Origin: an uncultured Candidatus Saccharibacteria bacterium
Lineage (GTDB): Bacteria; Patescibacteriota; Saccharimonadia; Saccharimonadales; CAYVSP01
Length of the DNA: 64,000 nt
Assembly: GCA_964584265.1 (NCBI GenBank)
Contig: CAZOZI010000004.1
Location: 1,877-65,876, forward strand
Reading direction: 5' to 3'
This document shows, piece after piece, positions 1-64,000 of the stretch. Within the stretch, counting starts at the first letter, position 1. Every line of letters begins with the position of its first letter. The translations under genes were made by a program, and so were the position numbers. The notes under the pieces are model-generated. The model was given only the letters and a program-made list of their open reading frames with translations. It had not been told where the DNA came from and did not search any database.

Positions 1-1812
1 GCACTAGTAATGTACGGTCGAGCTGGAGCCAAGCATGGTCGTGACCCACAATTGTTAATTTTAAGCAGTGAAGCTAAGCAAACGGCGGTACTTAATCTCA
101 CTAAGCTTGATAAAAAAGCTGTCCAGAAATTTTTGAGTACGCACCTAAACAACAAAGCATCGCTGGTTGGCTATGACATCAAATCGACGCTAGAAATCTT
201 GATTGAGCTTGGTGTGCCGCTGCCCGCGGTGGGGCACGATGTACTCATTGGAGCCTTTTTGCTCAACCCGCTTATACGCGAACAATCATTGACTGAGTTG
301 GCTCAAGCTGATCTTGGCTATGATGGTTCATCATTTGAAGATCTTGACCAGGCACAACTAGTTGATCGTGCAGCCGAGATAACAGGTGTAATTACAGCCT
401 TGTATGAAAAACAAACCGCTGCTCTTGCCAAGTTGCCAAAGCTTATTAAGCTGGCTCGTGACATTGAATGGCCGGTTATCCCAGTAATCGCTCGTATGGA
501 ATACGAAGGTATTCAGCTCGATACAGACTACCTCAAAAAAATGAGTGAGCAACTTGACGACATGGTGCTTGAGATTGAGCAAAAAATTTATGGTCACGCC
601 GATCAGGAATTCAATATTGGCTCACCAATCCAGCTAGCCGACATCCTATTTAACAAACTGAATTTGCCTAAAGAAGGTATAAAAAAAGGAAAAACCGGCT
701 ACTCTACAGCTGCCACTGAGCTTGATAAGCTGCGCGGGGCACATCCAATAATTGATCTCGTAACTCAGTGGCGTGAGGTCACCAAACTTAAGAACACCTA
801 CGTCGACGTTATGCCCAAAATGGTGGATGAAAACTCAAGATTACATACCACCTATGCTCTAACCGTCGCGCAAACCGGACGTCTCAGCTCCAATGATCCA
901 AACTTGCAAAATATCCCGGTTCGCACAGACCTCGGTAAGCAGATTCGCACTGCTTTTGTGGCCGGTAAGGGTAAGATACTGGTTAGCGCTGACTATTCTC
1001 AGTTTGAACTACGTCTTGCGGCTTACTTATCTGGCGATAAACGCCTGATTGATATGTTTAACCGCGACGTTGATGTGCATACCACTACTGCCGCCGAAAT
1101 ATATGGCCGCGAAGAACAGGACGTTACTAAAAATATGCGGCGCGAGGCCAAGGTTGTAAATTTTGGCGTAATGTACGGTCTTAGCACGCACGGCCTGGTG
1201 CAGGCTACTGGTCTTACCTACGAACAAGCCAAAAACTTTATTGATAAATACTTTGAAGTTCGCCCAAAGCTACGTGATTATATTGGTTCAGTTCAAGAGA
1301 TGGCCAAAACTAAAGGTTATACAGAGACAATTTTTGGTCGCCGCCGGCCTACACCTGACATTCATTCCTCTAATTTTGCTGTGCGAGAAGCTGCCATGCG
1401 ACAAGCGGTTAACATGCCATTTCAGGGCAGTGCAGCCGACATTATGAAATTGGCCATGATTGCTGTCCAATCTAAGCTCGATGAATTTAATCAGAAGTAT
1501 TTGGGTTTGGATGCAGCGCAAGGAAGCAAGGAGGAGCGAGTGAGCCGTACAAACGGTACGATGAACGAGCGACTGACGCTAGCTGACACAGCGATGCGCC
1601 AAAAGCGCGCCGGTATATCCGGCTCTGCCGGACAACAGGGCAGTGCGGCCCATATACTTCTGCAAATCCATGACAGTTTAATTGTAGAATGCAACGAAAA
1701 AGACGCTGATAAAACGGCCAAATTACTCAAAGATACCATGGAGCACGTCTATAAACTGCCAGTTAAACTCACCGTTGACACCGCAATCGGCAAAAATTGG
1801 GGTGAATTGTGA
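1..1812 (+). CDS. polA: DNA polymerase I, 3' part (5' end outside window)
   Basis: Frame of ORF 10..1812 stays open back to base 1. Family-A polymerase motifs DYSQFELR, RREAKVVNFGVMYG and QIHDSLIVE. Extra ~46-aa segment just before the QIHD strand (see findings). Confidence 0.93.
   Translation, partial: ALVMYGRAGAKHGRDPQLLILSSEAKQTAVLNLTKLDKKAVQKFLSTHLNNKASLVGYDIKSTLEILIELGVPLPAVGHDVLIGAFLLNPLIREQSLTELAQADLGYDGSSFEDLDQAQLVDRAAEITGVITALYEKQTAALAKLPKLIKLARDIEWPVIPVIARMEYEGIQLDTDYLKKMSEQLDDMVLEIEQKIYGHADQEFNIGSPIQLADILFNKLNLPKEGIKKGKTGYSTAATELDKLRGAHPIIDLVTQWREVTKLKNTYVDVMPKMVDENSRLHTTYALTVAQTGRLSSNDPNLQNIPVRTDLGKQIRTAFVAGKGKILVSADYSQFELRLAAYLSGDKRLIDMFNRDVDVHTTTAAEIYGREEQDVTKNMRREAKVVNFGVMYGLSTHGLVQATGLTYEQAKNFIDKYFEVRPKLRDYIGSVQEMAKTKGYTETIFGRRRPTPDIHSSNFAVREAAMRQAVNMPFQGSAADIMKLAMIAVQSKLDEFNQKYLGLDAAQGSKEERVSRTNGTMNERLTLADTAMRQKRAGISGSAGQQGSAAHILLQIHDSLIVECNEKDADKTAKLLKDTMEHVYKLPVKLTVDTAIGKNWGEL
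1510..1648. repeat. P1 palindromic element copy inside polA, in frame
   Basis: GATGCAGCGCAAGGAAG..GGAGCGAG..CCGTAC..GGTACG..GAGCGACTGACGC aligns block by block with the reverse complement of 26308..26426 and 15459..15565. Confidence 0.7.
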
Positions 1813-1840
1813 ATACTACAGAGCCAAAAGAATATACTAC

Positions 1841-2386
1841 ATGAGTAAATTTATTTTTGTTAGGCATGGACAGAGCCAAGCAAACGCTGCTGGCCTTATT
1901 GCAACAGACGATTCACCGCTAACACCTCAAGGTATAGCTGAAGCTACTAAAACAGCTCATGAACTCAGGGATATGGGCATTAAAGTAGTGGTATGCTCGC
2001 CGATGCCTCGGGCCCAACTAACTGCTGAAATAATTGCCGGTGAGATCGGCGTAGACCTGGCACATATAAAAGTTATTAATGAATTGCGCGAACGAGAAGC
2101 TGGTAAACTTCGTGGCAAAGCTAAAACCCACGAATCTGAGTGGTACCTCAAAATTGATACTGACCACGGCTTCGAATCAAGAGCTGATTTAATAACGCGA
2201 ATGAAGACATGTCTTAATAAACTCAAGGCAATTGCAAAAAAGGAAGGCGTTGTATTGGCTGTAGGACACGCAGCATCTGGCTATTACCTGTTAGAGGTTG
2301 CAAAGGGAAAGACCAAATTTGAGGAATTTGAATTTGATCCAGGTCGGCAAATTAATAATGCTGATTTTATTGAGGTTGAAGTTTAA
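1841..2386 (+). CDS. histidine phosphatase family protein (phosphoglycerate mutase-like)
   Basis: N-terminal FVRHGQSQAN catalytic motif. Start moved to ATG 1841 (MSKFIFVRHG) because ORF-track start 1775 overlaps polA. Confidence 0.8.
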   Translation: MSKFIFVRHGQSQANAAGLIATDDSPLTPQGIAEATKTAHELRDMGIKVVVCSPMPRAQLTAEIIAGEIGVDLAHIKVINELREREAGKLRGKAKTHESEWYLKIDTDHGFESRADLITRMKTCLNKLKAIAKKEGVVLAVGHAASGYYLLEVAKGKTKFEEFEFDPGRQINNADFIEVEV

Positions 2387-2943
2387 TGGCTGAAGAGCGA
2401 TACGATGTGCTCGACGAGCACGGCCATAAAACAGGACAGGTTTTACCGAAATCCGAAGTGCATGAGAAGGAACTTTGGCATGCGTCCGCCTTTGTGTGGA
2501 TTTATAACGATAAAGGTGAGGTGCTTTTGCAACTCCGCGACAAAAACAAGAAATCTTTTCCTGGACTATGGGATGTGTCGGTTGCGGGACACATTTCTGC
2601 AGGGGATAGTCCTGAACTAACGGCAGTTAGAGAGACCGAAGAGGAAATAGGAATAAAGATTTCAGAATCAGAGCTTGAGAAAGTCGAATACACCTATGAT
2701 ATTGCTCCGTACCTGCCCAACAAGAAACACCCCGAATTTTGCTGGGTCTACATTCTTCATAAAAACTTAGAGCTTAAAGACTTGAAAATCGCAGAAGGCG
2801 AGGTAACAGACGTACGCCTTATTAATGTTGATCAGCTTCTACGTGAATTTAGAGATACACAGATGTCAAAAGTCTATGCTGCGCGCAATCCACTAGTCTA
2901 TGAAACAGCGTTAGAAGTAATTAAGAAAAAATTATTGAAGTAA
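2386..2943 (+). CDS. NUDIX hydrolase
   Basis: Nudix box GHISAGDSPELTAVRETEEEIGI. ATG overlaps the upstream TAA (TAATG). Confidence 0.85.
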   Translation: MAEERYDVLDEHGHKTGQVLPKSEVHEKELWHASAFVWIYNDKGEVLLQLRDKNKKSFPGLWDVSVAGHISAGDSPELTAVRETEEEIGIKISESELEKVEYTYDIAPYLPNKKHPEFCWVYILHKNLELKDLKIAEGEVTDVRLINVDQLLREFRDTQMSKVYAARNPLVYETALEVIKKKLLK

Positions 2944-3732
2944 GTCTTCATACCAGCTGACGTCATGGACACGTAAATATAGCTGATGGTTTTTACTTGC
3001 CTGCACAGCAATCATAGCGGCTTCAAGGTTGCGATCTTTGCTGACTTTAAGTTTATTTGCATCTGTTAACAGCTCACCAGTTTTTGTATCAGTTGCCAGA
3101 AAACGTTTCTTGGAGTGCCCAATTACAACTGTTTGATTATTAGGTAGTAACGAAGCAAAACGCAGTAGTTCCCAGTTGAGACGCATGGTCTTGCCAAAAC
3201 CAACACCCGGATCAAGCCAGATATCACTAGACGAAACACCAGCATTTAGAATAATTTGTCTTTGCTGCAAAAGCTCCTGCTTAACTTCTTTAGCACTGTC
3301 CATTCGGAAATTATCATGTGCATCTTTTATTGAACTGGCTTGCAGAGGTAAATGGCTGACTATACAAGTTGCTTTATGGCGAGCTGCGACTTCCACCAGC
3401 GAGGGATTTCGAAATGTAGTCACATCGTTGATAATGAAGGGTCCCAATCGCAAGGCTTTTTCGGCAACTTCTGGATGAAATGTATCTAAGGATAAACGAC
3501 CATGAAATTCTTTATTTAGTATTGGCAAAATGGATTTCAGCCGAGCCCACTCCTCATCAGCAGAAATTGGTTCGACAAATGGGTTGGTGGCCTGTGAGCC
3601 AATGTCTACAATGCCAGCGCCATCAGCAAACAATTTTCTAGCTTGCGTCAAAGCAACAACCGGGTCCAAAAACTTACCACCATCGGAAAAACTATCTGGT
3701 GTAATGTTTAGTATCCCAATAAAACTAACCAT
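2932..3732 (-). CDS. folP: dihydropteroate synthase
   Basis: GILNITPDSFSDGG pterin-binding signature. Start set at MVSFIGILN (3732); ORF-track start 3771 would overlap divergent folK. Confidence 0.88.
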   Translation of the reverse strand: MVSFIGILNITPDSFSDGGKFLDPVVALTQARKLFADGAGIVDIGSQATNPFVEPISADEEWARLKSILPILNKEFHGRLSLDTFHPEVAEKALRLGPFIINDVTTFRNPSLVEVAARHKATCIVSHLPLQASSIKDAHDNFRMDSAKEVKQELLQQRQIILNAGVSSSDIWLDPGVGFGKTMRLNWELLRFASLLPNNQTVVIGHSKKRFLATDTKTGELLTDANKLKVSKDRNLEAAMIAVQASKNHQLYLRVHDVSWYEDLLQ

Positions 3733-3765
3733 TGCTTCATCATAACATCGTGTTAGGATTGTTTC

Positions 3766-4248
3766 ATGCAAGAGGTATATCTGGCGTTGGGCTCAAATGT
3801 GGGGGATAGCCGTCATTTTATTGATGAGGCGATAAAACTGCTCAGCAGTTCGATTACAAATATTGTCCGCGCACCTATCTACAAATCAAAGGCTGTCGGC
3901 TACACAGACCAAGCGGACTTTTTCAATACAATTGTGCAATGTCAAACAAACCTATCGCCGGGAAAACTACTTAAGTTCATAAAAGATGTAGAGAAACAGG
4001 TGGGCAGGGTAGAGCGTTTTCGCTGGGGCCCGCGCGAGATAGATATAGACATAATTTTTTACGGGCAAGAAATGGTGCAAAAAGAAGGATTAACTATTCC
4101 ACACCCTCGTTTTCGCGAACGCGATTTTGTCCTCCTACCTTTGTGCGATCTAAGCCCTAATATTGTCGATCCCGAAACAAAGCTTACTGTTAAAAAGCTA
4201 TTAGAGAAACTACCAAAGGATCAGCAATCAGGTATATCTGAAGTCTAA
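3766..4248 (+). CDS. folK: 2-amino-4-hydroxy-6-hydroxymethyldihydropteridine pyrophosphokinase (HPPK)
   Basis: VYLALGSNVGD N-terminus, RWGPREIDIDII and HPRFRERDFVL motifs typical of HPPK. Adjacent to folP. Confidence 0.88.
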   Translation: MQEVYLALGSNVGDSRHFIDEAIKLLSSSITNIVRAPIYKSKAVGYTDQADFFNTIVQCQTNLSPGKLLKFIKDVEKQVGRVERFRWGPREIDIDIIFYGQEMVQKEGLTIPHPRFRERDFVLLPLCDLSPNIVDPETKLTVKKLLEKLPKDQQSGISEV

Positions 4249-4306
4249 TTTATTGCCAAATATGCTTCTAGATGTTATTATATAGTTGTTAAGAGACTTT
4301 TTTTAA

Positions 4307-4876
4307 ATGAGATACTTTTTAGGGCTGCTGACATTTATCGCTTTCATTATCTTGGTAGTGGTAGTAGTAGTTCATCATGGTTCAAATACTGGTAGTGGCA
4401 CAAGCTCCGGCATTAAAACCGTGCACTTGACTGATTACATTGATAAGAACAGTGAAGTGCAGTTGACTACTGATGGGCATATTAATAGCGAGGAAGAACA
4501 CCGCGCTATTCAAATTAACGTTACTCCAAACTCGCGAGAGGCAATCGTTTTTAGAGGATACAATCAACAAGTCCTAAAACAGGAAAGTTTACCCAATAGC
4601 AAAGCAGCCTACGATGCGTTTTTACGCTCTTTAGCACTACTCAACTTTACTAAGGAAAAAAGAGGCGTTAGACAAACTGATGAACGGGGTGTGTGTCCAA
4701 CCGGCAAGCGTTATATCTATGAACTGCTGGAAGACAATAAAGACGTTACTAGGTTGTGGTCTACCAGTTGTAGCAGCTCACAAGGCACCTTTGCAGGAAC
4801 CCCGTCAACAGTACAAACTTTATTCCAGAACCAAATTCCTGACTACAATAAGTTTGTTATTGATGTTCAGCTATAG
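4307..4876 (+). CDS. hypothetical membrane-anchored protein
   Basis: 189-aa ORF with a hydrophobic N-terminal helix (LGLLTFIAFIILVVVVVV). No recognisable motif. Confidence 0.6.
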   Translation: MRYFLGLLTFIAFIILVVVVVVHHGSNTGSGTSSGIKTVHLTDYIDKNSEVQLTTDGHINSEEEHRAIQINVTPNSREAIVFRGYNQQVLKQESLPNSKAAYDAFLRSLALLNFTKEKRGVRQTDERGVCPTGKRYIYELLEDNKDVTRLWSTSCSSSQGTFAGTPSTVQTLFQNQIPDYNKFVIDVQL

Positions 4877-4908
4877 CTATAGATTGGCTCAGTCTTTAGA
4901 ATGAAGAG

Positions 4909-5493
4909 ATGATTAAAGCCATAATTTTTGATTGTTTTGGCGTGTTAGCTGGCAAAGGTTACAAACGCATTTATCAGAATGCGGGGGGTGATTTAGAAAA
5001 AGATAGGACATTTATTGAAGAAACGCTTCATGCCTCTAACACGGGCCAAATTTCTCATACTGAGGTTAACAAAAGAGTTGCCGAAAGAATAGGCAAATCA
5101 CCCGAAGACTGGCACCAAATAGTTACCCAGGAAGAATTACCAAACGAAGAGCTACTGGACTACATAAAAGAACTTAAACCTCGCTATAAAATTGCAGTTT
5201 TGAGTAACGCGTACTTCGGTACCTTGAAACGAAAGTTTAGTAAAGAGCAGCTGGCACTTTTTGATGTGGCAGTTGTTTCAGCAGAAGTTGGTATGATCAA
5301 GCCGCAACCCGAGATATACAAATACGCAGCCGACCTACTTGACGTGGAGCCACAGGAGTGCGTTTTTATCGATGATATTGAACCATACGCTCGAGGCGCT
5401 CAGGCAGTGGGAATGAGTTACATTTACTATCAGGATTTCCAACAAATGAAACGAGAACTCGAAGCAATTCTAAAGACAAATAGTATACCTTAG
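4909..5493 (+). CDS. HAD-superfamily hydrolase
   Basis: Motif I IIFDCFGVL, motif II VLSNA, C-terminal FIDD acidic motif. Confidence 0.75.
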   Translation: MIKAIIFDCFGVLAGKGYKRIYQNAGGDLEKDRTFIEETLHASNTGQISHTEVNKRVAERIGKSPEDWHQIVTQEELPNEELLDYIKELKPRYKIAVLSNAYFGTLKRKFSKEQLALFDVAVVSAEVGMIKPQPEIYKYAADLLDVEPQECVFIDDIEPYARGAQAVGMSYIYYQDFQQMKRELEAILKTNSIP

Positions 5494-5526
5494 TTGATAT
5501 AAACTAATCACTGACACCTTGCAGTA

Positions 5527-5555
5527 TTGACATACGTGAACCATAAGCGTATTAC
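5527..5555 (+). promoter_or_regulatory. sigma70-type promoter
   Basis: TTGACA-17-TATTAC upstream of ORF 5593. Confidence 0.55.
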
Positions 5556-5592
5556 GAGGATAGGTCGATAAAATAAAAAAAGGAAAATAAGT

Positions 5593-5847
5593 ATGCCACT
5601 AGCTCACGGTAGTGCACCTGAGGCAGATCTTCCTGCCGATAGTATTAAGGACAATCTGTTTCTTTTAGAGCAACAAGCTGCGAGAATCGCTGCGTTTAGC
5701 CTAGACTCATACTTTGATTGTGTGAATCATAAAGGCTTCTGGGCGCCAAAAGTACAAAGAGTGCGTGATGGACCTGCAATAGGCGATCTTTCAATGCTTG
5801 CTGCACTGCGCACCAGTTCTACAAGAACAACAGAATTAGCAGCCTAG
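5593..5847 (+). CDS. hypothetical protein
   Basis: 84-aa ORF with AAAGGAAA Shine-Dalgarno 8 nt upstream and a TTGACA-17-TATTAC promoter at 5527..5555. Confidence 0.55.
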   Translation: MPLAHGSAPEADLPADSIKDNLFLLEQQAARIAAFSLDSYFDCVNHKGFWAPKVQRVRDGPAIGDLSMLAALRTSSTRTTELAA

Positions 5848-6083
5848 CTTATACGAATCACTAGTCGCTTATCTATCTGGCAGGCTTCGGCCATTTGATG
5901 GCTGTGTAGCCGAAGTGTGCCAGCCAGAGCAGCACTAGAAACCGCAATAACTATTTGTTTTGGCCCAACAGTAATAGTTGCGTCAGATTGAAATTTTTCG
6001 CGAATGTAGTTCTTAATTAGTTTAATTTCAGGAGGCTCAACATATTTGCTTTTGCTCAGTAGGTCTCCGATATTAGTCGTCAT
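5844..6083 (-). CDS. small DUF721/DciA-like protein (tentative)
   Basis: Start set at MTTNIGDLL (6083): TGTTACAAT extended -10 (6091..6096) lies 7 nt upstream, so ORF-track start 6113 would be inside the promoter. The pattern IVIAVSSAALAGTLRL resembles DUF721. Confidence 0.5.
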   Translation of the reverse strand: MTTNIGDLLSKSKYVEPPEIKLIKNYIREKFQSDATITVGPKQIVIAVSSAALAGTLRLHSHQMAEACQIDKRLVIRIS

Positions 6084-6158
6084 AGTACCTATTGTAACAA
6101 TCGAAAATACCATATGCGATATTTACTTTGTAATTAAGATATTAGAAACGACTACAAC

Positions 6159-6186
6159 TTGACAGATAAAGAGACAGGTCTATAGT
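6159..6186 (+). promoter_or_regulatory. sigma70-type promoter
   Basis: TTGACA-16-TATAGT upstream of ORF 6223. Confidence 0.55.
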
Positions 6187-6222
6187 CAACAATAGTTACG
6201 CTTAAATAAACAGGTAACAAAA

Positions 6223-6720
6223 ATGGCGAACTCTCACGAAGTCGATGCATTGTTTTTCACTGAACGCAGTGAACTGCTTGTTGCCCGAAACGTCGTTGAA
6301 GCTTATATTTTTCCAGATCGTGACGCTATTCAAGCCTATGAGAACGTTAATCCTGCATATAGAAGGATAATTCAGAATTTAGGTGACGCCGCCTTAGACA
6401 CGAGATGGGAAAAATGGAAAGAAGAAGATCCTCCTGCAGAACCCCTAATACTAGTCATTATTGGTGATGATTCCAAACTTGTTCGCCAGGCTTTGCAACA
6501 GCGTTTAGCAAAGCCAGAGAGCTATGCTCGAGATTGGGAAGATGAGTTTGAAAGAGCCCAAATAGCAATGCTACTAGGTACGCCAAATAGAATAATGGGA
6601 GATTGGTGGAAAGTAATATTTGGTCGGAAAGACCAGGTGGAATTTTCGGCTCCACAGGACAGAATCAATAACACGCAAGGCTTACTTAATTTTACTGATA
6701 TACCAGACTTAGCAGCTTAA
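6223..6720 (+). CDS. hypothetical protein
   Basis: 165-aa acidic ORF. Own promoter TTGACA(6159..6164)-16-TATAGT(6181..6186). Confidence 0.6.
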   Translation: MANSHEVDALFFTERSELLVARNVVEAYIFPDRDAIQAYENVNPAYRRIIQNLGDAALDTRWEKWKEEDPPAEPLILVIIGDDSKLVRQALQQRLAKPESYARDWEDEFERAQIAMLLGTPNRIMGDWWKVIFGRKDQVEFSAPQDRINNTQGLLNFTDIPDLAA

Positions 6721-6745
6721 ATAAACTGCTACAATAAAATGCACT

Positions 6746-7783
6746 ATGCCGGAGTTGCCAGAGGTTGAGACGGTTAGAAGTGGGCTTAACAGGTTATTGC
6801 CTGGAAAGCGTGTTAAGTATGTAACGCATAATTGGGCTAAATCTTTTCCAAATGCTGAAGAAGATGTAAAGTGGTTTCTAATTGGTGCCAGAATTAAAAA
6901 AGTGGCACGTCGCGCTAAGATCTTACTAATTGAACTTGATAGCAAATATAGCCTGGTGATTCATTTAAAAATGACCGGGCAACTCGTTTTTGTAAAAAAC
7001 AATCCTTCCAGCGTATCTTCAGGCGAGCAGAATTTCGGTGCGAAGGCGAGCAACGGACCGAGTCGTAAAAGGGTTACGGTGAAGGGAGTAACGCAGCCTT
7101 TAAGCCGAAAAGCTGCCGCAAGCCAGTCTGAACAAGCGACTTGGTCGGTTGAGCTGACTGGCGATGAAGATCGCTGGGGGGCAGGGCATCCAAACGATAG
7201 CTTAATAGGTAATCTACCAGATAAAAGCACCAGAGTTATACTCGATTTTGGCGACAGCAAGCTATTTTTTAACGATCAACGCAAATTTGGCTGGATGCGG
7301 CTCATGCCAACCGCCGAAGTGCTCAACATAGACTTTATGAAAAGACTCGGACCTGAGCCATTGAATGCAGATTTTACTCAGACCACTTTCCGCGAGCGAC
7401 TTAGTCGGCGAGCGAATACAAATATTAAGGCTGCGCTGCTGGATCAAAGCGTTATTGCCGGAATCGGCAACATTTATGCCGATGAATCACTGTGGGGTGC
7501 CAAAATTCATCCAGCCACACTGGTTAAAAACCTATCTTTTAATAAACTCAATCAACTATATGATTCCATGCGTAAAGTGCTGAAACTGGCGATTAAAAAG
7601 GGCGGCTCAACCGATCGAAATTATGTAGACGCTGAGGGCAAAAAGGGCAGTTATTTAAGCTTCGCTAAGGTATTTCGGCGCAATGGGCAGCCGTGCCCAC
7701 GCTGCGGTACAATAATTGAGAAGATACGAGTTGCAGGGCGAGGCACACACTTTTGTACAAAGTGCCAGAAGTTGACAAAATAG
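6746..7783 (+). CDS. mutM: formamidopyrimidine-DNA glycosylase
   Basis: MPELPEVETVRSGL N-terminus, H2TH region, C-terminal zinc finger CPRCG...FCTKCQ. Long internal extra segment (see findings). Confidence 0.9.
   Translation: MPELPEVETVRSGLNRLLPGKRVKYVTHNWAKSFPNAEEDVKWFLIGARIKKVARRAKILLIELDSKYSLVIHLKMTGQLVFVKNNPSSVSSGEQNFGAKASNGPSRKRVTVKGVTQPLSRKAAASQSEQATWSVELTGDEDRWGAGHPNDSLIGNLPDKSTRVILDFGDSKLFFNDQRKFGWMRLMPTAEVLNIDFMKRLGPEPLNADFTQTTFRERLSRRANTNIKAALLDQSVIAGIGNIYADESLWGAKIHPATLVKNLSFNKLNQLYDSMRKVLKLAIKKGGSTDRNYVDAEGKKGSYLSFAKVFRRNGQPCPRCGTIIEKIRVAGRGTHFCTKCQKLTK
7031..7175. repeat. diverged P1-like element inside mutM, in frame
   Basis: ATTTCGGTGCGAAGG..GGACCGAGTCGTAAAAGGGTTACGGTGAAGGGAG...GCGATGAAG shares the ATTTCG terminus and the GTGC-AAGG, GGA-CGAG, CGTA/TACG and GTGA-G-GAG blocks with the P1 consensus. 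Confidence 0.5.
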
Positions 7784-7800
7784 TCAAAATTTGTTACAAT
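7772..7800 (+). promoter_or_regulatory. consensus sigma70-type promoter
   Basis: TTGACA-17-TACAAT with TGT upstream of the -10. Overlaps the mutM 3' end. Confidence 0.65.
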
Positions 7801-7822
7801 ATATTTGTTACCAAAAACAAAT

Positions 7823-8557
7823 ATGTCTGAAGCTAAACGAAATTTACCAACAGATGCGCTAGTAGCCAGTTCATCTTTAGAATTTGGACCTGGGCAAGCT
7901 GAAGTTGAAATATATAAACATCTTCTTGATTCTTTAGATCAGGATGAACCGCTACGCTTTAATCCTCGGGTGAACGCTGAACTTACTTCTGATTTAATTG
8001 ATAGAAAAAGAGGTGGAATTTTTACTAACTATGACGTTGCAACAGCTGGTTTAGATAGTCGTGCTGCAATGAAATTGGCACAGCAACGTTACATTTGCGG
8101 TGTTTTAGGGCTTACAGTAGGTCCTTTAGAGATAGAACCACGTTATCACACAGCAGGATTTAGTATTGATTTACCAAATGAAGCTAGCCTGCCTCCAAAA
8201 CCGGAAAGAAGTACTGAGGGGGGCTTTAAAGATAGTGAGGGTCATAGAATATCGGACATCCAAGGCGATGCAATCTATGCTGGTTATTTTATTGCACATA
8301 ATAAAGATCATTTTGATAAACCTTCTGCCTTTGAAGATATGTTTAGACGTATTGTTGAGCAGGCTGAACATGGCAGGATTGAAGTGGCTGACTTAGCTGG
8401 CGATATTAAGGGTGTTGTTTCAACTGTTAGACAAATAGCGCGCATTTTAGGTTATCAAGTTGGTGATTTTGTAAAAGATCAGGCAACAGGTAAATTCTTT
8501 TGCGCTGTTAGTAGTACCAGAAAAGGTTTTGATTCCCCGAATACACGTTTTAAATAA
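7823..8557 (+). CDS. hypothetical protein
   Basis: ORF downstream of consensus promoter 7772..7800. Start uncertain: TTG 7805 (ORF track) or ATG 7823. Confidence 0.6.
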   Translation: MSEAKRNLPTDALVASSSLEFGPGQAEVEIYKHLLDSLDQDEPLRFNPRVNAELTSDLIDRKRGGIFTNYDVATAGLDSRAAMKLAQQRYICGVLGLTVGPLEIEPRYHTAGFSIDLPNEASLPPKPERSTEGGFKDSEGHRISDIQGDAIYAGYFIAHNKDHFDKPSAFEDMFRRIVEQAEHGRIEVADLAGDIKGVVSTVRQIARILGYQVGDFVKDQATGKFFCAVSSTRKGFDSPNTRFK

Positions 8558-8591
8558 AAGCGTAAGAGGTTAGGCTTGCTATTATAAAGCT

Positions 8592-9515
8592 GTGATTACA
8601 CTCACTGGGAGTAATAGTTTTGCTTTGAGACGTGAGCTCAATGGGCTAGTTGATGATTTTGTGCAAAAAAACGGTGATATTGCAATTGAAAGGCTTGATG
8701 GGGAAGAATCTGAGTACGCCCGAATTACCGAAGCACTGCAAAGCCTGCCATTTTTAGCGTCTAAGAAACTAGTCGTTCTACGTTCACCAGGAGCCAATAA
8801 GCAATTTGCTGAAAAGTTTGAGAACATAGTACCGACAATATCCGAAACAACAGATGTAATTATCGTTGAGCCAAAGCTTGATAAGCGTACGCAGTACTAC
8901 AAAACGTTGAAAGCTAAGACCGATTTCAAAGAATTTCGTGAGCTTGACCAGCGGCAATTAGCTAACTGGTTGGTAGACGCGGCCAAAAGTAAAAAAGGAA
9001 GCTTAAGTTTCGGCGATGCTTTATATATTGTTGAGCGAGTAGGATCAGACCAGCAATTTCTATATAACGAACTGCAGAAACTACTCGATTATGATTTAAA
9101 AGTTTCGCGTTCGACGATAGATCTATTAACCGAGCCATCACCGCAAAGTACCATTTTTGAACTGCTCGATGCTGCTTTTGCTGGTAAAACTAAGCGCGCA
9201 ATTTCACTCTATGAAGAACAGCGCAAGCAAAAAGTCGAACCTTTAGCAATTATTGCCATGCTTGCCTGGCAGCTACAAATAATGGCTCTGATTAAAGCGG
9301 CAGGAGATAGGACGGCTGAACAAATTGCTAAAGAGGCAAAAATCAATCCATTTGTGGTACGAAAGAATCAACCGTTAGTCAAACATATGACACTTAGTGA
9401 GCTTGAAAAACTCACTGCGCGCGTGTTGGACATTGATATAAAGCTTAAAACCCAGAGCATTGATGCTGATGATGCGCTGCAGCATTTGCTATTAACAATT
9501 ACTCAAACGGAGTAG
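8592..9515 (+). CDS. holA: DNA polymerase III subunit delta
   Basis: 307 aa with the typical HolA N-terminal layout (ITLTGSNSFALRRELNGLVDDF) and length. GTG start. Confidence 0.75.
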   Translation: MITLTGSNSFALRRELNGLVDDFVQKNGDIAIERLDGEESEYARITEALQSLPFLASKKLVVLRSPGANKQFAEKFENIVPTISETTDVIIVEPKLDKRTQYYKTLKAKTDFKEFRELDQRQLANWLVDAAKSKKGSLSFGDALYIVERVGSDQQFLYNELQKLLDYDLKVSRSTIDLLTEPSPQSTIFELLDAAFAGKTKRAISLYEEQRKQKVEPLAIIAMLAWQLQIMALIKAAGDRTAEQIAKEAKINPFVVRKNQPLVKHMTLSELEKLTARVLDIDIKLKTQSIDADDALQHLLLTITQTE

Positions 9516-9655
9516 TTCTTTTCCAAAGAACACAAATGCTATGTTCCATTTTTGTGTCGACAAAAACGGAACCCAAAAAACGACAGGCAGCTGCCAAACA
9601 TGATTGCCGGTCTACCCAGACTTCAGCCGTGCGCTAAAGGACTCCTTTTAGTCGG
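9513..9655 (+). repeat. composite 3'-flank element, left modules (after holA)
   Basis: Module order: TAG-GTTCTTT-tcc-AAAGAAC hairpin; hairpin GTTCC-A-TTTTTG-tgtcga-CAAAAA-C-GGAAC; box AAAACGACAGGCAGC; box AGCCGTGCGCTAAAGGACTCCTTTTAGTCGG. Collinear with 31352..31489. Confidence 0.65.
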
Positions 9656-9820
9656 CTTTCGACCTTTATATTCAGAATGGCCTAGAGCTATCTTTAGCGC
9701 AACGATTCGGCTTCAGGCTGAAGCCCAGCATTAGTTTGGCAGAGCCTGAGGGTCAGAAATCTCCAGCCCGGTAAATGCTCATGTTTGCATCCGTGGATTA
9801 TTAGTAGATAATTATGATTC

Positions 9821-10342
9821 ATGGCTATTTATTGTACAACTGAGGAAGCTAGAGAATATATTAGCCACGAGCTTCCAGTTGGCCTAGAACTACCACGGAA
9901 TACAAACTTTAACACTGTAAAAAATCACTGCGCAACCGCAGTAATTTTTGCCGCGCTGGGTGAACCAGAACAAACACATAATCTTAGCCAACTTTATAGT
10001 GCATTTGCGATCAGAAGTCCGGGCTGGGCTGATGTAGAGTTTACAAAAAATGATTCTAAACGAATACGCGAGAACATAAGACGACGCAGGGATAGCAGCG
10101 AACAAGATGCAAATCTACGATTAGCTGACGGGCGCGAGGAAAATCAGATTGAGGCGTTCCGATTTATCCTAGCAAATGCGTGGAAGCTCGAAGATGATTT
10201 AGTTGATGTTTATGCAGTTGACGCTCAGGGCACGATAGCCAAGGTAACGACTATGGGTGGCTGGGTTGATCTGGAAGATTTTAATTGGCATTGGATAGCT
10301 GAATCAATTGAATCGGGTATTAAGCGAGAATTTAATTCATAA
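9821..10342 (+). CDS. hypothetical protein carried between the two halves of a composite repeat element
   Basis: 173-aa acidic ORF with no recognisable motif. Flanked by repeat modules 9513..9655 and 10415..10602. Confidence 0.6.
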   Translation: MAIYCTTEEAREYISHELPVGLELPRNTNFNTVKNHCATAVIFAALGEPEQTHNLSQLYSAFAIRSPGWADVEFTKNDSKRIRENIRRRRDSSEQDANLRLADGREENQIEAFRFILANAWKLEDDLVDVYAVDAQGTIAKVTTMGGWVDLEDFNWHWIAESIESGIKREFNS

Positions 10343-10414
10343 AGACTTAATAATAAAGTTCTAGTATCTGTTCCGTAAAATTTCAGGTCCTGCAGATTCT
10401 TTTTTGGGTCTGGG

Positions 10415-10602
10415 CATCTGAGAGAACCTGACTATATATTGTACAAAACAGGCGTTCTTGGGTGCGAGAGTTGTTTGACGAGTAAAAGATCCAGTGAATC
10501 TTTTACGAGGAGTTCTCGAGCAAGCCTGTTTTGAACTAATAAATAGATCAAGTGAACGAAGCAGCCCAGCAGTTTTGAGACACTTTTGCTGTCAAAAGTG
10601 TC
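10415..10602 (+). repeat. composite element, right module (structured, RNA-like)
   Basis: Aligns along its length with 31601..31785. Closing helix AACAGGC/GCCTGTT. Internal hairpin TAAAAGAT-CCAGTGA-ATCTTTTA. Terminal hairpin GACACTTTTG-ctgt-CAAAAGTGTC. Confidence 0.65.
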
Positions 10603-10637
10603 AAAGTATTGCTTCTTGGAAAGAAGAAAAGAATAAG

Positions 10638-11012
10638 TTATTTCTTTGTAGTTTTCTTGGGGGCTTTTTTGACCGCTGATTTAGCGGTTGTCCGCTGGCT
10701 AGCGGATTTAGGTACCGTTTTCTTGACAGTCTTGGTAGCAGTTTTCTGGATTTTAGTACCAGCGGCTTTAGCAGCTGCAGCTAGTTGGCGTTGCTTGCGG
10801 GCGACTTTATTCTTGTGCATGATGCCTTTTTTGCCAGCTAAGCCGAGTGCGCTTTGTGCAGCCGCTTGGGCTTCACCCACTTTTTTACCATCAGTTACAG
10901 AAGTCTGAAACGTTTTGAGCGAACTTTTAAGAACACGCTTGGTCTTTAGATTACGTGCTGCCGCCTTTCGAGCGGTACGAACGCGTTTTTTAGCTGATTT
11001 GATAATAGGCAT
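10638..11012 (-). CDS. rpsT: 30S ribosomal protein S20 with Lys-rich C-terminal extension
   Basis: MPIIKSAKKRVRTARKAAARN N-terminus and IMHKNKVARKQRQL core. About 35 extra K/T/A-rich residues at the C-terminus. Confidence 0.9.
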   Translation of the reverse strand: MPIIKSAKKRVRTARKAAARNLKTKRVLKSSLKTFQTSVTDGKKVGEAQAAAQSALGLAGKKGIMHKNKVARKQRQLAAAAKAAGTKIQKTATKTVKKTVPKSASQRTTAKSAVKKAPKKTTKK

Positions 11013-11152
11013 AAGGAATCTATCCGCTTAACTTAACAACATATATTTAGTCGAGGCTCAACTATACAGGGGTAGAGCCTTTTTGTAAAGTGTATTTACT
11101 ACTTGCGAGATTTATGATACGCTAATGCTTGTCAAACCTATAAAATAAAAAG

Positions 11153-12826
11153 ATGCCACCAGTAGAACCTTCACCTAAGCAACAGATTGCTGAACGACTT
11201 AAAACCGCCAACAATATATTGGTAACGGTGAGTACTAACCCATCCGTTGACCAATTGGCAGCGGCCATTGGTTTTTCATTGCTTCTAAATAAGCTGGGTA
11301 AGCACGGCACGGCAGTTTTTAGTGGCCAGGTACCATCTACATTAGAGTTTTTGCGTCCTGAGCAAACCCTGGAGAAAAATACCGATAGTTTACGCGATTT
11401 TATTGTTGCGCTTGATAAGGCAAAAGCCGACCGTTTGCGTTACAAGGTAGAAGATAGATTTGTTAAAATCTTTATAACGCCGTATAGGACTTCTTTAAGC
11501 GAAAAAGACCTGGAGTTTAGCCAAGGGGATTTCAACGTGGACGTGGTAGTTGCTCTGGGGGTTCATGACCAAAAAGAACTGGATAGCGCCATTACCGCGC
11601 ACGGCCGGATTTTGCACGACGCCACTGTTATTGCTATTAATAAGCAAGACAAAGGTAACATCGGTACCATTAACTGGAATGAGCCCAGAGGCAGTAGCTT
11701 ATGCGAACTGATTATTTCTCTGAGCGAACTATTGGGCGAGAACTTGCTTGATGCCCAAATTGCCACCGCGTTGCTTACAGGCATAGTGGCCGAAACTGAA
11801 CGCTTTAGTAACGACAAAACATCGCCTATTACTATGACTTTTGCCGCCCGACTCATGAGCGCTGGCGCTAATCAACAACTTATTGCCAGTAAGCTTCAAA
11901 AACCAGCTCCACCACCTCCACCACCCATGCCACCGGCTCCCAAGCCTAAAGCGCCCACTCCCAGTAAGCCTAAGACACCACCACCCATGACACCTGCGAA
12001 GCCAGATGACGTCGGTGCTTTGAAGATTGATCATGGGGATGGTCCTAAGCAGTCCACTATGCCACCAGCTGAAGAGGAAAGCACTGAACCCAAAGACCAA
12101 ATTGACATTGATACACAAGGCACACTTCATCGTCTTGATTTGGAGCGGCAGCATCAGGCAGAAGAGCAAAAAGCCAAGGAAGAAGAAAAAGAATCCCGTC
12201 TCATGCTCGAACCGCCTACGCTCAAAAGTAAACTCACGGCTAATAGTGAGCCAGAGGCACTTGACCCAAGCACTGACCCCTTAAGTTTGCCACCGGTGCC
12301 ATCGCCTTTATTGAGTCACACATCAGCGATTCCCCAGGCTAATATGCCTGCCGCGAACAAACCATCAAGCTCTGTACTGGATAGCGCCATTGAAGCAGCA
12401 AAACCACAATCACAAAGTAGTGCCTCCCAACCCACGCAGCCAGACAATCCACCACCACCTGATCCAAACGCGGCTCGTGGAGCTGTTAACGAAGCTTTCC
12501 AATCTGTTCCCGTTGCGTCTCAGCCGTTGGCGCCAATACAAGCGCTTAATGCTCAGCGGGTAGATCTTGGTCCTAAGCAGAACGTTCCCTCAACTCCGGT
12601 GCCTCCTGCGCCAGTTATAAACACACCACCGGCTGCCCCAGCAGATCTGAATCTGCCCCCAAATTTAGTTCCTCCAATATCTAAGTCACCGACAAGTACA
12701 ACAGATAGCACCGGTTTAGCTACACCGCCACCACCAGTTCCACCACCAATGATGCCACCACCATTTGGCAAACCGCCGGACGATGTAGATGATGTGCCTC
12801 CCCAAGAGCCGCTAGCTGCCCTGTAA
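11153..12826 (+). CDS. DHH-like domain protein with long Pro-rich C-terminal region
   Basis: The N-terminal ~240 aa follow the NrnA/DHH layout, but the DHH motif I position reads STNPSVDQLAAA. The C-terminal ~320 aa are Pro/Ala/Ser low complexity. Confidence 0.55.
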   Translation: MPPVEPSPKQQIAERLKTANNILVTVSTNPSVDQLAAAIGFSLLLNKLGKHGTAVFSGQVPSTLEFLRPEQTLEKNTDSLRDFIVALDKAKADRLRYKVEDRFVKIFITPYRTSLSEKDLEFSQGDFNVDVVVALGVHDQKELDSAITAHGRILHDATVIAINKQDKGNIGTINWNEPRGSSLCELIISLSELLGENLLDAQIATALLTGIVAETERFSNDKTSPITMTFAARLMSAGANQQLIASKLQKPAPPPPPPMPPAPKPKAPTPSKPKTPPPMTPAKPDDVGALKIDHGDGPKQSTMPPAEEESTEPKDQIDIDTQGTLHRLDLERQHQAEEQKAKEEEKESRLMLEPPTLKSKLTANSEPEALDPSTDPLSLPPVPSPLLSHTSAIPQANMPAANKPSSSVLDSAIEAAKPQSQSSASQPTQPDNPPPPDPNAARGAVNEAFQSVPVASQPLAPIQALNAQRVDLGPKQNVPSTPVPPAPVINTPPAAPADLNLPPNLVPPISKSPTSTTDSTGLATPPPPVPPPMMPPPFGKPPDDVDDVPPQEPLAAL

Positions 12827-12863
12827 GCGCTTAAGCTTGCCGTTTCATTAACCCATCCGCATA

Positions 12864-14027
12864 ATGGTTTTTGTGAGTGACTATAGAGAGCAGGTGATTG
12901 ATCTTGGCGATGATGCGTCTGAAATGCTTTATAGGGCTAATAAATATACGTGGGCTAATCGTGCCGGTTTATATGGCGAAGTTATTGCCGATGTAGATCA
13001 TTTTCGCGGAATGCGTTTTTGGACAGATGCTCCGCTTTATAACATGCCGGAACACGAAAAACTCGTTAATAGCTTGGAAACTGACGGAATCGGTACGAAG
13101 ATTAAAGTAACTCAGGCGACATCTCGCTACGACACAGGTGCATTTGATTTATTTGCTATGACTATTGATGACGCTGCAATAGGAGGCTATGAACCTGCTG
13201 TGGTCAACACCTATTTAGCCGTAAATCGGTTAAATCCTCATCTTGCCCAATATATGGAGCAGTTGGCTAATGGAATGGTGAATGCGGCCAGAATAGGACG
13301 GGTTGCGGTATTTGGTGGCGAAACCGCTATTCTTGGCAATATGATTGGGGGCCATGGCAATCCAGACCTGCGGTTACTATATGATTGGGCTGCAACGGTG
13401 GTTGCGAAGGGCCACCCCGATAGGTTAGTCAATAATACAGGCATAAAGCCTGGGATGGCCTTGGTGGCATTCAGAGAATTTGCTTTTAGATCGAACGGCT
13501 TGACCAAGGCACAAGAGATAGCCCGCGAACATTTTGGCCAGCGTTGGGCAGACAGATACGTAGAATTTGATGACGGTAGGAAAAAGCTTGGTCACGCCGT
13601 GTTACTTGGTTCTACAATCTATACGTCAGTCTATGTTGACGCGATTGGCGGCATGGATCTGCGTCATAAAGGAAGAGCAGCAATTGAGGGCGCAGTGCAT
13701 ATTACAGGCGGTGGAGTAGCCGGCAAATTAGGCGATATGTTGGCGGTTAATGGTTACGGAGCCGACATAGAAGATCCGATGCCAACACCAGAGGTCGTCA
13801 AGTTGTTACAATCTAAAGCTAAAATTCCAGACCGCGTTGCGTATGGCATGTTTGGCATGGGTCACGGCACGATTAATGCTACGAGCCAGCCGGAAGAATT
13901 AATTAAGGTTGCAGCTGAAAACGGCGTAGAAGCAAAGGTGATAGGCAGTGTTACAAAAGAGACGGGTATAGTTATACGAAGTGCTGGCGCTAGAACACCT
14001 GGTAGAAAACTTAAACTTGCAGCCTAG
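12864..14027 (+). CDS. AIR synthase (PurM)-related protein
   Basis: DGIGTKIKV and FGGETAILGN motifs of the PurM/ThiL/HypE/SelD fold. 387 aa. Confidence 0.65.
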   Translation: MVFVSDYREQVIDLGDDASEMLYRANKYTWANRAGLYGEVIADVDHFRGMRFWTDAPLYNMPEHEKLVNSLETDGIGTKIKVTQATSRYDTGAFDLFAMTIDDAAIGGYEPAVVNTYLAVNRLNPHLAQYMEQLANGMVNAARIGRVAVFGGETAILGNMIGGHGNPDLRLLYDWAATVVAKGHPDRLVNNTGIKPGMALVAFREFAFRSNGLTKAQEIAREHFGQRWADRYVEFDDGRKKLGHAVLLGSTIYTSVYVDAIGGMDLRHKGRAAIEGAVHITGGGVAGKLGDMLAVNGYGADIEDPMPTPEVVKLLQSKAKIPDRVAYGMFGMGHGTINATSQPEELIKVAAENGVEAKVIGSVTKETGIVIRSAGARTPGRKLKLAA

Positions 14028-14702
14028 ATGGACGGGATTCTACTGGTAGATAAGTCTTCGGGCTGGACTTCGTTTGATGTGGTAGCTAAAGTACGCAGCC
14101 TTTTGAAGCAATCAGGAATTGAAAAGCCTAAGGTAGGTCACGCAGGGACTTTAGATCCTCTAGCCAAGGGACTATTGGTGGTATTGGTTGGAAATTACAC
14201 AAAAAGGGCAGGAGAGTTCTCAAAGCTTGATAAAACTTACGAAGTAACCATGAAATTAGGCGTGACTTCTAATACTGGAGATGAAGAGGGAGACAAAACG
14301 GCGGTTTCTAACCGCAAACCTTCAGAAAAAGAACTAAAAACAGTTCTAAAGGGTTTTGAAGGTGAAATTATGCAGACTCCACCACAGTTCTCAGCCATCA
14401 AAATAAACGGCCAGAGAGCCTATAAACTGGCCAGAAAAGGCCAAAAAGTGGAAATAGAACCTAGAAAAGTTACAATTTATAGTCTAGAGATAACAAATTA
14501 TGGTTACCCAGAGGCGAAATTTACAGCTACAGTATCATCTGGCACATATATTCGATCATTAGTAGAAGATATAGGAAAAAAACTTGGCACTGGCGCCTAT
14601 ATGTCAGGTCTAAACCGAACTAGAGTAGGCAAATTTACACTTAGAGAGGCACGTAGTATCGATGACCTAAAAGAATATTTGAACAAGGTATTGCTAAATT
14701 AA
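14028..14702 (+). CDS. truB: tRNA pseudouridine(55) synthase
   Basis: GILLVDKSSGWTSFDVV and catalytic GHAGTLDPLAKGLL motif. Confidence 0.9.
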   Translation: MDGILLVDKSSGWTSFDVVAKVRSLLKQSGIEKPKVGHAGTLDPLAKGLLVVLVGNYTKRAGEFSKLDKTYEVTMKLGVTSNTGDEEGDKTAVSNRKPSEKELKTVLKGFEGEIMQTPPQFSAIKINGQRAYKLARKGQKVEIEPRKVTIYSLEITNYGYPEAKFTATVSSGTYIRSLVEDIGKKLGTGAYMSGLNRTRVGKFTLREARSIDDLKEYLNKVLLN

Positions 14703-14726
14703 AAAGCTTATGCTATAATACATAGT

Positions 14727-15146
14727 ATGAACGCAGAAACACAAACAAACCGTGCAGCTACATCCCCTACTGTTTTGAGTCATAGTGAAGCCGATAGAAT
14801 ACTTGGTGAAGTTGAAGATACTAATAAAGCGCTGAAAAACGCTAAGATGCAAGTCTTAGGAGAAACAGCTGCTACATCTGGCATTTTAAGCAAGGATGAA
14901 GCTGAGAGAATACTTGGCAAGGTTGAAGATACTAATAAAACGTTCAAAGATTCTAGAACTCAAATTTTAGAAGAAATTCCTAATCCAGATACAGCTGGCT
15001 TGCACAAGGTAGCAAAACCTGACCATCAAATTGCAGCTAATGCTCAACCAGCCGAATTAGCTAACCCAGATATGCTAGTAGTTGATCCAGTCGATACATA
15101 CATTCGTCACGGCAATGACCGCGAACCCGTAGGTGCAGTAAAATAA
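14727..15146 (+). CDS. hypothetical protein with internal tandem repeat
   Basis: Two ~38-aa repeats (SEADRILGEVEDTNKALKNAKMQVLGE / DEAERILGKVEDTNKTFKDSRTQILEE). TGCTATAAT -10 box 14714..14719 lies 7 nt before the ATG. Confidence 0.6.
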   Translation: MNAETQTNRAATSPTVLSHSEADRILGEVEDTNKALKNAKMQVLGETAATSGILSKDEAERILGKVEDTNKTFKDSRTQILEEIPNPDTAGLHKVAKPDHQIAANAQPAELANPDMLVVDPVDTYIRHGNDREPVGAVK

Positions 15147-15190
15147 CTCTTGTATAACAGATAAGGCTGTGCTAATATATTGCTCAGCGT

Positions 15191-15454
15191 ATGGTAACTT
15201 CGGATAAAAAAGTCAAAGCTGCTCCTAAAAAGGCAGCTAAAGTAGATACGGGCAGTACCAGTTTTCAAATTACTCATTTAACTGAGCACATAAAGGATTT
15301 AACTGGCCACCTTAAGGTGAATCCCAAGGATTTTGCAGCCCGACGAGGACTATTGCAGATGGTTGGACATCGCAAGCGTTTACTTAATTATTTAGCTAGC
15401 AAAGATAGCAAACAATACCTTACGCTCAAAGAAAAGCTAGGCATTCGCCGTTGA
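15191..15454 (+). CDS. rpsO: 30S ribosomal protein S15
   Basis: [39 protein letters not shown] is the S15 signature region. Followed by pnp, as in most bacteria. Confidence 0.93.
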
Positions 15455-15458
15455 CCCC

Positions 15459-15565
15459 CTAGTTTTGTACATTTCGTTGTTGGAACTTTCGCTCCGCGCT
15501 CACCGTACCAGTTGAGTACGGCTCGCTTGCGGTGCTCGTTCCGCCTAGAACTGTACTAAAACCAG
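15459..15565. repeat. P1 palindromic element, intergenic copy (rpsO-pnp)
   Basis: ~107-nt imperfect palindrome (CTAGTTTTGTACA...TGTACTAAAACCAG) with core GCTCAC-CGTAC-N7-GTACG-GCTCGCT. Begins 5 nt after the rpsO stop. Confidence 0.75.
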
Positions 15566-15665
15566 AGAGTCAATCTCTAAGTTAACAATTTATACGATTC
15601 GGGAGTAGGACATTAGTCCGCTGGGTATGCGGATTGAATCTTGCGCCCGAACAGAAAGGAATTTG

Positions 15666-17810
15666 ATGGGAACAACGATAAACCCATTTGGCAAGAAAAT
15701 CATTAAAGTAGAAACCGAACTAGCGGGTCGCCCATTCAGCCTAGAAGTAGGGCGGGTTGGTTTTAGAAGCACCGCGTCGGTCTTAGCACGTTATGGCGAA
15801 ACCGTGGTGTTGGCTACTGCTATGGTTAGCCAAAAGAGTATTAGCGGCATGGATTACTTTCCTCTCTCCATTGACTATGAAGAAAAATTTTATGCAGCCG
15901 GTAAAATCAGCGGCAGCCGTTTTATTAAACGCGAAGGGCGACCCTCAGACGATGCTGTGTTGATTGGACGTCTTATTGACCGACCAATTCGTCCGCTTTG
16001 GCCTAAAGGCTATCGTCAAGAAGTACAAGGTGTTGCAACCGTGCTCAGTATGGATCCGGCATTTCGGCCGGACATGGTCGCTATGACTGCCATGAGCGCC
16101 GCATTTATGCTAACGGGCGCCCCATTTGAAGGACCAATAGCCGGACTGCGAGTTGGATTGGTTGATGGCAAATTAAAAGCTTTCGCCAGCTCAGAAGAAC
16201 TAAATGAAGGTCTGCTTGATCTGGTAGTGGCCGGAACCAAAGACGCCATTATGATGGTGGAGGCCGGTGCTAACGAAGTTAGCGAAGAGCAAGTTATTGA
16301 AGCGCTTGCATTCGCACACAAAACCATGCAGCCAGCTATAAAACTGCAACAAGAACTGGTTGAAAAAGTTGGCGTTAGTCCTATTGAATATGAACTTCTT
16401 AAGCCTGATGAAGATGTTCAGAAACGCGTTGAAACATGGTTGGCCGGTAAATTGGGTACAGGACTGCGGGCACCATACCCAGAGCGTAATGATATAGTCG
16501 CAAAACTGCGCGACAGTATGTATGCCCATTTCGAAGAAGAGATAGGTGAACAATTTACTGAGCTCAAAGCCGAATACGACGAAGCCTTTACACTGGCTCT
16601 CCATAAAGATGTTCGTGACGGTATAGTAAAAGAAAGTATCCGTCCTGATGGACGTAAATTGGCCGAGATCAGACCTCTATCGAGCGAAGTAGGATTATTA
16701 CCTAGGGCTCATGGCTCTAGCTTATTTACTCGAGGTATGACTCAGGCGCTGAACATAGTAACGCTTGCACCAACCAGCTACGCGCAAATGCTCGATACAA
16801 TGGAGAGAAACGATAGCCAAAAACGCTATATGCATCACTACAACGCCCCTGGTTACACAGTAGGCGAAGTGCGCCGACTCGGTAGTCCGGGCCGCCGTGA
16901 AATAGGGCACTCTGCCCTTGCTGAACGAGCCTTATTGCCGGTAATTCCGGATGAAGCAACATTTCCTTACGCTATTCGCTCAGTTACTGAAATTATGAGC
17001 CAAAATGGCAGCACCAGTATGGCAGCCACTTGTTCGAGTTGCTTGGCGCTGATGGACGCCGGTGTGCCTTTGCTGCGTCCTGTTAGCGGCATTGCCATGG
17101 GCCTTATGATGGAAGGCAATAAGCCGTATATCCTAAGTGACATAGCTGATGCCGAAGATTTTGCTGGCGACATGGACTTTAAAGTAGCCGGTACCCAAAA
17201 GGGCATTACAGCACTACAAATGGATATGAAAGTACACGGTTTGCCGGTGGAAATACTGGCTGAAGCACTGAAACAGGGCAAAGAGGGACGTACACATATT
17301 CTTAAGCATATGCTCGAAACCATAAATCAACCACGTAGCGAAATGAGTACTTACGCTCCGCGCGTGGAATCAATCAAGATTAACCCCGATAAAATTCGTG
17401 AAGTCATCGGCAAGGGCGGCGAGACCATCAATAAAATTATTGCCGAAACAGGGGCAGAAATTGATATTAAAGATGACGGTACAGTCTTTATAGCTAGTCC
17501 GGACAAAGCTAGTATTGACGGGGCTAAGCAATACATTCAGACACTGACGGCTGAACCAGAAGTGGGCAAAATCTACCGAAACGCTCCAGTTGTTAGCGTT
17601 ATGGACTTTGGTGTTTTTGTGCAGATTATGCCAGGCAAAGACGGGCTCGTGCATGTTTCTGAAATGAAAGAAGAGCGCGTAAACAAGCCGAGCGATGTTG
17701 TTAAAGAGGGTGATTTGGTTACCGTTAAGTTGGTCGCTATTGATGATAAGGGGCGCCTGAATCTAAGTATGAAACAGGCAATAAAAGAGGAGCAAAATGT
17801 CAAAGGTTAA
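15666..17810 (+). CDS. pnp: polynucleotide phosphorylase
   Basis: Two RNase PH domains plus KH and S1 C-terminal domains. Start at ATG 15666, preceded by AAAGGAA. Confidence 0.93.
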   Translation: MGTTINPFGKKIIKVETELAGRPFSLEVGRVGFRSTASVLARYGETVVLATAMVSQKSISGMDYFPLSIDYEEKFYAAGKISGSRFIKREGRPSDDAVLIGRLIDRPIRPLWPKGYRQEVQGVATVLSMDPAFRPDMVAMTAMSAAFMLTGAPFEGPIAGLRVGLVDGKLKAFASSEELNEGLLDLVVAGTKDAIMMVEAGANEVSEEQVIEALAFAHKTMQPAIKLQQELVEKVGVSPIEYELLKPDEDVQKRVETWLAGKLGTGLRAPYPERNDIVAKLRDSMYAHFEEEIGEQFTELKAEYDEAFTLALHKDVRDGIVKESIRPDGRKLAEIRPLSSEVGLLPRAHGSSLFTRGMTQALNIVTLAPTSYAQMLDTMERNDSQKRYMHHYNAPGYTVGEVRRLGSPGRREIGHSALAERALLPVIPDEATFPYAIRSVTEIMSQNGSTSMAATCSSCLALMDAGVPLLRPVSGIAMGLMMEGNKPYILSDIADAEDFAGDMDFKVAGTQKGITALQMDMKVHGLPVEILAEALKQGKEGRTHILKHMLETINQPRSEMSTYAPRVESIKINPDKIREVIGKGGETINKIIAETGAEIDIKDDGTVFIASPDKASIDGAKQYIQTLTAEPEVGKIYRNAPVVSVMDFGVFVQIMPGKDGLVHVSEMKEERVNKPSDVVKEGDLVTVKLVAIDDKGRLNLSMKQAIKEEQNVKG

Positions 17811-17985
17811 TATCAAGAACAGCGTAATTGGGGCTGGTTTTCTGCTGCTTGCCTACGCAATCGGCTCTCGGGCGCTCGATACTGGCAGCTACTGGGAATA
17901 TCTTGGCTGTGTTGTTGCCTTAGCGTTTAGTATAAAGTTTATTGTTCACGCACTGCATGCGAATAAATATGGTAAAAAAGTCTAA
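17797..17985 (+). CDS. small two-helix membrane protein
   Basis: 62 aa with two hydrophobic helices. Strong AGAGGAG Shine-Dalgarno inside the pnp 3' end. Confidence 0.55.
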   Translation: MSKVNIKNSVIGAGFLLLAYAIGSRALDTGSYWEYLGCVVALAFSIKFIVHALHANKYGKKV

Positions 17986-18544
17986 ACAAGCTCAACTCGA
18001 CGACATCCGTCAAAAGATCCTTGACGATAAAGTCTGTTTAAACCTGGCGCAGCAGGCGACACAGCTTGTATTTGGTGAAGGCAGCCCAGATGCGGAGTTG
18101 GTTTTTATAGGTGAAGCGCCTGGTAAGAATGAGGATTTGCTGGGCCGCCCATTTGTTGGTGCCGCCGGCAAATTTTTAGATCAAATGTTGGAAATGATCG
18201 GTCTCAAACGCGAAAAAGTCTATATAACCAATATTGTTAAATACCGACCACCAAATAACCGTGATCCACTCCCTGACGAAAAAGAAACCTTTTTGCCTTA
18301 TTTAGAGGCCCAACTAGAAGCAATTCAGCCGAAAGTAACCATAACGCTTGGTCGCCACAGCCTTAATTGCTTCTTGCCGGATCTTTCCATAAGCCAGGTT
18401 CATGGCCAGCCAAAAAGATATAAAGGTCGGGTCTTTTTGCCGCTCTTCCATCCCGCCGCCGCTTTATATAACGGCTCAATGAAACAGACTCTCATTGATG
18501 ACTTTGCCAAGATCCCCATTATTTTAAATAAGCTTTCAGTATAA
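17969..18544 (+). CDS. uracil-DNA glycosylase, family 4
   Basis: [17 protein letters not shown] and FHPAAALY motifs. Start ambiguous: TTG 17942, ATG 17957 or ATG 17969. Confidence 0.85.
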
Positions 18545-18572
18545 GAACTCCAGTAAATCAGAAAGGAATTAT

Positions 18573-20576
18573 ATGAGTCCCAATAAACCAAAACCACAGA
18601 ATAATAATCCTAAACCAGTGCGTAATGCTTCACGCGGTGCCGCTATACGCGCGCAGAGACGCAGTCACGAAGACGCCACCGTAAAGATGAACCAATATTT
18701 AAGCCCTAGTCCTCAAGTTGAAAAACGGCGCGCTAATGTTATTGATGATAGCCCGCGTCTTAAAATTATCGGGTTGGGCGGCATGGATGGCGGCGGCTCC
18801 AAGAACATGATCTTAGTTGAATACATGAATGATGCAGTTGTAATGGATTGCGGAAATGATCTTGGCGTTGACTTGCCAGGTATTAATTATGGCATTGCAG
18901 ATACGTCGTACCTAGATAGCATTAGTAATAAGTTGCGAGCGTTCATTATGACGCATGGACATCTTGATCACATAGGTGCACTACCGCATATTTTGCCTAA
19001 ATATCCTAATGTGCCAGTCTACGGCAGTGGTTTCACTATTGGTCGGGTTGAGGAGATATTTCATAATTTTGGTCTGCCAATGCCGGAAGGGTTTGAACTT
19101 AAAACCGTCGCAATGAACGAAAATACCCACGAACGGCTTAAAATTGGCAACTTTTTCGTCGAACTGGTGCGTGTAACTCACTCTATTCCCGGCAGTACTG
19201 TGGTTGTGCTTGATACGCCAGTTGGCCGTCTCATTAACACCGGTGACTTTAAGTTCGATCCCCATCCATTAGATCAGGAAGTTACTGATTATGACCGGCT
19301 CAAGCAATTAGGCGATGAAGGCGTGTTAGCTCTCATGAGTGAGAGCACCACATCTGAACGTCCCGGACGCACACCGTCCGAAAGTATTATTGAGCCGACC
19401 ATTATTGACATCATGGACCGAGCACCTGGCCGAATTTTCGTGGCTCTTTTTTCCACTAATATGAAACGGGTGCAGATGATTATAAATGCTGCCGTTCACC
19501 ACAACAAAAAAGTGGCCATGGATGGGCGCAGCATGGTAAGCACTTTGGAAATGGCTGTTCGACATGGTTTTATGAAAATTCCAAAGGGCACATTTGTGCC
19601 GATAGCCAGCTCTACTAATTTAAAAGATGACGAATTAGTAGTAGTTTGTACCGGTAGCCAAGGTGAACCTAACTCTGCATTGGTGCGCATGAGTGAAGGT
19701 GATCACAAACATATCAAACTCAAACAGCAAGACACGGTGATTCTATCCAGCACCCCTATTCCAGAATCGGGCAATGATGCATTAATCGGTAATATGGTAG
19801 ATGACTTAGTGCGCAAAGGAGTGCATGTTTATGAACATCGCAATGCCGAAATTGATCACATTGGCCCTCTGCACACATCTGGACATGCCTCTCAAGAAGA
19901 GTATGGCGAAATGATTCAGCTGACTAAACCAAAGTTCTTCATCCCAATTTACGGTGCATTTCGTAGTAAGCAGCGTCATATTGAGTTGGCAATAGAGCAC
20001 GGCATCCCGCGTGCCAGTACTCTTAATGCCGAAAATGGCGACGTGATAAGCATTAGCAAAGATAAGATGGAGATAACCGAGCAAGTATCGCATGGTACGG
20101 TGCTAGTGGACCAGACTGGCTCAATTGTCAGCAACATTGTCATCAAAGATCGACTCATGCTGGCTGAAGAAGGTTTGGTGGCGGTAGTGCTTACGCTCGA
20201 TAAGAAAAACGGCGCACTATTAACCAGCCCCGATATAATCAGCCGCGGTTTCATTTATATGCGCGACAGCGAGGAGCTTATGAATGCCTTTCGCAATGAA
20301 CTCAGACGCGCAGTCCAACAGCGTTTCAAGCGGATTGACTTGGATAGATTCAAGCAGGAACTTAGAGAACATGTTACACACTTTTTGTTTGAGCAAACTG
20401 GCCGAAGCCCAATCGTTATTCCAGTTGTTAATGTAATTGGTAAAACACCGGAAAAACCACATGGCCAGAATGGAAATGGAGCTCCCAAAACGCAAGAAGA
20501 GGAGACTGAAGATTTGCAGAAGCGATTTGCCGCTATGCGCGCCAAACTGTTGAATCAAGATGCCCGAATAGATTGA
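18573..20576 (+). CDS. rnj: ribonuclease J
   Basis: Metallo-beta-lactamase HGHLDHIGALP motif, beta-CASP and C-terminal domains. AAAGGA Shine-Dalgarno. Confidence 0.9.
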   Translation: MSPNKPKPQNNNPKPVRNASRGAAIRAQRRSHEDATVKMNQYLSPSPQVEKRRANVIDDSPRLKIIGLGGMDGGGSKNMILVEYMNDAVVMDCGNDLGVDLPGINYGIADTSYLDSISNKLRAFIMTHGHLDHIGALPHILPKYPNVPVYGSGFTIGRVEEIFHNFGLPMPEGFELKTVAMNENTHERLKIGNFFVELVRVTHSIPGSTVVVLDTPVGRLINTGDFKFDPHPLDQEVTDYDRLKQLGDEGVLALMSESTTSERPGRTPSESIIEPTIIDIMDRAPGRIFVALFSTNMKRVQMIINAAVHHNKKVAMDGRSMVSTLEMAVRHGFMKIPKGTFVPIASSTNLKDDELVVVCTGSQGEPNSALVRMSEGDHKHIKLKQQDTVILSSTPIPESGNDALIGNMVDDLVRKGVHVYEHRNAEIDHIGPLHTSGHASQEEYGEMIQLTKPKFFIPIYGAFRSKQRHIELAIEHGIPRASTLNAENGDVISISKDKMEITEQVSHGTVLVDQTGSIVSNIVIKDRLMLAEEGLVAVVLTLDKKNGALLTSPDIISRGFIYMRDSEELMNAFRNELRRAVQQRFKRIDLDRFKQELREHVTHFLFEQTGRSPIVIPVVNVIGKTPEKPHGQNGNGAPKTQEEETEDLQKRFAAMRAKLLNQDARID

Positions 20577-20600
20577 CAAACCATAGACAAATGCTATAAT
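20573..20600 (+). promoter_or_regulatory. consensus sigma70-type promoter
   Basis: TTGACA-16-TATAAT. Overlaps the rnj stop. Drives ORF 20656. Confidence 0.65.
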
Positions 20601-20655
20601 TGGTTAAATAAGTTGTCCTGACACAACCATAAGGAACGGGACAAAAGGAATCTTC

Positions 20656-20976
20656 GTGAGTACTGGTTCAACAAGCGGTCCTGAAGCCTCGGGAGCATCT
20701 TCTTGGCCCCAAAAAAAGCCAATTAGTTATCCAGCATTTGATGGCAGAGCTATGCTTTCTGCTTATAGAGATGAAGAAATACGCCATGACAACATTGTTC
20801 ATGACGGTCTTATCGGTATTGGGCCTGTTGTTGGTGATGGCGGACCGAAAATTGAATCAGAGGGTAGTCCAGCAGAAGTAGTTACACTTGCAGTGGAGCA
20901 ATCTGTGAGAGTTATTCCTGTAGATGTTCCAATGGAACCATCTGCGTCTTTACCTTCTAACATTCAACTCGCCTAA
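20656..20976 (+). CDS. hypothetical protein
   Basis: 106-aa ORF with GTG start and AAGGAA Shine-Dalgarno. Consensus promoter 20573..20600. Confidence 0.55.
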   Translation: MSTGSTSGPEASGASSWPQKKPISYPAFDGRAMLSAYRDEEIRHDNIVHDGLIGIGPVVGDGGPKIESEGSPAEVVTLAVEQSVRVIPVDVPMEPSASLPSNIQLA

Positions 20977-20995
20977 AAGCGTTAAAATGATAGCA

Positions 20996-21024
20996 TTGAC
21001 GGATGATGTAATTTCTGCTACTAT
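20996..21024 (+). promoter_or_regulatory. sigma70-type promoter, leaderless configuration
   Basis: TTGACG-17-TACTAT, then 7 nt to ATG 21032. Confidence 0.6.
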
Positions 21025-21031
21025 ATGATTT

Positions 21032-21229
21032 ATGACAGAAGCAGAGCAGCCTAATCTCACCAGAAAACAGTTAGAATTTATGGCAGATGACGCTCTTGCC
21101 GAATTCAGAGATTTTGCTGATAGCCTTACGGAACCTATTTCAGCCGAGGATCTAGCAAGAGCGAGAGAACTTGGGCATATAAGTGTCGAGGCAAGAATCC
21201 GAGCCATTGAAGCTCCATCTCTAGAGTAA
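21032..21229 (+). CDS. hypothetical small acidic protein
   Basis: 65-aa ORF. Promoter TTGACG-17-TACTAT (20996..21024) ends 7 nt before the ATG. Confidence 0.5.
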   Translation: MTEAEQPNLTRKQLEFMADDALAEFRDFADSLTEPISAEDLARARELGHISVEARIRAIEAPSLE

Positions 21230-21250
21230 GTGTTATAATTAAAACCGGTT

Positions 21251-23446
21251 ATGGCCAAAAAGAAAAATCCTGTTAAGAACAAAAAGAAGAAAGTTGAGAA
21301 CATTGAGCGCTCCAGCTTCTGGCCTCTGAGTGGTGCGGTAGCTTTGATGGTTCTAGCTATCTTTTTGCTTCTAGGTGGTTTTAACACGGGCGGACCTTTG
21401 CCAAAAAACTTGTTTCACGGCGCTTATTGGGGGCTTGGCTGGGCAGCATACCTTGCACCTATAGCACTCGTTTACTGGGGCATCCACAAGTTTGTGAGCG
21501 AAGATTACAAGATCCCACTAGCCAAATTTATTAGTATGCTCACGGCATTAGTAGCTAGTGCTGCTTGGCTACATGTCGCTTTTGTTAGTAAAGATCATAC
21601 TGGACAATTTATTGGTGGACATGGTGGTGAGGTTGGCAGAACACTAGGTAGTGCGGTATTAAATGCAGTTGATAAATTACCTGCCGCATTTATGTTTTTT
21701 ATATTTGCGCTGTTTAGCTACTTCTTTGCTTTCGGTGTTTCACCGAAAGTTCTTATGAAGCTAGTTGAACTATTCAAGCGTCCAGAGAATGACACAGATT
21801 TGAACGATCTTAAAGCCAAGTCGCTTGATCGAAACTTTCAATTGAATGAAGGGGTACCAGTAGAACACCATAGCGCAGCAAGGCTCTCCAGTTTCAAAAA
21901 CACTGCTCAAAAAATGACTCCAACTGATAGCCACGAAGCACTTACCACTGCGAGTGATCCTGATTGGCAATTCCCACCACTGAATTTATTAAATGAAAAA
22001 CAAGATAAAGCAGACGCTGGCGATGTAGAAGGTAATGCCGAAATCATCAAAGAGACCTTTGCCAACTTTAGTATTGATGTCGACATGGAAGGTGCCAATA
22101 TTGGTCCAAGAGTAACTCAGTATACACTCAAACCGCCAGCAGGGGTAAAATTGACCAAAATTGCCGCGCTTGAGAATAACTTGTCGCTCGATTTGGCCGC
22201 TCAGTCCATCCGCATCGAAGCACCCATTCCAGGTAAAAAAGCGGTTGGCATTGAGGTTCCCAACGTCAAACCAGCCACCGTTCGTTTAAATAGTATTCTT
22301 ACCAGTCCCGCCTGGGCGCAGACCAAAGGCGCACTTGGTATTGCCATTGGTAAGGATATCTCGGGCGCGCCAATTATAGCCGATCTGGATTCTATGCCAC
22401 ACCTGCTGGTAGCCGGCCAGACCAATTCCGGTAAGAGCGTCATGATTAACACAGTCCTAACCAGCTTGCTTTATCGTAATAGCCCTAGTGATCTCAAGCT
22501 TATTTTGGTTGATCCAAAACACGTTGAACTAACGCCTTACGATGAGATTCCACACCTGCTTACACCAGTTATTACAGAACCAGAGAAGTGCATTAGTGCC
22601 CTTAAATGGGCAGTGGCTGAAATGGAGCGTCGTTATAGAACGCTAGCTGAAGCGCGTCGGCGTAACATCAACGAATACAACCAGCTCAAAAAAGATGAGG
22701 GGATGCCTTACATCATCATAGTTATTGATGAGTTGGCTGATCTTATGATGATGGCAGCGCGTGATGTTGAAGCGCTCATTGTGCGTATTGCCCAAAAAGC
22801 CCGCGCCGTCGGCATTCATTTAGTCATTGCCACGCAACGTCCGAGCGTAGATGTAGTAACTGGACTTATAAAAGCCAATGTACCGGCCAGAATTGCCTTT
22901 ACAACCAATAGCCAGGTAGATTCACGTACTATTATTGACCAAATAGGTGCCGAGAAACTGTTGGGCATGGGTGATATGCTGTTTGCCACTGCCGATATGC
23001 CCAAACCCAAACGCATACAAGGAGCGCTTATTGAAATTGATGAGGTACAGAAGGTCACTGATTTCTTACGCATGCAGCGTCCGCCACAGTATGATGACGA
23101 AGTTATTTCGCAACCAGTGCAGCTCAATGGTCGAGGCGGAGTAGTAGCTGACTATGGTGCCAATGAGGCAAACGACGATATGTGGAAAGATGCCATCCAG
23201 GTTGTTATTCAGGGCCGAAAGGCCAGCACTAGCTTGCTTCAGCGTCGATTGCGTGTCGGCTACGCTCGAGCCGCGCGGTTGATTGAAACCATGGAAGAGC
23301 AGGGCATTGTTGGCCCCGCCGATGGTAGCCGTCCTCGCGAAGTACTAGTGCAAAATATGGATGAAGTATTCGGGCGTGACGAACCAGCCGAGCCGTCTCC
23401 TGAAGAGAACCCTGCCGACAGTTATGAAGAAGAAAAAGAAGAATAA
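21251..23446 (+). CDS. ftsK: DNA translocase FtsK/SpoIIIE
   Basis: N-terminal TM helices, Walker A GQTNSGKS, Walker B IIIVIDELADL, gamma winged-helix domain (LLQRRLRVGYARAARLIETMEEQGIV). Confidence 0.93.
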   Translation: MAKKKNPVKNKKKKVENIERSSFWPLSGAVALMVLAIFLLLGGFNTGGPLPKNLFHGAYWGLGWAAYLAPIALVYWGIHKFVSEDYKIPLAKFISMLTALVASAAWLHVAFVSKDHTGQFIGGHGGEVGRTLGSAVLNAVDKLPAAFMFFIFALFSYFFAFGVSPKVLMKLVELFKRPENDTDLNDLKAKSLDRNFQLNEGVPVEHHSAARLSSFKNTAQKMTPTDSHEALTTASDPDWQFPPLNLLNEKQDKADAGDVEGNAEIIKETFANFSIDVDMEGANIGPRVTQYTLKPPAGVKLTKIAALENNLSLDLAAQSIRIEAPIPGKKAVGIEVPNVKPATVRLNSILTSPAWAQTKGALGIAIGKDISGAPIIADLDSMPHLLVAGQTNSGKSVMINTVLTSLLYRNSPSDLKLILVDPKHVELTPYDEIPHLLTPVITEPEKCISALKWAVAEMERRYRTLAEARRRNINEYNQLKKDEGMPYIIIVIDELADLMMMAARDVEALIVRIAQKARAVGIHLVIATQRPSVDVVTGLIKANVPARIAFTTNSQVDSRTIIDQIGAEKLLGMGDMLFATADMPKPKRIQGALIEIDEVQKVTDFLRMQRPPQYDDEVISQPVQLNGRGGVVADYGANEANDDMWKDAIQVVIQGRKASTSLLQRRLRVGYARAARLIETMEEQGIVGPADGSRPREVLVQNMDEVFGRDEPAEPSPEENPADSYEEEKEE

Positions 23447-23461
23447 ATTGGTTAAAAAGCT

Positions 23462-24562
23462 GTGAATGTACTAAAAAAACATCCATTTAGTAAAAACACA
23501 CGACTATTTACGGCACTAAGCGCAACCATAGCCATTTTGGTCATAGGTGGTGCAGCTTTGGTTGGTATTAACCGGCTACAAGGCTCACGAGCCTTTACAG
23601 GCCATCACGCCAGGTGCGATCAGAATCAAGCCTATATCAATGGCCAACCAGTGAGTTCAGTCCAAACCGGCCAAACCTTTCAAGCAACTGTTAAATTCTA
23701 CAATGACGGAACTACTTCTTATACCAAAGCCTATGCTTGGTACATGGCTGAGTATAACGGTAGTAATTATTGGAATGCGTCTGGAAGAGACGTTAATGGT
23801 CAGACAGACCCAGGTGGAACCGCTGTATTTAATCTAACACTGCATGCCCCATCATCTGCCGGTACCTATCCTCTTAACTGGACTTTGGGCATCGCATCTT
23901 CACCACCGCAACAAGTTGCTAACCCATGTATTTCACAGCTCCAAGTCAATGCTCCGCAGCCCCCGCCAACTCCAGCGCCAAACGCACCGGGTATTTCAGT
24001 AACAGGGGTAAGCGCGAGTTCAATTAGTTTGGGATGGGGTGCCTCGAACAATACAAGTAGCTACTCAATCTTTCGAGACAACAGCCAGATTGCTAATATT
24101 AACGCTACATCTTATATAAACAGCGGTCTTGGCTGCAATACGTCGCACAGTTACTTTATAGTCGCCAATGGTCCTGGCGGCGCAACTAGGTCAAATACAG
24201 TTTATAAGACCACTAATAGCTGTTCCTCACCTAGCACTCCGGGAGGGACTAACCCACAAGGCGGCGTAAATATACAGCCAATACAGGGGTCTAGCAATGA
24301 TTCAGCTGCCAACCAGAGCTCACAGGAAAGTTTTCTTACAAATGGAGATACGAATGGATCTACGGACTCTAGTAACAATTCGCCATCTTTTGCTCAAGCA
24401 AAGCACAAGCCATTATGGGAAACACTTCTGAGGGTGTTCCTCGTACTTGTCATACTGGCAGGAGTTGGTTTTGGCGGACTGCTACTACTAGGTAAATATT
24501 TAACGGGTCGTAAGCAGAAAGAAGTTGCCGACGATTTGTGGCGCAAATCCGAAGGTCTATAG
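23462..24562 (+). CDS. surface protein with Ig-like and fibronectin type III domains, TM helices at both ends
   Basis: N-terminal TM, FN3-like segment (PGISVTGVSASSISLGWGASNNTSSYSIF), Ser/Asn-rich linker, C-terminal TM. GTG start. Confidence 0.65.
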   Translation: MNVLKKHPFSKNTRLFTALSATIAILVIGGAALVGINRLQGSRAFTGHHARCDQNQAYINGQPVSSVQTGQTFQATVKFYNDGTTSYTKAYAWYMAEYNGSNYWNASGRDVNGQTDPGGTAVFNLTLHAPSSAGTYPLNWTLGIASSPPQQVANPCISQLQVNAPQPPPTPAPNAPGISVTGVSASSISLGWGASNNTSSYSIFRDNSQIANINATSYINSGLGCNTSHSYFIVANGPGGATRSNTVYKTTNSCSSPSTPGGTNPQGGVNIQPIQGSSNDSAANQSSQESFLTNGDTNGSTDSSNNSPSFAQAKHKPLWETLLRVFLVLVILAGVGFGGLLLLGKYLTGRKQKEVADDLWRKSEGL

Positions 24563-24700
24563 TTCTTTTCCAAAGAACCAAATATTTTACTACTTTTTAC
24601 CGAAAAAGTAGCGCAAAAGCTCTCCGGCGACTTCCAGTTCTTTATGACTTTAGTTGTCAAGCGCCACGGGCGCGTTAGCCCCGTAGAGCGCCTTTGAGTT
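24560..24700. repeat. third, partial copy of the composite element
   Basis: Same TAGTTCTTTTCCAAAGAAC 19-mer on the stop codon. Hairpin CTACTTTTT-accg-AAAAAGTAG (24590..24611). Inverted fragment GCGCCCGTGG..GCTTGAC of the right module at about 24655..24676. Confidence 0.5.
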
Positions 24701-24820
24701 TCAGAGTATGAACGTCTATTGACCAACAGGGGTAAGTAAGCTATACTTGTGCGGTCATTAGTACTTCAGGTTACTGCATCTTTTGAGCGAGTAGCCTTTA
24801 ACCAAGAGAAGGACACTATT

Positions 24821-25420
24821 ATGAGTGCACGAGCAACGCAGGCCGATGAAGAACAAGGCGCTGGCGAGGAGCGCAAAGAAGATGTACAACAAAGTACTTC
24901 GACTGCGCACCGGAGTCAGCAACAGGGGTCCCCAGAAAGCCAGCTTTCCGGGGTAAAGCGCCGTAATGCATCGGCAAGTACTGACGGAGTCAGCAGCTCT
25001 CCTGGTGAACAGGTCAGTACGGTGCGTGGGTCGGTGAATCAGTACGAAATTGCTGTGCTATATCATCCGGATTTAGAAATTGATTTGGATAAAGCCGAAA
25101 AACGGGTGACCAAGATTTTTACCGACAACGTTGGCAAGGTGGTCAAAACCGACAATTGGGGCAAGCGTAAATTGGCGTATCCCATCAAAAAGAGTGAGTC
25201 AGCCGTTTACGTATTTTACACAGTTGAAATACCGGCAGAAGGTGTGCGAAAAATTGAAAGCACGCTGAATATTACAGATGAGGTTATACGTTATCTAATT
25301 GTTCGTCCTGATCTTAAGGCTATCGCTAAAGCAGAAGCTGCCAAAACCGAAAAGGCAAAAAAGGCGGCTGAGCGTGGTGATGGCGAAGAAGACAATGAAA
25401 ATGAGCATACAGAGGAATAA
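24821..25420 (+). CDS. rpsF: 30S ribosomal protein S6 (with ~70-aa N-terminal extension, or a shorter protein from GTG 25034)
   Basis: The S6 core starts at NQYEIAVLYHPD. ATG 24821 has GAAGGA upstream and the frame is open throughout. The extension is built from repeat modules (see findings). Confidence 0.85.
   Translation: MSARATQADEEQGAGEERKEDVQQSTSTAHRSQQQGSPESQLSGVKRRNASASTDGVSSSPGEQVSTVRGSVNQYEIAVLYHPDLEIDLDKAEKRVTKIFTDNVGKVVKTDNWGKRKLAYPIKKSESAVYVFYTVEIPAEGVRKIESTLNITDEVIRYLIVRPDLKAIAKAEAAKTEKAKKAAERGDGEEDNENEHTEE
24845..24912. repeat. P1-like element core in the rpsF 5' region
   Basis: GATGAAGAACAAGG..GGAGCGCAAAGAAGATGTACAACAAAGTACTTCGACTGCGC has the same block order as the polA copy (GATG-AG, CAAGG, GGAGCG, GTAC-GTAC, GCGC). 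Confidence 0.55.
24930..24953. repeat. hairpin module GGGGT-[CCCCAGAAAGC..GCTTTCCGGGG]-TAAAG
   Basis: Shares flanks and architecture with 52418..52445 but has a different, still complementary stem sequence. Confidence 0.55.
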
Positions 25421-25599
25421 TAGGGAAAAGAGAGCCCGAGAATTGAATTTATTTCAACCCCGGCGCGATGAGAAACACGAACGGTTTGTCTCATTAGGCG
25501 AAGCCGCAGAAATGCTTATGCTTGACATAAAATGCTACTCAGCAGTAGGGTATAAGTACAAATTAATGATAAGACGTAGTTCTTATAAGGAGGCCCTAA

Positions 25600-26088
25600 A
25601 TGGCACGATCATTTAACCAAGCAATTTTAATGGGTAATCTTACCCGAGATCCTGAACTCAGGACCACGCCTAATGGGCAATCTGTGTGTTCTTTTAGCCT
25701 AGCGCTAAATCGCAGCTACAAGAGCAAAGATGGTGACTGGCAAGAAGTGACCGACTATGTCGATATCGTCGCCTGGGGGCCATTAGGTGAGCGTGTAGCG
25801 CAATATCTAACCAAAGGACGCCCAGCGCTCGTGAATGGTCGATTACAGTCCCGTAGCTGGGAACAGGACGGCCAAAAGCGCAATAAGGTAGAAGTGGTTG
25901 CCAGTGATGTAACTTTTCTAGGGGGTCGGGGCGATGGTAATAGCAGTGGGGGAGGTGAATTCGACCAATCTAAGCCAGATTCGCCCAGTGCCGAAAAGCC
26001 AAAACCCAGCAAAAAAGCTAAAGCTGATGATGTTGTGATAGAAGACATCGGCGATGAACCAATTAATTTAGACGATATACCGTTTTAA
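25600..26088 (+). CDS. ssb: single-stranded DNA-binding protein
   Basis: OB-fold N-terminus (NQAILMGNLTRDPELRTTPNG), Gly-rich linker, acidic tip DDIPF. AAGGAGG Shine-Dalgarno. Confidence 0.93.
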   Translation: MARSFNQAILMGNLTRDPELRTTPNGQSVCSFSLALNRSYKSKDGDWQEVTDYVDIVAWGPLGERVAQYLTKGRPALVNGRLQSRSWEQDGQKRNKVEVVASDVTFLGGRGDGNSSGGGEFDQSKPDSPSAEKPKPSKKAKADDVVIEDIGDEPINLDDIPF

Positions 26089-26097
26089 GGAGATATA

Positions 26098-26301
26098 ATG
26101 GCAAAGATTTTTAAATATAGAACAGACGTCCCGTTTTTCGACTATAAGGATTTTAAAACCTTGCAGCGCTACGTTAATGGCTACGGGCAGATTGAAACCC
26201 GTAAGAAAACAGGTCTAACTGAAAGCCAGCAACGTCGTTTGAGCGTGGCTATCAAACGCGCGCGACACATTGCACTCTTACCTTTTGTGGCAAACGGCTA
26301 G
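26098..26301 (+). CDS. rpsR: 30S ribosomal protein S18
   Basis: DYKDFKTLQRYVNGYGQIETRKKTGL and RRLSVAIKRARHIALLPF. Canonical rpsF-ssb-rpsR order. Confidence 0.93.
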   Translation: MAKIFKYRTDVPFFDYKDFKTLQRYVNGYGQIETRKKTGLTESQQRRLSVAIKRARHIALLPFVANG

Positions 26302-26307
26302 TATTTT

Positions 26308-26426
26308 TAGCCTATATTTCGCGAATTGCGGCGTCAGAACCTCCGCGCTTCGCTCACTGTACTGCTTACGGTACAGCTCGCTCCAGTACTCAGTTCTTCC
26401 TTGCACTTCATCGAAATGATAGGCTA
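26308..26426. repeat. P1 palindromic element, intergenic copy (rpsR-efp)
   Basis: 119-nt imperfect palindrome with termini TAGCCTAT-ATTTCG...CGAAAT-G-ATAGGCTA and core GCTCAC-TGTAC-N8-GTACA-GCTCGCT. Begins 7 nt after the rpsR stop. Confidence 0.75.
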
Positions 26427-26441
26427 AATTAGGAGATAATT

Positions 26442-27008
26442 ATGGCACTAGGTGTTACGGATTTAAAAAAAGGGCAGGTTTTCCAGCTTGAAGGTGTGCC
26501 TTACAGAGTGGTGGAATATGCACAAAAAGTTATGGGCCGTGGCGGAAGCATAGTAAACGTCAAAATTAAGAGCTTGCTAGACGGGCGAGTACTGGAAAAG
26601 ACCTTTAAGGGTAGTGAAACAATTCAAGCAGCTGATATTACTGCTAAAACCGTACAATATCTCTACTCTGATGGCACTAACTTCCACTTTATGGATGATA
26701 AAACCTATGAGCAGTTTCAGCTCCCAGCTCAAGATATGACCGACAAAAAAGGTTTTATGAAAGAAGGCGACGGAGTCCAGGCACAACTGTTCAATGGCCA
26801 AGTTATAAGTGTTGAGCTACCCAAAAACGTATCGCTCAAAGTAACTTACACCGAAGATGTGGTTAAGGGTGATACTAGCTCAGCCATTACTAAAAGTGCC
26901 GAAGTCGAAACTGGCATAAGCGTAAAAGTACCTGCCTTTATCAAAACGGGTGATATTATAAGCATTGATACAACTAACGGGGTTTATCGAGAGCGTATTA
27001 AGAGATAA
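26442..27008 (+). CDS. efp: elongation factor P
   Basis: Three-domain EF-P, 188 aa. The loop tip reads VMGRGGS (Arg at the position of E. coli Lys34). Confidence 0.9.
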   Translation: MALGVTDLKKGQVFQLEGVPYRVVEYAQKVMGRGGSIVNVKIKSLLDGRVLEKTFKGSETIQAADITAKTVQYLYSDGTNFHFMDDKTYEQFQLPAQDMTDKKGFMKEGDGVQAQLFNGQVISVELPKNVSLKVTYTEDVVKGDTSSAITKSAEVETGISVKVPAFIKTGDIISIDTTNGVYRERIKR

Positions 27009-27098
27009 ATCAGAATGCCCAAAGCATGATTACGGTATCGTATTGACCAAATAAGTGGTTTCTATTATTCTTGAGAATATAAGAAATTAAGGAATATA

Positions 27099-27377
27099 AT
27101 GCGTACAAAAAAAGAACCGTTAGCCCAAGCTGATGTTTTTAGGGGTTTGGCACATGAGCATAGAGTAGAGCTTTTGAAACTACTGGGTAAAAAGCCCTAT
27201 TTAACCTTAGATGAGATAGCAGATACACTTGACGTTAACTATAAAACAATTGCAGGCCACCTAAAACGAATGGAGCTAAGCGGCCTAGTGCATAAACAAC
27301 AGGAAGGATCAAGTGTTGAGCATTCATTAACAGCTAGAGGAACAAAGATCTTCCGTTTTTTAAAAGAAATCCGGTAA
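27099..27377 (+). CDS. ArsR-family winged-helix transcriptional regulator
   Basis: FRGLAHEHRVELLKLL...LTLDEIADTLDVNYKTIAGHLKRMELSGLV helix-turn-helix pattern. Confidence 0.75.
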   Translation: MRTKKEPLAQADVFRGLAHEHRVELLKLLGKKPYLTLDEIADTLDVNYKTIAGHLKRMELSGLVHKQQEGSSVEHSLTARGTKIFRFLKEIR

Positions 27378-27378
27378 T

Positions 27379-28095
27379 ATGACTAAGATTAGGCTTGCCC
27401 AATTACTCACGCAGCGTAACTTAGCCTCAACTCATAGCCAAGCCGAAAATTATATTAAACTTGGCTTGGTAAAAGTTAATGGCAAGATCATAAATAAAAA
27501 TGGATTTTTGGTTTCTAAAAATGTTGAGACTGTACTTTTAACAGGGGAGAATTACGTTTCTCGCGCAGCCCTTAAGTTAAACTCTGTCGCCGACAAACTA
27601 AAAATTGATTTTCGTGGCAAGGTCACTTTGGACGTTGGTTCCAGCACTGGTGGATTTAGTGATTTTGCCCTGCAACATGGTGCCAACAAGGTAATTGCGG
27701 TTGATGTGGGCACCAATCAAATGCATCCCAGTCTAAGAACAGATCCTCGAATTGAACTACATGAGCAAGCAGACATACGGGAGCTAAAATTATCTATAGT
27801 TCCCGATATAGTTTTAATTGATGTTTCGTTTATCAGTCTACGTGAAGTGCTGCCAACCGTCGCTAAATTAAGTGATTCTGCAACTATGATAATCGCTATG
27901 GTAAAGCCTCAATTTGAAGCTGATGATAGTCAAAAAAGTAAAGGCATAATAAAGAATGAAAAGATGCGTAGAAATATCTTTCAACAGATTGAAACCTGGA
28001 TACAAAAGTTGTTCGTTATTGTTGATAAAGCAGACTCTGAAATAACCGGCCAGAAGGGCAATAAAGAGCGGTTTTACAAACTCAAACTATTGTAG
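27379..28095 (+). CDS. tlyA: TlyA-family rRNA 2'-O-methyltransferase
   Basis: N-terminal S4 domain, FtsJ-like SAM motif LDVGSSTGGFSDF. Confidence 0.85.
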   Translation: MTKIRLAQLLTQRNLASTHSQAENYIKLGLVKVNGKIINKNGFLVSKNVETVLLTGENYVSRAALKLNSVADKLKIDFRGKVTLDVGSSTGGFSDFALQHGANKVIAVDVGTNQMHPSLRTDPRIELHEQADIRELKLSIVPDIVLIDVSFISLREVLPTVAKLSDSATMIIAMVKPQFEADDSQKSKGIIKNEKMRRNIFQQIETWIQKLFVIVDKADSEITGQKGNKERFYKLKLL

Positions 28096-28737
28096 GAACT
28101 TCCTTAGTCGCGTTTCGTCTTTGAGAATTACGTATTGAGGGTGTGTTTTAATAAGGCCCTTTTTCTCCAGTGCTGATAATTCACGGCTGGTAGTCTCGCG
28201 GGAAGCATTGATGGAACTGGCGACATCTTGTTGTCTTAGAGGTACGTCAACTTTAATGCCGGCCTCATCTTTTACGCCGAAGCGCTGAGATAGGAATAGC
28301 ATAAAAGAAATCAATCTTTCGCGAACAGTGCGATACTCTAGATTAATAATACGCTCAGAATGAATACGATACATCTCAATAGTCATATCAATCAATGGCA
28401 TAAGCGCATCCGGATGTTCCCTTAAGTATTGTGTGTAGGCACGGCGACTTAAGCGCCAAACTTCGGTAGGGGCGAGTGCTTGGTAAATAATGTTGCGCTC
28501 TTGACCCGTTACTGCCCAGATGAGTGGGAAAATCTCGCGATCTTTTCGGATAATAAGCAGGTTTTCTTCACCGTATTTAGTAATGTCGAACGCTTTTACT
28601 AATCCGTGCTCTATATAAAAAACGCCCGAGGGAGTTTCCCCAGGGCGAATAATAAACTCACCTTTGTCGTAAGTTAGCCGTGTGCCACGCTGAAATGTGT
28701 CAACCAGCGCGGCAAATTGCGCGGAGGTAGCCAACAT
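28087..28737 (-). CDS. Crp/Fnr-family transcriptional regulator
   Basis: cNMP-binding beta-barrel (GEFIIRPGETPSGVFYIEHGLVK) and C-terminal HTH (QQDVASSINASRETTSRELSALEKKGLI). Start ATG 28737 or 28755. Confidence 0.85.
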   Translation of the reverse strand: MLATSAQFAALVDTFQRGTRLTYDKGEFIIRPGETPSGVFYIEHGLVKAFDITKYGEENLLIIRKDREIFPLIWAVTGQERNIIYQALAPTEVWRLSRRAYTQYLREHPDALMPLIDMTIEMYRIHSERIINLEYRTVRERLISFMLFLSQRFGVKDEAGIKVDVPLRQQDVASSINASRETTSRELSALEKKGLIKTHPQYVILKDETRLRKFLQ

Positions 28738-28864
28738 GTATATATTATGCCACAACTTAAGAAAAACGGTGTGATAAAAATCTCAGTGTGTTTGTGATGG
28801 AAGTTACCGACAATCTATTCAAAAGAGTTTATTGTTGAAGCATGAGATAAAGGGAGGAACTACT

Positions 28865-29527
28865 ATGGTACCAGCGCCAGAAGTTAAGAAACAACTTAAG
28901 CGCATCGGTGCCGATTTTCGGTTCTGGGGCCTCCCGGAGTTGCGCGAGCTTCCTAAGATACTTTTTGATAATGAACAGATTGAACACGTTGTAAATGGCC
29001 GTTATAGCGGCGGTTTTGCAACGTTGTGTGTAACTAATATAAGAGTGCTGTTAATTGATAAAAAACCGCTGTTTCTCACGCTTGAGGATGTACGCTACGA
29101 TATGGTCTCCGACGTAATGTTCAACCATCGTTTGATAAACGCTAGCATAATTATTGGCACAGTTCACAACTCAATAACTTTTATGGGTTTTAATAAAACC
29201 AAGTTTCGCGACATGACAAACTACATTCAGCAAAGAGTCATGGAATATCGTCGCCATCAGGCTATGCATCAGCTGAATGGGGAAACTGCGATAGTCGAGC
29301 CTCAGCTTGAAGCATATCAGCCGCAACCATTTACAGAACCTGTATTTCAGCAGCAAACAACACCTACTGTGCGGGCTGAAGCCGTAAACTACCAACCTAC
29401 GAGCGTTGGGAGCATCGCAACAGCGGCTGCCTCAGCCGCAACTAATCCGTCAGTAGTGCAGCAGTTACCGATAAACCCCTATAAGATGCCTATTATGATC
29501 AGGCGTCGATCTGCACGCTTCTATTAG
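28865..29527 (+). CDS. bacterial PH-domain (YokE-like) protein
   Basis: LPKILFDNEQIEHVVNGRYSGGFATLCVTNIRVLLIDK matches the bacterial PH-domain pattern. Start supported by AAGGGAGGA 8 nt upstream. Confidence 0.6.
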   Translation: MVPAPEVKKQLKRIGADFRFWGLPELRELPKILFDNEQIEHVVNGRYSGGFATLCVTNIRVLLIDKKPLFLTLEDVRYDMVSDVMFNHRLINASIIIGTVHNSITFMGFNKTKFRDMTNYIQQRVMEYRRHQAMHQLNGETAIVEPQLEAYQPQPFTEPVFQQQTTPTVRAEAVNYQPTSVGSIATAAASAATNPSVVQQLPINPYKMPIMIRRRSARFY

Positions 29528-29591
29528 ATCAAAAACTTGGTTTGCATGGGTCGATGTGATGATACTTTAGCCGTGTTAAACTTGTGGCAGT

Positions 29592-30263
29592 ATGTATTTT
29601 GATAGTCGAGCTGATGCTGGTAGGCAACTGGCAGGGCGCCTTTCGAGCTATGCTAATCAAAACACAGCCGTAGTGGCTCTTAATGAAGGTGGTGTAATTG
29701 TTGGCGCCCAGATTGCAATAGCTATTCACGCCAATCTTATGTTGCTGGCCAGTGCCGATATTACATTGCCAGGAGAAACCGATCCAATTGCTGGCATGAC
29801 CGCTGGAGCACCGCTTACTTATAATCCTGCGTTATCCGAAGGCGAAGTTGAGGAAATGACGGGAGAGTACCATAACTACATAGAAAGCCAACGTCTCGAG
29901 AGGTTTCACAAACTAAACACGCTTATCGGCAGAGAAGGGACTATCAAGCGTGATCTACTTAAAAGACGCGTTGTGATCTTAGTGGCGGACGGCTTGCCGG
30001 ACGCCTTTTTGCTGGATCTAGCAGCCGATTTTCTTAAGTCGGTCAAGCTTAAAAAACTGGTTATGGCAGTTCCTATTGCCAGCGTGCCAGCAGTTGACCG
30101 CATGCATCTATTGGCTGATGAACTACACGTGCTAAGTGTGCTGGAGAGCTATTTAAATACTGACCATTACTACGAAGATAATACAATGCCAAATCAGGAT
30201 GGACTTTTTAAGATTATGCAGGACATATCCCTGGAGTGGGACACTAAGCCCAAAGCAAAATAG
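29592..30263 (+). CDS. phosphoribosyltransferase-fold protein (COG1926-like)
   Basis: FDSRADAGRQLAGRL N-terminus, VVALNEGGVIVG and VVILVADGLPDA PRTase-type motifs. Confidence 0.65.
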   Translation: MYFDSRADAGRQLAGRLSSYANQNTAVVALNEGGVIVGAQIAIAIHANLMLLASADITLPGETDPIAGMTAGAPLTYNPALSEGEVEEMTGEYHNYIESQRLERFHKLNTLIGREGTIKRDLLKRRVVILVADGLPDAFLLDLAADFLKSVKLKKLVMAVPIASVPAVDRMHLLADELHVLSVLESYLNTDHYYEDNTMPNQDGLFKIMQDISLEWDTKPKAK

Positions 30264-30390
30264 TAAAGCACTTGCACCTCTTCTTGCTTGTGCTAACATA
30301 AGAAGTGCCGTTCCTTAAATAAAACGCTTAAAAAATGGAAACCACTTCAAAAAACGTGTGAAGGTGGGTTCCTAAAAACCAAAAGCAAAA

Positions 30391-31329
30391 ATGCAAAATG
30401 TAAATGCGTGGCTATGGCCACGCCGTTACTACGTATATTCCAAAAAGATGCCTCGTATTCAGCCGGGGCCGTTTGTAGTTGCAGTAATGGGTGGTGTGAT
30501 TATCCTAAGTTTGGGTATGTTAGTTCGTGCCCGAGTAATGCCACAGGCTTTGTCGCCTGCTCAGGCAAAATTAGTTGCACTACCAACTATTCCTGAAACC
30601 GAAAAAACGTCAGCACAAACACCTCCTACGATTGAGCCGGTTTCTAGTTATATTGGCCTTCAGCAACCTGTTAATAATTGGATTAATGCTCATAAAAGTG
30701 TGCAATGGGGAGTTGACTTGCAAGATGTTGCTAATCCGATCAATCAGTTGAGCATTAATGCCGGCGAAAGTTTTGAGGGTGCAAGCATATATAAATTGTT
30801 TTTGACGATTCCACTTGCTGCCAGACTGCCTTTTAGTTCTTGGCGTTCTCAATACGTTTGGAGTGAGCAAGGGCGTCGTACCTATGCAGATTGCGTGCAA
30901 GCTATGCTGTCTGTTTCAGATAACCCTTGTGGAGTTGCAGTCGGTAGTTATTTGGGCTGGGCTCGGGTTAGCCAAAGTCTTCATAGTCAAGGTTTCGGTA
31001 ACACATCGCTGCTCAATAGCCCCATTACTACCACGGCAGCAGATACGGCTAGTTATCTGGTAGGCCTTCAGCAAGGCAAATGGTTTGATGCTCAAACACG
31101 GACATTTATCCTTGCTAGTTTAGCTCAACAGCGTTTTCGATCAGGCATTCCCCAAGGTTGCAGCGGCTGCACCGTCTTAAATAAAACTGGCCAGCTTGAT
31201 GGCTATACTCACGACGCAGCCATAATCCAAAAAGGTACCCACGTCTATGTACTCGCAATTTTTTCTAAAGGTGGCAGTTATGAACAGATTGCGCAGCTAA
31301 GCCAACTTATTAATTCGCAAATACATTAA
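30391..31329 (+). CDS. membrane-anchored serine hydrolase, class A beta-lactamase/PBP-like
   Basis: SxxK (ASIYK), SDN (SVSDNP) and KTG (NKTGQ) motifs in the right order. N-terminal TM. Start 30391 or ATG 30448. Confidence 0.7.
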   Translation: MQNVNAWLWPRRYYVYSKKMPRIQPGPFVVAVMGGVIILSLGMLVRARVMPQALSPAQAKLVALPTIPETEKTSAQTPPTIEPVSSYIGLQQPVNNWINAHKSVQWGVDLQDVANPINQLSINAGESFEGASIYKLFLTIPLAARLPFSSWRSQYVWSEQGRRTYADCVQAMLSVSDNPCGVAVGSYLGWARVSQSLHSQGFGNTSLLNSPITTTAADTASYLVGLQQGKWFDAQTRTFILASLAQQRFRSGIPQGCSGCTVLNKTGQLDGYTHDAAIIQKGTHVYVLAIFSKGGSYEQIAQLSQLINSQIH

Positions 31330-31351
31330 ATATTTAGCTACAGAGTTCCGT

Positions 31352-31489
31352 AGCGTTCTTCGAACGCTTCATGCAACTACCTTTCTTTGGTTGCAAAGAA
31401 AGGTAGTAAAGAAACAACAGGCGACGAGAATACACAACTGTTCGCAGATACCAGTTACGGCCGTGTGCCAAAGGACTCCCTTCGGTCGG
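31352..31489 (+). repeat. composite 3'-flank element, left modules (ORF-less copy)
   Basis: AGCGTTC-ttc-GAACGCT hairpin (31352..31368), 13-bp hairpin CTACCTTTCTTTG-gttg-CAAAGAAAGGTAG (31377..31406), box AAACAACAGGCGAC, box GGCCGTGTGCCAAAGGACTCCCTTCGGTCGG. Confidence 0.65.
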
Positions 31490-31600
31490 TCTGGCTCTTT
31501 TTTCATGAATCGAGCCAGACTGTCTTTGTCCCAATGACTCGGCCTAACCTGATTGTTCACAATCGGTTTTCTCGAGCCTGGCTAAATCAGGCTCTAGGAA

Positions 31601-31785
31601 CATCTGACTAGATGCTGTAAGAAATAGGCGCCCGTGGGTGCGAGGACTGCTTGACGAGATTTTTAGCCAGTGGCTAAAAATTGAGGAGTTCCGCAGCAAG
31701 CCTGTTTATTACAGCAGATAGATCAAATGTGACGAATGCCTGTCGTTTTTTGGGTTCTGTTTTTGTCGACACAAAAATGGAACAT
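31601..31785 (+). repeat. composite element, right module (ORF-less copy)
   Basis: Closing helix AATAGGC/GCCTGTT and internal hairpin ATTTTTAG-CCAGTGG-CTAAAAAT. Ends with an inverted copy (31738..31785) of the 9541..9589 hairpin block. Confidence 0.65.
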
Positions 31786-31808
31786 GTTTGGTTATTTGAA
31801 AAATAACA

Positions 31809-32921
31809 CTATACGTTGAACCTAAACTCCACCACATCATTGGGCTGCATGATATAGGTTTTGCCTTCGGTGCGGACCTTGCCGACAGCTCTAGCAGCAG
31901 CCAACGAACCATTCGTAACTAAATCGTTATAATCAATTATTTCAGCCGCAATAAAGCCACGTTCAAAATCGCCGTGTATAACACCAGCCGCCTCGGGCGC
32001 AGTTGCGCCCTTGGTAATAGTCCAAGCGCGCACTTCTTTTTCACCAGCGGTAAGATAACTTTGTAGTTCCAACATGTCATAGGCAGCGTGGATTAGTTGG
32101 ATCAACCCGGATTCCTTTTGGCCGTAGCTATCAAGTAGTTCTTGGCGATCAATTTCATCCAGACCTCTTAATTCGCTTTCTAATTTGGCGCAGACAAAAA
32201 GAGCTTTTGCAGGCTCAACATGCTTGTGCAAGGATTCCTTGCTAGCTTCGTCGCTAAGAGCCTTTTCATCTACGTTAAAAAGATAAATGATTGGTTTAGC
32301 TGTCAGCAACTGAAGACTGCGAAAATATTCACCTTCGCCACTTTGCATTCTAATATTCTCGAGAATATTAGAATGATACAATGGCTTATTTGATTGAAGG
32401 AGTTGATGTATTTCTTTTAGAAGAGTGAGAGATGGCTTAAGCTTGGGCTCAGCTTTGGCCTCTTTTTGAAGTACTAGTAGTCGTTTCTCAACAGTTTGTA
32501 GATCGGCTAGCACCAACTCGGTGTTGATTACTTCGATGTCTTTTTTTGGGTCGTTCCGCTGGCCAGCGGATTCATCTACATGCTGTACGTTTGGATCCTT
32601 AAAGGCGCGCACTACCTGTACGATGGCATTGCAGCTGCGGATATGGCTTAAGAATTGGTTGCCCAACCCTTCACCCTGGCTTGCACCAGCTACAAGTCCA
32701 GCAATATCCACAAATGTAACCGTGGCAGGCTTAATGGGTACATTGCCATACATTTCACTAAGTTTTTGCAGACGTTCATCTGGAATGGGGACGATACCGG
32801 TATTAGGTTCAATGGTGGCGAAAGGATAATTGGCTGCCAAAATATTATTATCGGTCAGCGCATTGAATAAGGTGGACTTACCGACGTTCGGCAGCCCGAC
32901 AATCCCAATTGATAAAGACAT
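31809..32921 (-). CDS. ychF: redox-regulated ATPase YchF
   Basis: GIVGLPNVGKSTLFNALT P-loop, TGS C-terminal domain. TGTTACAAT -10 lies 6 nt before the ATG. Confidence 0.93.
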   Translation of the reverse strand: MSLSIGIVGLPNVGKSTLFNALTDNNILAANYPFATIEPNTGIVPIPDERLQKLSEMYGNVPIKPATVTFVDIAGLVAGASQGEGLGNQFLSHIRSCNAIVQVVRAFKDPNVQHVDESAGQRNDPKKDIEVINTELVLADLQTVEKRLLVLQKEAKAEPKLKPSLTLLKEIHQLLQSNKPLYHSNILENIRMQSGEGEYFRSLQLLTAKPIIYLFNVDEKALSDEASKESLHKHVEPAKALFVCAKLESELRGLDEIDRQELLDSYGQKESGLIQLIHAAYDMLELQSYLTAGEKEVRAWTITKGATAPEAAGVIHGDFERGFIAAEIIDYNDLVTNGSLAAARAVGKVRTEGKTYIMQPNDVVEFRFNV

Positions 32922-32985
32922 GCGTTTATTGTAACAGATATGAGATATTGCAAAAAAGTATAAAAAGTGCTATATTATATAAGTA

Positions 32986-33981
32986 ATGCATGGTGTTTTT
33001 GAGAGTCTTAATTCAAGAGATTTGGCTGGAGCGACTGCCGAACAAAAATGGCGCATTTTTAAAGCTGAACATTTAAGGATTGGTCACTTATTTACTCGGG
33101 CTGCTGTCTGGGCTGAACTAAGGGAAGCCGACGGCTGGATGGACGAAGGACCAATGGCGGCAGTAGCGCCAATGGAACTACTCGATTTATATTCACGGAT
33201 TGAAGGAGTTCAATCTTCTTCAGAGCACTACGCTATACTAGCTGAACCAGTTCCCGAAAAAGCTCAAGCCATGGCCGACAGGCCACTGGTTTGGTTTGAT
33301 ATCATTCATGGTCTAACTGCGCCACATGTTATTAAAAGCGTTGGTCAAGCTGCTCATGAATTAGCAATGCAAAACGCACAATTATGGCATAGGGCCCTAG
33401 ACATAGGTACGGGAACCGGCAATCAAGCTGCCGTCTTGTTGGGTCAAACAGAAGTTCCCCGCAGTGTCGAGAATTTAACGACCATTGATAGAGAAATGCC
33501 CTTACTAGCTATAGCCAGCAATCGTTATCCGGAAGCACAGCATGTCCAAGGTGATGCTCTGGTTTTGCCCTTTCCAGATGCAAGTTTTGATTTAATCACG
33601 AGCGGCGGGCTGGCTTATGGTTTGGAATATGACGACCAAACGACATTTTTTAGTGAAGTATCACGGCTATTAAAACCCGGTGGCGTGTATCTCGACGGCG
33701 ATTATTGCAACCCTTATTCGCATCCCGATTTTCTCGGCTCTGGTCCCAAATATGATATAGAGCATTCTATCGCAATGCACATAGCCCCAACCGAAATTGC
33801 TCCACCAAAATACTGGAAGTCATTATCAGAAAAATTTGGTATTGAGGTCAAATTATATGAACCAGACGACTTTCCTCCTGAATTTGGTTTGCAGCACTCT
33901 GAGCGCGAATATCGCGGCGAGCGGCCTAATGAAATTACAGATGTTCGTGTTCTTTCAAAGGGATTAGCCGACGTAAGCTAG
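32986..33981 (+). CDS. class I SAM-dependent methyltransferase with unknown N-terminal domain
   Basis: LDIGTGTGNQA motif I and GDALVLPFPDASFDLI. The N-terminal ~130 aa are unassigned. Confidence 0.7.
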   Translation: MHGVFESLNSRDLAGATAEQKWRIFKAEHLRIGHLFTRAAVWAELREADGWMDEGPMAAVAPMELLDLYSRIEGVQSSSEHYAILAEPVPEKAQAMADRPLVWFDIIHGLTAPHVIKSVGQAAHELAMQNAQLWHRALDIGTGTGNQAAVLLGQTEVPRSVENLTTIDREMPLLAIASNRYPEAQHVQGDALVLPFPDASFDLITSGGLAYGLEYDDQTTFFSEVSRLLKPGGVYLDGDYCNPYSHPDFLGSGPKYDIEHSIAMHIAPTEIAPPKYWKSLSEKFGIEVKLYEPDDFPPEFGLQHSEREYRGERPNEITDVRVLSKGLADVS

Positions 33982-34018
33982 TACTATATTTAACTGCCTC
34001 ATCTGTTATATTAAAACT

Positions 34019-35812
34019 ATGTCTAAGGAGGAACTTAAGCGTGACAAGCACGTCACCAATTATATTCATCGTGTTTTCTGGCGTGCTATGGTTAAGTCCA
34101 AGCTTTACTTTGCGCTTACCGTACTAACTTTTCCGTTTGCATTCTTCTTCATTAATATTATTATCCCGTTCGAAGTTGCCTATACTATCCAGGCAATAAT
34201 AAACAGAAATTTTAGTGTCGTCGGGGACTATGCGCTCAAGATTATTCTTATTACAATTGCAGGGAATACCATATTAGCTATTGGCACTTGGGCATTTAAC
34301 CGTGATGGCACAGAAGGTGCCAAGCATGTACAGAACCAAATTTTTAACAACTATCTATCAAAAGATTTTGAGTTTTACAGCAATAACTACATCGGTTCGC
34401 TTGGCACACAAGCCTCTAATTTAAGAGAGGCTTTTGTTGTGTACAATCGGATTGCTCTGTTTGAAATACCGCGGGCATTCGTGATTGTTATTGCGGGATT
34501 AACCGTCGTAGCTTTCCAATCTTTACCATTGGCAGCCATAACGCTACTATGCATATTCTTGGTATTTAGTTTCACTATTGCAACAGGTGGCTTTCGTTTG
34601 AAATATCGGCGAATGGTAAGTTTTGCTAGCAGTAAACTTGCAGGCATATTAGGTGATGCGTTGTCTCATGCAACAGTAGTAAAAAGCTTTGTTAATGAAA
34701 AGTATGAAGTACACCGACTTAATAAAGCAATGAATGATTGGGAAAAAGCTCAGCTAAAATCATGGGACCTGTTCACTCCTGTAAATTTTGGCAGAAATAT
34801 GCTTTTAGCTATTACTATGGGCGCGCTACTTCTAGCGTCCGCACATTTATATCAATCGGGTAGTATTTCTATAGCAATTATCGCATTGGTCCAGTTGTAT
34901 GTAATAAGACTTATTAACACAACTATTGATACTGGAGAGATAATCAAAGAGTACGAGGCCACAATGAGTATGGCTTATCAGCCGGCATCTACTATGATGA
35001 TTGAGACGGAAGTTACCAATAACATTCATCCCGTAAAGCTGCAAAATACCGAAAAAATCGACATTATATTCGACGATACTTCGTACCGTTACCCTGAAAT
35101 GTCTACGGGCGATCATGCTGTCATTGATTTCTCAATTGAAATAAAAAATGGTAAGAAAATTGGATTAGTCGGTTATTCTGGCAGCGGCAAGACAACTATT
35201 ACAAAGTTGCTTCTGCGCTTTATGGATGTAAATGCTGGCAGCATTAAAATCAACGATATTGATATTCGTAATATTGCTCAAGAAGAGCTGCGTAACTTAA
35301 TCGCATATGTGCCGCAAGAACCTTTGCTATTTCATAGATCAATTCGTGAAAATATTGCTTACGCCAAGCCCGAGGCTACTCTGAGCGAAGTAGAGCAGGC
35401 GGGGAAAATGGCATTTGTTGATGAGTTTGTCGGGAATTTGCCCAAGGGCTATGAGACGCTTGTGGGCGAACGCGGGGTGAAACTATCGGGTGGCCAACGC
35501 CAGCGCGTCGCCATTGCCCGAGCACTACTCAAAAATTCACCGATTCTGGTTTTAGACGAGGCTACAAGTGCACTGGATAGTCAAAGTGAATATTACATAC
35601 AAAAAGCCCTAAACCAATTGATGAAAGATCATACTTCTATCGTCATTGCACACCGGCTGAGCACTATCCAGAAAATGGATGAGATAGTTGTTATGGACAG
35701 AGGCAAAATTGTTGAAAAAGGCACGCATAGTGAATTAATCAAAAAATCCAAAACTATCTACGCTCGATTGTGGAAACACCAAAGTGGCGGGTATATAGAA
35801 GAGGAAACATAG
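34019..35812 (+). CDS. ABC exporter, fused permease/ATPase (MsbA/MdlB type)
   Basis: Six-helix TMD, Walker A GYSGSGKTT, signature LSGGQRQR, Walker B ILVLDEATS. Confidence 0.9.
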   Translation: MSKEELKRDKHVTNYIHRVFWRAMVKSKLYFALTVLTFPFAFFFINIIIPFEVAYTIQAIINRNFSVVGDYALKIILITIAGNTILAIGTWAFNRDGTEGAKHVQNQIFNNYLSKDFEFYSNNYIGSLGTQASNLREAFVVYNRIALFEIPRAFVIVIAGLTVVAFQSLPLAAITLLCIFLVFSFTIATGGFRLKYRRMVSFASSKLAGILGDALSHATVVKSFVNEKYEVHRLNKAMNDWEKAQLKSWDLFTPVNFGRNMLLAITMGALLLASAHLYQSGSISIAIIALVQLYVIRLINTTIDTGEIIKEYEATMSMAYQPASTMMIETEVTNNIHPVKLQNTEKIDIIFDDTSYRYPEMSTGDHAVIDFSIEIKNGKKIGLVGYSGSGKTTITKLLLRFMDVNAGSIKINDIDIRNIAQEELRNLIAYVPQEPLLFHRSIRENIAYAKPEATLSEVEQAGKMAFVDEFVGNLPKGYETLVGERGVKLSGGQRQRVAIARALLKNSPILVLDEATSALDSQSEYYIQKALNQLMKDHTSIVIAHRLSTIQKMDEIVVMDRGKIVEKGTHSELIKKSKTIYARLWKHQSGGYIEEET

Positions 35813-35961
35813 CCCTATGGCTTCTCAACAGCAGCGCGCAAACTATAGGAAGCCGGTTTGAGACTGCAGTTTTTGTTAAACGGCAGCCAATGAGTAGCTA
35901 GAAGACTTTAGACAACATCCCTGACAACTGGTACAATCAGCATAAGCGTTATTCAATACTT

Positions 35962-36522
35962 ATGAGCAGCGAATTACAAAAACCAGTAGTCGGCGAAATC
36001 AAGGGTGGCCCTAGGCTCTTTACTTATATTTCAAACTTTTTTTCTAAACCTGCTAAAAAGTTAAACCTTTCAAAGCTACCAAAGGCAGTAAAAGTTTTAA
36101 TCCCACTAATTTTGTTAGTTCTTATTCTAGGAAGCGGCATAGCACTATACCGCAATTACAAAAAACCCGTGATTGCTTGTGATAATAATGTGATTGAAAA
36201 AGCCACACTAATAATAGATAGAGGAAGCGCACAAGACCTAAAACCTATAGTTTCCAACATTCAGAAAAATGTAAAATACACCAAAGATCCAAACTGTCTC
36301 TATATTGTTACGGAGTTCTACGTAAAAAGTAGTGATTATAAAAACGCCCAAGTAGCATTCTCAAATCTAGAGAAAACATATAACCCCAAAAAGGGTTTTA
36401 ATTCTCATCTTGATACTACTTCAACAACTATGAAAGACTTAAAGCATGAGATTGATTTGCTGAAAGAGCTTAGTCAACCACAACCAAAGCCGGCTGTTAA
36501 CCCATGGGGTGCGCCATTATGA
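35962..36522 (+). CDS. hypothetical membrane-anchored protein
   Basis: 186 aa with one TM (VKVLIPLILLVLILGSGIAL). End overlaps the next gene. Confidence 0.6.
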   Translation: MSSELQKPVVGEIKGGPRLFTYISNFFSKPAKKLNLSKLPKAVKVLIPLILLVLILGSGIALYRNYKKPVIACDNNVIEKATLIIDRGSAQDLKPIVSNIQKNVKYTKDPNCLYIVTEFYVKSSDYKNAQVAFSNLEKTYNPKKGFNSHLDTTSTTMKDLKHEIDLLKELSQPQPKPAVNPWGAPL

Positions 36523-38876
36523 AAACAACAAAGCTTAAGATTACAAAGTGGTTATTAATCTGTTTATTGGCCTCTCTTGGCGGGCTTATACTACATCCAC
36601 ATCATGCTAGTGCGGGTTCCATATCCGACTATATATCTGAGGTTGCACCACGATACATAGGTGATTACGTAGAGAATGCTTGTACCCCACAAGCCGATGG
36701 AGGATATGGCTTCACTGTAGTTGCATCCCAATGGATTTCACCCGCAAATGATCCAACCAGTACCAAAGCCCGCGTGCCCTTTGGCGCTAGTGGCGTACTC
36801 CTACAACTTAACTATGTAACTTATCGTTGCACGGACAGTGCTGTTGATTACGCTACTTTTAGAATTGATTCAACGACACCTAATATCCCAGAGCTTATTG
36901 GATTACAGCAGAGTTTGCCCTCTTTTGGTGCAGTAGGGCATCGTAACAGTGGTGTTATAAGTACATTTAACTATACTAACGGAGCACCTTTTGAGAACAC
37001 TCAAGACGTAACTATTACGACTACTAGTAGGGGTACCAGAACATTTCAAAATGTCGCCCCATACTATGGCCATTCTTACTGTTCGCTGTGGAAACCCGGA
37101 GACCACGACGATCAGACGGGTGGTCCGTTCGATTTTGGGCCCTGTGATAATGGCTTATCTCACTTCAAGCTAACTTTTGAGGTCGGTGAACCACAAATTC
37201 AAGCCCATGTATTTTCGGTGGATAAAAACGGAGATCATTTAACGCACCTGGCAGGCGTTCAACTGAACACCTGCGATTGGGGACAGTTCACTACTGGCGA
37301 TGGCACAAACAAGTATATAAAAAAAGGCTATGCTTATTTTCCAGTGCCAAAAGACAAAGGTTTTTGTGTAAGGGTTACGGATAGTGGCACAGGAACAGGT
37401 AATAGTACCATAGCGGGTTACGACGGTCCTTTTGTTAGACCTTGGTTCACGGGTTACTTTGCTGGCGATGTGCCGTCTCCCCATACTGATTGGAATAGTG
37501 CAAACGGTACTCTTTGCACACGACCAACTGCAACTGATCATCAAAATGATCCACCGCAAGGTTTTGGGGACCCGCCCGACTTTCCATATACAAATCATTG
37601 TGCCAATCCATCTTATGAACATCAAGTAGCCGGCGCTGAAGCAGGTTATCAAACATTTTTTGCGGCCGGTACGTTTTTTGATAGGAATTGGGATGGCGGC
37701 TATGACTTTGTATATGTTAAGCGAACAGCTCAACCTAACCCTATACAGTGCTTTGCAAACCCCTCTCAAATAAATGTTAACGACAAAACACTTTTTAGTG
37801 CCTCACCGATTTTTGATGAATCCGGGAATCAAATTAATTATACGTGGTTGTCCCCGGGCGGTATTCCGCCTAGTAGTAACAATGTGCCGCTAAATCCCTA
37901 TCAAGTCCAGTACAACACAATAGGTAAATATACTACCACCGTTACGGCCAGGGGGCAGCAGGCAACTTGCAGCGTAAGAGTAATAAAACCACCGACCTAT
38001 CCATACCTACGCGTCTTCAATGGTGATGTAATCGCTGGGGGAGGTATTGAGTCTTCTGGTACGTGCGGCTTTACGGCCGGCGCAGGCATTTTAGCCTTTG
38101 ACAATACAAGTCTTGCCGGCGCAGGCGCTGGTACACAGCTAGCTGCCTATGCGCTTAATGCCATACATGGCTTTAATTCGTCCGCCGGACGCTCCAGCCC
38201 GCCACTAATTCCGATTCCGAATAGTGGACTAAGTTTTGCGAATACATCGCCTCAAGCTAACCCGCCTTTAAAATATGGCGGTGGTTTTGGTACGGTTGCT
38301 TGTACCCCCGACTTCTTTAGCAAGGCTAAACCACTTGGAACAGACTTAAGTCTTGGCAACCCATCATCAATTACACTTCCAGACACAAGTATCAATAGTA
38401 CTATTATCAAATACCATGACTTTGGAGCAACTGGAGGCAAACTAATTATTGGTAATAATGTTACATTCACTGGCGCTTCTGCTGGTTGGGCTAACACTCA
38501 GTCAATCCCTCAGTTTTATATAGTTATTAAGAACGGCGACATCTATATTGATCAGAGTGTTATTCAGCTCGATGGGGTATATATTGCTCAAGGCGGCAAT
38601 ATCTATACATGTACAAACGCTAGCAGTCTCTATCCAGATGGCATCGCTGTGGCTAATAACTGTACCAAACAACTGACCGTAAACGGTGTCTTTATTGCTG
38701 ATTCGGTTCGTCTCCTCAGAACAAAAGGAGACATTGCTTCTAGCACCAATGGAGAAGCAAACCCAAATCCCAATATTGCAGAAATATTTAACTACACACC
38801 AGAAATATTCCTAAACTCACCGTTTAACATATCTACCCCATATGATTCCATCACAAATTTGCCGCCAATTTTATGA
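36519..38876 (+). CDS. large secreted/surface protein of unknown function
   Basis: Signal peptide MKTTKLKITKWLLICLLASLGGLILHPHHASA. Gly/Thr/Asn/Pro-rich, beta-rich sequence. Immediately upstream of the pilus locus. Confidence 0.7.
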   Translation: MKTTKLKITKWLLICLLASLGGLILHPHHASAGSISDYISEVAPRYIGDYVENACTPQADGGYGFTVVASQWISPANDPTSTKARVPFGASGVLLQLNYVTYRCTDSAVDYATFRIDSTTPNIPELIGLQQSLPSFGAVGHRNSGVISTFNYTNGAPFENTQDVTITTTSRGTRTFQNVAPYYGHSYCSLWKPGDHDDQTGGPFDFGPCDNGLSHFKLTFEVGEPQIQAHVFSVDKNGDHLTHLAGVQLNTCDWGQFTTGDGTNKYIKKGYAYFPVPKDKGFCVRVTDSGTGTGNSTIAGYDGPFVRPWFTGYFAGDVPSPHTDWNSANGTLCTRPTATDHQNDPPQGFGDPPDFPYTNHCANPSYEHQVAGAEAGYQTFFAAGTFFDRNWDGGYDFVYVKRTAQPNPIQCFANPSQINVNDKTLFSASPIFDESGNQINYTWLSPGGIPPSSNNVPLNPYQVQYNTIGKYTTTVTARGQQATCSVRVIKPPTYPYLRVFNGDVIAGGGIESSGTCGFTAGAGILAFDNTSLAGAGAGTQLAAYALNAIHGFNSSAGRSSPPLIPIPNSGLSFANTSPQANPPLKYGGGFGTVACTPDFFSKAKPLGTDLSLGNPSSITLPDTSINSTIIKYHDFGATGGKLIIGNNVTFTGASAGWANTQSIPQFYIVIKNGDIYIDQSVIQLDGVYIAQGGNIYTCTNASSLYPDGIAVANNCTKQLTVNGVFIADSVRLLRTKGDIASSTNGEANPNPNIAEIFNYTPEIFLNSPFNISTPYDSITNLPPIL

Positions 38877-38882
38877 TAGGTG

Positions 38883-38912
38883 TTGCTAAGATAGATAGTG
38901 CTTATGTATAAT
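38883..38912 (+). promoter_or_regulatory. candidate promoter of the pilM operon
   Basis: TTGCTA-18-TATAAT, about 105 nt upstream of pilM. Confidence 0.55.
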
Positions 38913-39021
38913 CAGAGTCAACTATGAATCTCGTTAGAGCCTTGGTGGGCGAGAGCGAGAATTCTAGGAAAAAATATGCGCGTAGCTGAAACACATAACA
39001 AATTAAAGAGGCCATAGTCAG

Positions 39022-40059
39022 ATGAGTATGCTGAGTGGTGTATCAGATTTCTTTGGGTTGGACATTGGGACAACCGCTATTCGTTTGGTACAACTTCGCG
39101 GTGGTAATCCAAAAGCGCTAGTAAAATATGCCTTTGCACCCTTGGACAGCAAAATTGCTATGAGTGACTCAAAGGCCGACCAGCAAAAATTGGCGCAAAC
39201 CTTACGTGATCTGTTAGAACAAGCCAATATTGCTACTAGAAATGTTGCTGTTGGCGTGTCTTCAGATCGGGTATTCACAACAGTTGTGGATATTGACCGT
39301 TTAACTCCCGATGAACTTGCTAAAACTATTCGTTATCAAGCTGATTCTCTTATACCCACACCATTAAATGAATCAAAGCTTGACTGGGCTGTCATTGGCG
39401 ATTCTCCTAAAGATAAAACAAAGGTTGAAGTACTTCTCACTAGCGTTACTAACCAATTCGTGGAAAATAGATTAGATATGTTGGAATCAATTGGTCTAAA
39501 TGTAATTGCCTTTGAGCCAGACAGCATCGCGCTAACCAGGGCTATAATTCCATCTGATGCCACTGCCCCGCATATGTTATTGGATATTGGCAATAAAGCG
39601 ACAGATTTAATTGTGACGATGGAGGGATCCCCGCGTCTTATTCGCTCAATTCCAACTGGCAGCGAAGCTATTTTAAAGGCTGCTATGCAAAATCTTAACA
39701 TTGATGAAAAGCAGGCCCAGCAATTTGTCTTTAAGTTCGGGCTGGCCAAGGGCAAACTTGAAGGTCAAATCTATAATGCTATTATTGGTACCGTTGATAT
39801 CTTGACAAGTGAAATTGAAAAATCGATAAAGTTCTTCCAGGCACGCTACACCGGTACAAAGCTTGAGCGCATTATTGTTACTGGCGGTGCATCAGCTTTA
39901 CCAGAGTTTCCTCTTTATCTTGCTAATAAATTCGGACTTAATGTAGAAATTGGAAACGCTTGGCGTAATGTCAGCTTTCCTGCAAGTCGCCAAAATGAAC
40001 TGCTGGCCGTTTCTAATCACTTTGGTGTAGCAGCCGGGCTAGCGGAGAGGCAGGAGTAA
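39022..40059 (+). CDS. pilM: type IV pilus assembly protein PilM
   Basis: Actin-like ATPase fold: GLDIGTTAIRLVQL N-terminus, IIVTGGASALPEF C-terminal phosphate-2 motif. Confidence 0.88.
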   Translation: MSMLSGVSDFFGLDIGTTAIRLVQLRGGNPKALVKYAFAPLDSKIAMSDSKADQQKLAQTLRDLLEQANIATRNVAVGVSSDRVFTTVVDIDRLTPDELAKTIRYQADSLIPTPLNESKLDWAVIGDSPKDKTKVEVLLTSVTNQFVENRLDMLESIGLNVIAFEPDSIALTRAIIPSDATAPHMLLDIGNKATDLIVTMEGSPRLIRSIPTGSEAILKAAMQNLNIDEKQAQQFVFKFGLAKGKLEGQIYNAIIGTVDILTSEIEKSIKFFQARYTGTKLERIIVTGGASALPEFPLYLANKFGLNVEIGNAWRNVSFPASRQNELLAVSNHFGVAAGLAERQE

Positions 40060-40742
40060 TGGTTCAATTTAATCTTTTACCAGAAGTCAAACTGGACTAT
40101 ATAAAGGCAAAACATAGTAAGCAGGGTACTGTTGTAATAGCTAGTGCAGTGGCACTAACAACACTCACAATTTTTATCCTACTTTTTTTGGTTGTTAACG
40201 TAGTTCAGAAAAAGCACCTAAGTGATTTAAATAAAGATATTAAGACATACAGCTCGCAACTCCAAAATACCCCGGATCTGAATAAAATCCTGACAGTTCA
40301 AAACCAGCTAAATAGCCTACCTGATTTACATGCTAAAAAACCAATTGCGTCACGTCTTTTCAGCTATTTGGGACAAGTTACACCGGCCAAGGCCAGCATC
40401 AGCAGGCTACACATTGATATGGAGGCTCATACTCTTACGATTGAAGGAACAGCTGACCAACTTAGTACCGTCAATACCTATGCTGATACTCTTAAATTCA
40501 CAACGTTTAATACTAAAGATAATTCTAAGCAGTCGTCTGCTTTTAGTAATGTAGTGTTAACCAGTTTCAGTAGAGACGCTACGTCAACTAACTATAATTT
40601 ATCGCTCAGTTTTGATCCGGCTATCTTTGATGGAGCTCAAGAAGTTACCCTAACAGTGCCCAAGACAACTACTACCAGAAGCGAAACCGAAAAGCCATCT
40701 GCGCTTTTCCAGGCACCGGCTAATCCGCAGGGAGGACAGTAA
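40059..40742 (+). CDS. pilN: PilN-like pilus assembly protein
   Basis: MVQFNLLPE signature followed by a single TM. Start overlaps the pilM stop. Confidence 0.75.
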   Translation: MVQFNLLPEVKLDYIKAKHSKQGTVVIASAVALTTLTIFILLFLVVNVVQKKHLSDLNKDIKTYSSQLQNTPDLNKILTVQNQLNSLPDLHAKKPIASRLFSYLGQVTPAKASISRLHIDMEAHTLTIEGTADQLSTVNTYADTLKFTTFNTKDNSKQSSAFSNVVLTSFSRDATSTNYNLSLSFDPAIFDGAQEVTLTVPKTTTTRSETEKPSALFQAPANPQGGQ

Positions 40743-41416
40743 TGGCTAAACCGCTAATCTCAACTAAACGTCTGTTAATAGATAAGGCCAATAGTACAAT
40801 CGTTATTGTTGTAGCCGTGGCCTCTTTTGTTACTGTCTTCTCGCTTGTTGCCACCAAAGCATTGTTAAGCCAGCGTGGCTACCAAGCACGAGTGACTTCA
40901 GAAAAGGAAAAAGCCGTCAAACAACTCAAAGCTAACGTGAATGCTGTCAGCACATTGCAAACAGCCTACAAAGGCTTTGTGGATACTCCAGATAATGTGC
41001 TAGGAGGTAATCCAAAAGGTACAGGTGACAAAGATGGGGATAATGCCAAAATTGTGCTTGATGCCTTGCCAAGCAAATACGACTTCCCAGCACTAGCTTC
41101 AAGCCTGGAAAAAATTCTTAGCAGCCAAAGCATTAAGATTGTGAGTATAACTGGTACTGACGAAGAAGTGCAGCAGGAAGCAAATCAAAGCAGCCCAACA
41201 CCAGCCCTGGTCGATATGCCTTTTCAAATTGCAGTATCGGGCAATTACGCCGCACTACAAACTTTAATGGGTACGTTAGAAAAATCAATACGCCCAATTC
41301 AAGTGCAAACACTTGATTTCAGTGGTACCGATGCCAGTATGCAGTTGACTATAACTGCTAAAACTTTCTATCAGCCATCAAAGAGTCTTAGTATTACAAC
41401 AAAGGATGTGAAATGA
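40742..41416 (+). CDS. pilO: PilO-like pilus assembly protein
   Basis: N-terminal TM plus coiled coil. Position after pilN, translationally coupled. Confidence 0.65.
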   Translation: MAKPLISTKRLLIDKANSTIVIVVAVASFVTVFSLVATKALLSQRGYQARVTSEKEKAVKQLKANVNAVSTLQTAYKGFVDTPDNVLGGNPKGTGDKDGDNAKIVLDALPSKYDFPALASSLEKILSSQSIKIVSITGTDEEVQQEANQSSPTPALVDMPFQIAVSGNYAALQTLMGTLEKSIRPIQVQTLDFSGTDASMQLTITAKTFYQPSKSLSITTKDVK

Positions 41417-41661
41417 AACAAAAAGACATTGCTCTGATAATCGTAATTGTATTCATTAGTGGCGTTATTTCGATTTTTATCTCCAAACTAGTCATTACTC
41501 CACCAAAAAATCGCCAACAAAAGGTTGAAGTTGTTCAGGCAATAACAACTGAGTTTAATAAACCTGACAGCAAATACTTCAACAGCAGTGCGATTGATCC
41601 AACCAAACTTATCCAGATTGGCAATAATTCTAATACGGCACCATTTAATACTAAGCCTTAA
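41413..41661 (+). CDS. small single-TM protein of the pilus operon
   Basis: 82 aa with an N-terminal TM. ATGA overlap with pilO. Confidence 0.55.
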   Translation: MKQKDIALIIVIVFISGVISIFISKLVITPPKNRQQKVEVVQAITTEFNKPDSKYFNSSAIDPTKLIQIGNNSNTAPFNTKP

Positions 41662-41679
41662 AGGGGATGAGGCTAGCCT

Positions 41680-43470
41680 ATGACTGTCTTATCCACAACC
41701 ATCCAACACCAAGTTGAAGATAGTTTAGTTAAAAACAAGCTTATAACAAGCCAAGAATTAACGGATTTGCGAAGTAAAGGTGAGAAACAAAACATACCAC
41801 TTCTCGGTTTACTTGTGAGCGAAGGACATATCACCAATGAACAGCTTACAAAAACAATCGCACATGTCACCAAAGTACCTTACGTTAATCTAAGCAACGC
41901 ACAGGTTGATCCAGAGATACTAGCCCTATTACCCCAGGAATTAGCTGAACGCTATATGGCAGTTCCGCTTGGTGAGATGCAGCATCGACTGGCTGTTGGT
42001 ATGCTTGATGCCGATAACATTCAAGCCGTCGATTTTTTAGCTAACAAAATTAGTCGTCCACTTAAGGTTTATGCAGCCAGTGAAGAGGGAATTCGACAAG
42101 TACTTCATCAGTATAAAGCGCAGATTAGTGCAGAAATTAGTAGTGCCTTTAGCGAACAAAAAGAGATTGAAGAGCTGGTCGTTGGTGCAGACAAAGAACC
42201 GGATGAAAAAATTGATACACTTGCTCAAGATTCACCGGTTAGTAAAGTACTAAGCTCTATATTAGAGTATGCTGCTTCACATCGAGCTAGTGACGTACAT
42301 ATTGAACCGCGAGAGAAGGATCTAAGGATTCGTTGTCGAGTGGATGGGGTGCTACGCGAAATTATGAAACTACCAAAAAGCAGCGAACCACCAATTGTTT
42401 CGCGAATAAAAATTTTATCCAATTTGAAGATTGACGAACACCGTATTCCACAGGATGGCCAGTTTACAATTAAGGTGTTAGATCACAATATTGACCTCCG
42501 TATAGCTATCTCGCCGGTTGTCTGGGGAGAGCAAATCGTCATTCGTTTGCTTGATAAATCAGGTACAAGTTTCAAGCTCGAAGAAATGGGCTATGCCGGC
42601 CGTTCATTACGTCTTATTCGTCAAGCCATCAAACGACCTAATGGCATGATTTTGACGTCCGGACCAACTGGCTCTGGTAAGACCACTTCCATGTATGCGC
42701 TTCTACAGGAGGTAAAAAATGACGCCATCAATATTGTGACCCTGGAAGATCCAGTAGAGTATAAGATTGAAGGCGTCAATCAAATACAAGTCAACGCTGA
42801 TGTAGGGCTTACCTTTGCAACAGGACTACGTTCTATCTTGCGTCAGGACCCAGACGTAGTCATGGTAGGGGAAATCCGCGATAAAGAAACGGCCACATTA
42901 GCTGTACAGGCAGCACTCACAGGGCATCTGGTTTTCAGTACATTGCACACTAATTCAGCGGCCGGTATTCTGCCAAGACTTCTAGATATGGGTATTGAGC
43001 CATTTTTGATTGCCAGTACGGTTCATACAGTCATTGGTCAGCGTTTGGTGCGCCGAATCCCAGATGACAAAAAACAATCCTACCAGGCGGATAAAACTGA
43101 GACTGAGGCAATCCATGCTACTTTGGAGCACTTATTGCCCACGGCCGAGACAGACGTTAAGAAGGTTTCGGTAGATTTAGGCTACGAAACCTTGCCCTTG
43201 AAAGGCCAAAACGCTTATACTTTGTTCAAGGGCGAAGACAGTTCCGATAGTCCGGGGGGCTATAAAGGACGAATGGGCCTGTACGAAGTGTTTGAAGTAA
43301 CCGAGGCTATTCAAGATCTCATTCTCAAACGCTCAACAAGTGGCGAAATTCAAAAAGCGGCCCAAGCCCAAGGTATGGTTACAATGCGAGAGGAAGGATA
43401 CCTTAAAGCATTAGCAGGCTACACTACGCTCGCCGAGGTCAACAGGGTCGCCGCATTGGATAGCGCTTAA
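41680..43470 (+). CDS. pilB: type IV pilus assembly ATPase PilB (GspE family)
   Basis: N-terminal GSPII domain, Walker A GPTGSGKTT, Asp and His boxes, Walker B VMVGEIRD. Confidence 0.92.
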   Translation: MTVLSTTIQHQVEDSLVKNKLITSQELTDLRSKGEKQNIPLLGLLVSEGHITNEQLTKTIAHVTKVPYVNLSNAQVDPEILALLPQELAERYMAVPLGEMQHRLAVGMLDADNIQAVDFLANKISRPLKVYAASEEGIRQVLHQYKAQISAEISSAFSEQKEIEELVVGADKEPDEKIDTLAQDSPVSKVLSSILEYAASHRASDVHIEPREKDLRIRCRVDGVLREIMKLPKSSEPPIVSRIKILSNLKIDEHRIPQDGQFTIKVLDHNIDLRIAISPVVWGEQIVIRLLDKSGTSFKLEEMGYAGRSLRLIRQAIKRPNGMILTSGPTGSGKTTSMYALLQEVKNDAINIVTLEDPVEYKIEGVNQIQVNADVGLTFATGLRSILRQDPDVVMVGEIRDKETATLAVQAALTGHLVFSTLHTNSAAGILPRLLDMGIEPFLIASTVHTVIGQRLVRRIPDDKKQSYQADKTETEAIHATLEHLLPTAETDVKKVSVDLGYETLPLKGQNAYTLFKGEDSSDSPGGYKGRMGLYEVFEVTEAIQDLILKRSTSGEIQKAAQAQGMVTMREEGYLKALAGYTTLAEVNRVAALDSA

Positions 43471-43482
43471 CAAGTAAAGGTG

Positions 43483-44562
43483 ATGGATACACACATGCAA
43501 GGTCAACCAAGAATCGAAGTACTACTAGAAGAGGTTATTAAGAAAAAGGCCTCTGACTTACATATTCAAGTCGGATTAGCACCAATGTTAAGAGTTGATG
43601 GTGTTTTAGTAGCTGTAACAGGGGCGGAACCTTTAAGCGAAGAGGCAGTTGAATCACTTATTTTTGCTATTTTGGATGAAGACCAAAAGCAAATTCTCTT
43701 AAAAGATAAAGAGTTCGATTTTAGCTTTGCCTTTGGAGACCTGGGGCGATTTCGAGTAAATGCCTTCCATGAACGTGGTAACTTAGCCGCCGCTTTGCGT
43801 CTTATACCAAATGAGATCTTAACGGTTGAACAACTTGGTCTACCGGCCATCGTCAATAAATTTGCTGACTATCCTCGCGGTCTTGTGCTTATTACTGGTC
43901 CAACCGGCTCTGGTAAATCTACGACTCTGGCGGCCATCGTCCATAAGATCAATATGGAACGCCCGGCGCATATTATTACTATCGAAGACCCAATTGAATT
44001 TACGCACAAATCCAATAAGTCAGTTATTGTGCAACGAGAAGTTCACTACGACACCTATTCCTTTTCTGCGGCGCTTCGCAGTAGTTTGCGTGAAGACCCA
44101 GATGTAGTATTAATTGGTGAAATGCGTGACCTGGAAACGATCGCAGCTGCTATTACTATTGCCGAAACAGGACATCTTGTGTTAGCAACACTTCATACCA
44201 ATAGTGCAGCGCAGAGTATTGATCGTATGATTGATGTTTTCCCTCCACACCAGCAGCCTCAAATTCGTGCCCAGCTCAGTAATATACTAATGGCTATTTG
44301 TTCACAACGTCTGCTACCAGCCATTGGTGGCGGGCGTATTGCTTCAGCAGAAATTCTGACCGCTACTGCAGCTGTGCGTAATATTATTCGTGAAGGCAAA
44401 AGCCATCAGCTTGAAGCAGTTATTCAAACTGGAGCTGAGTATGGTATGCAATCTATGGACAAAACACTGGTTTCACTCATACATAATGGTACTGTTACCT
44501 ACGAGGAAGCCCGCATGGTAGCGGTTGATATTGAAGAACTTGATCGACTTATGAGAGGCTAA
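43483..44562 (+). CDS. pilT: twitching motility ATPase PilT
   Basis: GPTGSGKST Walker A, VLIGEMRD, PilT signature AAVRNIIREGK. ATG 43483; GTG 43480 is also possible. Confidence 0.92.
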   Translation: MDTHMQGQPRIEVLLEEVIKKKASDLHIQVGLAPMLRVDGVLVAVTGAEPLSEEAVESLIFAILDEDQKQILLKDKEFDFSFAFGDLGRFRVNAFHERGNLAAALRLIPNEILTVEQLGLPAIVNKFADYPRGLVLITGPTGSGKSTTLAAIVHKINMERPAHIITIEDPIEFTHKSNKSVIVQREVHYDTYSFSAALRSSLREDPDVVLIGEMRDLETIAAAITIAETGHLVLATLHTNSAAQSIDRMIDVFPPHQQPQIRAQLSNILMAICSQRLLPAIGGGRIASAEILTATAAVRNIIREGKSHQLEAVIQTGAEYGMQSMDKTLVSLIHNGTVTYEEARMVAVDIEELDRLMRG

Positions 44563-44566
44563 AACT

Positions 44567-45787
44567 ATGTTGACCTTCGAGTACGTTGCCCGCGATTCGG
44601 CCTCAGGCCAGAAAATCAAAGCCGAAGTGCAGGCTCAAAGTGAGCAGGCAGCCGCTAAAATGATTAAAGATCAAGGGATGTCGCCCATTGAGATTACGGC
44701 GCAACAAGAAAAAAGTACCAATTTAGTTGGCCATTATTTACATCGTATTAAGAGTAAAGACAAAGTTCTGTTTTCGCGCCAGTTGGCAACGCTAATTAAT
44801 GCCGGGTTACCACTAATACAAAGCTTACGTAGTGTTGCTCAACAGGCTACCAATAAACAATTCAAGATTATTATCAATAAGGTAATTACAGACATAGAAG
44901 GTGGCTCAGCACTTTCTGCAGCTCTTGCAAAATACCCTCGTGTGTTCAACCAGGTGTACATAAGCTTGATTGCAGCCGGTGAGACATCTGGAACGCTTGA
45001 TGCTGCGTTAGAAAGATTGGCGACACAGCAGGAAAAAGATGCCGAAATACTTAGCAAAGTCCGCGGCGCCATGATCTATCCAATTATTGTTCTAGTTGTA
45101 ATGTTTGCAGTGGTTGGCTTTATGATTATTAAGGTTCTACCCCAAGTCCAAATCTTATATGCAGGCCTACCAGGAGCTCAACTACCCATTCTTACCAGAG
45201 TATTACTAGCTATTTCTCATTTTGTTGTTAAATTTTGGTGGTTGCTGCTGATACTAATTGGTATTCTGGTCTTTTTTGGTTCGCGCTGGGCTCGATCTCT
45301 CGGTGGGAAACAAGTTGTCGATCGTTTAAAGATGAAAGCTTGGCCAATTGGTCCACTATTTATGAAGCTCTACATGGCTCGTTTTGCCCGTACTGGGCAG
45401 ACTTTAGTAGCCAGCGGTGTACCGCTTATCAAAATGCTTGAAATAACAGCTAAATCAGTTAATAACGTGCACATTGAAAAATCTATTGAAGCTGCAATTG
45501 AAAAAGTAAAAGGTGGCAAAGCTTTGTCTGACTCACTACAAGGCGATCGTAACTTTTTGGAACTGGTGCCAAATATGTTACGCGTTGGTGAGCAATCAGG
45601 TGCCATAGAACAAATGTTTGGTAAAACGGCTGATTACTATGAACATGAAGTCGATAATGAGATAAAAACCATTTCCACCATAGTTGAACCGGTCATGATG
45701 GTTATACTCGGTGTCTTTGCTTTTATCATTGTTGCGGCGGTTCTGCTGCCAATTTACGGTTTGGCCGGAAAAGACATCATCCACTAA
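44567..45787 (+). CDS. pilC: type IV pilus platform protein PilC (GspF family)
   Basis: Two GspF repeats and three TM segments. 406 aa. Confidence 0.9.
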   Translation: MLTFEYVARDSASGQKIKAEVQAQSEQAAAKMIKDQGMSPIEITAQQEKSTNLVGHYLHRIKSKDKVLFSRQLATLINAGLPLIQSLRSVAQQATNKQFKIIINKVITDIEGGSALSAALAKYPRVFNQVYISLIAAGETSGTLDAALERLATQQEKDAEILSKVRGAMIYPIIVLVVMFAVVGFMIIKVLPQVQILYAGLPGAQLPILTRVLLAISHFVVKFWWLLLILIGILVFFGSRWARSLGGKQVVDRLKMKAWPIGPLFMKLYMARFARTGQTLVASGVPLIKMLEITAKSVNNVHIEKSIEAAIEKVKGGKALSDSLQGDRNFLELVPNMLRVGEQSGAIEQMFGKTADYYEHEVDNEIKTISTIVEPVMMVILGVFAFIIVAAVLLPIYGLAGKDIIH

Positions 45788-45802
45788 CCTGTGGAGAACC
45801 TA

Positions 45803-45831
45803 TTGCTTTTTTCGTTCACACACCGTAGTAT
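45803..45831 (+). promoter_or_regulatory. candidate promoter of the major pilin gene
   Basis: TTGCTT-17-TAGTAT between pilC and the pilin gene. Confidence 0.6.
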
Positions 45832-45878
45832 GGCAAGCATAAGCATTAAATAAATAAATGCAAAGGGGGCATTTGCAA

Positions 45879-46373
45879 ATGCTAAAACAACTTAGAAAAC
45901 AAACTGAAGGCTTCACAATTATTGAAGTCTTGATCGTACTGGCTATTGCCGGACTAATACTATTAATCGTCTTCCTGGCTGTACCGGCCTTGCAGCGTAA
46001 CGGCCGTAATACAACCAAACGTAGTGACGCCAGTAAAGCTCTTGGTGCTGTTGGCGAGTTTGTCTCAAATAACAACGGCAAAGTACCAGCTACCGCAGAT
46101 GTAGCGTCCCTACAAACTTCAGCTAACTTGAGTAACGGTACAACGTTGGCCACAACAATTCCTACAGACAAGGCAGGCGTTGTGCTGGCACCTCTTAACA
46201 AGATTGAATTAGTTACAGGTGTCACTTGCACGGGTACACACGTTACTGCGGGTGCTCTAACTGATGCAGATTTCCAGGGTGAGGTTGCCAACGGCTCAGC
46301 ACGCTCATACGTTGCTCTCTTCTCGGTTGAAGGAGCAGGTGGTAAAGAAACATCACAGTGCGTCGGATCGTAA
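45879..46373 (+). CDS. major type IV pilin
   Basis: Prepilin leader MLKQLRKQTEG|FTIIEVLIVLAIAGLIL with Glu at +5. AAAGGGGG Shine-Dalgarno. Own promoter and strong terminator. Confidence 0.88.
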   Translation: MLKQLRKQTEGFTIIEVLIVLAIAGLILLIVFLAVPALQRNGRNTTKRSDASKALGAVGEFVSNNNGKVPATADVASLQTSANLSNGTTLATTIPTDKAGVVLAPLNKIELVTGVTCTGTHVTAGALTDADFQGEVANGSARSYVALFSVEGAGGKETSQCVGS

Positions 46374-46392
46374 GCTAGGATAAGCTAACGCT

Positions 46393-46422
46393 AAAAGCAG
46401 CTCGGTCACCCGAGCTGCTTTT
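46393..46422 (+). terminator. intrinsic terminator after the major pilin gene
   Basis: 13-bp perfect stem AAAAGCAGCTCGG-tcac-CCGAGCTGCTTTT with an A tract before and a T tract after (bidirectional form), 20 nt after the stop. Confidence 0.8.
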
Positions 46423-46436
46423 GCTATGATACAAGC

Positions 46437-47252
46437 ATGAAAATTCTTTTAGTTGCTGTTTTGGGGCTGACATTAGGTAGTTTCGTAAATGCGCTCGTCT
46501 GGAGGCTGCGTTTGCGCTCAAAAACAAAGACTAATCTATCAATTTGGCATGGTCGGTCGATGTGCCCAAACTGTCGACACAAATTGGCAGCCGGTGATCT
46601 TATTCCGGTGTTAAGTTGGCTATGGCTGAAGGGAAAATGTCGCTATTGCCATAAACCAATTAGCTGGCAATACCCAGTTGTTGAGCTACTCACGGCCGCA
46701 CTTTTTGTAGTTTCCTATCTAGCTTGGCCCTATTCATTTACTTCACTTCAATCTTGGCTACTTTTTGTTTTTTGGCTGATATTTCTGGTAGGTTTTGTGG
46801 CGCTGATTGCCTACGATTTACGCTGGATGCTGCTGCCTAATGTAATTATCTATCCACTACTGTATCTAGCGGCTCTTCAGACTCTGCTTCTCGCGAGCGT
46901 CTTTCATGGTGGCTGGGAATCTTTGGTGGCAGCCGCAGCGGGTGTAGCGGTACTCGGGGGTTTATTTTATCTGCTATTTCAGCTGTCTGGTGGACGTTGG
47001 ATAGGCGGCGGCGATGTAAAGCTCGGTGTTTTACTGGGCCTACTGGTAGGCGGGCCGGCAAATGCGCTATTACTACTTTTTTTGGCCTCGCTACTAGGGA
47101 GTCTTTACTCTGTACCACTAATGCTTAGCGGCAAAGCTAAACGCACTTCTCGTTTGCCATTCGGACCGTTCTTACTTGCCAGCGGCATAATTGTCTATTT
47201 ATGCGGCAGCAGCATTATAGAGTGGTATAAACGGCGTATTTTTCTGCAATAA
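46437..47252 (+). CDS. pilD: prepilin peptidase (A24 family)
   Basis: Cys motifs CPNCRH...CRYCHK, multiple TMs, GGGDVKL active-site motif. Confidence 0.9.
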   Translation: MKILLVAVLGLTLGSFVNALVWRLRLRSKTKTNLSIWHGRSMCPNCRHKLAAGDLIPVLSWLWLKGKCRYCHKPISWQYPVVELLTAALFVVSYLAWPYSFTSLQSWLLFVFWLIFLVGFVALIAYDLRWMLLPNVIIYPLLYLAALQTLLLASVFHGGWESLVAAAAGVAVLGGLFYLLFQLSGGRWIGGGDVKLGVLLGLLVGGPANALLLLFLASLLGSLYSVPLMLSGKAKRTSRLPFGPFLLASGIIVYLCGSSIIEWYKRRIFLQ

Positions 47253-47304
47253 AAGTAGTCTTGTATCTGTTCTGCAACGTGCTTATGGTATATACTGGCC
47301 GTAT

Positions 47305-48135
47305 ATGAACAAACATGGTAGTCCCAGGGGCGGCTACACTATTGTAGAAGCGCTTATTTTCTTAGCAGTTACTACAGCTCTGTTTATTAGTGCAGCGGCC
47401 TTAATTTCTGGCCAACAGGGAAGAACGGAATTTACACAGAGCGTCCGTGATTTTGAATCCCAGATGACAGATCTAGCCAATAATGTCTCATCTGGCTACT
47501 ACGCTAAAACCAAAGACTTCACATGTATTGACAACGGCACCGGCAAGCCAAAAATTAGTAGTGCTGCAAACCCTCAAGGTACGAACAAGGGATGCATATT
47601 TGTAGGTGTTGTTATACAGGTGGCGCCGGCAGGAAACGACAGTCAGTATAAAGTTTATACGGCGGCAGGACTTAAACTAAACAGTACAGGAACTGATGTT
47701 CAAGACTTGGGCGAAACACAACCAGTTCTTATATATCCGCCCTCATCAGGTTCGAGCGTTCCCGATCTTAGTACTGATTACACACTTGGTAACGGCGTAA
47801 CTTTCGTATCTCTTAATTATGGTAATCCTCCACAATCAATAGGTACGTTTGGCTTTTTTACAACTTTTGGTACGCTTGGTGGCGGTAACAAAACGGCCGG
47901 CACAATATATACTAATCTTATACCTGTGACACATACTTTATTTGCAGATACGCCAACTGTTCTGGTTGCCAGTAAATTTAAAGTAGGCAACTTAACGACC
48001 ACTAATCCGCCCGGTGGCGTTTCAATATGCTTAAAAAGCAACGGCTCTAATCAATCGGCTTTGTTGACGTATGGTGAGAATAATCGTTCATTGACTTCAG
48101 ACCTCAAATTCTTTAATAGTGGAAACTGCACTTAG
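47305..48135 (+). CDS. minor pilin / pseudopilin
   Basis: Prepilin motif GG|YTIVEALIFLAV with Glu+5. Confidence 0.75.
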   Translation: MNKHGSPRGGYTIVEALIFLAVTTALFISAAALISGQQGRTEFTQSVRDFESQMTDLANNVSSGYYAKTKDFTCIDNGTGKPKISSAANPQGTNKGCIFVGVVIQVAPAGNDSQYKVYTAAGLKLNSTGTDVQDLGETQPVLIYPPSSGSSVPDLSTDYTLGNGVTFVSLNYGNPPQSIGTFGFFTTFGTLGGGNKTAGTIYTNLIPVTHTLFADTPTVLVASKFKVGNLTTTNPPGGVSICLKSNGSNQSALLTYGENNRSLTSDLKFFNSGNCT

Positions 48136-48137
48136 CT

Positions 48138-48653
48138 ATGCGACGCATAACAAACAGAGGCGACACCATTATAGAAGTTCTAATAGCAATTTTAATTATC
48201 AGTGTCTTGCTAGGTACAGCTTATTCTACGGTCAGCCATTCTGCTAACAATGCACGGCAATCTCAAGAGCGTAGTGTAGCCATTGGCCTAATGGAAAGCC
48301 AGACTGAGCGGCTTAAAACACTAGCAAGTACGCCTGGCAACACTGTTTTTAAGTACGTTAACTGGTCTTGTGTAAATAATAGCAATCAAATCAAAGAAGC
48401 TACGGATCCAGCTCACTTGCGCCCTAATAGTGCCGTTAATCCGCCGTATCTCGATCCTAATCAGGATGACTTCAGTGAGTATACGAACGTCTGCACAGAT
48501 AGTGCACACGGAATACCATACTATTTGTCAATTCAACGAGAAGACAGCGGATCAACCCATAATTTTATCGTGCGTGTACGTTGGGAACGAGCCGGCGGCG
48601 GCAACAGCGGTGGACATGAACAGGCTAGTGTTAATTACAGGTTGTGGCCATGA
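48138..48653 (+). CDS. minor pilin / pseudopilin
   Basis: Prepilin-like N-terminus NRG|DTIIEVLIAILIISVLLG with Glu+5. Confidence 0.7.
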   Translation: MRRITNRGDTIIEVLIAILIISVLLGTAYSTVSHSANNARQSQERSVAIGLMESQTERLKTLASTPGNTVFKYVNWSCVNNSNQIKEATDPAHLRPNSAVNPPYLDPNQDDFSEYTNVCTDSAHGIPYYLSIQREDSGSTHNFIVRVRWERAGGGNSGGHEQASVNYRLWP

Positions 48654-49351
48654 GTAAACATAAACAAAGCGGCTTTACTATTATTGAACTATTGATTGCA
48701 ACAGTTGTTTTTGCAACCATACTGCTTGTCGTAACCTTTAGCATTTTATCGATTGGGCGCATTTACTATAAGAGTATTAACAGTTCTAAAACCCAGGAAA
48801 CTGCGCGCAGTGTAATGGATGAAGTAGCTAAATCGATTCAATTTAGCGGTGGTGATATTGGGCCGGGAAAACCTAATAGCAGTGATAGCAATTCACTTGC
48901 TTACTGTGTGGGTGGCCGACGCTATTCTTATAAACTAGATGTTCAGGTTGAGAAGACGGCCAACTCCGTTATGCACCAGGGTCCATACGGGCTAGTGGCT
49001 GATAGTCTATTTGGTTGTACTCCAAATGCAACTCAAGCACAAGATTTGACTAGCTCGTCGCTACCAACAAAAAGCCAAGAAACACTAGGTATCCATATGC
49101 GCGTGTCCAAGTTTGATATTTCTCAACCGGACTCTGTAAATTATCCAAACTTGTGGAAAGTAACGATACGCGTGGTTTATGGTGACGATGATTTACTTTG
49201 TAGCCCAAGTCAAGGCAACTGCAGTAACACTAACCCTACTAATTTCACCCACATTCCTCCACCTGATGATCTTAAGTGTCGATCTGAGACAGGCTCACAA
49301 TTTTGTAGTGTTTCAGAATTATCAACTGTCGTTGAAAAGCGTGTACCATAG
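48644..49351 (+). CDS. minor pilin / pseudopilin
   Basis: Prepilin motif KQSG|FTIIELLIATVVFA with Glu+5. Confidence 0.75.
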   Translation: MAMSKHKQSGFTIIELLIATVVFATILLVVTFSILSIGRIYYKSINSSKTQETARSVMDEVAKSIQFSGGDIGPGKPNSSDSNSLAYCVGGRRYSYKLDVQVEKTANSVMHQGPYGLVADSLFGCTPNATQAQDLTSSSLPTKSQETLGIHMRVSKFDISQPDSVNYPNLWKVTIRVVYGDDDLLCSPSQGNCSNTNPTNFTHIPPPDDLKCRSETGSQFCSVSELSTVVEKRVP

Positions 49352-49365
49352 TAGAGGGCATAAAC

Positions 49366-50493
49366 ATGAAAATAACTAATATAAAACATATTAACCGCGA
49401 CGAAAGTGGACTCGTAGCTATTATGGTTACGCTGTTCTTTATCTTAATTATTAGTTTGATTGTATTAACATTTGCCAGAATTATACGTCGTGAAGAGCGT
49501 CAAACACTTGATAGGCAACTTGAGACGCAAGCCTTTTATGCGGCCGAGACCGGTATTAATGATGCCAAGGCTGCTATTAATAATACCAGTGAAAATTATA
49601 AAGGACCAAAACCTAACTGTCCGCCACTTACAGGCGCAACCGACCCAATAGAACTAAAAGATAATGTGGTTGATAGTGCCCACAACGTGTCTTACCCTTG
49701 TTTGACCATAGACACAACGCCAACTTCGTTATTCTATCCAAATGTTCGTGACGGTGCATCCACAATTATTCCGGTTGGTGGCAAGTCAAAGACTGGTAAC
49801 CCAATTAGTAATTTGACCATTAGCTGGCATACCAAAGGTGATAATACCTATACCGCAAAGTGTGGGTACTCGCCAAACAGCAATACCTTTAAACCTCACG
49901 ATACCTGGTCGAGTGCAATGTGCGTAACAGGTTTACTAAGGATGGATTTGGTTAAATTGAGTGCCTCAGGATCAGTCCCGAATAGAGCCACACTACTTAG
50001 CACAGGCGATAATGTGACTTTCTTCTACCCAGTAGATCCATCAGATGCCAGTGGTGTAACCAATGTGTCTATAGCATCACTTGGGACCAAAGGCACTATT
50101 GTGCCCGTTACCTGTTCACTGGCCAATAAGGGCTGTTCCATTACACTCAATGGGCTTGGGTTTAATGCAAAAGGTGGATATTTACGGCTAATGTCAGTCT
50201 ACTTGAACTCTTCGGTTACAATTACTGCTACAGACTCCGGTGGCGCTGCCATTAAGCTTGCTGGTGCCCAGGCTCTAATTGATTCGACCGGTAAAGCTAA
50301 TGACATTCTAAAGCGAGTTGAAGCTCGGTTGCCACTGTATAACGCGCTGGCACCCGATTATGCTATTCAATCGTCAAATACTATCTGCAAGCTTTTAAGA
50401 GTAACTGACGACGGCACTATTAAGTCTGCTGACTATTATCCCAATGGAATACCTGCGGGCGTAGATACAGATTCTTGTCAGATTCAGCCTTAG
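49366..50493 (+). CDS. PilX-like pilus-associated protein
   Basis: N-terminal ESGLVAIMVTLFFILIISLIVL hydrophobic segment without Glu+5. Last gene of the pilin block. Confidence 0.6.
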   Translation: MKITNIKHINRDESGLVAIMVTLFFILIISLIVLTFARIIRREERQTLDRQLETQAFYAAETGINDAKAAINNTSENYKGPKPNCPPLTGATDPIELKDNVVDSAHNVSYPCLTIDTTPTSLFYPNVRDGASTIIPVGGKSKTGNPISNLTISWHTKGDNTYTAKCGYSPNSNTFKPHDTWSSAMCVTGLLRMDLVKLSASGSVPNRATLLSTGDNVTFFYPVDPSDASGVTNVSIASLGTKGTIVPVTCSLANKGCSITLNGLGFNAKGGYLRLMSVYLNSSVTITATDSGGAAIKLAGAQALIDSTGKANDILKRVEARLPLYNALAPDYAIQSSNTICKLLRVTDDGTIKSADYYPNGIPAGVDTDSCQIQP

Positions 50494-50503
50494 ACTAGCC
50501 TTA

Positions 50504-51418
50504 TTACTCAGACTTACGATGGAATTTTGTGTGCACCTCTTTAAGGTGGGGATCTGTGACATGGGTGTAGATTTGGGTGGTTGAAATGTTGCTGTGGCCT
50601 AAGAGTGCCTGAACGCTTCTTAGATCAGCTCCATTCATGAGCAAATCGGTAGCAAATGAATGGCGCAGCGTGTGCGGTGAAACATGCTTTGTTATACCTG
50701 CCATTAACGCGTAGCGGCTCACCATTCTTTGCACACTGCGAGCCGTTAACCGATGGTAATTGCCGCTTAAATCCACCTTTTTGCTACCACCAAAACGAAT
50801 AAATAGTGGTCGAGTAGTGTCACCACGCTCATCAAGATATTTTTGGATCCATTCCGCAGCTGCCGGACTGATAAAGATTGGTCGGTCCTTTTGGCCTTTG
50901 CCACGCACCATAAACTCACGCCTTTTCAAATTAATGTGGTCACGGTCCAAACCAACCAGTTCTGACACACGCAGCCCCGACGAGAAGAGCAACTCTAAAA
51001 TAGCGCGATCACGTAAGCCGGCAAGGCTAGAAGTGTCTATTTCACTGAAAAGTCGCTCAACTTCTTCGGTTGAAAGGAACGTTACTTGTTTACGACGGGT
51101 GCGGGCCAGCTCAATTTTGTCAGCACTCAACGCTGTGATGTCGCGTTTGGCGCAAAATTTTAAAAAACTTCTTAGTGCAATAAGATGATAGTTCTGCGTG
51201 GCAGCCTGCAGTTCATCACTAGTGTTGGTACCCAAGCGATTTAGCCACAGACGCCATTTCCGAACCAGTTCCGGAGTTATGTCTCTGACTTTTATATCTC
51301 CAGCAAAATCGATTAAACGTGTTAGATAGTGGTCATAGTTACGGATTGTCTTTTGCGACCGGTTTTGCTCAATTTCCAAGTATTCTAGAAAGTCAGTTTT
51401 AGCTTTTTCCAGGTGCAT
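50504..51418 (-). CDS. tyrosine recombinase, XerC/XerD-like
   Basis: C-terminal catalytic region HTLRHSFATDLLMNGADLRSVQALLGHSNISTTQIYTHV. Start set at MHLEKAK (51418), 6 nt after TACAAT 51425..51430; ORF-track start 51436 lies in that -10 box. Confidence 0.88.
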   Translation of the reverse strand: MHLEKAKTDFLEYLEIEQNRSQKTIRNYDHYLTRLIDFAGDIKVRDITPELVRKWRLWLNRLGTNTSDELQAATQNYHLIALRSFLKFCAKRDITALSADKIELARTRRKQVTFLSTEEVERLFSEIDTSSLAGLRDRAILELLFSSGLRVSELVGLDRDHINLKRREFMVRGKGQKDRPIFISPAAAEWIQKYLDERGDTTRPLFIRFGGSKKVDLSGNYHRLTARSVQRMVSRYALMAGITKHVSPHTLRHSFATDLLMNGADLRSVQALLGHSNISTTQIYTHVTDPHLKEVHTKFHRKSE

Positions 51419-51504
51419 ACCTACATTGTACGACACTACGGGGCAGGGCTAGTAACAGTGGTGCTTATCTGTTAAACTATTCATAAATAACATAAGGAAT
51501 AAGC

Positions 51505-52086
51505 GTGGAACGAACGTTAATAATAATCAAACCTGATGCAGTACAGCGCGGTATTGTTGGTGAAATAATTTCGAGATTTGAAAAAGTGGGTCTTAAATTT
51601 GTCGGTATGAAAATGCTGGTACCTGAAGACCAACGTCTGGCCAAACACTATCCTACTGACAGACATGAATTTATTGAGGGCATGGGGAATAAAACGCTTG
51701 ATAATTATAAAGACCTTGGCATGGATGCTACTGATGTTTTTGGCCACTCTGATGCGTATAAAATAGGTTTGCAGGTACGCGAGTGGTTAGTTGACTTTAT
51801 GAAATCAGGCCCAGTTATTGCGGCTGTACTGGAAGGTCCGCATGCTATAGATATTGTTCGTAAAATACGTGGCTTTACGCTGCCGTCGGCCGCTCAGCCA
51901 GGTACCATAGCAGGTGATTATTCGTTTGATTCTTCAGCACTAGCTAATGCTGGGCAGCGAACTATCAAAAACCTTGTCCATGCATCAGGCAATAAGGAAG
52001 AAGCTGAGCACGAGATTCCAATTTGGTTTGATAAAGATGAACTACATAACTACGAAACTATTCACCAAAAACACATGACAGATTAA
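51505..52086 (+). CDS. ndk: nucleoside-diphosphate kinase (long form)
   Basis: ERTLIIIKPDAVQRGIVGEIISRFE N-terminus and NLVHASG active-site His region. GTG start. About 45 aa longer than classic Ndk. Confidence 0.85.
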   Translation: MERTLIIIKPDAVQRGIVGEIISRFEKVGLKFVGMKMLVPEDQRLAKHYPTDRHEFIEGMGNKTLDNYKDLGMDATDVFGHSDAYKIGLQVREWLVDFMKSGPVIAAVLEGPHAIDIVRKIRGFTLPSAAQPGTIAGDYSFDSSALANAGQRTIKNLVHASGNKEEAEHEIPIWFDKDELHNYETIHQKHMTD

Positions 52087-52109
52087 ATAGGGTAAAATAC
52101 TTTAGCGTA

Positions 52110-52184
52110 GCCCCTGTAGTTCAATGGATAAAACAACTCCGTCCTAAGGAGAAGCTAGAGGTTCGACTCCTCTCGGGGGCACCA
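52110..52184 (+). tRNA. tRNA-Arg (anticodon CCU)
   Basis: Cloverleaf folded by hand: acceptor GCCCCTG/CGGGGGC, anticodon loop GTCCTAA, T arm AGAGG-TTCGACT-CCTCT, encoded CCA. Confidence 0.85.
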
Positions 52185-52483
52185 CGTCGCAATTAACTAT
52201 AACCTCGCCTCAACTTTCGCAAACAAGTGGCGAAAATTAGAGCGAGGTCTCGCGTTATTACTCCTTTTCCCAAGCTGAATCCTCTCAGCTTGGGGCTATC
52301 ACACTAGACCCTAAAGCATAAACCCTATACGCTTATAGTATGAATTCATATAAAAATGTTCTTTGGGGAGAAAGCCGGAGCGGCGGATTCATTCCGCGCC
52401 CCGCGCGTTATTGGGGTCCCCAAAAAGAGAGGATTCTTTTTGGGGTAAAGATGTGGGTGTCCCCCTCCTAAGGAGCGAACATA
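52185..52483. other. hairpin-dense non-coding region downstream of tRNA-Arg
   Basis: Hairpins at 52202..52248 (ACCTCGC/GCGAGGT outer, TTTCGC/GCGAAA inner), 52269..52294 (10-bp perfect CCCAAGCTGA/TCAGCTTGGG) and 52418..52445 (11-bp perfect). Confidence 0.5.
52418..52445. repeat. hairpin module GGGGT-[CCCCAAAAAGA..TCTTTTTGGGG]-TAAAG
   Basis: 11-bp perfect stem. Paralogue of 24930..24953. Confidence 0.55.
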
Positions 52484-53026
52484 GTGAGCGAAAAGCATAA
52501 ATACTTTGCTGACCAGTTAGACGACGAAGAAGTGCTGCTGGTTTTCCGCAAGCACCCAATTGTTATGCGCAAGGGTCTGATTTTGGGCATGATAGCTATT
52601 TTACTTGGCACCATCCCAGCTCTTATAAAGCCAGAGTATAGCTACTTTTTTGGCGGCCTGGCTGCTGGTTTTGTAGTTGGCGGACTGCTAATGCTGCCGG
52701 CCTGGATTGGCTGGTATTACAGCGTGTTTATTGTTACCAATCAGCGGCTGATTCAAATTACGCAAAAAGGCCTATTCCACAAAAGTGTCGTTGACGTCGG
52801 TATAAACCAGATACAAATGGTGAATTATGAAGTCGCCGGACTGCAAGAAACACTGCTGGGATTTGGTACAATAATGATGCAAACATACTTGGGTGATTTA
52901 GTAATTCATGACGTGCACCACCCGGCCAAAATTCAGAAGAAGCTGCTAGGTATTTTAAGAGACCAAGGGGTGGTGGCAGCGAGCTACCCCACGCACAGTA
53001 AAGGTGACAATGCAGAAGAAGATTAA
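52484..53026 (+). CDS. membrane protein with bacterial PH domain (YdbS/DUF304-like)
   Basis: Two TM helices followed by SVFIVTNQRLIQITQKGLFHKSVVDV. GTG start. Confidence 0.65.
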   Translation: MSEKHKYFADQLDDEEVLLVFRKHPIVMRKGLILGMIAILLGTIPALIKPEYSYFFGGLAAGFVVGGLLMLPAWIGWYYSVFIVTNQRLIQITQKGLFHKSVVDVGINQIQMVNYEVAGLQETLLGFGTIMMQTYLGDLVIHDVHHPAKIQKKLLGILRDQGVVAASYPTHSKGDNAEED

Positions 53027-54086
53027 AGGATTGATAGATAAGGGCAAGGATAAGATTCCTAACCAAAAACCCGAAGCCGAAGTATTACAAGAAGCCGCTG
53101 ATAATGCGCCGCGTATTACTAATGAAACCGTGGCCGAACACCGTGAAAAAGTGTTAGGTAGTGCCCGCAAATACATCTATCCGCTGCAGCATTCCAAGCA
53201 TAAGATTGTGCTTATCTCCACCTCGCTATTCATTGCAGCTGTTGTGTTCTTTTTCAGCTACTCGGTTCTAGCGCTGTATCGCCTGCAGTCTACATCCACC
53301 TTTGTATATCGGGTAACCCAGGTCTTGCCGTTTCCAGTAGCTAAAGCTGGTAAGCACTTTGTAGCTTACGAAAACTATCTGTTCGAGCTGCGTCACTATA
53401 TGCATTACTATGAATCGCAGCAAAAGCTTGACTTCAATAGCGAATCAGGCAAACAGCAACTGACAGATTTCAAAAAGCGAGCACTCGACGATGTCGTTAA
53501 TGCTGCTTATATAAAAGAATTGGCAGGCAAGCATCACGTCAGCGTGAGCGATAAAGAAGTCAGCGACCAAATTGCCATTGTACGTACTCAGAACCGTTTA
53601 GGCGGTAGCGATAAAGTTTTCGAGGATGTACTCAAGGATTACTGGGGCTGGTCGGTCGATGACTTTAAAAGGGAACTCAAACAGCAATTGCTGGCGCAAA
53701 AGGTTGTAAGCGTTCTTGATACCACTACTACCCAGCAGGCCAGCAAAGCTCTTAGTGAACTTAAAGGTGGCGCTGATTTTGCGGCTCTTGCCAAAAAATA
53801 CTCGGCTGACACGGCCACAAAAGACAATGGAGGTGATATAGGACAAGTCAGCCGCTCCGATCGCGATCTGTCGCCACAGACGGTAGATGCTCTTTTTAAG
53901 CTCAAACCTGGCCAGTTTTCAGATGTCATAAATGTTGGCTATGGTCTGGAAATAGTGAAAAACATCGAGACACAAGGTGATAAAGTACATGCGGCCCACA
54001 TACTTTTAAATTTTCAAGATGTAAATACCTATCTAAATGACTTAAAAGACAAAGAGAAAACCAAAACCTACATTACGCCCCATTAG
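53004..54086 (+). CDS. membrane-anchored parvulin-type peptidyl-prolyl isomerase (PrsA/SurA-like)
   Basis: N-terminal TM, SurA-like helical region, parvulin domain (FAALAKKYSADTATKDNGGDIG ... GYGLEIVK ... AAHILL). Confidence 0.8.
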   Translation: MTMQKKIKGLIDKGKDKIPNQKPEAEVLQEAADNAPRITNETVAEHREKVLGSARKYIYPLQHSKHKIVLISTSLFIAAVVFFFSYSVLALYRLQSTSTFVYRVTQVLPFPVAKAGKHFVAYENYLFELRHYMHYYESQQKLDFNSESGKQQLTDFKKRALDDVVNAAYIKELAGKHHVSVSDKEVSDQIAIVRTQNRLGGSDKVFEDVLKDYWGWSVDDFKRELKQQLLAQKVVSVLDTTTTQQASKALSELKGGADFAALAKKYSADTATKDNGGDIGQVSRSDRDLSPQTVDALFKLKPGQFSDVINVGYGLEIVKNIETQGDKVHAAHILLNFQDVNTYLNDLKDKEKTKTYITPH

Positions 54087-54456
54087 TTTCGAGCAATTGT
54101 GAAAAAGCAAAGCGCAGAAAAGGCAATGTGTTTTCTCGCACTAAATGGCCAGCTGTACGCTGGGCATAGGTAAATGTGCCGCTGGCCGCCTCTATAGCTT
54201 CTCCACGGGAAAGCTGCCTAAAGAATATATCAAGCCTGGGCGGGTGTTTAACCACTGTTCTTGATAGTGCAAGCAGAGCTGCGGCTGGGATTGTTTTTTC
54301 TGGGCCAATGAAAGAACTAGATAATATTAAAGCTAATTCTGCAGCTTCAACGCTCACGTCTGCAAGCACAAGTGCATTAGCACCAAGCTTCTCAAAATCC
54401 AAGGAACAAATCTCTAAGATATCCGGGATAGGCAAACGCTCAATTGAGGCTACCAT
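54073..54456 (-). CDS. hypothetical protein
   Basis: 127-aa ORF. Candidate promoter TTGTCT-17-TACGAT upstream. Preferred over the Ser/Ala-rich antisense ORF 54176..54478. Confidence 0.5.
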   Translation of the reverse strand: MVASIERLPIPDILEICSLDFEKLGANALVLADVSVEAAELALILSSSFIGPEKTIPAAALLALSRTVVKHPPRLDIFFRQLSRGEAIEAASGTFTYAQRTAGHLVRENTLPFLRFAFSQLLETNGA

Positions 54457-54513
54457 ATTGTCTCAATCGTACGCTTGAGTAACAATAAAGACAACTTCTA
54501 GGGCAATACATTG

Positions 54514-54542
54514 TTGACAATTAATGAAGCTTATGCTAATAT
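54514..54542 (+). promoter_or_regulatory. consensus sigma70-type promoter
   Basis: TTGACA-17-TAATAT upstream of ORF 54586. Confidence 0.6.
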
Positions 54543-54585
54543 GAGTTTAGTTACAATAAAACAAACACAAAGGAAAAAAATAGTA

Positions 54586-54915
54586 ATGGATACTCGTTAC
54601 CAACCACTTTATCGCCAGGCTGCAACCATGCAGCACAAATTTCATGATTTTACGCACACTACTGCTAATGATCCAATGGCCAATGTATTGCGCCAGCAAA
54701 TTCATGGGCTTACGAATGATTTAGCCAGCAATAAGAACCCGGGTGTGATTGACAGGCGTCTACGAACTATTCAAACCCAACTGCGCCGTACTCAAGCAGC
54801 CAACCCAAGTGCAATGCCCGGCCAAAACCCTTTGATTAACATGAATCAAAAGAACTTCTTGAACAGCAACTTTGAACGGATGCGCCAAAACGTCATACAA
54901 CACCCTAATTTTTAG
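54586..54915 (+). CDS. hypothetical protein
   Basis: Start moved to ATG 54586 (AAAGGA upstream) because consensus promoter 54514..54542 lies inside the ORF-track 5' extension. Confidence 0.55.
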   Translation: MDTRYQPLYRQAATMQHKFHDFTHTTANDPMANVLRQQIHGLTNDLASNKNPGVIDRRLRTIQTQLRRTQAANPSAMPGQNPLINMNQKNFLNSNFERMRQNVIQHPNF

Positions 54916-54958
54916 GTATTTGTACTAAGTTTTGGCCGTTGTGGGGAAGTAGTAAATA

Positions 54959-55267
54959 TTATTGATCTGAAGCAGGAACTCGGTTTGTTTCAGAGTGTTT
55001 GTACAAATTTGCTAAGGCAAAAGCCCTATCGAAACTATCAGTTAAAATTAGCCCGCCTAATACCTGGTTGCTCTTTATCTCGTCCGAAGTAATTTCTCGA
55101 CCCAGTAGCATTTCCAAACATGTAAGACGCTTTGGCATACTCGGCCATAGCTCTCTGGCAACCGGTTCAATTTCTATAACGGTAGCAGAGGGGTCCAGCC
55201 CGTGCTCTTCTAGAACTCGCACTACCCATGGATCTTGTGTTTGCGCTGTTCCTTCTACTTCTGTCAT
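54959..55267 (-). CDS. hypothetical protein, array unit 6
   Basis: 102-aa acidic ORF. A 10-bp perfect inverted repeat abuts the start codon. Confidence 0.55.
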   Translation of the reverse strand: MTEVEGTAQTQDPWVVRVLEEHGLDPSATVIEIEPVARELWPSMPKRLTCLEMLLGREITSDEIKSNQVLGGLILTDSFDRAFALANLYKHSETNRVPASDQ

Positions 55268-55270
55268 TGT

Positions 55271-55311
55271 ACTAGTAACTCACATTGATTGACTTATTGC
55301 AAGTTACTAGT
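55271..55311. promoter_or_regulatory. perfect 10-bp inverted repeat abutting the unit 6 start codon
   Basis: ACTAGTAACT-N21-AGTTACTAGT. On the minus strand it ends 3 nt before ATG 55267. Confidence 0.5.
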
Positions 55312-55363
55312 TCTTGGCAGGCATTGACATTACTGGGATAGAACTATTTTATTTATCATAAGA

Positions 55364-55870
55364 CTATGCTTGAGCTGGGCCGGGATTAAGAGCAAGCAGC
55401 TGACCCAAAGCTTCACTGATTTCCCCAGAAGTTATATTCTCGCTTACTATAACTATTGGTACCCCATGTTCTTGGCATAAAGCTTCTATATAATCTGTTG
55501 GAGTGGGAAGAGAATATCCACCAAGATCGTATCCTCTCATTTGAGGCAACACAAATACGATGTCCGGCGCAGTATCGGAAACAATATCAGGCTCAGGTAC
55601 ATCAGCGCGGTTGCCTCTGTAGAAAACGTTATCAATGTTGTCAACTTGACGGGATATTACTACACCATCGTCCGCTACACCATGTTCTTTTAGATATGTA
55701 GATAAAGCAACAGATATTTGTTTAGCACCTTCATAGTGGCCGCCAGTTGACGTATCTGTGGCAGCATCCCATCTATAGGGGACTTGCCCGTATATAACCA
55801 CTCGTGGTACATGTCTCGTAACCTCGCCTGTAGATTTTTCAAGTTCGCGACCATGACCCGGTATATCCAT
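55364..55870 (-). CDS. hypothetical protein, array unit 5
   Basis: 168-aa ORF. Promoter TTGACT-17-TAAAAT ends 6 nt before the ATG. Confidence 0.6.
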   Translation of the reverse strand: MDIPGHGRELEKSTGEVTRHVPRVVIYGQVPYRWDAATDTSTGGHYEGAKQISVALSTYLKEHGVADDGVVISRQVDNIDNVFYRGNRADVPEPDIVSDTAPDIVFVLPQMRGYDLGGYSLPTPTDYIEALCQEHGVPIVIVSENITSGEISEALGQLLALNPGPAQA

Positions 55871-55876
55871 GTTGCT

Positions 55877-55905
55877 ATTTTAGCACAAAAGGTATAAAAA
55901 GTCAA
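55877..55905 (-). promoter_or_regulatory. promoter of array unit 5 (type 2 module)
   Basis: TTGACT-17-TAAAAT with TGC upstream of the -10. 6 nt to the ATG. Confidence 0.7.
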
Positions 55906-55929
55906 TATTCATGCTTCTTTAACATTGCC

Positions 55930-55963
55930 GGTGTGCCTGCCTGCCGTAGGTAGGGAACTATTT
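55930..55963. repeat. array junction motif (unit 4/5 junction)
   Basis: Plus-strand reading GGTGTGCCTGCCTGCCGTAGGTAGGGAACTATTT. Confidence 0.8.
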
Positions 55964-55999
55964 ATAACTAGCAAACAAAAACCCAGTAACCAATAGGCT

Positions 56000-56323
56000 C
56001 TATCGAATAGGGTGAAAAGTCCGTTTGTAAACTTTGGGTTCTCTGCCCGCCATTGCTCTTGCCGTGTTTCTAACTGCTCTGGTACCAGTGTCAAACGAAC
56101 CGTCGTCGTGCGTAAAAGTAACTCCTAAACGATCTTCAGGGCGTGTGGGTAGGGGCAGATCTCTGCCCATAGCAGCTCTTAATATTTGTCTGGCAGCTTG
56201 GCGGCCCATTTCTTGGCCCCCATTCTCATGCGTAGATATGAGACCTAACTTTTTTTCTGAATGTAAGGCATAAGCTTCTGCGGGTGGTTGGGTTGGGACT
56301 AATGCTTCTTGATGTTCTGCCAT
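56000..56323 (-). CDS. hypothetical protein, array unit 4
   Basis: 107 aa from MAEHQEA. AGGAAA Shine-Dalgarno. The ORF-track 5' extension overlaps promoter 56343..56371. Confidence 0.6.
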   Translation of the reverse strand: MAEHQEALVPTQPPAEAYALHSEKKLGLISTHENGGQEMGRQAARQILRAAMGRDLPLPTRPEDRLGVTFTHDDGSFDTGTRAVRNTARAMAGREPKVYKRTFHPIR

Positions 56324-56342
56324 GATAATTTCCTGAGTATTT

Positions 56343-56371
56343 ATTCTAGCATAAACATGATAGAAAGTCAA
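56343..56371 (-). promoter_or_regulatory. promoter of array unit 4 (type 2 module)
   Basis: TTGACT-17-TAGAAT. Here a 19-nt leader with AGGAAA precedes the ATG. Confidence 0.7.
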
Positions 56372-56372
56372 C

Positions 56373-56386
56373 TGGCGGACCTTAAC
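56373..56386 (-). repeat. tRNA-Asp 3'-end-like sequence, junction 3/4
   Basis: Minus strand GTTAAGGTCCGCCA followed by GTTGAC (-35). Compare tRNA-Asp GTCGGGCCCGCCA followed by GTTGAT. Confidence 0.55.
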
Positions 56387-56392
56387 AGAAGA

Positions 56393-56408
56393 GGTGTGGA
56401 ATTATTTT
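56393..56408. repeat. array junction motif, short form (unit 3/4 junction)
   Basis: GGTGTGGAATTATTTT is the same flanks with the central 19 nt (GCCTGCCTGCCGTAGGTAG) precisely absent. Confidence 0.7.
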
Positions 56409-56412
56409 AGGC

Positions 56413-57372
56413 TTATGCAGCCTGTTCCCATAAACGTTCAGCAACAATGACATCAATAGCTTGATCCCACATATCATATGCTAGTTGGCTACCAGGGCAT
56501 CCTATAGTTGGCTCGTCCACTTTAATATCACCTAATCGGGTTCCAACAGGATAAACAACTATATGGTCACCTTGCATGTCTCGTTCTAAGCCCTCCAGTC
56601 GATTTGCAACATGCACATCTGCCCTGAGCACAAAGTTAGTTGTAGGCTGGGACCATTCAACAGCTTCTTGACCTGAAAGGTTAGTTCCTAACTGGGTATA
56701 GCTCTCAATTATGTCAGACGGCATGAAGCTATTACGGTCTAAGACAAAATCGCTTCCTCGGAGCCCATCGCCAAGACAAAAAGTAAACGCTTTTGCATAC
56801 TGTTGGGGGTGATGCAGTGGTTCTTGAAGCAAGGTATGAGCACTGTTTCTTGCCAAAGTTTCAGTATCTACTGATGCACCATTGGCTCTCGCCATTGCTG
56901 GCATTCGTCTGAGAATATTAACAATTGTTGCAGGCGCAAATTGAGCACCTGGAAATACAATTTCTCTTAGTCTCTCGGTTCCAGTGCTTTGGGACACTAA
57001 TGGTTTGAGCGGTATATGGCCTAGGTTTTGTAGTGCCCCATGATAGGGACATCCAGTTTCTGGAGGAATTACTGCTTCAAATGCTTTTTGGGCTGTTGAA
57101 GAAAGTAGTCTTTCTAGAGGCACCCAATCTTTGTTCATAGGCTGGCTAAAACCCGTGAATGGTTCGCCATTTGGTTGGACAAGGCCATATGGCGGAGCAG
57201 TACTACGAAAATTGGCATAAACTTCACGCACATTGTCCACTAAGATATGGGCATCGGCGTAGAAGTGTGGCTTTGCTTCAGTAAGTGAAGCACTAGGGTC
57301 AAGGGAACTAGGTACACCTGCCTTCCTTTGGCGTAGCTGTTCTCCGTAATCTCGGCGGGCCTCACTAGACAT
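56413..57372 (-). CDS. hypothetical protein, array unit 3
   Basis: 319-aa ORF with no motif recognised. Promoter TTGCTT-17-TATTAT ends 7 nt before the ATG. Confidence 0.65.
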   Translation of the reverse strand: MSSEARRDYGEQLRQRKAGVPSSLDPSASLTEAKPHFYADAHILVDNVREVYANFRSTAPPYGLVQPNGEPFTGFSQPMNKDWVPLERLLSSTAQKAFEAVIPPETGCPYHGALQNLGHIPLKPLVSQSTGTERLREIVFPGAQFAPATIVNILRRMPAMARANGASVDTETLARNSAHTLLQEPLHHPQQYAKAFTFCLGDGLRGSDFVLDRNSFMPSDIIESYTQLGTNLSGQEAVEWSQPTTNFVLRADVHVANRLEGLERDMQGDHIVVYPVGTRLGDIKVDEPTIGCPGSQLAYDMWDQAIDVIVAERLWEQAA

Positions 57373-57379
57373 AAAACAA

Positions 57380-57408
57380 ATAATACCACAAAAGTAGTAT
57401 TAAAGCAA
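57380..57408 (-). promoter_or_regulatory. promoter of array unit 3 (type 1 module)
   Basis: TTGCTT-17-TATTAT, 7 nt to the ATG. About 90 percent identical by eye to the unit 1 promoter, including ATACTAC-N4-GTGGTAT. Confidence 0.7.
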
Positions 57409-57411
57409 CAC

Positions 57412-57426
57412 TGGCGGACCCTGACG
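57412..57426 (-). repeat. tRNA-Asp 3'-end-like sequence, junction 2/3
   Basis: Minus strand CGTCAGGGTCCGCCA. Matches 12 of 13 tRNA 3'-end positions with one 1-nt indel. Confidence 0.55.
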
Positions 57427-57431
57427 TTGCA

Positions 57432-57466
57432 GGTGTGCCTGCCTGCCGTAAGTAGGGAACTATTTT
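57432..57466. repeat. array junction motif (unit 2/3 junction)
   Basis: GGTGTGCCTGCCTGCCGTAAGTAGGGAACTATTTT. Confidence 0.8.
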
Positions 57467-57499
57467 GTGTTTTCAGAAGGTTTTGCTAAAAAAAAGCTA

Positions 57500-58120
57500 C
57501 TATACTTGAGCATCCAAGGCTTGGAGAGCATCCTCTACGGGTTTAAGCTGAATCCACCTATGCGCCCTATCTTCATTAGCTCCGTCTGCTATATAAGAGG
57601 GATCTGTAGAGTCAACAGATATAGAAAAATTGTATCGAAAGCCATCTTCTGGTAAATGTACGCCTTCGTCCCAATGATCCAAAGCCTCGACATTATTTGC
57701 TAGTACTGCGTTTATAAAACCACCAGAATAAAAACCGACACGTCTGGCTGGATAGTCTGGAAATTCGGGATCGAATGGATTAGGCGAATCAAATTTATTT
57801 AAAAGAGTTATAGTTAGGCTTGGTTTGTCGTCCCAAGCAGAGGATCCCCCCTCATTCAAAAAAGGCATAAGTTTAAGCCATACTCTAGTGGTACCCCTTG
57901 GCATATCTACATCATCCACTAAAGTTTTTGCCATTGGTTTACCACGGTCATCGTGCTGAGTATCGGCATCGGGGTGCTTGTTTAAAACATGAGTGGCTAG
58001 TCGAATGATAGAGTCGAACTGCTTTTTTTCTTCAGGATGCAAATTTTCTTTAGAAACAAGGGCATCATCGAGAACTTCGCCTGTTGGATCGTGGTTAGGG
58101 CCGGAGGCAGAGAGAGGCAT
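57500..58120 (-). CDS. hypothetical protein, array unit 2
   Basis: 206-aa acidic ORF. Promoter TTGACT-17-TACAAT ends 6 nt before the ATG. Confidence 0.65.
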   Translation of the reverse strand: MPLSASGPNHDPTGEVLDDALVSKENLHPEEKKQFDSIIRLATHVLNKHPDADTQHDDRGKPMAKTLVDDVDMPRGTTRVWLKLMPFLNEGGSSAWDDKPSLTITLLNKFDSPNPFDPEFPDYPARRVGFYSGGFINAVLANNVEALDHWDEGVHLPEDGFRYNFSISVDSTDPSYIADGANEDRAHRWIQLKPVEDALQALDAQV

Positions 58121-58126
58121 TAGTTT

Positions 58127-58155
58127 ATTGTAGCATAAACAGTATGAAAAGTCAA
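58127..58155 (-). promoter_or_regulatory. promoter of array unit 2 (type 2 module)
   Basis: TTGACT-17-TACAAT with TGC upstream of the -10. 6 nt to the ATG. Confidence 0.7.
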
Positions 58156-58156
58156 T

Positions 58157-58171
58157 TGGTGGGCCTTGACG
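58157..58171 (-). repeat. tRNA-Asp 3'-end-like sequence, junction 1/2
   Basis: Minus strand CGTCAAGGCCCACCA followed by ATTGAC (-35). Confidence 0.5.
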
Positions 58172-58176
58172 TTAGA

Positions 58177-58211
58177 GGTGTGCCTGCCTGCCGTAGGTAG
58201 GGAATTATTTT
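58177..58211. repeat. array junction motif (unit 1/2 junction)
   Basis: GGTGTGCCTGCCTGCCGTAGGTAGGGAATTATTTT. Its 3' part supplies the last codons and TAA stop of unit 1. Confidence 0.8.
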
Positions 58212-58636
58212 CTTAATTCAGGTACGACTAACGCACCGTTGTCCATAGGAATACTGTAACGATTAATCTGAGGAACGCTTAAGGATGCGGCCGTATGGAA
58301 TTCATCAGGATAAAGACGAACCCATGTAAAATCTCCTCGAGGTCTAAAAGCCCTTGCTGTAGCTACGCCGCCGACCTTAAATAGTATTCTTAACTTACCA
58401 AGCTCTAAAGATGAGCCAACGACACGAAACTCAGGGTCTGTTCTATATACTTCAGATGGTAACAAACCCCGCATGAAGCCGTTAAGTTCGTCTGCAGTAT
58501 ATAGGGGGGTTGCTGGATAACTGTGGACTTCATAACCAACCACGTCTCCATCTTCATGATGATCACGAACAGCAGCAACTACCAGTTCAGGGTTTGCTTG
58601 TAATGTGTCAACTACATCTCTTGGAAAATTAGCCAT
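58205..58636 (-). CDS. hypothetical protein, array unit 1
   Basis: 143-aa ORF. Promoter TTGATT-17-TATTAT starts 1 nt after the tRNA-Asp CCA end and ends 7 nt before the ATG. Confidence 0.65.
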   Translation of the reverse strand: MANFPRDVVDTLQANPELVVAAVRDHHEDGDVVGYEVHSYPATPLYTADELNGFMRGLLPSEVYRTDPEFRVVGSSLELGKLRILFKVGGVATARAFRPRGDFTWVRLYPDEFHTAASLSVPQINRYSIPMDNGALVVPELRK

Positions 58637-58643
58637 GATATAA

Positions 58644-58672
58644 ATAATACCACAAAAGTGGTATTAAATCAA
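58644..58672 (-). promoter_or_regulatory. promoter of array unit 1 (type 1 module)
   Basis: TTGATT-17-TATTAT, then 7 nt to the ATG. Contains palindrome ATACCAC-N4-GTGGTAT (58647..58664). Confidence 0.7.
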
Positions 58673-58673
58673 C

Positions 58674-58751
58674 TGGCGGGCCCGACCGGATTCGAACCGG
58701 CGATCTCCTCCGTGACAGGGAGGCGTGTTAGGCCAGCTACACCACGGGCCC
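58674..58751 (-). tRNA. tRNA-Asp (anticodon GUC)
   Basis: Hand fold: acceptor GGGCCCG/CGGGCCC, anticodon arm CCTCC-CTGTCAC-GGAGG, T arm GCCGG-TTCGAAT-CCGGT, discriminator G, encoded CCA. Confidence 0.9.
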
Positions 58752-59019
58752 GCGTCAGAACCGACGGTCAGTTTTCACAAAAGAAACAAGATTTCTTTTG
58801 TTTCATCCTCTAGTCGCTTCTTCCTTACAGTTTTCCAAACAGTCGAGCCGAATGAATCGACTCCTTGGTTTGGAAAACTGATTTAGACAAACGAGGATTA
58901 GCTTTTGGATCCAAACGCGAAGCTGTGACGCGCTGGAGGTAATCATAAAATGACAAAGCAAAGGATACCAGTTACAGGGGTAAAAAGCAAACCTATGAGT
59001 GATATAATACGCTCTGTTT

Positions 59020-59096
59020 GCCACCTTAGCTCAGTTGGCTAGAGCACCACTTTCGTAAAGTGGGGGTCCGGGGTTCGAATCCCCGAGGTGGCTCCA
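59020..59096 (+). tRNA. tRNA-Thr (anticodon CGU)
   Basis: Acceptor GCCACCT/AGGTGGC, D arm GCTC-AGTTGGCTA-GAGC, anticodon arm CCACT-TTCGTAA-AGTGG, T arm CGGGG-TTCGAAT-CCCCG, encoded CCA. Confidence 0.9.
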
Positions 59097-59171
59097 GCGG
59101 GTATCGTATAGTGGCTAATATGTGACCTTCCCAAGGTCGAGAGGAGAGTTCGATTCTCTCTACCCGCACCA
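59097..59171 (+). tRNA. tRNA-Gly (anticodon CCC)
   Basis: Starts directly after tRNA-Thr. Acceptor GCGGGTA/TACCCGC, anticodon loop TTCCCAA, T arm GAGAG-TTCGATT-CTCTC, encoded CCA. Confidence 0.88.
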
Positions 59172-59193
59172 GTTTGCTATATAATAACTACAA

Positions 59194-59541
59194 ATGGCTG
59201 AAAAGCGCTACATACATGATCGCGTAATATTGCTCTTGCTGAGTATTAGCACCTTTCTGGTTCTACTTGGCAGTCTGCTGATTGCGCTGCGTCTCGGTGG
59301 CCGCAACAACGGCTATATTGTGCAATACCGAGCCAACTTGGGTATAAGCGCCTTTAAGACGGGAAGTGCCTGGCAGCTACTGAGCTTTATTGGTTTTATG
59401 TTAGTTGTTTTAGTGGTGAATACCATGTTAAGTATACGTGCTTATAACATTCGACGAGAGTATGCTACAACGATATTGGGCATGGGGTTACTGTTGATTG
59501 TGATGGCAATTGTGGTTAGTAATGCGTTGCTAGTCACATGA
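59194..59541 (+). CDS. small multi-TM membrane protein
   Basis: 115 aa with three or four hydrophobic helices. Directly upstream of the GT2 synthase gene. Confidence 0.6.
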   Translation: MAEKRYIHDRVILLLLSISTFLVLLGSLLIALRLGGRNNGYIVQYRANLGISAFKTGSAWQLLSFIGFMLVVLVVNTMLSIRAYNIRREYATTILGMGLLLIVMAIVVSNALLVT

Positions 59542-59569
59542 AACAACCTAATGTGGTGCGTGCGGCGTC

Positions 59570-61207
59570 ATGACAGACTTGGAGATACCTCAGCCGAAGG
59601 ACAGACACGGCATCTACCGTTTTTTTGAAATCCTACCGGGGTTATTATCACTTTCTATCTTCTTAACCCCAATTGTTCTCAGCGTTTTCTATGTTTCTGC
59701 CGCAGCGCTCTTCATAATTGTCTACATACTAATAGTTTTACTAAGGGGCATTGCCATATCAATACGCGCGAATGAAGGCTTCCGTAAAGTCAAACAGGCC
59801 AGAAAGGTGGATTGGGAGCTGTTTCTTAAAGATTTCTATGAGCCAAATTTGACTGCCACCCGTCACATTGGCGCAAAATCCAATCTCTATAAGTCACATG
59901 TTTGGAACATGAAACGACTAATCGGAGGTAACCTCATTGACATGCTTCCTGAAGAAGTTATTCACGTTGTTATTATTTGTACGTACAACGAGTCACAGGA
60001 TATCATGCACCCGACAATTGAAAACATCTTAAGCACCAGTGGTTTTGAGAACCGCAGGATTGCTCTCTTTATTGCTTATGAAGAACGCGCATCGGCCCAG
60101 AAGAAACGTGAAACCCTACAAACCCTAGAGCTTTATAAGAATAAGTTCTATCACGCCGAAGCTGTTGAACACACCCTTAAGCCAGGCGAAATTGCTGGTA
60201 AGGGTGCAAACGCCACCAATGCTGGGCGGCGTGTACTAGTGTGGGCAAAAGAGCAGGAAATCAACCCTGCACATGTTCTGGTTACGACCCTTGATGCCGA
60301 TAATCGTACTGATAAAAACTTTTTCTCGCTTCTCACATATGTCTATTTGTCGGCTGAAAACCGAAAGCAAAAGTCTTACCAGCCGGTAGCTCTATACAAT
60401 AACAATATCTGGGATGTTCCGGCTATTATGAGGCTTTGTGCCATTGCTAATACCTATTTCCATATGGCGAACTCCGTGCGCCCGCACGCACTGCGCAATT
60501 TTTCGGCCCATAGCCAAAGCCTTGATGCGCTGATAGATACTGATTTTTGGAGCGTTAGAACTATTGTGGAGGACGGGCATCAATTCTGGCGAACCTATTT
60601 TCGCTACGATGGGCAGTACGAAGTGCTACCGCTTTATACGCCGATTTATCAAGATGCAGTTTTTGCAGGCAAGCGTTTGCGCACGACCATAGCCCAGTTT
60701 AGACAAATTCGCCGCTGGACTTATGGGGCATCAGATGTAGCTTACGTTGCTACGAATGCGTTTTTTAGAAAGAATAAAGTACCAAAATTTGACGCTACCG
60801 CTAAGTTTTTCCGCTTGCTTGAATCACATGTGGGGTGGGCAACCTCAGCGCCACTGATTCTTTTATCGGGCTGGCTACCACTGTTTCTAAACCGAAACGC
60901 CAACCACAATATTGTGGCGCAACGTCTCCCAAACATTGTTAGTACCGTCAATGCGGTTGCCCTGATAACTCTGTTATGCGTGGTCTATATTGGAATTGCT
61001 ACCTTGCCGCAGCGTCCAAAATACCAAAAGCGTTGGCGTTCCATAGGATTCCTCTGGCAATGGATACTAACACCAGTGGTTGGTATTATTTTTAACTCCT
61101 TGGCAGCTATTAATTCCCAGATTCACTTAGCATTTCGCCGCTATATTGGCACCTTTGATGTTACCGAAAAAGTTGTAATAGGTGGTGACAAACGAGAAGC
61201 TTCCTAG
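59570..61207 (+). CDS. membrane-integrated family-2 glycosyltransferase (processive synthase-like)
   Basis: VVIICTYNES, TTLDADNR and QIRRWTYG (QxxRW-type) motifs, flanked by N- and C-terminal TM helices. Confidence 0.75.
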   Translation: MTDLEIPQPKDRHGIYRFFEILPGLLSLSIFLTPIVLSVFYVSAAALFIIVYILIVLLRGIAISIRANEGFRKVKQARKVDWELFLKDFYEPNLTATRHIGAKSNLYKSHVWNMKRLIGGNLIDMLPEEVIHVVIICTYNESQDIMHPTIENILSTSGFENRRIALFIAYEERASAQKKRETLQTLELYKNKFYHAEAVEHTLKPGEIAGKGANATNAGRRVLVWAKEQEINPAHVLVTTLDADNRTDKNFFSLLTYVYLSAENRKQKSYQPVALYNNNIWDVPAIMRLCAIANTYFHMANSVRPHALRNFSAHSQSLDALIDTDFWSVRTIVEDGHQFWRTYFRYDGQYEVLPLYTPIYQDAVFAGKRLRTTIAQFRQIRRWTYGASDVAYVATNAFFRKNKVPKFDATAKFFRLLESHVGWATSAPLILLSGWLPLFLNRNANHNIVAQRLPNIVSTVNAVALITLLCVVYIGIATLPQRPKYQKRWRSIGFLWQWILTPVVGIIFNSLAAINSQIHLAFRRYIGTFDVTEKVVIGGDKREAS

Positions 61208-61611
61208 CTATCTAAGGGGTGGTAGGCAAGGTATTGCACACCTGCTGCCTTATCAAAGCGCTTGATAACCGCTGATGTAGCTCTGATCACCTGGTTTCTT
61301 TCTAAGATAGCTGCGTCATTCTGTGGCCATAGCTTGCTTAAGACACTAGAGCAAAGACCTGTAGCATCGCTTACAGCTGTTTTTCGGTGCTTGCATGCTT
61401 CAAAGATACTTACAAACAATTTATCGCGTGAGAAGGGCTCTAAATGGCTTTTATGCTTAAAACGGATAGCTTGCACCCAGTTAACACCTTCAATAGAACT
61501 GAAAATATTGTTACAAGCATAGCATTTCCTTCTACGCCAGACTTGATTGGCCCGACTCTGCAAGCGTGAATTGATCACTTGAGTATCTTCACCACAATAA
61601 ATACAAACCAT
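61204..61611 (-). CDS. nrdR: transcriptional repressor NrdR
   Basis: Zinc ribbon MVCIYCGEDTQVINSR...RRRKCYACNNIFSSIE followed by an ATP-cone. Start moved from ORF-track 61716 to MVCIYCG. Confidence 0.85.
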   Translation of the reverse strand: MVCIYCGEDTQVINSRLQSRANQVWRRRKCYACNNIFSSIEGVNWVQAIRFKHKSHLEPFSRDKLFVSIFEACKHRKTAVSDATGLCSSVLSKLWPQNDAAILERNQVIRATSAVIKRFDKAAGVQYLAYHPLDS

Positions 61612-61811
61612 GACAATATGTTGGCATATGGCAATAAAAAATGGAAGTGGATAAATAATACAAAAGTGGGGAAAAGGTATTAAAAAACCCAGCTTTTTAC
61701 AGCTGGGCTTCTTCACGCGTCCTTACTTGCTAGCAAGCGCTGGACGGGTGCGTCGTATTCGACTGATAGTGCGGTTTGATGGAGCTAGTTCTTCGTAAAA
61801 GAGTTTAAACT

Positions 61812-61856
61812 CCGCAAGCGCACTTGTAACGGTACTCAAGTAATGAGCGCCTCCCG
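61812..61856. repeat. partial P1 element (nrdR-tgt intergenic)
   Basis: CCGCAAGCG...GTACTCAA...TGAGCGC matches the reverse complement of copy 15459..15565 (CCGCAAGCG AGCC GTACTCAA CTGGTACGG TGAGCGC). Confidence 0.5.
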
Positions 61857-61942
61857 GTTAACTCGAGTAATATAGTGCAAACGAGCAAGAAAGTCAACAA
61901 TATGACATAGCATAAGCGTCTTAGAGTGCTACAATACTATTC

Positions 61943-63019
61943 ATGTCTACCTCTGTTTTTAGTGTTAAATCGTCGCATGGACCGCGCAACGGTGTATTAA
62001 AAACGCGAGCTGGTAAGCTGCAAACACCGACTTTTATGCCCGATGCTACGCGTGGTGCTGTCAAAACATTAACTCCCGAAGCTGTCAGCAACACCGGCAT
62101 ACAAGGCATTTTGTGTAATACCTATCATTTATATCTACAGCCGGGGCCCCAAACCGTAGTCAAATTAGGTGGTTTGCATGCTTTTACCAACTGGCAGGGG
62201 CCTATATTGACTGATTCTGGCGGCTTCCAGGTCTTTTCACTCGCTAGTATCCGTAAAATTAGTGAGGAAGGGGTAACCTTTAGAGATTCGGCCACTGGCA
62301 ATGAGGTCTTTCTGTCGCCTGAGTTGTCAATCCAGACACAACTCAAACTTGGCGCCGATATGCTAGTGGCATTTGATGATGTCACGGCACTTGATGACGA
62401 AGGTAAGGCAAGGACACACGAAGCATTTGAACGTACGCAGCGCTGGTTAGAGCGTAGTTTGGCAGAGTTCCAACGTCAAACAAAAGGAATGAAGCTAAGC
62501 GAGCGGCCGCTCTTGTTCGGAGTCGTGCAAGGAGGCTTAGACAAAAAACTGCGCCGACGTAGTCTTGATAAGGTTCAATCCTTACCGGTTGATGGTGTTG
62601 CTATTGGCGGGCTTTCAGTTGGGGAGCCAAGAAAAGATATGTATACTATTCTTAAATTTTTAGCACCTCACTATGATCCGACGCGCCCGCACTTTTTACT
62701 TGGAGTAGGCGAGCCAATTGATGTGCATTTCGCCATCAAACACGGCATTGATATGTTCGACTGCGTTTTGCCAACTAGAAATGGCCGCCATGGCACTGCT
62801 TGGGTAAAAGGCGATAAAAAGATTCACCTAACAAATGCTCAATACACGCGTGATGCTAAACCAATTGATCCAGGTTGTGATTGTACGACTTGTGTTAGTG
62901 GCTACAGTCGCGGATTTCTACGCCATCAATTTAAAGTCGGCGAACCTTTAGCGGGCTCACTAGTTTCCATCCATAACTTGCGCTATATACAGCGCATTTG
63001 TGAAGCATACAGAACGTAG
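61943..63019 (+). CDS. tgt: queuine tRNA-ribosyltransferase
   Basis: LTDSGGFQVFSL, VQGG and zinc site CDCTTC...H motifs. TACAAT lies 7 nt before the ATG. Confidence 0.92.
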   Translation: MSTSVFSVKSSHGPRNGVLKTRAGKLQTPTFMPDATRGAVKTLTPEAVSNTGIQGILCNTYHLYLQPGPQTVVKLGGLHAFTNWQGPILTDSGGFQVFSLASIRKISEEGVTFRDSATGNEVFLSPELSIQTQLKLGADMLVAFDDVTALDDEGKARTHEAFERTQRWLERSLAEFQRQTKGMKLSERPLLFGVVQGGLDKKLRRRSLDKVQSLPVDGVAIGGLSVGEPRKDMYTILKFLAPHYDPTRPHFLLGVGEPIDVHFAIKHGIDMFDCVLPTRNGRHGTAWVKGDKKIHLTNAQYTRDAKPIDPGCDCTTCVSGYSRGFLRHQFKVGEPLAGSLVSIHNLRYIQRICEAYRT

Positions 63020-63033
63020 TAGACTGGTGCTAA

Positions 63034-63648
63034 ATGAGTAGCGCTGATCCTGAGAGGGTTCCATTTATACCGGTTGATGTTCTCCCCGTTACTGAATTAA
63101 AAGAACTTACACCTATTAAGGGCGGCTTTAGTTCTGTTGTATATAGATCGGGAAGCCAGATACTTAAATTTACTAGATTTGTTGGGACTCCCGAAGATGC
63201 TCAGAGTCGTGCTGCGGTATTGCAAAACGAACATGACCTGATCGTTGATGCCGTGGGAGAGGAATATACTCCTTCAACCGTAATTAGGACGGTAGCTGCC
63301 AATGAGCAAGGTGACAAAGCTCGCGTGCTTACTACGCAACCATTCGTTGAAGGAGTTGTAATTGGAGAGGCGTTGGATAGGTCAGGGTTTGATGCAACAG
63401 ACCTGCTTTATTTTCTTAGAAGATCTATACGAATGTATGAGGAACGTAGAAAAATACCGGATATAGCACATATAGAGCACTTATTTCGTTTCTCAAAAAC
63501 ACCCAATCTTATAGTTAATCCTGATAACTGGCATCCAACTTTGGTTGATATTAACTTTGGTAGAACTCAGCGTAGACCATATATTGGCGAACCTTTTTCT
63601 TTTTTGATCTCCATTGCTGCTCGAAGAGCTCTTAGCCGACTGGAATAA
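63034..63648 (+). CDS. hypothetical protein (weak kinase-like N-lobe pattern)
   Basis: 204-aa ORF. GGFSSVVYRSGSQILKF resembles a Gly-rich loop followed by a Lys strand. Not conclusive. Confidence 0.5.
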   Translation: MSSADPERVPFIPVDVLPVTELKELTPIKGGFSSVVYRSGSQILKFTRFVGTPEDAQSRAAVLQNEHDLIVDAVGEEYTPSTVIRTVAANEQGDKARVLTTQPFVEGVVIGEALDRSGFDATDLLYFLRRSIRMYEERRKIPDIAHIEHLFRFSKTPNLIVNPDNWHPTLVDINFGRTQRRPYIGEPFSFLISIAARRALSRLE

Positions 63649-63711
63649 CAACTCTATTGCGAGGAGTACCGAAATATCGTATAGTCCTATCTGTTAAATA
63701 GGTTTTGAGGA

Positions 63712-63788
63712 GGGCAATTAGCTCATTTGGCTAGAGCGCCACATTGACGTTGTGGAGGTGATAGGTTCGAATCCTATATTGCCCACCA
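63712..63788 (+). tRNA. tRNA-Val (anticodon GAC)
   Basis: Acceptor GGGCAAT/ATTGCCC, D arm GCTC-ATTTGGCTA-GAGC, anticodon arm CCACA-TTGACGT-TGTGG, T arm ATAGG-TTCGAAT-CCTAT, encoded CCA. Confidence 0.9.
63776..63788 (+). repeat. direct repeat, copy 1 (tRNA-Val 3' end)
   Basis: ATATTGCCCACCA, identical to 63839..63851. Confidence 0.8.
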
Positions 63789-63838
63789 GATAAAAATTAT
63801 TAGTTTTATCTGGTGATACAGGCCAATTACACGAAGTG

Positions 63839-63851
63839 ATATTGCCCACCA
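63839..63851 (+). repeat. direct repeat, copy 2 (tRNA-Val 3'-end duplicate)
   Basis: ATATTGCCCACCA, 50 nt downstream of the tRNA end. Confidence 0.8.
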
Positions 63852-64000
63852 AGCTGACTTATCAACAAGCACCGAACTGGGGTACTTGTTAGTTTTTACA
63901 CAGAAGTGTTTTAAGAAAGACAATATTAAAATGCTAGCCATATAGTACTAGCGTATGTATACTAGGGTTTCTGTTGGGTTTGGTTCCGGCAGGTGTTTGT

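Follow-up and report, generated by a model that had tools for sequence, protein, structure and literature searches.

We found that the extra segment in the DNA polymerase I gene of this Candidatus Saccharibacteria contig is probably (at a probability of about 0.8) one copy of an interspersed repeat that is non-autonomous and forms hairpins, placed in frame in a tolerant loop of the enzyme. The first-pass annotation had read it as a selfish palindromic repeat that entered an essential gene without breaking the frame, in the manner of the Rickettsia palindromic elements (RPE), and this core reading was supported by the orthologues, by a covariance model of the repeat (R1), and by the protein model. 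The polA gene occupies positions 1..1812 of the plus strand of the window, i.e., the whole 64,000-nucleotide stretch analyzed; its 5' end lies beyond the window, leaving 600 codons visible and an open reading frame at 10..1812, and the polA homologues contain PF00476 and the 5'-3' exonuclease domains among their Pfam domains. The composite hairpin element spans 1492..1662 (plus strand), adds 52 codons relative to the closest orthologue, keeps the reading frame, and contains no stop codon in the frame used. The insertion lies in the variable loop of Pol I that connects the last long helix of the palm to the strand of motif C. The GC content of the insert is 61%, against 45% for the remainder of polA and 44% for the window. 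The sequence and translation given earlier for 1510-1648 were reproduced as written, and the in-frame nature of the insert stood; its limits and its size of about 46 codons did not, since the composite hairpin extends from about 1492 to 1662 and comprises 52 codons.

The element in polA has three parts. The main hairpin, at 1506..1603 (plus strand), is the part homologous to two intergenic palindromes of the window, here named e1 and e2, as indicated by the alignments and by a fold with the same bulge pattern, and its apex is GAGCCGTAC-AAACG-GTACGATGA. A second small hairpin, characteristic of the composite subfamily, follows at 1604..1648 (plus strand; sequence GCCGGTATATCCGGC...), and this was also observed in the polA insert of L001, in the intergenic copy of L061, in L032, and in six metagenome copies. 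Both are enclosed by a closing stem of 14 nt (1492-1505 paired with 1649-1662, 93% complementary), whose 3' arm at 1649..1662 (plus strand) is made of the native polA codons for (A)HILL, directly before motif C (QIHD); the insert-less polA of L122 has GTACTTCTGCAG at the place of this arm. Moreover, an intergenic composite copy in L061 could be aligned over the full length of the polA element. A likeness had been proposed between the second half of the insert and a composite element at 9541-9595. The hairpin in this half is indeed present, but it belongs to the same composite element as the first half, and its kinship with 9541-9595 was not significant: the alignment scored 8, which 226 of the 2000 shuffles (mean 6.2 ± 1.1) equaled or exceeded, so that the likeness is attributable to chance.

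The kinship with the intergenic palindromes, which the first-pass annotation had also claimed, was borne out. When the insert was searched against the whole window by sensitive blastn, the best two non-self matches were 26416..26317 (minus strand, E = 5e-7) and 15563..15497 (minus strand, E = 0.03). The corresponding copies are e1, between rpsR and efp (26299..26431, minus strand; fold of −50.8 kcal/mol, z = −6.6), and e2, between rpsO and pnp (15445..15576, minus strand; fold of −60.2 kcal/mol, z = −8.0), the hairpin of e2 starting at the rpsO stop codon. In Smith-Waterman comparisons against 2000 dinucleotide shuffles, the insert matched the rpsR-efp copy with z = 12.1 (0/2000 shuffles as good) and the rpsO-pnp copy with z = 4.4 (5/2000 as good), and comparison with the intergenic copies in the opposite orientation gave no significance in the same test. 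In agreement, R1, which was built from 104 copies taken from other genomes only and included no window sequence, scored 65.3 bits at polA 1491-1621 (E = 5.8e-15), 76.4 bits at e1, and 81.9 bits at e2, and the scan with its controls rejected chance similarity to shuffled sequence. The polA insert of L001, which is homologous but lies outside the seed pattern used for gathering copies, scored 51 bits.

Comparison of the orthologues showed a patchy distribution of the insert. In the five closest PolA proteins (71-79% identity), the loop is 6 residues long, compared with 58 in the window, and in most of the 120 aligned PolA orthologues the segment here measures 32-38 residues, against 85 in the window. 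In the polA tree, the insert-bearing genes were spread over three distant clades, and each of these had sister genes without the insert; the same insert peptide recurs in the PolA of P0011, an internal-deletion remnant of the element was found in the polA of L002, and other lineages have unrelated palindromic inserts at the same site. The composite element of the window recurs in L001 at the same polA codon and in the same orientation; the two inserts are 75% identical at the nucleotide level and the flanking gene 68%, and one insertion spread by polA recombination, rather than two events, could account for the shared site. These two inserts are nucleotide-level homologues that differ by compensating indels of +1, +1, and −2, so that their centers are read in different frames, and the compensation indicates selection to keep the frame. 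An AF2 model of the Pol I had a mean pLDDT of 89.9 and a TM-score of about 0.8 against the Bst and Taq Pol I large fragments; the insert, at residues ~501-547, was its sole low-confidence segment (pLDDT 38-53), with some helix predicted in it.

A second in-frame copy was found in the window, within mutM/fpg (6746..7783, plus strand; Pfam Fapy_DNA_glyco, H2TH, and zf-FPG), where the Pfam match to the N-terminal domain stops at residue 87. This is a decayed composite copy at 7004..7162 (plus strand), in frame and adding 53 codons relative to the close relatives L126 and L128; R1 gave 17.1 bits at 7008-7135 (E = 0.027), the insert was visible in the protein alignment, and folding of the region gave a long composite hairpin. 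The MutM of L011 also has a copy in this loop, strong (90 bits) and in the opposite orientation. Elsewhere, in-frame copies were detected in MutM, ArgRS, RsmA, an RMKL-like methyltransferase, and a Wzy_C protein, and an exhaustive HMMER search found the element-encoded peptide in frame in TruB, TilS, TsaE, the methylpurine glycosylase MPG, inositol monophosphatase, and a methyltransferase; the 50-residue insert peptide had yielded zero candidates in a word-indexed protein search. All the clean in-gene copies were stop-free and preserved the frame, whereas only ~20% of the sense frames and ~51% of the antisense frames of intergenic copies were open; the truB copy of L131 was left out of this evidence because its contig has several frameshifts outside the insert. 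With the same peptide in at least six other protein families and a second copy in mutM, the analogy with RPE is stronger than was known when it was proposed.

The copies also differed in presence among close relatives. The rpsR-efp gap measures 6 nt in L126 and L127 and 140 nt in the window, indicating that e1 is absent from these two relatives, whose PNPases are 88-89% identical to that of the window, and no copies were found in about 20 kb of their syntenic sequence. The polA and mutM inserts are likewise absent from close relatives, and L128 has copies at other positions. Looked up by exact sequence, the RpsO of the window matched only a short contig identical to it, and its RpsR had no record. 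In L126 and L128, the rpsO-pnp spacer holds only a hairpin remnant of ~52 nt with an internal deletion. We considered insertion of the element into the loop of a pre-existing rpsO-pnp terminator and rejected it: the hairpins of the relatives keep part of the left arm of the element, so they look like deletion remnants. Collectively, the empty sites and internally deleted remnants show that the element is mobile in this lineage, at present or recently. At the e1 and polA junctions, no clear direct repeat or target-site duplication was seen, the relatives being too diverged for exact junctions.

The repeat measures ~125 nt, or ~165 nt in the composite form with the second small hairpin and the closing stem. 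The R1 scan gave 129 matches from 100 sources, namely the window and 99 loci, and as many as 5 copies were present in 8 kb; the 64 kb of the window contain three strong copies plus a decayed one, all folding as long hairpins. [quoted passage not shown] Some Nanosyncoccus genomes (L062, L077) are among the hosts, and no locus from other phyla had a copy at the e1 or e2 junction. Over the 39 predicted pairs, 83.5% of the cells were paired, against 60% in shuffles, and the covariation score was 0.546 against 0.183 in shuffles, with 0/500 as high. The outer stems vary in sequence from copy to copy and always keep their complementarity. The apex is near-invariant (GA-G-N-CGUAC-loop-GUACG-N-U-GA); gathering the family by a seed pattern biases this apparent conservation, but the seed-independent copies agree, the apical motif being retained in 25 copies outside the pattern. 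Clustering of the 474 ORFs within 3 kb of the copies showed housekeeping genes as the recurrent neighbors and no recurrent transposase-like one. The Rfam 15 covariance models matched only tRNAs in the window and nothing at the elements of 18 loci with canonical copies, and one canonical copy searched in Rfam gave nothing at E ≤ 10; a LOOT RNA in L037 lies elsewhere in its locus and is unrelated to the element. Plasmid and phage collections contained no element matches, and 2.9 million viral contigs yielded one weak pattern match. No description of the family was found in Rfam or in the literature searched.

The conservation just described would also fit hairpins that were primarily cis-acting RNA or DNA, serving for instance in the processing, stability, or termination of transcripts from highly expressed operons, or as sites for host proteins, and that were maintained by the host, with the in-gene copies as accidents. 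Strong covariation and a near-invariant apex across phyla speak for this, and the strand-specific GA/GU motif would fit it too. Many copies adjoin the stop codons of translation-related genes (rpsO, rpsR, and EF-Tu/EF-G-type GTPases), and between co-directional genes 37 copies are antisense and 8 sense. In two species (L050 and L098), a copy is at the same position, 62 nt downstream of a methyltransferase gene, and e2 is in the rpsO-pnp spacer, which in E. coli bears an RNase III-processed hairpin. However, close relatives lack e1 and have only a remnant of e2, which indicates that these copies are dispensable; positions also vary among close relatives. The more stable, motif-bearing strand is mostly antisense to the flanking genes, no Rfam family matched, and 2-5 copies per 8 kb together with insertion in coding sequence are typical of selfish repeats. 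We regard a primary cis-acting role as unlikely, though it is the alternative to which we give the most weight after the interspersed repeat.

The architecture in polA, a single closed hairpin whose closing stem draws the flanking codons together, would suit removal of the insert before or during translation, be it intron-like, by RNase processing, or by ribosomal bypassing. Bypassing has precedents in T4 gene 60 and the mitochondrial byp elements, and known bypass elements are G+C-rich and palindromic, as this one is. Against such removal, all the clean in-gene copies are open and frame-preserving, a state much rarer in the intergenic ones, and the frameshifts between the window and L001 are compensated; moreover, no splicing motif and no Rfam intron match was found, and we consider it very improbable. 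The segment could lastly be a genuine lineage-specific domain of Pol I, resembling the intergenic palindromes by coincidence or composition, as the recurrence of the peptide in the PolA of P0011 and the helix predicted in the insert might suggest. This is in substance refuted by the shuffle and covariance-model statistics, by the closest orthologues, which lack the insert, by the low pLDDT, by the same peptide in unrelated enzymes, and by the different frames in which the centers of the window and L001 inserts are read, an observation that runs against the protein-level conservation on which the first-pass annotation would have abandoned its reading.

Taking the polA segment as an interspersed repeat, we infer translation through the insert from the preservation of the frame, and the insert would then form a flexible excursion of ~52 residues, tolerated by the enzyme. 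Insertions into genes would mostly be lost, and the survivors would be those that are stop-free, have a length that is a multiple of three, and lie in permissive loops; this filter would explain the occurrence of one peptide in many unrelated housekeeping proteins and the repeated use of the same polA and mutM loops. Copies would later decay or lose their center by internal deletion, leaving short remnants. The near-invariant apex and co-evolving arms suggest recognition by a putative trans-acting protein, whose target may be the element folded as a single strand or, in duplex DNA, its apical palindrome.

Among known repeats, the closest in behavior are the Rickettsia palindromic elements RPE-1 to RPE-10 (Ogata et al. 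2000, via review PMC10969869). As in RPE, there are several copies of a palindromic repeat of ~100-150 bp, both intergenic and in frame in unrelated housekeeping genes, to which a recognizable peptide is added; neither has a known transposase, and in both the insertions appear to lie at positions tolerated by the fold. Unlike RPE, this family is hosted by CPR (Patescibacteria) and several other phyla, has an apical motif shared across phyla together with heavy compensatory change, and includes many copies antisense to the flanking genes. By this analogy, the element is filed as RPE-like by behavior and not as a member of the RPE families. Bacterial MITEs, including Correia/NEMIS, RUP, BOX, and Nezha (reviews PMC10969869, PMC3184786), are also small, multi-copy, and hairpin-forming, encode no transposase, may be co-transcribed with neighboring genes, and vary in presence among relatives, as do e1, the polA and mutM inserts, and the sites in L128. 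In contrast to MITEs, no parent insertion sequence or transposase neighbor was found among the 474 ORFs, and the outer stems differ between copies while always remaining complementary; at the junctions, compared with rather diverged relatives, no clear target duplication beside conserved inverted termini was seen. REPs, of 20-40 bp with a GTAG or CGTC tag (PMC3733652), and REPINs share long persistence as hairpin repeats with co-evolving arms, and a single-copy Y1 transposase (RAYT) recognizes REPs in their folded, single-stranded form, but the element here is ~125 nt long and, by inspection, has a different conserved motif.

The 127-bp enterobacterial repeat ERIC (also IRU or RU-1), with intragenic copies described by Delihas 2007 (PMC2759123), is similar in size, forms an imperfect long hairpin, and lies mostly in transcribed intergenic spacers beside stop codons, with occasional in-frame copies in genes, although it is limited to Enterobacteria and Vibrio. 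An E. coli copy has the same apical layout, a G.U-closed helix within GA/GA followed by UGAGCG (CCCCAG-GA-GCUUAC-AUAA-GUAAGU-GA-CUGGGG-UGAGCG), and R1 aligned over the whole of this copy in the right orientation, at a score of 10.6 bits that was not significant (E about 1).

Palindromic repeats that colonize essential genes in frame have been known mainly from Rickettsia. Their occurrence across CPR, in core enzymes of replication, repair, and tRNA modification, indicates that this is no oddity of a single genus; CPR make up a large share of bacterial diversity and are a far larger group than Rickettsia. The element accounts for unexplained length variation and low-confidence loops in proteins of these bacteria, and small ORFs called over intergenic copies should be taken as spurious in annotation; R1 can be used to mask the repeat or take its census. 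The near-invariance of the apex across phyla, in a repeat for which no transposase is known, prompts the question of how such hairpins are moved or maintained. Tentatively, and with the balance of probability against it, the element may be the first known representative of a class of structured hairpin elements that is ancient and spans phyla. The strand-specific apex, with its tandem G.A and G.U pairs and CGUAC/GUACG, could be the recognition site of the putative machinery; hairpin-templated correction could keep the arms complementary, even recruiting host coding sequence as an arm; and the class might be distantly related to ERIC, a link that, if real, would join two long-unexplained repeat families. 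Were this broader reading true, the element would serve generally to supply new peptide segments to the essential enzymes encoded by the reduced CPR genomes.

The visible polA ORF spans 10-1812, with its 5' end beyond the window edge, and the sequence and translation of its segment 1510-1648 were as the first-pass annotation gave them. The G+C content was 61% in this segment, 45% in the remaining polA, and 44% in the window. The annotation had likened the segment to two intergenic palindromes, and sensitive blastn over all 64 kb bore this out, as the best non-self matches were exactly these loci: 26416..26317(-) (E = 5e-7), within the rpsR-efp copy e1 (26299..26431(-)), and 15563..15497(-) (E = 0.03), within the rpsO-pnp copy e2 (15445..15576(-)). 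Local alignment gave z = 12.1 for the former, with 0/2000 dinucleotide shuffles as good, and z = 4.4 for the latter, with 5/2000 as good; in the opposite orientation, the score was at chance level. An nhmmer profile of the three sequences detected no further strong copies in the window. When folded, the polA insert, e1, and e2 gave long imperfect hairpins with a common bulge pattern. The two intergenic copies folded far better than shuffles (z = -6.6 and -8.0, respectively), and the stabler fold was on the strand equivalent to the polA sense strand.

A seed pattern taken from the common apex, GAGCYGTAC N2-9 GTACRRTGARCG, was scanned against one genome per species and matched more than 119 stretches, which is a lower bound. 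Among the matches listed, the majority came from the candidate phyla radiation (Saccharibacteria, Gracilibacteria, Paceibacterota, and Kaiser-, Zambryski-, Uhr-, and Yanofskybacteria), and several from Rokubacteria, an Acidoferrum, a Byssovorax, and a few other genomes with 65-71% G+C. The covariance model R1 was trained on 104 copies with no window sequence; its scores were 81.9 bits for e2, 76.4 bits for e1, and 65.3 bits for the polA insert (E = 5.8e-15), so the scan proposed at first pass recovered the insert. In total, R1 found 129 copies in the window and 99 loci (100 sources), 25 of them with no seed match, and up to five in some 8-kb loci. On the model-based alignment, the 39-pair hairpin had 83.5% paired cells (column shuffles, 60%; slid partners, no more than 41%); both sides changed in 37 of the 39 pairs, and the covariation score was 0.546 against 0.183 in shuffles, with 0/500 as high. 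The apex GA-G-N-CGUAC-loop-GUACG-N-U-GA was almost invariant, also in the 25 seed-independent copies, 22-25 of which kept the bracketing GA dinucleotides. No family matching the hairpin was found in Rfam 15, and a literature search found no description of such elements in these bacteria and nothing relevant for the apex strings.

Next, 120 PolA homologues were aligned. From ADIMK to the end of motif C, the five closest proteins (71-79% identity) have 33 residues and the window protein 85; the orthologue comparison suggested at first pass thus showed 52 extra codons in the window gene and none in these five. P0011, only 66% identical overall to the window PolA, yet has a homologous insert of equal size, and that of P0038 resembles the window sequence minus its centre. 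In a tree computed without the loop, the window gene was placed amid insert-less genes, and P0011 and P0038 in distant clades, each beside insert-less sisters. The DNA of the window and of L001, the locus of P0011, was 75% identical in the inserts and 68% in the flanking gene; R1 scored the L001 insert at 51.4 bits, and the seed pattern is absent there. Indels of +1, +1, and -2 separate the two inserts, so that the central ~14 residues are read in different frames. Because of this, conservation of the insert is, as judged from these alignments, at the nucleotide and not the protein level. The AlphaFold2 model of the 600 visible residues (mean pLDDT 89.9) matched the Bst and Taq Pol I large fragments with a TM of ~0.8, and its sole low-confidence stretch (residues ~501-547, pLDDT 38-53) followed the long helix 456-497 and preceded the motif C strand 548-553. 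Since the same point holds different inserts in other lineages, the site is permissive. The P0030 insert at this loop (L124, 8620-8707) is a palindrome unlike that of the window; peptides of the type ..S(H/K)QSPV..K..T.D.R.. occur in the loop of P0030 and also of P0013, P0015, P0036, and P0066, in scattered lineages, making the loop an apparent hot spot for hairpin inserts.

The extent of the element was seen in an intergenic copy from a groundwater Saccharibacterium (L061), which combines the main hairpin with a second small one and an outer closing stem, and aligns with the window insert over its full length, including the second half, 1604-1648. Six metagenome copies showed the same composite layout. 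The first-pass likeness of this second half to 9541-9595 did not hold, with a score of 8 against 6.2 ± 1.1 in shuffles, equalled by 226/2000. In the polA copy (1492-1662), the closing stem pairs CAGAAGTATTTGGG (1492-1505) with CCCATATACTTCTG (1649-1662) over 14 nt with 93% complementarity, and its 3' arm is formed by codons native to polA (A-H-I-L-L), in place of which the insert-less L122 has GTACTTCTGCAG. The gene of P0038 (L002) likewise makes a perfect 12-bp stem from its own codons (9809-9820/9850-9861; …VMLL vs …HILL in the window). In L001, visual reading gave a 7/8 stem, and an automated inverted-repeat scan gave none. The 5' arm of the insert thus appears to track host codons in three polA lineages. 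This arm is complementary to the native-codon 3' arm and differs accordingly among the lineages.

Three relatives with PNPase 88-89% identical provided syntenic loci (L126, L127, and L128). The rpsR-efp gap was 6 nt in L126 and L127 versus 140 nt in the window, indicating that e1 is an insertion of ~134 nt. It supplies an AGGAG 6 nt before the efp start codon (26429-26444); in the relatives, efp begins 6 nt past the rpsR stop, without such a spacer. Between rpsO and pnp, L126 (9855-9915) and L128 (9850-9915) have a ~52-nt hairpin matching the e2 outer stem and the start of its left arm, which is best read, by sequence, as a copy minus its centre. The polA loop of L002 likewise resembles an internal-deletion remnant. 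Strong copies were found in L128 at other sites, before mutM and after the RNase J gene, and none in ~20 kb of L126 and L127. The polA and mutM inserts were missing from these relatives.

The fourth R1 match in the window (7008-7135; 17 bits, E = 0.027) fell in mutM (6746-7783), which has 53 codons more than in L126 and L128, and folding of the added DNA gave a composite hairpin. The region 7004-7162 reads as a second in-frame composite copy in the window, decayed. In L011, a different Saccharibacterium, this MutM loop is occupied by a strong copy that runs the opposite way. Other in-frame copies, with host families confirmed by Pfam, were in ArgRS (L033), RsmA (L070), an RMKL-like methyltransferase (L032), and, apparently several times, a Wzy_C protein (L052). 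This last locus, from a MAG labelled Bdellovibrionales, holds five copies within 8 kb (1372-4879); the repeated peptide occurs three times in the translation of the O-antigen-ligase (Wzy_C) ORF. An exhaustive HMMER search with the 56-residue window insert (E ≤ 0.001) returned 13 cluster representatives, all sharing HLDA(A/V)QGSQEER.SRT.GT.SERQTPADTAMRQ.PAG..GSAGQQGKA. The hosts included a methylpurine glycosylase, TilS, TsaE, two TruB proteins, an inositol monophosphatase, one protein with no Pfam match, and a pilin-like protein with the peptide N-terminal; the remaining matches look like small ORFs miscalled across intergenic copies. Among the frames of the R1 copies, only ~20% of the sense and ~51% of the antisense ones were free of stops; the shared frame is thus what a stop-codon filter would leave. 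In the TruB protein P0245 (residues ~25-105), an incomplete repeat of the peptide's C-terminal portion stands ahead of the peptide (AGFANQQGEAVRKL ... AGVTGSASQQGKAVRKL), pointing to a tandem or a partial second insertion. In a metagenome contig (L131), truB contains a composite copy, and frameshifts occur at several points beyond the insert; this is therefore a pseudogene or a contig with indel errors.

For intergenic copies, context was counted with a crude ORF call in genomes below 58% G+C (loci L003-L121), taking the strand bearing the G.A/G.U motif for orientation. Between co-directional genes, 37 copies were antisense and eight sense to them; 17 lay between convergent genes and seven between divergent ones. 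Numerous copies begin at most a few bases from the stop codon of the upstream gene, and recurrent neighbours were translational GTPases, GyrB, ATP synthase, and similar genes; several copies sit after translation-factor genes. No recurrent transposase-like neighbour was found among the flanking ORFs. Plasmid and phage collections gave zero matches, and viral contigs one weak pattern match. A LOOT RNA (Rfam RF03000, 81 bits) at 838-960 of L037, an uncultured gammaproteobacterial contig, lies 6.7 kb from a family copy and is unrelated to it in sequence.

Collectively, the family fits a non-autonomous mobile hairpin repeat, and the evidence agrees with the first-pass reading of an in-frame mobile palindromic repeat similar to Rickettsia palindromic elements (RPE). 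In-frame, stop-free palindromic insertions surviving in tolerant loops have been described for RPE (PMC10969869), and the same behaviour, rarer, for intragenic ERIC/RU-1 copies (PMC2759123). The E. coli ERIC reached 10.6 bits against R1, which is not significant; the elements are of similar size, and an E. coli ERIC copy (ybhJ-ybhI; L123, 99-250) shares the apical layout, a G.U-closed helix bracketed by GA/GA, then UGAGCG. The element would work like RPE and intragenic ERIC/RU-1, and is classed with them by behaviour, not as a member. We infer that the polA insert is translated; insertions within genes would survive only if they keep the frame, are free of stops, and fall in tolerant loops.

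Follow-up and report, generated by a model that had tools for sequence, protein, structure and literature searches.

The locus considered in this work is the fpg/mutM gene contained in a window of 64,000 nucleotides (the whole stretch of DNA that was analysed). The Pfam search on the encoded protein retrieved the three Fpg domains, that is, Fapy_DNA_glyco (aa 1-87), H2TH (aa 201-289), and zf-FPG (aa 314-342), and the presence of the P-E-L-P-E-V-E motif and of the CxxC...CxxC zinc finger assigns it to the Fpg/MutM proteins. In comparison with the solved Fpg structures, query residues 81-158 stand in place of a loop of about 10 residues, about 68 residues being extra. Fifteen or so of these (RFGAGHPNDSL..LPDK) were found in 120/120 of the closest Fpg homologues and thus lie outside the insert; the other 53 codons are missing from the close insert-free orthologues. 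The features of the locus, all on the forward strand, are the following:

6746..7783: fpg/mutM host gene, 345 aa, with the N-terminal PELPEVE motif, the H2TH domain, and the four-cysteine zinc finger
7001..7159: in-frame insert of 159 nt, 53 codons (NPSSVSS...VELTG), from the protein alignment with the insert-free orthologue L008
7007..7178: whole conserved structure of the fpg copy
7011..7129: element proper, a full-length match (positions 1-119 of 119) to the covariance model R1 described below (51.1 bits, E = 1e-12)
7007..7021: 5' arm of the outer closing stem (TCCAGCG 7007-7013, CTTCA 7017-7021)
7022..7120: main irregular hairpin (columns 27-125 of the Fpg-insert alignment A1)
7064..7078: apical hairpin of the main hairpin (CGTAA 7064-7068 paired with TTACG 7074-7078)
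7122..7162: second, smaller hairpin (A1 columns 127-167), with compensatory changes in 8/12 pairs
7165..7178: 3' arm of the outer closing stem (TGAAG 7165-7169, CGCTGGG 7172-7178)

The extra in-frame segment noticed in the preliminary description of this DNA is therefore real and corresponds to the 159-nt insert, which has no counterpart in insert-free orthologues; its exact boundaries had been misplaced with respect to those of the element proper and of the whole conserved structure. Concerning the hairpins proposed there, CGTAA..TTACG is the apical hairpin of the element, GCAGC..GCTGC does not form a separate hairpin in the conserved structure, and GCGATGAAG, taken for the other terminus of the repeat P1 (see below), belongs to the outer closing stem, 3' of the second hairpin.

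The G+C content of the extra segment is 55%, vs. about 40% in its flanks. Eight orthologous inserts were compared, and they contain 0 in-frame stops, vs. 20 and 23 in the other two frames, each of them having a length divisible by 3; judging from this open frame, the ribosomes should read through the insert. In the AlphaFold model of the protein, residues 89-139 have a pLDDT below 50 and the rest is confident, so that the insert probably encodes a disordered loop, modelled with low confidence, that lies between a pair of beta strands in the N-terminal domain. The insert-bearing Fpg retains an intact catalytic N-terminus, H2TH domain, and zinc finger.

The fold of the segment was evaluated on the single sequence and on the alignment of the orthologous inserts. 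Folded as DNA, the fpg segment reaches an MFE of -41.3, vs. -25.3 +/- 3 for its shuffles (z = -5.3); the regression of MFE on G+C over 160-nt windows of the stretch did not flag it. According to the A1 alignment, the Fpg inserts consist of an irregular hairpin, a second small hairpin, and a closing stem, all supported by covariation: 93% of the cells are paired, and compensatory changes occur in 30/58 pairs, vs. 15.9 in shuffles (reached by 0/500 of them), 13 of the 22 pairs of the long helix of the main hairpin being among those affected. Changes on both sides of a pair far outnumber those on one side, and on the sense strand of fpg there are 23 G.U vs. 9 A.C pairs. The 3' arm of the closing stem overlaps the D-R-W codons, where insert-bearing orthologues have RW and insert-free ones RF. 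As for the codons, pS is 0.39 and pN 0.30 in the insert, vs. 0.84 and 0.22 for the remainder of fpg; at third codon positions, identity amounts to 0.59-0.75 within the insert vs. 0.28-0.46 outside it, with sharp edges. These data show that the constraint among the orthologous inserts acts on nucleotides and base pairs, not on the peptide.

The preliminary description had also proposed that the segment is a diverged copy of the P1-type element, a repeat found in another part of the window. When the fpg segment and P1 were aligned pairwise and alone, the score (18) was at the chance level (15 +/- 2, equalled by 56/500 shuffles); Smith-Waterman and blastn did not reveal any significant similarity between the two, and a repeat search of the stretch did not link any of the copies. 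A profile was then built from seven orthologous Fpg inserts; probing 150 kb with it retrieved polA and P1 as the two best non-self matches (E = 7e-4 and 2e-3, respectively). Shuffled windows never exceeded 8.3 bits, and composition-matched shuffles of the polA and P1 segments reached at most 4.7 bits, vs. 15.6 bits for polA and 13.8 bits for P1. In the opposite direction, the covariance model R1 was built from 40 family members belonging to other Patescibacteria genomes, with no window or Fpg sequence included, and it matched not only the window copy over its full length but every orthologous Fpg insert (E between 1e-11 and 5e-22). With a sequence-only profile of the family, the window fpg copy is marginal (E = 0.03) and the orthologous L010 insert obtains E = 1e-10; the strong R1 score of the window copy is thus due to the inclusion of the structure in the model. 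The core pattern of the family, GAGCGAGCYGTA-loop-TACRGTGAGCG, placed at the apex of the hairpin, does not occur in its exact form in the window fpg copy, which has GACCGAGTCGTAA-AAGGG-TTACGGTGAAGGGAG, and the copy nevertheless aligns column by column to the family core. The match to the P1 core indicated beforehand (GGACCGAGTCGTAA..TTACGGTGAAGGGAG with GGAGCGAGCTGTAC..GTACAGTGAGCGAAG) was recovered as the same alignment from both the HMM and the covariance model. The profile scan is thus clearly positive, provided that structure and orthologues are used, and the reciprocal profile together with the full-length R1 match bears out the proposed relationship with P1: the fpg copy belongs to the family by sequence and structure.

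This Saccharimonadales-type genome harbors at least five copies of the family in 64 kb; besides that in fpg, they are:

1492..1647, forward strand: copy in frame in polA, 156 nt, 52 aa (R1 match 1494..1613, 67 bits)
15453..15573, reverse strand: newly found copy in the rpsO-pnp spacer (R1 84 bits)
24829..24951, forward strand: newly found copy upstream of the rpsF core sequence (R1 35.8 bits, E = 5e-8)
26307..26428, reverse strand: copy P1, in the rpsR-efp spacer (R1 93 bits)

The polA genes of L001 and L005 lack the 156-nt insert, which, together with the in-frame copies found elsewhere in unrelated essential genes, sustains the idea that polA and fpg were both invaded in frame. The two copies have the same reading frame at the core. 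A single fold of polA 1490..1620 (131 nt) had no excess stability (z about 0), and the structure emerges only if the whole 1486..1670 region, including the second hairpin and the closing stem, is folded. The outer 9-bp stem pairs CAGAAGTAT (1492-1500) with ATACTTCTG (1650-1658), and its 3' arm is native coding sequence of the ILLQIHD motif; in both the fpg and the polA copies, the outer inverted repeat is partly host coding sequence. The second fpg hairpin has a counterpart elsewhere in the family, for instance in the polA copy and in those of the genome JBAZQK01, and the three-part layout is common to the fpg inserts, the JBAZQK01 copies, and the polA copy.

A search with the core pattern retrieved 72 loci, nearly all from Patescibacteria, vs. 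an estimate of about 10 matches by chance; many classes of the phylum share one conserved core of 30 nt. From the plain MAFFT alignment of 67 copies, RNAalifold recovered the apical hairpin only, and the family structure was then obtained from a curated subset. In 40 family copies, 89.5% of the cells are paired, vs. 65% in shuffles and 26-39% in slid controls, and 28/36 pairs have changes on both sides. The asymmetric internal loops, the tandem G-A positions, and the fixed G.U pair are kept in copies of very distant lineages; outside three fixed wobble positions, the family has 38 G.U vs. 33 A.C, with no asymmetry. The element is small, non-coding, and hairpin-forming; its length is about 120 nt and rises to about 160 nt when the second hairpin and the closing stem are counted. 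In JBAZQK01 there are five copies, nearly identical and about 185 nt long, all of which have the same perfect terminal inverted repeat of 14 nt (TAGGACTTACGGG...CCCGTAAGTCCTA), as in MITEs. The termini differ between genomes and remain complementary, and conservation within the family is highest in the internal core, which is unusual for a MITE.

The copies found within ORFs lie in both orientations with respect to the host gene (12/15 are antisense), and the frame is always kept open. In frame, the family is present in PolA (5'-exonuclease domain), DnaE, IleRS (at three sites), ArgRS (at two sites), MPG, a methyltransferase, a TilS-like protein, TsaE, TruB, and IMPase. A protein homologue search with the peptide encoded by the polA insert did not retrieve any sequence; an exhaustive phmmer search with the same peptide did retrieve matches. 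Among the Rfam 15 families, the best match on 6900..7300 was Twister-P5, with 16 bits vs. a threshold of 37.6 (E = 0.5), P1 and the canonical copy L030 gave nothing better than E of about 4, and only five tRNAs were retrieved at the gathering score from the whole window. In the literature, we found no description of such elements in Patescibacteria or Saccharibacteria.

The distribution of the insert is patchy even among the closest Fpg orthologues, and the segment is absent from the Fpg of other phyla. The polA, fpg, and rpsO-pnp sites are each filled in some related genomes and empty in others; the rpsO-pnp spacer of L009, for instance, also holds a copy. Moreover, the inserts are scattered over the Fpg tree, and the window Fpg shares 80-82% identity with insert-free orthologues vs. 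no more than 74% with insert-bearing ones. This implies either numerous precise losses after a single ancient insertion or a repeated invasion of the site. The distances between inserts follow those between the host genes (Mantel r = 0.75, p = 0.007); the divergence of the inserts is about 0.3 at all codon positions, and the silent divergence of the host gene is saturated, well above this value. The insert junctions are identical in seven lineages. The flanks of the fpg insert do not have a raised similarity, so that recombination tracts are unlikely. In other lineages, the same Fpg loop is occupied by unrelated hairpins, and its length varies among orthologues. The window fpg copy is much nearer to its counterparts in other fpg genes than to the remaining four copies of the same genome.

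Concerning the traces of mobility, TA flanks the JBAZQK01 copies and P1, where it is inseparable from the inverted repeat itself; no target duplication is evident at the fpg and polA copies, and L002 carries a 21-nt direct repeat of the junction. A related contig (L003) contains a Y1_Tnp gene. A Y1/RAYT transposase was considered as the mobilising enzyme and discarded, none being retrieved from the window by tblastn with one Y1 transposase; nor was any other mobilising enzyme identified, the sequence covered around each copy amounting to 8-20 kb.

On the whole, the extra Fpg segment is very probably a diverged copy of this Patescibacteria (CPR) family, which would spread in a non-autonomous, MITE-like fashion and whose hairpin would be kept up in place. 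The mobilisation might occur in trans. Copies falling into essential genes would survive only if in frame, stop-free, and placed in a permissive surface loop, which, in turn, would make hot spots of the same Fpg and PolA loops. Once inserted, the hairpin may be maintained by selection on its single-stranded form (the mRNA, or the DNA during replication) or, alternatively, by a repair in which one arm of the quasi-palindrome serves as template for the other; the host codons flanking it would be drawn into the stem by the same process.

Two readings that dispense with a repeat read as part of Fpg are scarcely credible. An ordinary, lineage-specific expansion of a protein loop, unrelated to P1 and polA and similar to them as a by-product of its G+C-rich composition, would be in agreement with the chance-level pairwise alignment to P1 and with the variable length of the loop in the orthologues, and it is already contradicted by the shuffles scored with the Fpg-insert profile and by the full-length match to a covariance model derived from other genomes; furthermore, the constraint lies on nucleotides and not on the peptide. 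A long helix that draws the two junctions together would be in line with a mini-intron, an intein, or a ribosomal bypass element, i.e., with an intervening sequence eliminated before translation or in its course. Such a sequence would not be expected to be free of in-frame stops, with lengths always divisible by 3, or to occur elsewhere in both orientations with the frame invariably open; the insert has just 53 codons, and the searches retrieved only Fpg domains in the protein, without any intein/Hint domain, while none of the intron RNA families was matched. A group II intron domain V was considered for GAGCCGUA..UACGG and rejected, the helix being shorter and without the bulge and tetraloop layout.

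Other explanations concern the reason why the hairpin persists. The compensatory changes might be unselected and arise during replication, through hairpin-directed repair or intramolecular template switching, whereby one arm acquires the change of the other and the stem grows into the flanks; we regard this neutral upkeep of the palindrome as possible, if doubtful. Quasi-palindrome template-switch mutagenesis is reportedly established, being associated with the names of Ripley and Lovett. Its action would account for an outer stem that enters native host codons in both fpg and polA, since in polA the 5' boundary consists of the inverted copy of ATACTTCTG, the stretch coding for I-L-L in the conserved LLQIHD motif, and in fpg CGCTGG has turned RF into RW; the great excess of both-side over one-side changes is also in line with it. 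However, neutral upkeep should perfect the palindrome, yet asymmetric loops, tandem G-A, and the fixed G.U persist in distant lineages, and the conserved loop nucleotides and silent sites at unpaired positions are left unexplained. The persistence of the asymmetric loops and of the invariant G.U pair across distant classes would rather speak for a domesticated functional RNA, that is, for a fpg hairpin (or family core) kept because the folded sense-strand RNA serves the cell, possibly as a site bound or cleaved by a conserved Patescibacteria protein or RNase that sets mRNA stability or translation rate, or as an embedded small RNA; mobility would then account for the origin of the element only and not for its persistence. 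The silent sites strongly conserved only inside the insert, the in-place compensatory changes, the prevalence of G.U over A.C on the fpg sense strand, and the rpsO-pnp spacer copy conserved in two genomes point in the same direction. We consider this explanation unlikely, since most of the close Fpg orthologues do well without the insert, the polA copy retains little folding advantage over the 131 nt first folded, the copies occur in both orientations and are mostly antisense within ORFs, the G.U asymmetry does not extend to the family outside the fixed wobble positions, and no Rfam family matches. Even less likely is a site-specific, homing-like re-insertion, by which an Fpg-adapted sub-lineage would repeatedly target this codon position in Saccharimonadales lineages, the inserts being younger than their host genes. 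The patchy distribution, with the window Fpg closest to insert-free orthologues, would fit this possibility, as would the low divergence of the inserts, the unaltered similarity of the flanks, the identical junctions, and the unrelated hairpins in the same loop of other lineages. Against it, the distances between inserts follow those of the host genes, young copies under plain neutral decay would lose pairs instead of compensating them, and we know of no targeting enzyme; the closeness of the window copy to the other Fpg copies, rather than to those of its own genome, also disfavors it.

A broader proposal, put forward here only tentatively, is that the element may be a conserved structured nucleic-acid module, read by machinery common to Patescibacteria and under purifying selection as a folded single strand in genes, or else a homing-type element re-targeting the same fpg codon in separate lineages. 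If the module reading were true, essential mRNAs such as that of fpg would carry a selected RNA or ssDNA structure overriding codon-level evolution.

To our knowledge, in-frame palindromic repeats in essential genes have so far been regarded as essentially a peculiarity of Rickettsia. With a diverged repeat copy in fpg, the same in-frame invasion would now extend to Patescibacteria, a very large radiation of mostly uncultivated bacteria whose genomes are tiny, and some of the numerous "CPR-specific insertions" so far left unexplained in conserved proteins may be due to the family. The R1 model allows annotators to recognise such inserts, which should not be taken for protein domains. Furthermore, this is a rare natural case of a coding segment under nucleotide and base-pair constraint while the peptide drifts; it renders testable both the birth of new protein loops from selfish DNA and the question of selection vs. 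self-repair for hairpins in mRNA or in DNA under replication.

Several known systems can be compared with this family. REP/BIME sequences with RAYT (Y1) are likewise structured palindromic repeats, and the Y1_Tnp gene on L003 recalls them; REPs, however, are 20-40 nt long, have a GTAG-type head, and are usually clustered, whereas the unit described here is an irregular multi-loop hairpin of 120-160 nt, solitary, in a window devoid of a Y1 transposase, and thus does not belong to that class. The MITEs (e.g., Correia/NEMIS of Neisseria) are similar in being small and non-coding, in having recent copies with perfect terminal inverted repeats (14 nt in JBAZQK01) and many near-identical copies in one genome, and in the TA present on both sides of the copies. 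They differ in that no cognate insertion sequence or transposase was found here (tblastn with one Y1 transposase, in the window) and in that the core is conserved instead of the termini, which vary between genomes yet stay complementary. The ERIC/IRU sequences of enterobacteria are imperfect palindromes of about 127 bp which, like the family described here, exhibit an unusually high nucleotide conservation between species, fold as RNA, and occasionally lie inside genes, adding peptides to their products; their sequence and taxon are different, they are mostly extragenic, and the in-frame invasion of essential enzymes is not typical of them. Related enterobacterial small repeats with ORFs have been described (PMC2759123).

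By behavior, the closest analogue is represented by the Rickettsia palindromic elements RPE-1 to RPE-10 (Ogata et al. 2000). According to the summary in PMC10969869, they are palindromic repeats of about 100-150 bp without coding capacity of their own, dispersed in spacers and in frame inside unrelated housekeeping genes of a reduced-genome, host-dependent bacterium, the inserted peptides being tolerated where the protein fold permits. The family described here shares these features, including the size, the palindromic nature, and the dispersal in spacers and, in frame, in unrelated genes. Since its hosts are Patescibacteria and not Rickettsia, the analogy is a functional one, and no sequence relationship is expected. 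Unlike what we compare it with, this family has a single 30-nt core conserved across many Patescibacteria classes, its hairpin and silent sites are demonstrably preserved within one orthologous insertion, and its closing stem runs into the host codons.

The window Fpg/MutM is encoded by an ORF spanning 6746..7783 (+) and consists of 345 residues, with the Pfam domains Fapy_DNA_glyco (residues 1-87), H2TH (201-289), and zinc finger (314-342). According to the alignment to solved Fpg structures, residues 81-158 replace a loop of about 10 residues of the classical enzymes, in agreement with the preliminary description, in which the segment was said to be absent from classical Fpg proteins. The 120 closest homologues are of the Saccharimonadales type; the majority are 288-293 residues long, with MTGQLVF-x5-8-RFGAGHPNDSL at the insert site, and a minority have, precisely at the position of the window insert, between 8 and about 60 additional residues. 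Clear homologues of the segment were found in seven other proteins, i.e., P0002 (locus L006), P0003 (L007), P0010 (L003 and L004), P0012 (L001), P0016 (L005), P0021 (L002), and the more distant P0045 (L010). The orthologue alignment proposed in the preliminary description to set the boundaries was run at the codon level against the insert-free orthologue L008 and places the insert at 7001..7159 (159 nt, 53 codons). The segment has a G+C content of 55% (about 40% in the surroundings) and, as a single strand, folds far more stably than shuffles (z = -5.3).

The central claim of that description was that the segment is a diverged copy of the element represented by P1 (rpsR-efp spacer) and by the insert in polA. 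In pairwise comparisons, P1 and polA are highly significantly similar (score 41 vs 16.6 ± 2.7), and the similarity of the Fpg segment to P1 is at chance level. The suggested profile scan was performed with a profile HMM built from only the seven orthologous Fpg inserts; in the 150 kb searched, its two best non-self matches were polA (1530..1576, E = 7e-4, 15.6 bits) and P1 (26418..26330, E = 2e-3, 13.8 bits). Composition-matched shuffles of these two targets gave at most 4.7 bits, and 40 locally shuffled windows yielded nothing above 8.3 bits. Moreover, the window was scanned, with filters off, with R1, a covariance model of a Patescibacteria hairpin repeat family built from 40 copies, none of them a window or Fpg sequence, which retrieved the following matches:

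26307..26428 (-), P1, 93 bits
15453..15573 (-), copy in the rpsO-pnp spacer, 84 bits
1494..1613 (+), polA copy, 67 bits
7011..7129 (+), fpg copy, 51.1 bits, E = 1e-12, model positions 1-119
24829..24951 (+), copy upstream of rpsF, 35.8 bits, E = 5e-8
38911..39026 (+), weak match, 19.7 bits, E = 0.004

The R1 and Fpg-insert profile matches, therefore, show the central claim to be correct. R1 also matches all the orthologous Fpg inserts (E from 1e-11 to 5e-22). With a sequence-only HMM of the family, the window Fpg copy gave E = 0.03 and the orthologous L010 insert E = 1e-10; the fpg copy is the one most diverged in sequence. The weak match stops just short of an ORF starting at 39022 and may be a decayed sixth copy.

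A search, in one genome per species, for the core common to P1 and an intergenic L009 copy (GAGCGAGCYGTA-N4-12-TACRGTGAGCG) retrieved 72 loci (about 10 estimated to be chance matches), nearly all from Patescibacteria: Saccharibacteria, Yanofsky-, Uhr-, Falkow-, Doudna-, Kerfeld- and Taylorbacteria, Paceibacterota, and Minisyncoccia. The fold obtained from 40 of these copies, those from which R1 was built, is an irregular hairpin of 36 pairs, in which 89.5% of the cells are paired (65% in shuffles, 26-39% in slid controls) and 28 of the 36 pairs have both-side changes; the covariation score (0.60 vs 0.17) was attained by none of 500 shuffles. No Rfam 15 family matches the element, and no account of such elements in Patescibacteria was found in the literature.

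The structure conserved over the seven Fpg inserts covers 7007..7178 and comprises three parts:

7007-7013 with 7172-7178, and 7017-7021 with 7165-7169, outer closing stem
7022..7120, main hairpin, with apex CGTAA/TTACG at 7064-7078
7122..7162, second hairpin

The apex is the internal CGTAA..TTACG hairpin already recognized from the sequence. The same layout is shared by the polA insert (1492..1647) and by five copies, almost identical and each about 185 nt long, in the genome JBAZQK01, whose ends are perfect 14-nt terminal inverted repeats with TA on the flanks. In fpg and polA alike, the closing stem has a 3' arm that consists of host coding sequence. The polA arm, ATACTTCTG, specifies I-L-L of the conserved LLQIHD motif, the 5' boundary being formed by its inverted copy, CAGAAGTAT; in fpg, CGCTGG encodes R-W, the insert-free orthologues having R-F there. 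In the fpg gene of L002 (4500-4702, encoding P0021), 21 nt of the 5' junction (GCGATTGGCGATGCAACTCGT) recur at the 3' junction (CTTGGCGATGCAACTCGC), and GDATR is therefore read twice in P0021; a direct repeat flanking the element at fpg occurs in this lineage only.

The eight orthologous fpg inserts have no stops in the coding frame (20 and 23 in the other frames) and lengths that are all multiples of three; judging from these sequences, the insert is most probably read through by translation. AlphaFold models Fpg confidently except for residues 89-139 (pLDDT <50, no secondary structure), located between strands 78-85 and 141-147, and the insert peptide is predicted to be disordered.

Conservation of the insert and of the rest of fpg (in this order)
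Amino-acid identity: 47%; 68%
Nucleotide identity: 68%; 63%
Third-position identity: 0.59-0.75; 0.28-0.46
pS: 0.39; 0.84 (saturated)
pN/pS: about 0.78; about 0.26

Third-position identity changes abruptly at the insert boundaries, and the sequence comparison indicates a constraint on the nucleotides rather than on the peptide. In the fpg inserts, 93% of the cells are paired (28-47% in slid controls), with both-side changes in 30 of 58 pairs vs 15.9 ± 2.4 in shuffles (reached by 0 of 500); the base pairs are maintained by compensation. On the fpg sense strand, G.U pairs exceed A.C pairs (23 vs 9, p = 0.02); in the wider family, this asymmetry is limited to three fixed wobble positions.

The mobility of the family and its in-frame invasion of genes, the latter also proposed in the preliminary description for polA and fpg, are supported by the variable occupancy of orthologous sites and by the range of host genes. 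The polA insert is present in the window and missing from L001 and L005; at this polA site, L004 carries another, short insert. The rpsO-pnp copy is shared with L009 (19123-19250, -) and absent from L001, L002, and L010, and the fpg insert is patchily distributed among orthologues. Of 74 core matches, 15 are located well inside long ORFs, in both orientations. The host genes encode Pol I (5'-exonuclease domain), IleRS (three sites), ArgRS (two sites), DnaE, and a methyltransferase; when the polA-insert peptide was used as query in an exhaustive phmmer search, 13 proteins were added, including MPG glycosylase, PP-loop ATPase, TsaE, TruB, and inositol monophosphatase.

The same Fpg loop harbors unrelated hairpins in other orthologues (z = -5.1 in L009, 10247-10393; z = -2.3 in L011, 10247-10384; also P0074, P0080, P0086, P0096, and P0097), one being a near-perfect 147-nt hairpin encoding '..DWIPDQVRND..'; the loop is a general landing or survival site. 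A second insertion hot spot in Fpg follows the 'DLxD' strand (P0010, P0014, P0066). The related contig L003 carries a Y1 (IS200/RAYT-type) transposase gene, and both L003 and L004 a 23S_rRNA_IVP-family gene directly downstream of fpg (coordinates of these genes: L003 12645-13262 and 6169-6531; L004 11112-11474); the window has no counterpart of either.

As for the other copies, the rpsO-pnp one fills the spacer, abutting the rpsO stop codon, so that the pnp leader contains a long hairpin; in E. coli, an RNase III-cleaved hairpin at the corresponding position controls pnp. The copy at 24829-24951 precedes the conserved portion of ribosomal protein S6 by about 100 nt and, ORF 24749..25420 being open through it, could serve either as a 5' leader or as an N-terminal extension. 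The window also contains unrelated non-coding repeats about 22 kb apart (9541-9604/31722-31785, 9626-9655/31460-31489, 10417-10482/31593-31658; one pair inverted, 64 nt and 88% complementary, two direct), among which are the two 160-nt windows with the most stable folds in the 64 kb (31561-31720, 10541-10700) and which have no Rfam match. In spacers near tRNA genes (55876-58221), a repeat of about 60-90 nt, each copy with GGTGTGCCTGCCTGCCGTAGGTAGGGAA, occurs three to four times and may represent either a promoter or leader present in several copies or a further element.

Concerning the history of the fpg insertion, the simplest reading is a single old insertion, inherited vertically and then precisely lost many times; palindromes are deletion-prone. 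The divergence between inserts correlates with that between their hosts (Mantel r = 0.75, p = 0.007), the Fpg copies are much closer to one another than to other copies of their own genomes, and their junctions are identical, which points to common descent. In contrast, with the insert masked, the window Fpg shares 80-82% identity with ten insert-free proteins and at most 74% with any insert-bearing one, and the latter are scattered across the tree. Re-insertion at fpg by an Fpg-adapted sub-lineage of the element is less probable. For the persistence of the hairpin, two explanations remain: selection on the folded single strand, suggested by conserved asymmetric loops and a fixed G.U pair, or quasi-palindrome self-correction through template switching, suggested by stems reaching into host codons.

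The best supported mechanism is that of a non-autonomous, MITE-like or RPE-like structured repeat, whose insertions would be filtered by selection, the survivors being in-frame, stop-free, and in permissive loops of essential proteins. The family agrees with MITEs in size, copy number, and inverted repeats, with neither a clear target duplication nor a parent element recognized, and it does not fit the criteria for REP/RAYT. The closest analogue is represented by the Rickettsia palindromic elements (reviewed in PMC10969869), the likeness being one of behavior alone, with no membership claimed. These data support a structured repeat found across Patescibacteria, RPE-like in behavior, to which it adds an unusual feature, i.e., a demonstrable conservation, at both the nucleotide and the base-pair level, within a coding region.

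Follow-up and report, generated by a model that had tools for sequence, protein, structure and literature searches.

Two paralogous elements, L1 and R3, in a 64,000-nucleotide stretch of bacterial DNA (hereafter the window) appear to represent a new structured non-coding RNA family, carried by a clade of the Saccharimonadales (Saccharibacteria, CPR); we put the probability of this reading at about 0.5. The copies are homologous and fold, on one strand, into a rod of covarying helices around a conserved core. They recur between genes, in places as inverted pairs, and their helices change by compensation at an orthologous locus.

L1, R3 and the neighbouring rods in the window

The window was placed in Saccharimonadales (Saccharibacteria) by its YchF protein, the nearest public relative of which was 83% identical. 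L1 is flanked by an orphan ORF on the + strand and a convergent rpsT, and R3 by a beta-lactamase-like gene (bla) and a convergent ychF (Table 1). Pairwise alignment of the two copies extended over approximately 225 nt (10417-10639 with 31593-31817) at about 63% identity. A sequence-only reading of this DNA had described them as a structured element, and the L1 and R3 sequences that it quoted were found as written. The extent of 10415-10602 that it gave to L1 was too small: the rod begins upstream of this interval, and the tail includes a further hairpin beyond it.

Every pair of the 8-bp apical stem differed between L1 and R3, and both stems were perfectly complementary, as the sequence-only reading had pointed out; the change from C-G to U-G in the closing helix was also confirmed. 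The blocks that it had regarded as conserved are not a product of chance, since the arrangement GGGTGCGAG-N(5-12)-TTGACGAG occurred exactly twice in the window and in none of 100 shuffled sequences. The loop CCAGTG, described as constant, was the same in both window copies but only semi-conserved in the family (roughly YYRGKGR). On the + strand, the fold energies compared with shuffled sequences corresponded to z = -3.6 for L1 and z = -5.97 for R3.

Table 1. Positions of the rods, tails and adjoining genes in the window.
Feature	Position	Strand	Remarks
Left copy of rod type B, with tail	9516..9748	minus	
Tail of left B rod	9516-9604	minus	begins directly after holA stop codon; hp1 at 9543-9572
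Orphan ORF, 173 aa, between left B rod and L1	9821..10342	+	
Rod of L1, base helix CTGGGC/GCCCAG, seven helices up to apical hairpin	10410..10569	+	R1 153.7 bits, E = 1e-39
L1 apical hairpin TAAAAGAT-CCAGTGA-ATCTTTTA, hypervariable tip	10483..10505	+	read from the sequence
L1 linker, U-run (CAGTTTTGA) and tail hairpin hp1 (GACACTTTTG-CTGT-CAAAAGTGTC)	10570..10602	+	hp1 at 10579-10602
L1 tail hairpin hp2 (CTTCTT-GGA-AAGAAG)	10612..10626	+	stop codon of convergent rpsT 11 nt further
rpsT (ORF), convergent with L1	10638-11012	minus	
Gene preceding solo tail	23462-24562	+	
Solo tail or remnant: hp2, hp1, linker GAGAGCTTTTGCG	24563..24640	minus	after stop of the gene above
Beta-lactamase-like gene (ORF)	30391-31329	+	
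Right copy of rod type B, with tail, head-to-head with R3	31353..31581	minus	fold and match to 9546-9748
Tail of right B rod	hp2 31353-31367, hp1 31376-31407	minus	adjoins stop of beta-lactamase-like gene
Rod of R3, base helix CAGGC/GCCTG	31587..31743	+	R1 152.2 bits, E = 3e-39
R3 apical hairpin ATTTTTAG-CCAGTGG-CTAAAAAT	31659..31681	+	
R3 tail: U-run TCGTTTTTTGG, hp1, GTTTGG, hp2	31744..31807	+	hp1 31754-31783, hp2 31791-31807
ychF (ORF), convergent with R3	31809-32921	minus	R3 tail ends 1 nt short of its stop codon

A second type of rod, designated B, was found at both loci. At each locus the minus strand carries a B rod and the + strand a C rod (L1 or R3); the two stand head to head, tails facing away from each other. 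The 5' ends of the two rods are 6 nt apart at the right locus, and the orphan ORF lies between them at the left locus. Pairwise comparison matched 9546-9748 with 31380-31580 in direct orientation (62% identity), and 9515-9604 with 31722-31807, which takes in the R3 tail, in inverted orientation (82% identity). At both loci, the B rod folded on the minus strand with a base helix CCAGGC/GCCUG, after which came a U-rich run and two hairpins; an A-C mismatch of the left hp1 in the + strand (holA sense) is a G-U pair in the minus strand (element sense). The covariance model R1, described below, does not detect type B rods.

The orphan ORF had no Pfam family and no Y1 transposase domain, and a search of 5.8 billion proteins returned only the ORF itself; on these grounds it was rejected as a transposase or partner protein. 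The segment 24563-24750 was rejected as a rod (minus-strand fold, z = -1.35) and was treated as a solo tail. Folded whole, the 480-nt ychF/bla spacer gave z = -8.8. We nevertheless rejected the idea that it is one large RNA, into whose left copy the ORF was inserted, because its 5' half forms a rod apart, on the opposite strand and with a tail of its own, and the C rod occurs alone in relatives.

Homologues, covariation and the conserved core

Homologues were collected with two sequence patterns that do not overlap. Species-representative genomes were scanned with a 19-base pattern of the 3' half, yielding 24 loci, 16 of them true, from 12 Saccharibacteria assemblies; metagenomes were scanned with a pattern of the 5' half, yielding 57 loci, nearly all of them true. 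The model R1 was built from 16 trimmed sequences and found 59 matches on the + strand (72-161 bits) in Saccharibacteria genomes and in soil, peat and groundwater metagenomes. These included additional diverged copies beside known ones (L015, L013, L084), and only L1 and R3 within the window. Carrier lineages ranged from 43 to 64% in G+C content. One to four copies per genome, rather than hundreds, were seen in 8-kb slices, and one metagenome group had at least five loci with tails of about 100% identity. Copies of one genome were sometimes each other's closest relatives (L013/L022, 92%; L003/L016, 80%). Two scans of IMG/VR produced seven pattern matches; none fitted R1, and a viral origin was rejected.

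Members of the family form a rod of approximately 158 nt and seven helices, behind which a U-run and two tail hairpins usually lie. The rod is built of a base helix, a stack of four helices, an internal region whose sequence is conserved and the apical hairpin, and its middle helix carries a conserved tandem G.A/A.G (UAGAUG/CAGAUA). When 58 distinct sequences were aligned on R1, standard pairs occupied 93.5% of the cells, compared with 78.1% in shuffles (none of 500 reached the observed value) and 34-50% with slid partners. Of 51 pairs, 35 changed on both sides, among them all 11 of the apical helix, all six of the base helix and 12 of the 17 of the long middle helix. The covariation seen between the two window copies thus persisted after homologues were added and strongly supported selection for a folded RNA or single-stranded DNA, which the sequence-only reading had suggested. 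The second helix that it proposed fared less well. Two of its 11 pairs changed on both sides. The outer three failed to pair in 14-30 of 58 sequences, as the registers of two sequence types, UCG and CGC, are offset by one base.

G-U and U-G cells numbered 319 against 73 A-C and C-A cells, or 118 against 21 once the weak helix was left out. Because the alignment had been fitted to a + strand model, this bias could be inflated, though not to such an extent. In hp1, for which the search used did not favour wobble pairs, the count was eight G-U against one A-C. Conserved G-U positions made up about 11% of paired cells, a proportion typical of RNA helices. The excess of G-U pairs on the + strand indicates that the + strand of L1 and R3 is the folded one, antisense to rpsT and ychF.

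Each set of copies served as an independent test of the half that had not been used to find it. GAGGAGTTC was present in 36 of 40 copies found by the 5' pattern only; TGACGA and GTGCGAG were present in 14 and 13, respectively, of 18 copies found by the 3' pattern only. The segments GAGGAGUUC, UGACGA and GUGCGAG are therefore conserved under independent ascertainment. The conserved bases are located in asymmetric internal loops and a 5-nt bulge, and have no mirror symmetry.

The apical hairpin existed in 49 versions among the 58 copies, with a loosely conserved loop. At the gnd locus of two lineages, the rods were about 95% identical except for an entirely different apical hairpin; in one pair of orthologous loci the sole difference was a flipped apical loop (GGG vs CCC), and one locus bore an interior known from a different locus in another contig. 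These differences indicate that the tip is exchanged block by block, through recombination among copies or template switching at the palindrome, and not by slow paired substitution. Compensatory change in place was observed elsewhere in the rod. At the locus of a gene of 964 amino acids, two orthologous copies (L010 and L052) both retained the element, with compensatory changes separating their base helices (UCGGGC/GUCCGA vs UGCGGC/GCCGCA) and also their outer helices.

In tailed copies, a run of 3-6 U lies 2-4 nt 3' of the rod, on the + strand only. It is followed in all of them by hp1, of the form NNNCUUUUG-loop-CAAAAGNNN, which starts 9-13 nt past the rod; GUUUGG and a second small hairpin come next in most copies. 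The terminal hairpin, which the sequence-only reading took for unrelated sequence in each copy, is in fact a homologous module (CTTTTG-loop-CAAAAG, with covarying flanking bases) present in all tailed copies. A pyrimidine run in the linker duplicates the pyrimidine strand of hp1, including its interrupting C, in a comparison from which the kinship of the copies was not factored out. About 16 copies were tail-less and had no U-run; in these, a covarying helix of 12-13 bp extends the rod, closed by the conserved ends GC-GA-GCCC (5') and GGGC-GA-GC (3') with tandem G.A. The GCGAG...CGAG flanks of this form were rejected as a target-site duplication because they pair as GC, tandem G.A and GCCC, extending the rod.

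Genomic arrangement and the possible roles of the element

The neighbours of the element are housekeeping genes, including rpsT, ychF, nusA, ileS, a clpC-like Clp ATPase gene, gyrA, gyrB, tsf, gnd and rarA; those recurring across lineages were gnd, the 964-aa gene, gyrA/gyrB, rpsT, ychF and rarA. The downstream gene was convergent at 30 loci and co-directional at 12 (n = 42), and the upstream gene was divergent at 29 and co-directional at 22 (n = 51). The distance from the rod to the stop codon of the convergent gene was 57-96 nt in tailed copies and 6-28 nt in tail-less copies; the tail, or in tail-less copies the outer helix, ended no more than a few bases away from that codon. Head-to-head doublets were found in three further places, and the 5' ends within head-to-head pairs were 6-33 nt apart. 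In two genomes, inverted rods flank an unrelated small ORF. Both orientations were observed at one junction: at ychF/bla in the window and in L003, and at the 964-aa gene in L010 and L013. In a relative with 75% YchF identity, the C rod was present at the ychF/lactamase junction in the opposite orientation; the two closest relatives had no element there.

Among eight near-identical paralogues, homology extended from 4 nt before the rod to directly after hp2, and the flanks were unrelated. Only a T or GGGT was frequent 5' of the rod in the 58 copies, and a sigma-70 scan revealed no pair of hexamers at a fixed distance from it. Since 29 of the 51 upstream genes are divergent, a + strand transcript at those loci would need its own start, and the spacing of 6-33 nt in head-to-head pairs leaves no room for two promoters. 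At some loci the rod follows a co-directional gene by 4-22 nt, so that those copies at least must be co-transcribed with it.

The sharp boundaries and the dispersal raise the possibility that the element is non-autonomous mobile DNA of REPIN or MITE type, a unit of approximately 245 bp whose fold would serve a mobilising enzyme instead of forming an RNA, and which might move through a single-stranded top-strand hairpin as IS200/IS605 and REP-RAYT do. The unrelated flanks of near-identical copies, the lack of a conserved promoter, the intergenic sites mostly beside the 3' end of a convergent gene, the occupation of the same junction in either orientation in different lineages and the empty ychF/bla junction of the closest relatives all agree with such an element, as do the inverted doublets, the inverted rods around a small ORF and the closest pairs within one genome; compensatory changes of hairpins are also common in REPINs (PMC3116915). 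Against this, no recurrent transposase-like family was found within 4 kb of the 58 copies (266 neighbouring ORFs clustered into housekeeping families only), nor any recurrent neighbour gene beyond housekeeping synteny; the rod-flanked ORF of the window has neither a Y1 domain nor a homologue, no target-site duplication was visible in the flanks of the 58 copies and the eight near-identical paralogues, and IMG/VR held no example. Variable rod ends with a conserved asymmetric centre are the reverse of what is seen in terminus-bound elements, the tail-less form has no end hairpins and is yet kept at orthologous loci with compensatory change, the copy number seen is low, and the conserved G-U positions occur at a frequency resembling that of RNA helices. 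On balance, we consider mobile DNA somewhat unlikely.

A role as a cis-acting terminator or insulator only, in which the rod, the U-run and the hairpins stop + strand transcription, be it spurious or read-through, before it runs antisense into the convergent gene, would need no promoter and would account for tails that touch the convergent stop codon at most loci and for U-runs on the + strand only. Head-to-head pairs between convergent genes would block traffic both ways, and hp1 of R3 was scored as terminator-like on the + strand. Such a role does not require 158 nt and loop sequences conserved across lineages of 43 to 64% G+C, however, and tail-less copies lack a U-run altogether. Twelve of the 42 copies are followed by a co-directional gene, and hp1 and hp2, with their A/U-rich stems and a U-run that does not abut the stem, are not canonical intrinsic terminators. 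Termination as the sole role therefore appears distinctly unlikely to us. The opposite strand, which the sequence-only reading had considered as a possible 3' UTR of rpsT and ychF, and which would serve other convergent genes in the same way, is a very improbable bearer of the fold. Tails start 0-11 nt past the stops of holA, rpsT, ychF and the gene ending at 24562, and minus-strand folds also surpassed shuffled sequences (z = -4.6 to -5.0), but read on the minus strand the 319 G-U cells would turn into A-C mismatches, with just 73 cells showing the reverse. The wobble bias of hp1 has the same direction, and the R3 fold is weaker on the minus strand by 20 kcal/mol (-57.4 vs -77.2 kcal/mol). 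In addition, a convergent gene is missing at 12 copies, and 22 copies lie behind a co-directional gene.

The ranking is accordingly a non-coding RNA first, a REPIN- or MITE-like element second, a terminator or insulator third and a minus-strand 3' UTR last. A functional RNA was favoured over selfish DNA on account of the strand-specific fold, the conserved wobble positions, the asymmetric conserved core, the low copy number seen, the stable orthologous loci and the compensation in place; the base helix, which covaries instead of conserving its sequence, is unlike the termini bound by transposases. We infer that the element is transcribed and has a function. The RNA would be read from the + strand of the window and form the rod of about 158 nt, and the U-run with the two small hairpins would constitute its 3' end or terminator. 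The asymmetric loops and the bulge (GNCCUUGGGUG, UGACGA, GAGGAGUUC and AGCAAG) may be the surface that binds a protein or another RNA, while the helices would need only to pair. The apical hairpin would then be a spacer, exchanged as a whole from copy to copy through recombination or template switching at palindromes.

Several traits of the family are nonetheless repeat-like: the sharp boundaries of the unit, the lack of a conserved promoter, the inverted doublets, the two orientations at one junction, the empty sites in close relatives and the preference for convergent gene ends. A further and quite improbable possibility is that the element disperses itself among CPR genomes, copied through its own RNA in a SINE-like manner or through single-stranded DNA. 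This would explain why homology ends exactly at the folded unit and no promoter travels along with it. The tip would then be a specificity module, an address or identity tag for a partner protein and not a neutral spacer, and the duplicated pyrimidine run beside hp1 may add a 3'-end triplex or switch.

Under the preferred reading, a non-coding RNA, the family is of interest because the genomes of Saccharibacteria and other CPR bacteria are tiny and densely packed, and their non-coding RNAs are almost unstudied. Units of about 250 nt fill entire intergenic regions beside core genes (rpsT, ychF, nusA, gyrA, tsf, ileS) and are maintained through compensatory evolution in lineages of 43 to 64% G+C; their upkeep is costly in a 1-Mb genome, which implies a use. 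R1 and the 59 examples allow expression, strand and ends to be checked directly in metatranscriptomes of the same soils and peats.

Comparison with known families and systems

The sequence-only reading could match the element to no RNA family, and the Rfam 15 search of the window copies and 12 homologues, run at gathering thresholds and with E-values of up to 5-10 admitted, bore this out. Over the whole window, only five tRNAs reached the threshold of any of the 4227 models. There were no matches at E up to 10 in 10300-10700, and only chance-level matches (14-17 bits), none over the rod, in 31300-31830; at the twelve homologous loci nothing matched over the element. No tRNA or tmRNA was present at the L1 or R3 locus. 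Literature searches on structured RNAs or repeats of Saccharibacteria or CPR bacteria turned up no description of the element.

Hammerhead ribozymes offer a superficial resemblance, in that UUGACGA 5' and GAG 3' of the apical hairpin recall CUGANGA-stem II-GAAA. Two invariant positions are changed, however (C3 is U and A14 is G), and the flanks pair to form a two-way junction, with neither a three-way junction nor a strand bearing a cleavage site. With this mismatched core and no match to the Rfam hammerhead models, the assignment was rejected. SRP and RNase P were rejected on sequence or architecture, and TnpB/IscB omega RNA on the housekeeping neighbours and the lack of an Rfam HEARO match. 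The attC sites of integrons have the consensus R''(RYYYAAC) followed by R'(GTTRRRY), and are accompanied by an integrase or a cassette array. The closing helix of L1, AACAGGC...GCCTGTT, has the reverse order, this helix is not conserved in sequence in the family, and the neighbours are dispersed housekeeping genes and form no array; attC was therefore also rejected.

Sibling small RNAs, 6S RNA and Y RNA act through protein binding rather than base pairing. The rod resembles these RNAs in its length of 160-200 nt, in 5' and 3' ends paired into a closing helix, in conserved internal loops within a helical rod and in the presence of one to few paralogues per genome. 6S RNA is a rod of about 185 nt with a large central bubble; here helices make up most of the centre, interrupted by a 5-nt bulge and an internal loop of 11/5 nt, and 6S RNA, which also gave no Rfam match, was rejected. 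A Ro-binding helix is lacking, and the family further differs from all these RNAs in having no Rfam match, no conserved promoter and a tip that is hypervariable and swappable.

Bacterial MITEs (Correia/NEMIS, ERIC, BOX, RUP) are 100-250 bp long and form rods when transcribed, and BOX is modular (boxA-B-C). The rod element is likewise modular, intergenic and sharply bounded, but showed neither a target-site duplication nor terminal inverted repeats with a fixed sequence. A strand-specific wobble bias also sets it apart, as does its deep conservation across lineages rather than near-identity within a genome, L1 and R3 being a case in point.

The likeness to REPIN/REP (BIME)-RAYT systems is closer. 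Both are extragenic hairpin repeats that often lie after gene ends in either orientation, form inverted doublets and persist vertically over long times. In both, compensatory changes maintain the hairpin; such changes are common in REPINs (PMC3116915). The rod element is two to three times longer, and few copies of it were seen per genome. A REPIN consists of two inverted REP units with strongly conserved termini and a variable spacer, whereas the ends of the rod vary (base helices CUGGGC, UCAGGC, CCAGAC, UCGGAC and others) and its asymmetric centre is conserved instead; REPINs depend on a RAYT (Y1/HUH transposase) gene, which the repeats typically flank, and none was found adjoining any rod copy. 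Orthologous rod copies, moreover, evolve by compensation in place.

The family is thus newly recognised within known kinds, namely structured small RNAs and hairpin-forming intergenic repeats, and what is unusual in it is the combination of an RNA-like core selected in place, cassette-like replacement of the tip and repeat-like dispersal.

Inverted loops and a diverged copy of the rod

Comparison of two orthologous loci (L076 and L035) carrying the C rod, a folded element of about 158 nt, revealed an inverted apical loop as the sole difference: the hypervariable hairpin at the rod tip read CAGCT-GGG-AGCTG versus CAGCT-CCC-AGCTG. In the copy at L022, CCACTGG was found in place of the CCAGTGG of other copies. 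Such changes bear the hallmark of palindrome template switching.

A diverged C variant, scoring 41.7 bits with covariance model R1 of the rod, was present at L013, where it forms a head-to-head pair with a canonical one. The variant retained GCGAGAGCUGUUUGA and GAGUUCUCGAGC, and the GACGAG bulge and GAGGAG were absent.

Sequences flanking the rod

Some twelve copies from unrelated loci have the palindrome AATACTTAACAAGTTAAGTATT 15-40 nt upstream of the rod. It may serve as an operator or as a bidirectional terminator flanked by A- and U-tracts.

In tailed copies, the rod is followed by a U-run linker and two hairpins, hp1 and hp2. The linker pyrimidine run 3' of the rod copied the hp1 pyrimidine strand, both in length and down to an interrupting C (TTTCTTT with CTTTCTT), with r of about 0.75 across 53 tails when kinship among the tails is ignored. 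Two alternative structures are conceivable for this run: pairing with the A-strand of hp1, or a U.A-U triplex.

Layout around the rods and other repeats

Features and their locations (L followed by three digits, homologous loci from Saccharibacteria genomes or metagenomes)
Feature	Window	Other loci
Orthologous pair with inverted apical loop		L076:58-215; L035:746-904
Copy with CCACTGG		L022:5919-6077
Diverged C variant		L013:561-709
Upstream palindrome		L079, L037, L038/L048, L060, L040, L004/L064, L062, L071
Linker/hp1 match (examples)	10570-10602; 31744-31783	L006, L070, L053
Promoter-like motifs of orphan ORF	9784-9823	
Left-locus layout at L021		L021:540-1540
tRNA-region direct repeat (D1, D3, D6)	55876-58221; 61868-61898	
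Tandem-like direct repeat (D2)	14773-14976	

Two other direct repeats were noted in the window. One, of about 30-90 nt, occurs in 3-4 copies amid tRNA genes and reads TATTNTAGCATAAACA..AGAAAGTCAAC, then GGTGTGCCTGCCTGCCGTAGGTAGGGAAC. The other, of 93 nt, lies within a coding region, with copies of 74% identity at a spacing of 111 nt.

In the left locus, a -10-like GATAAT lies 9 nt before the start of the orphan 173-aa ORF, and TTTGCA lies 17 nt upstream of GATAAT. If the ORF is real, its message may be a leaderless mRNA that continues into L1, the adjoining rod copy. The rod-ORF-rod layout of the left locus recurred at L021, in the order of a different rod (minus strand) whose tail is of the same type, an unrelated small membrane-protein ORF (plus strand), and a C rod (plus strand). 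The L021 array is located upstream of rpsT, whereas that of the window is located downstream.
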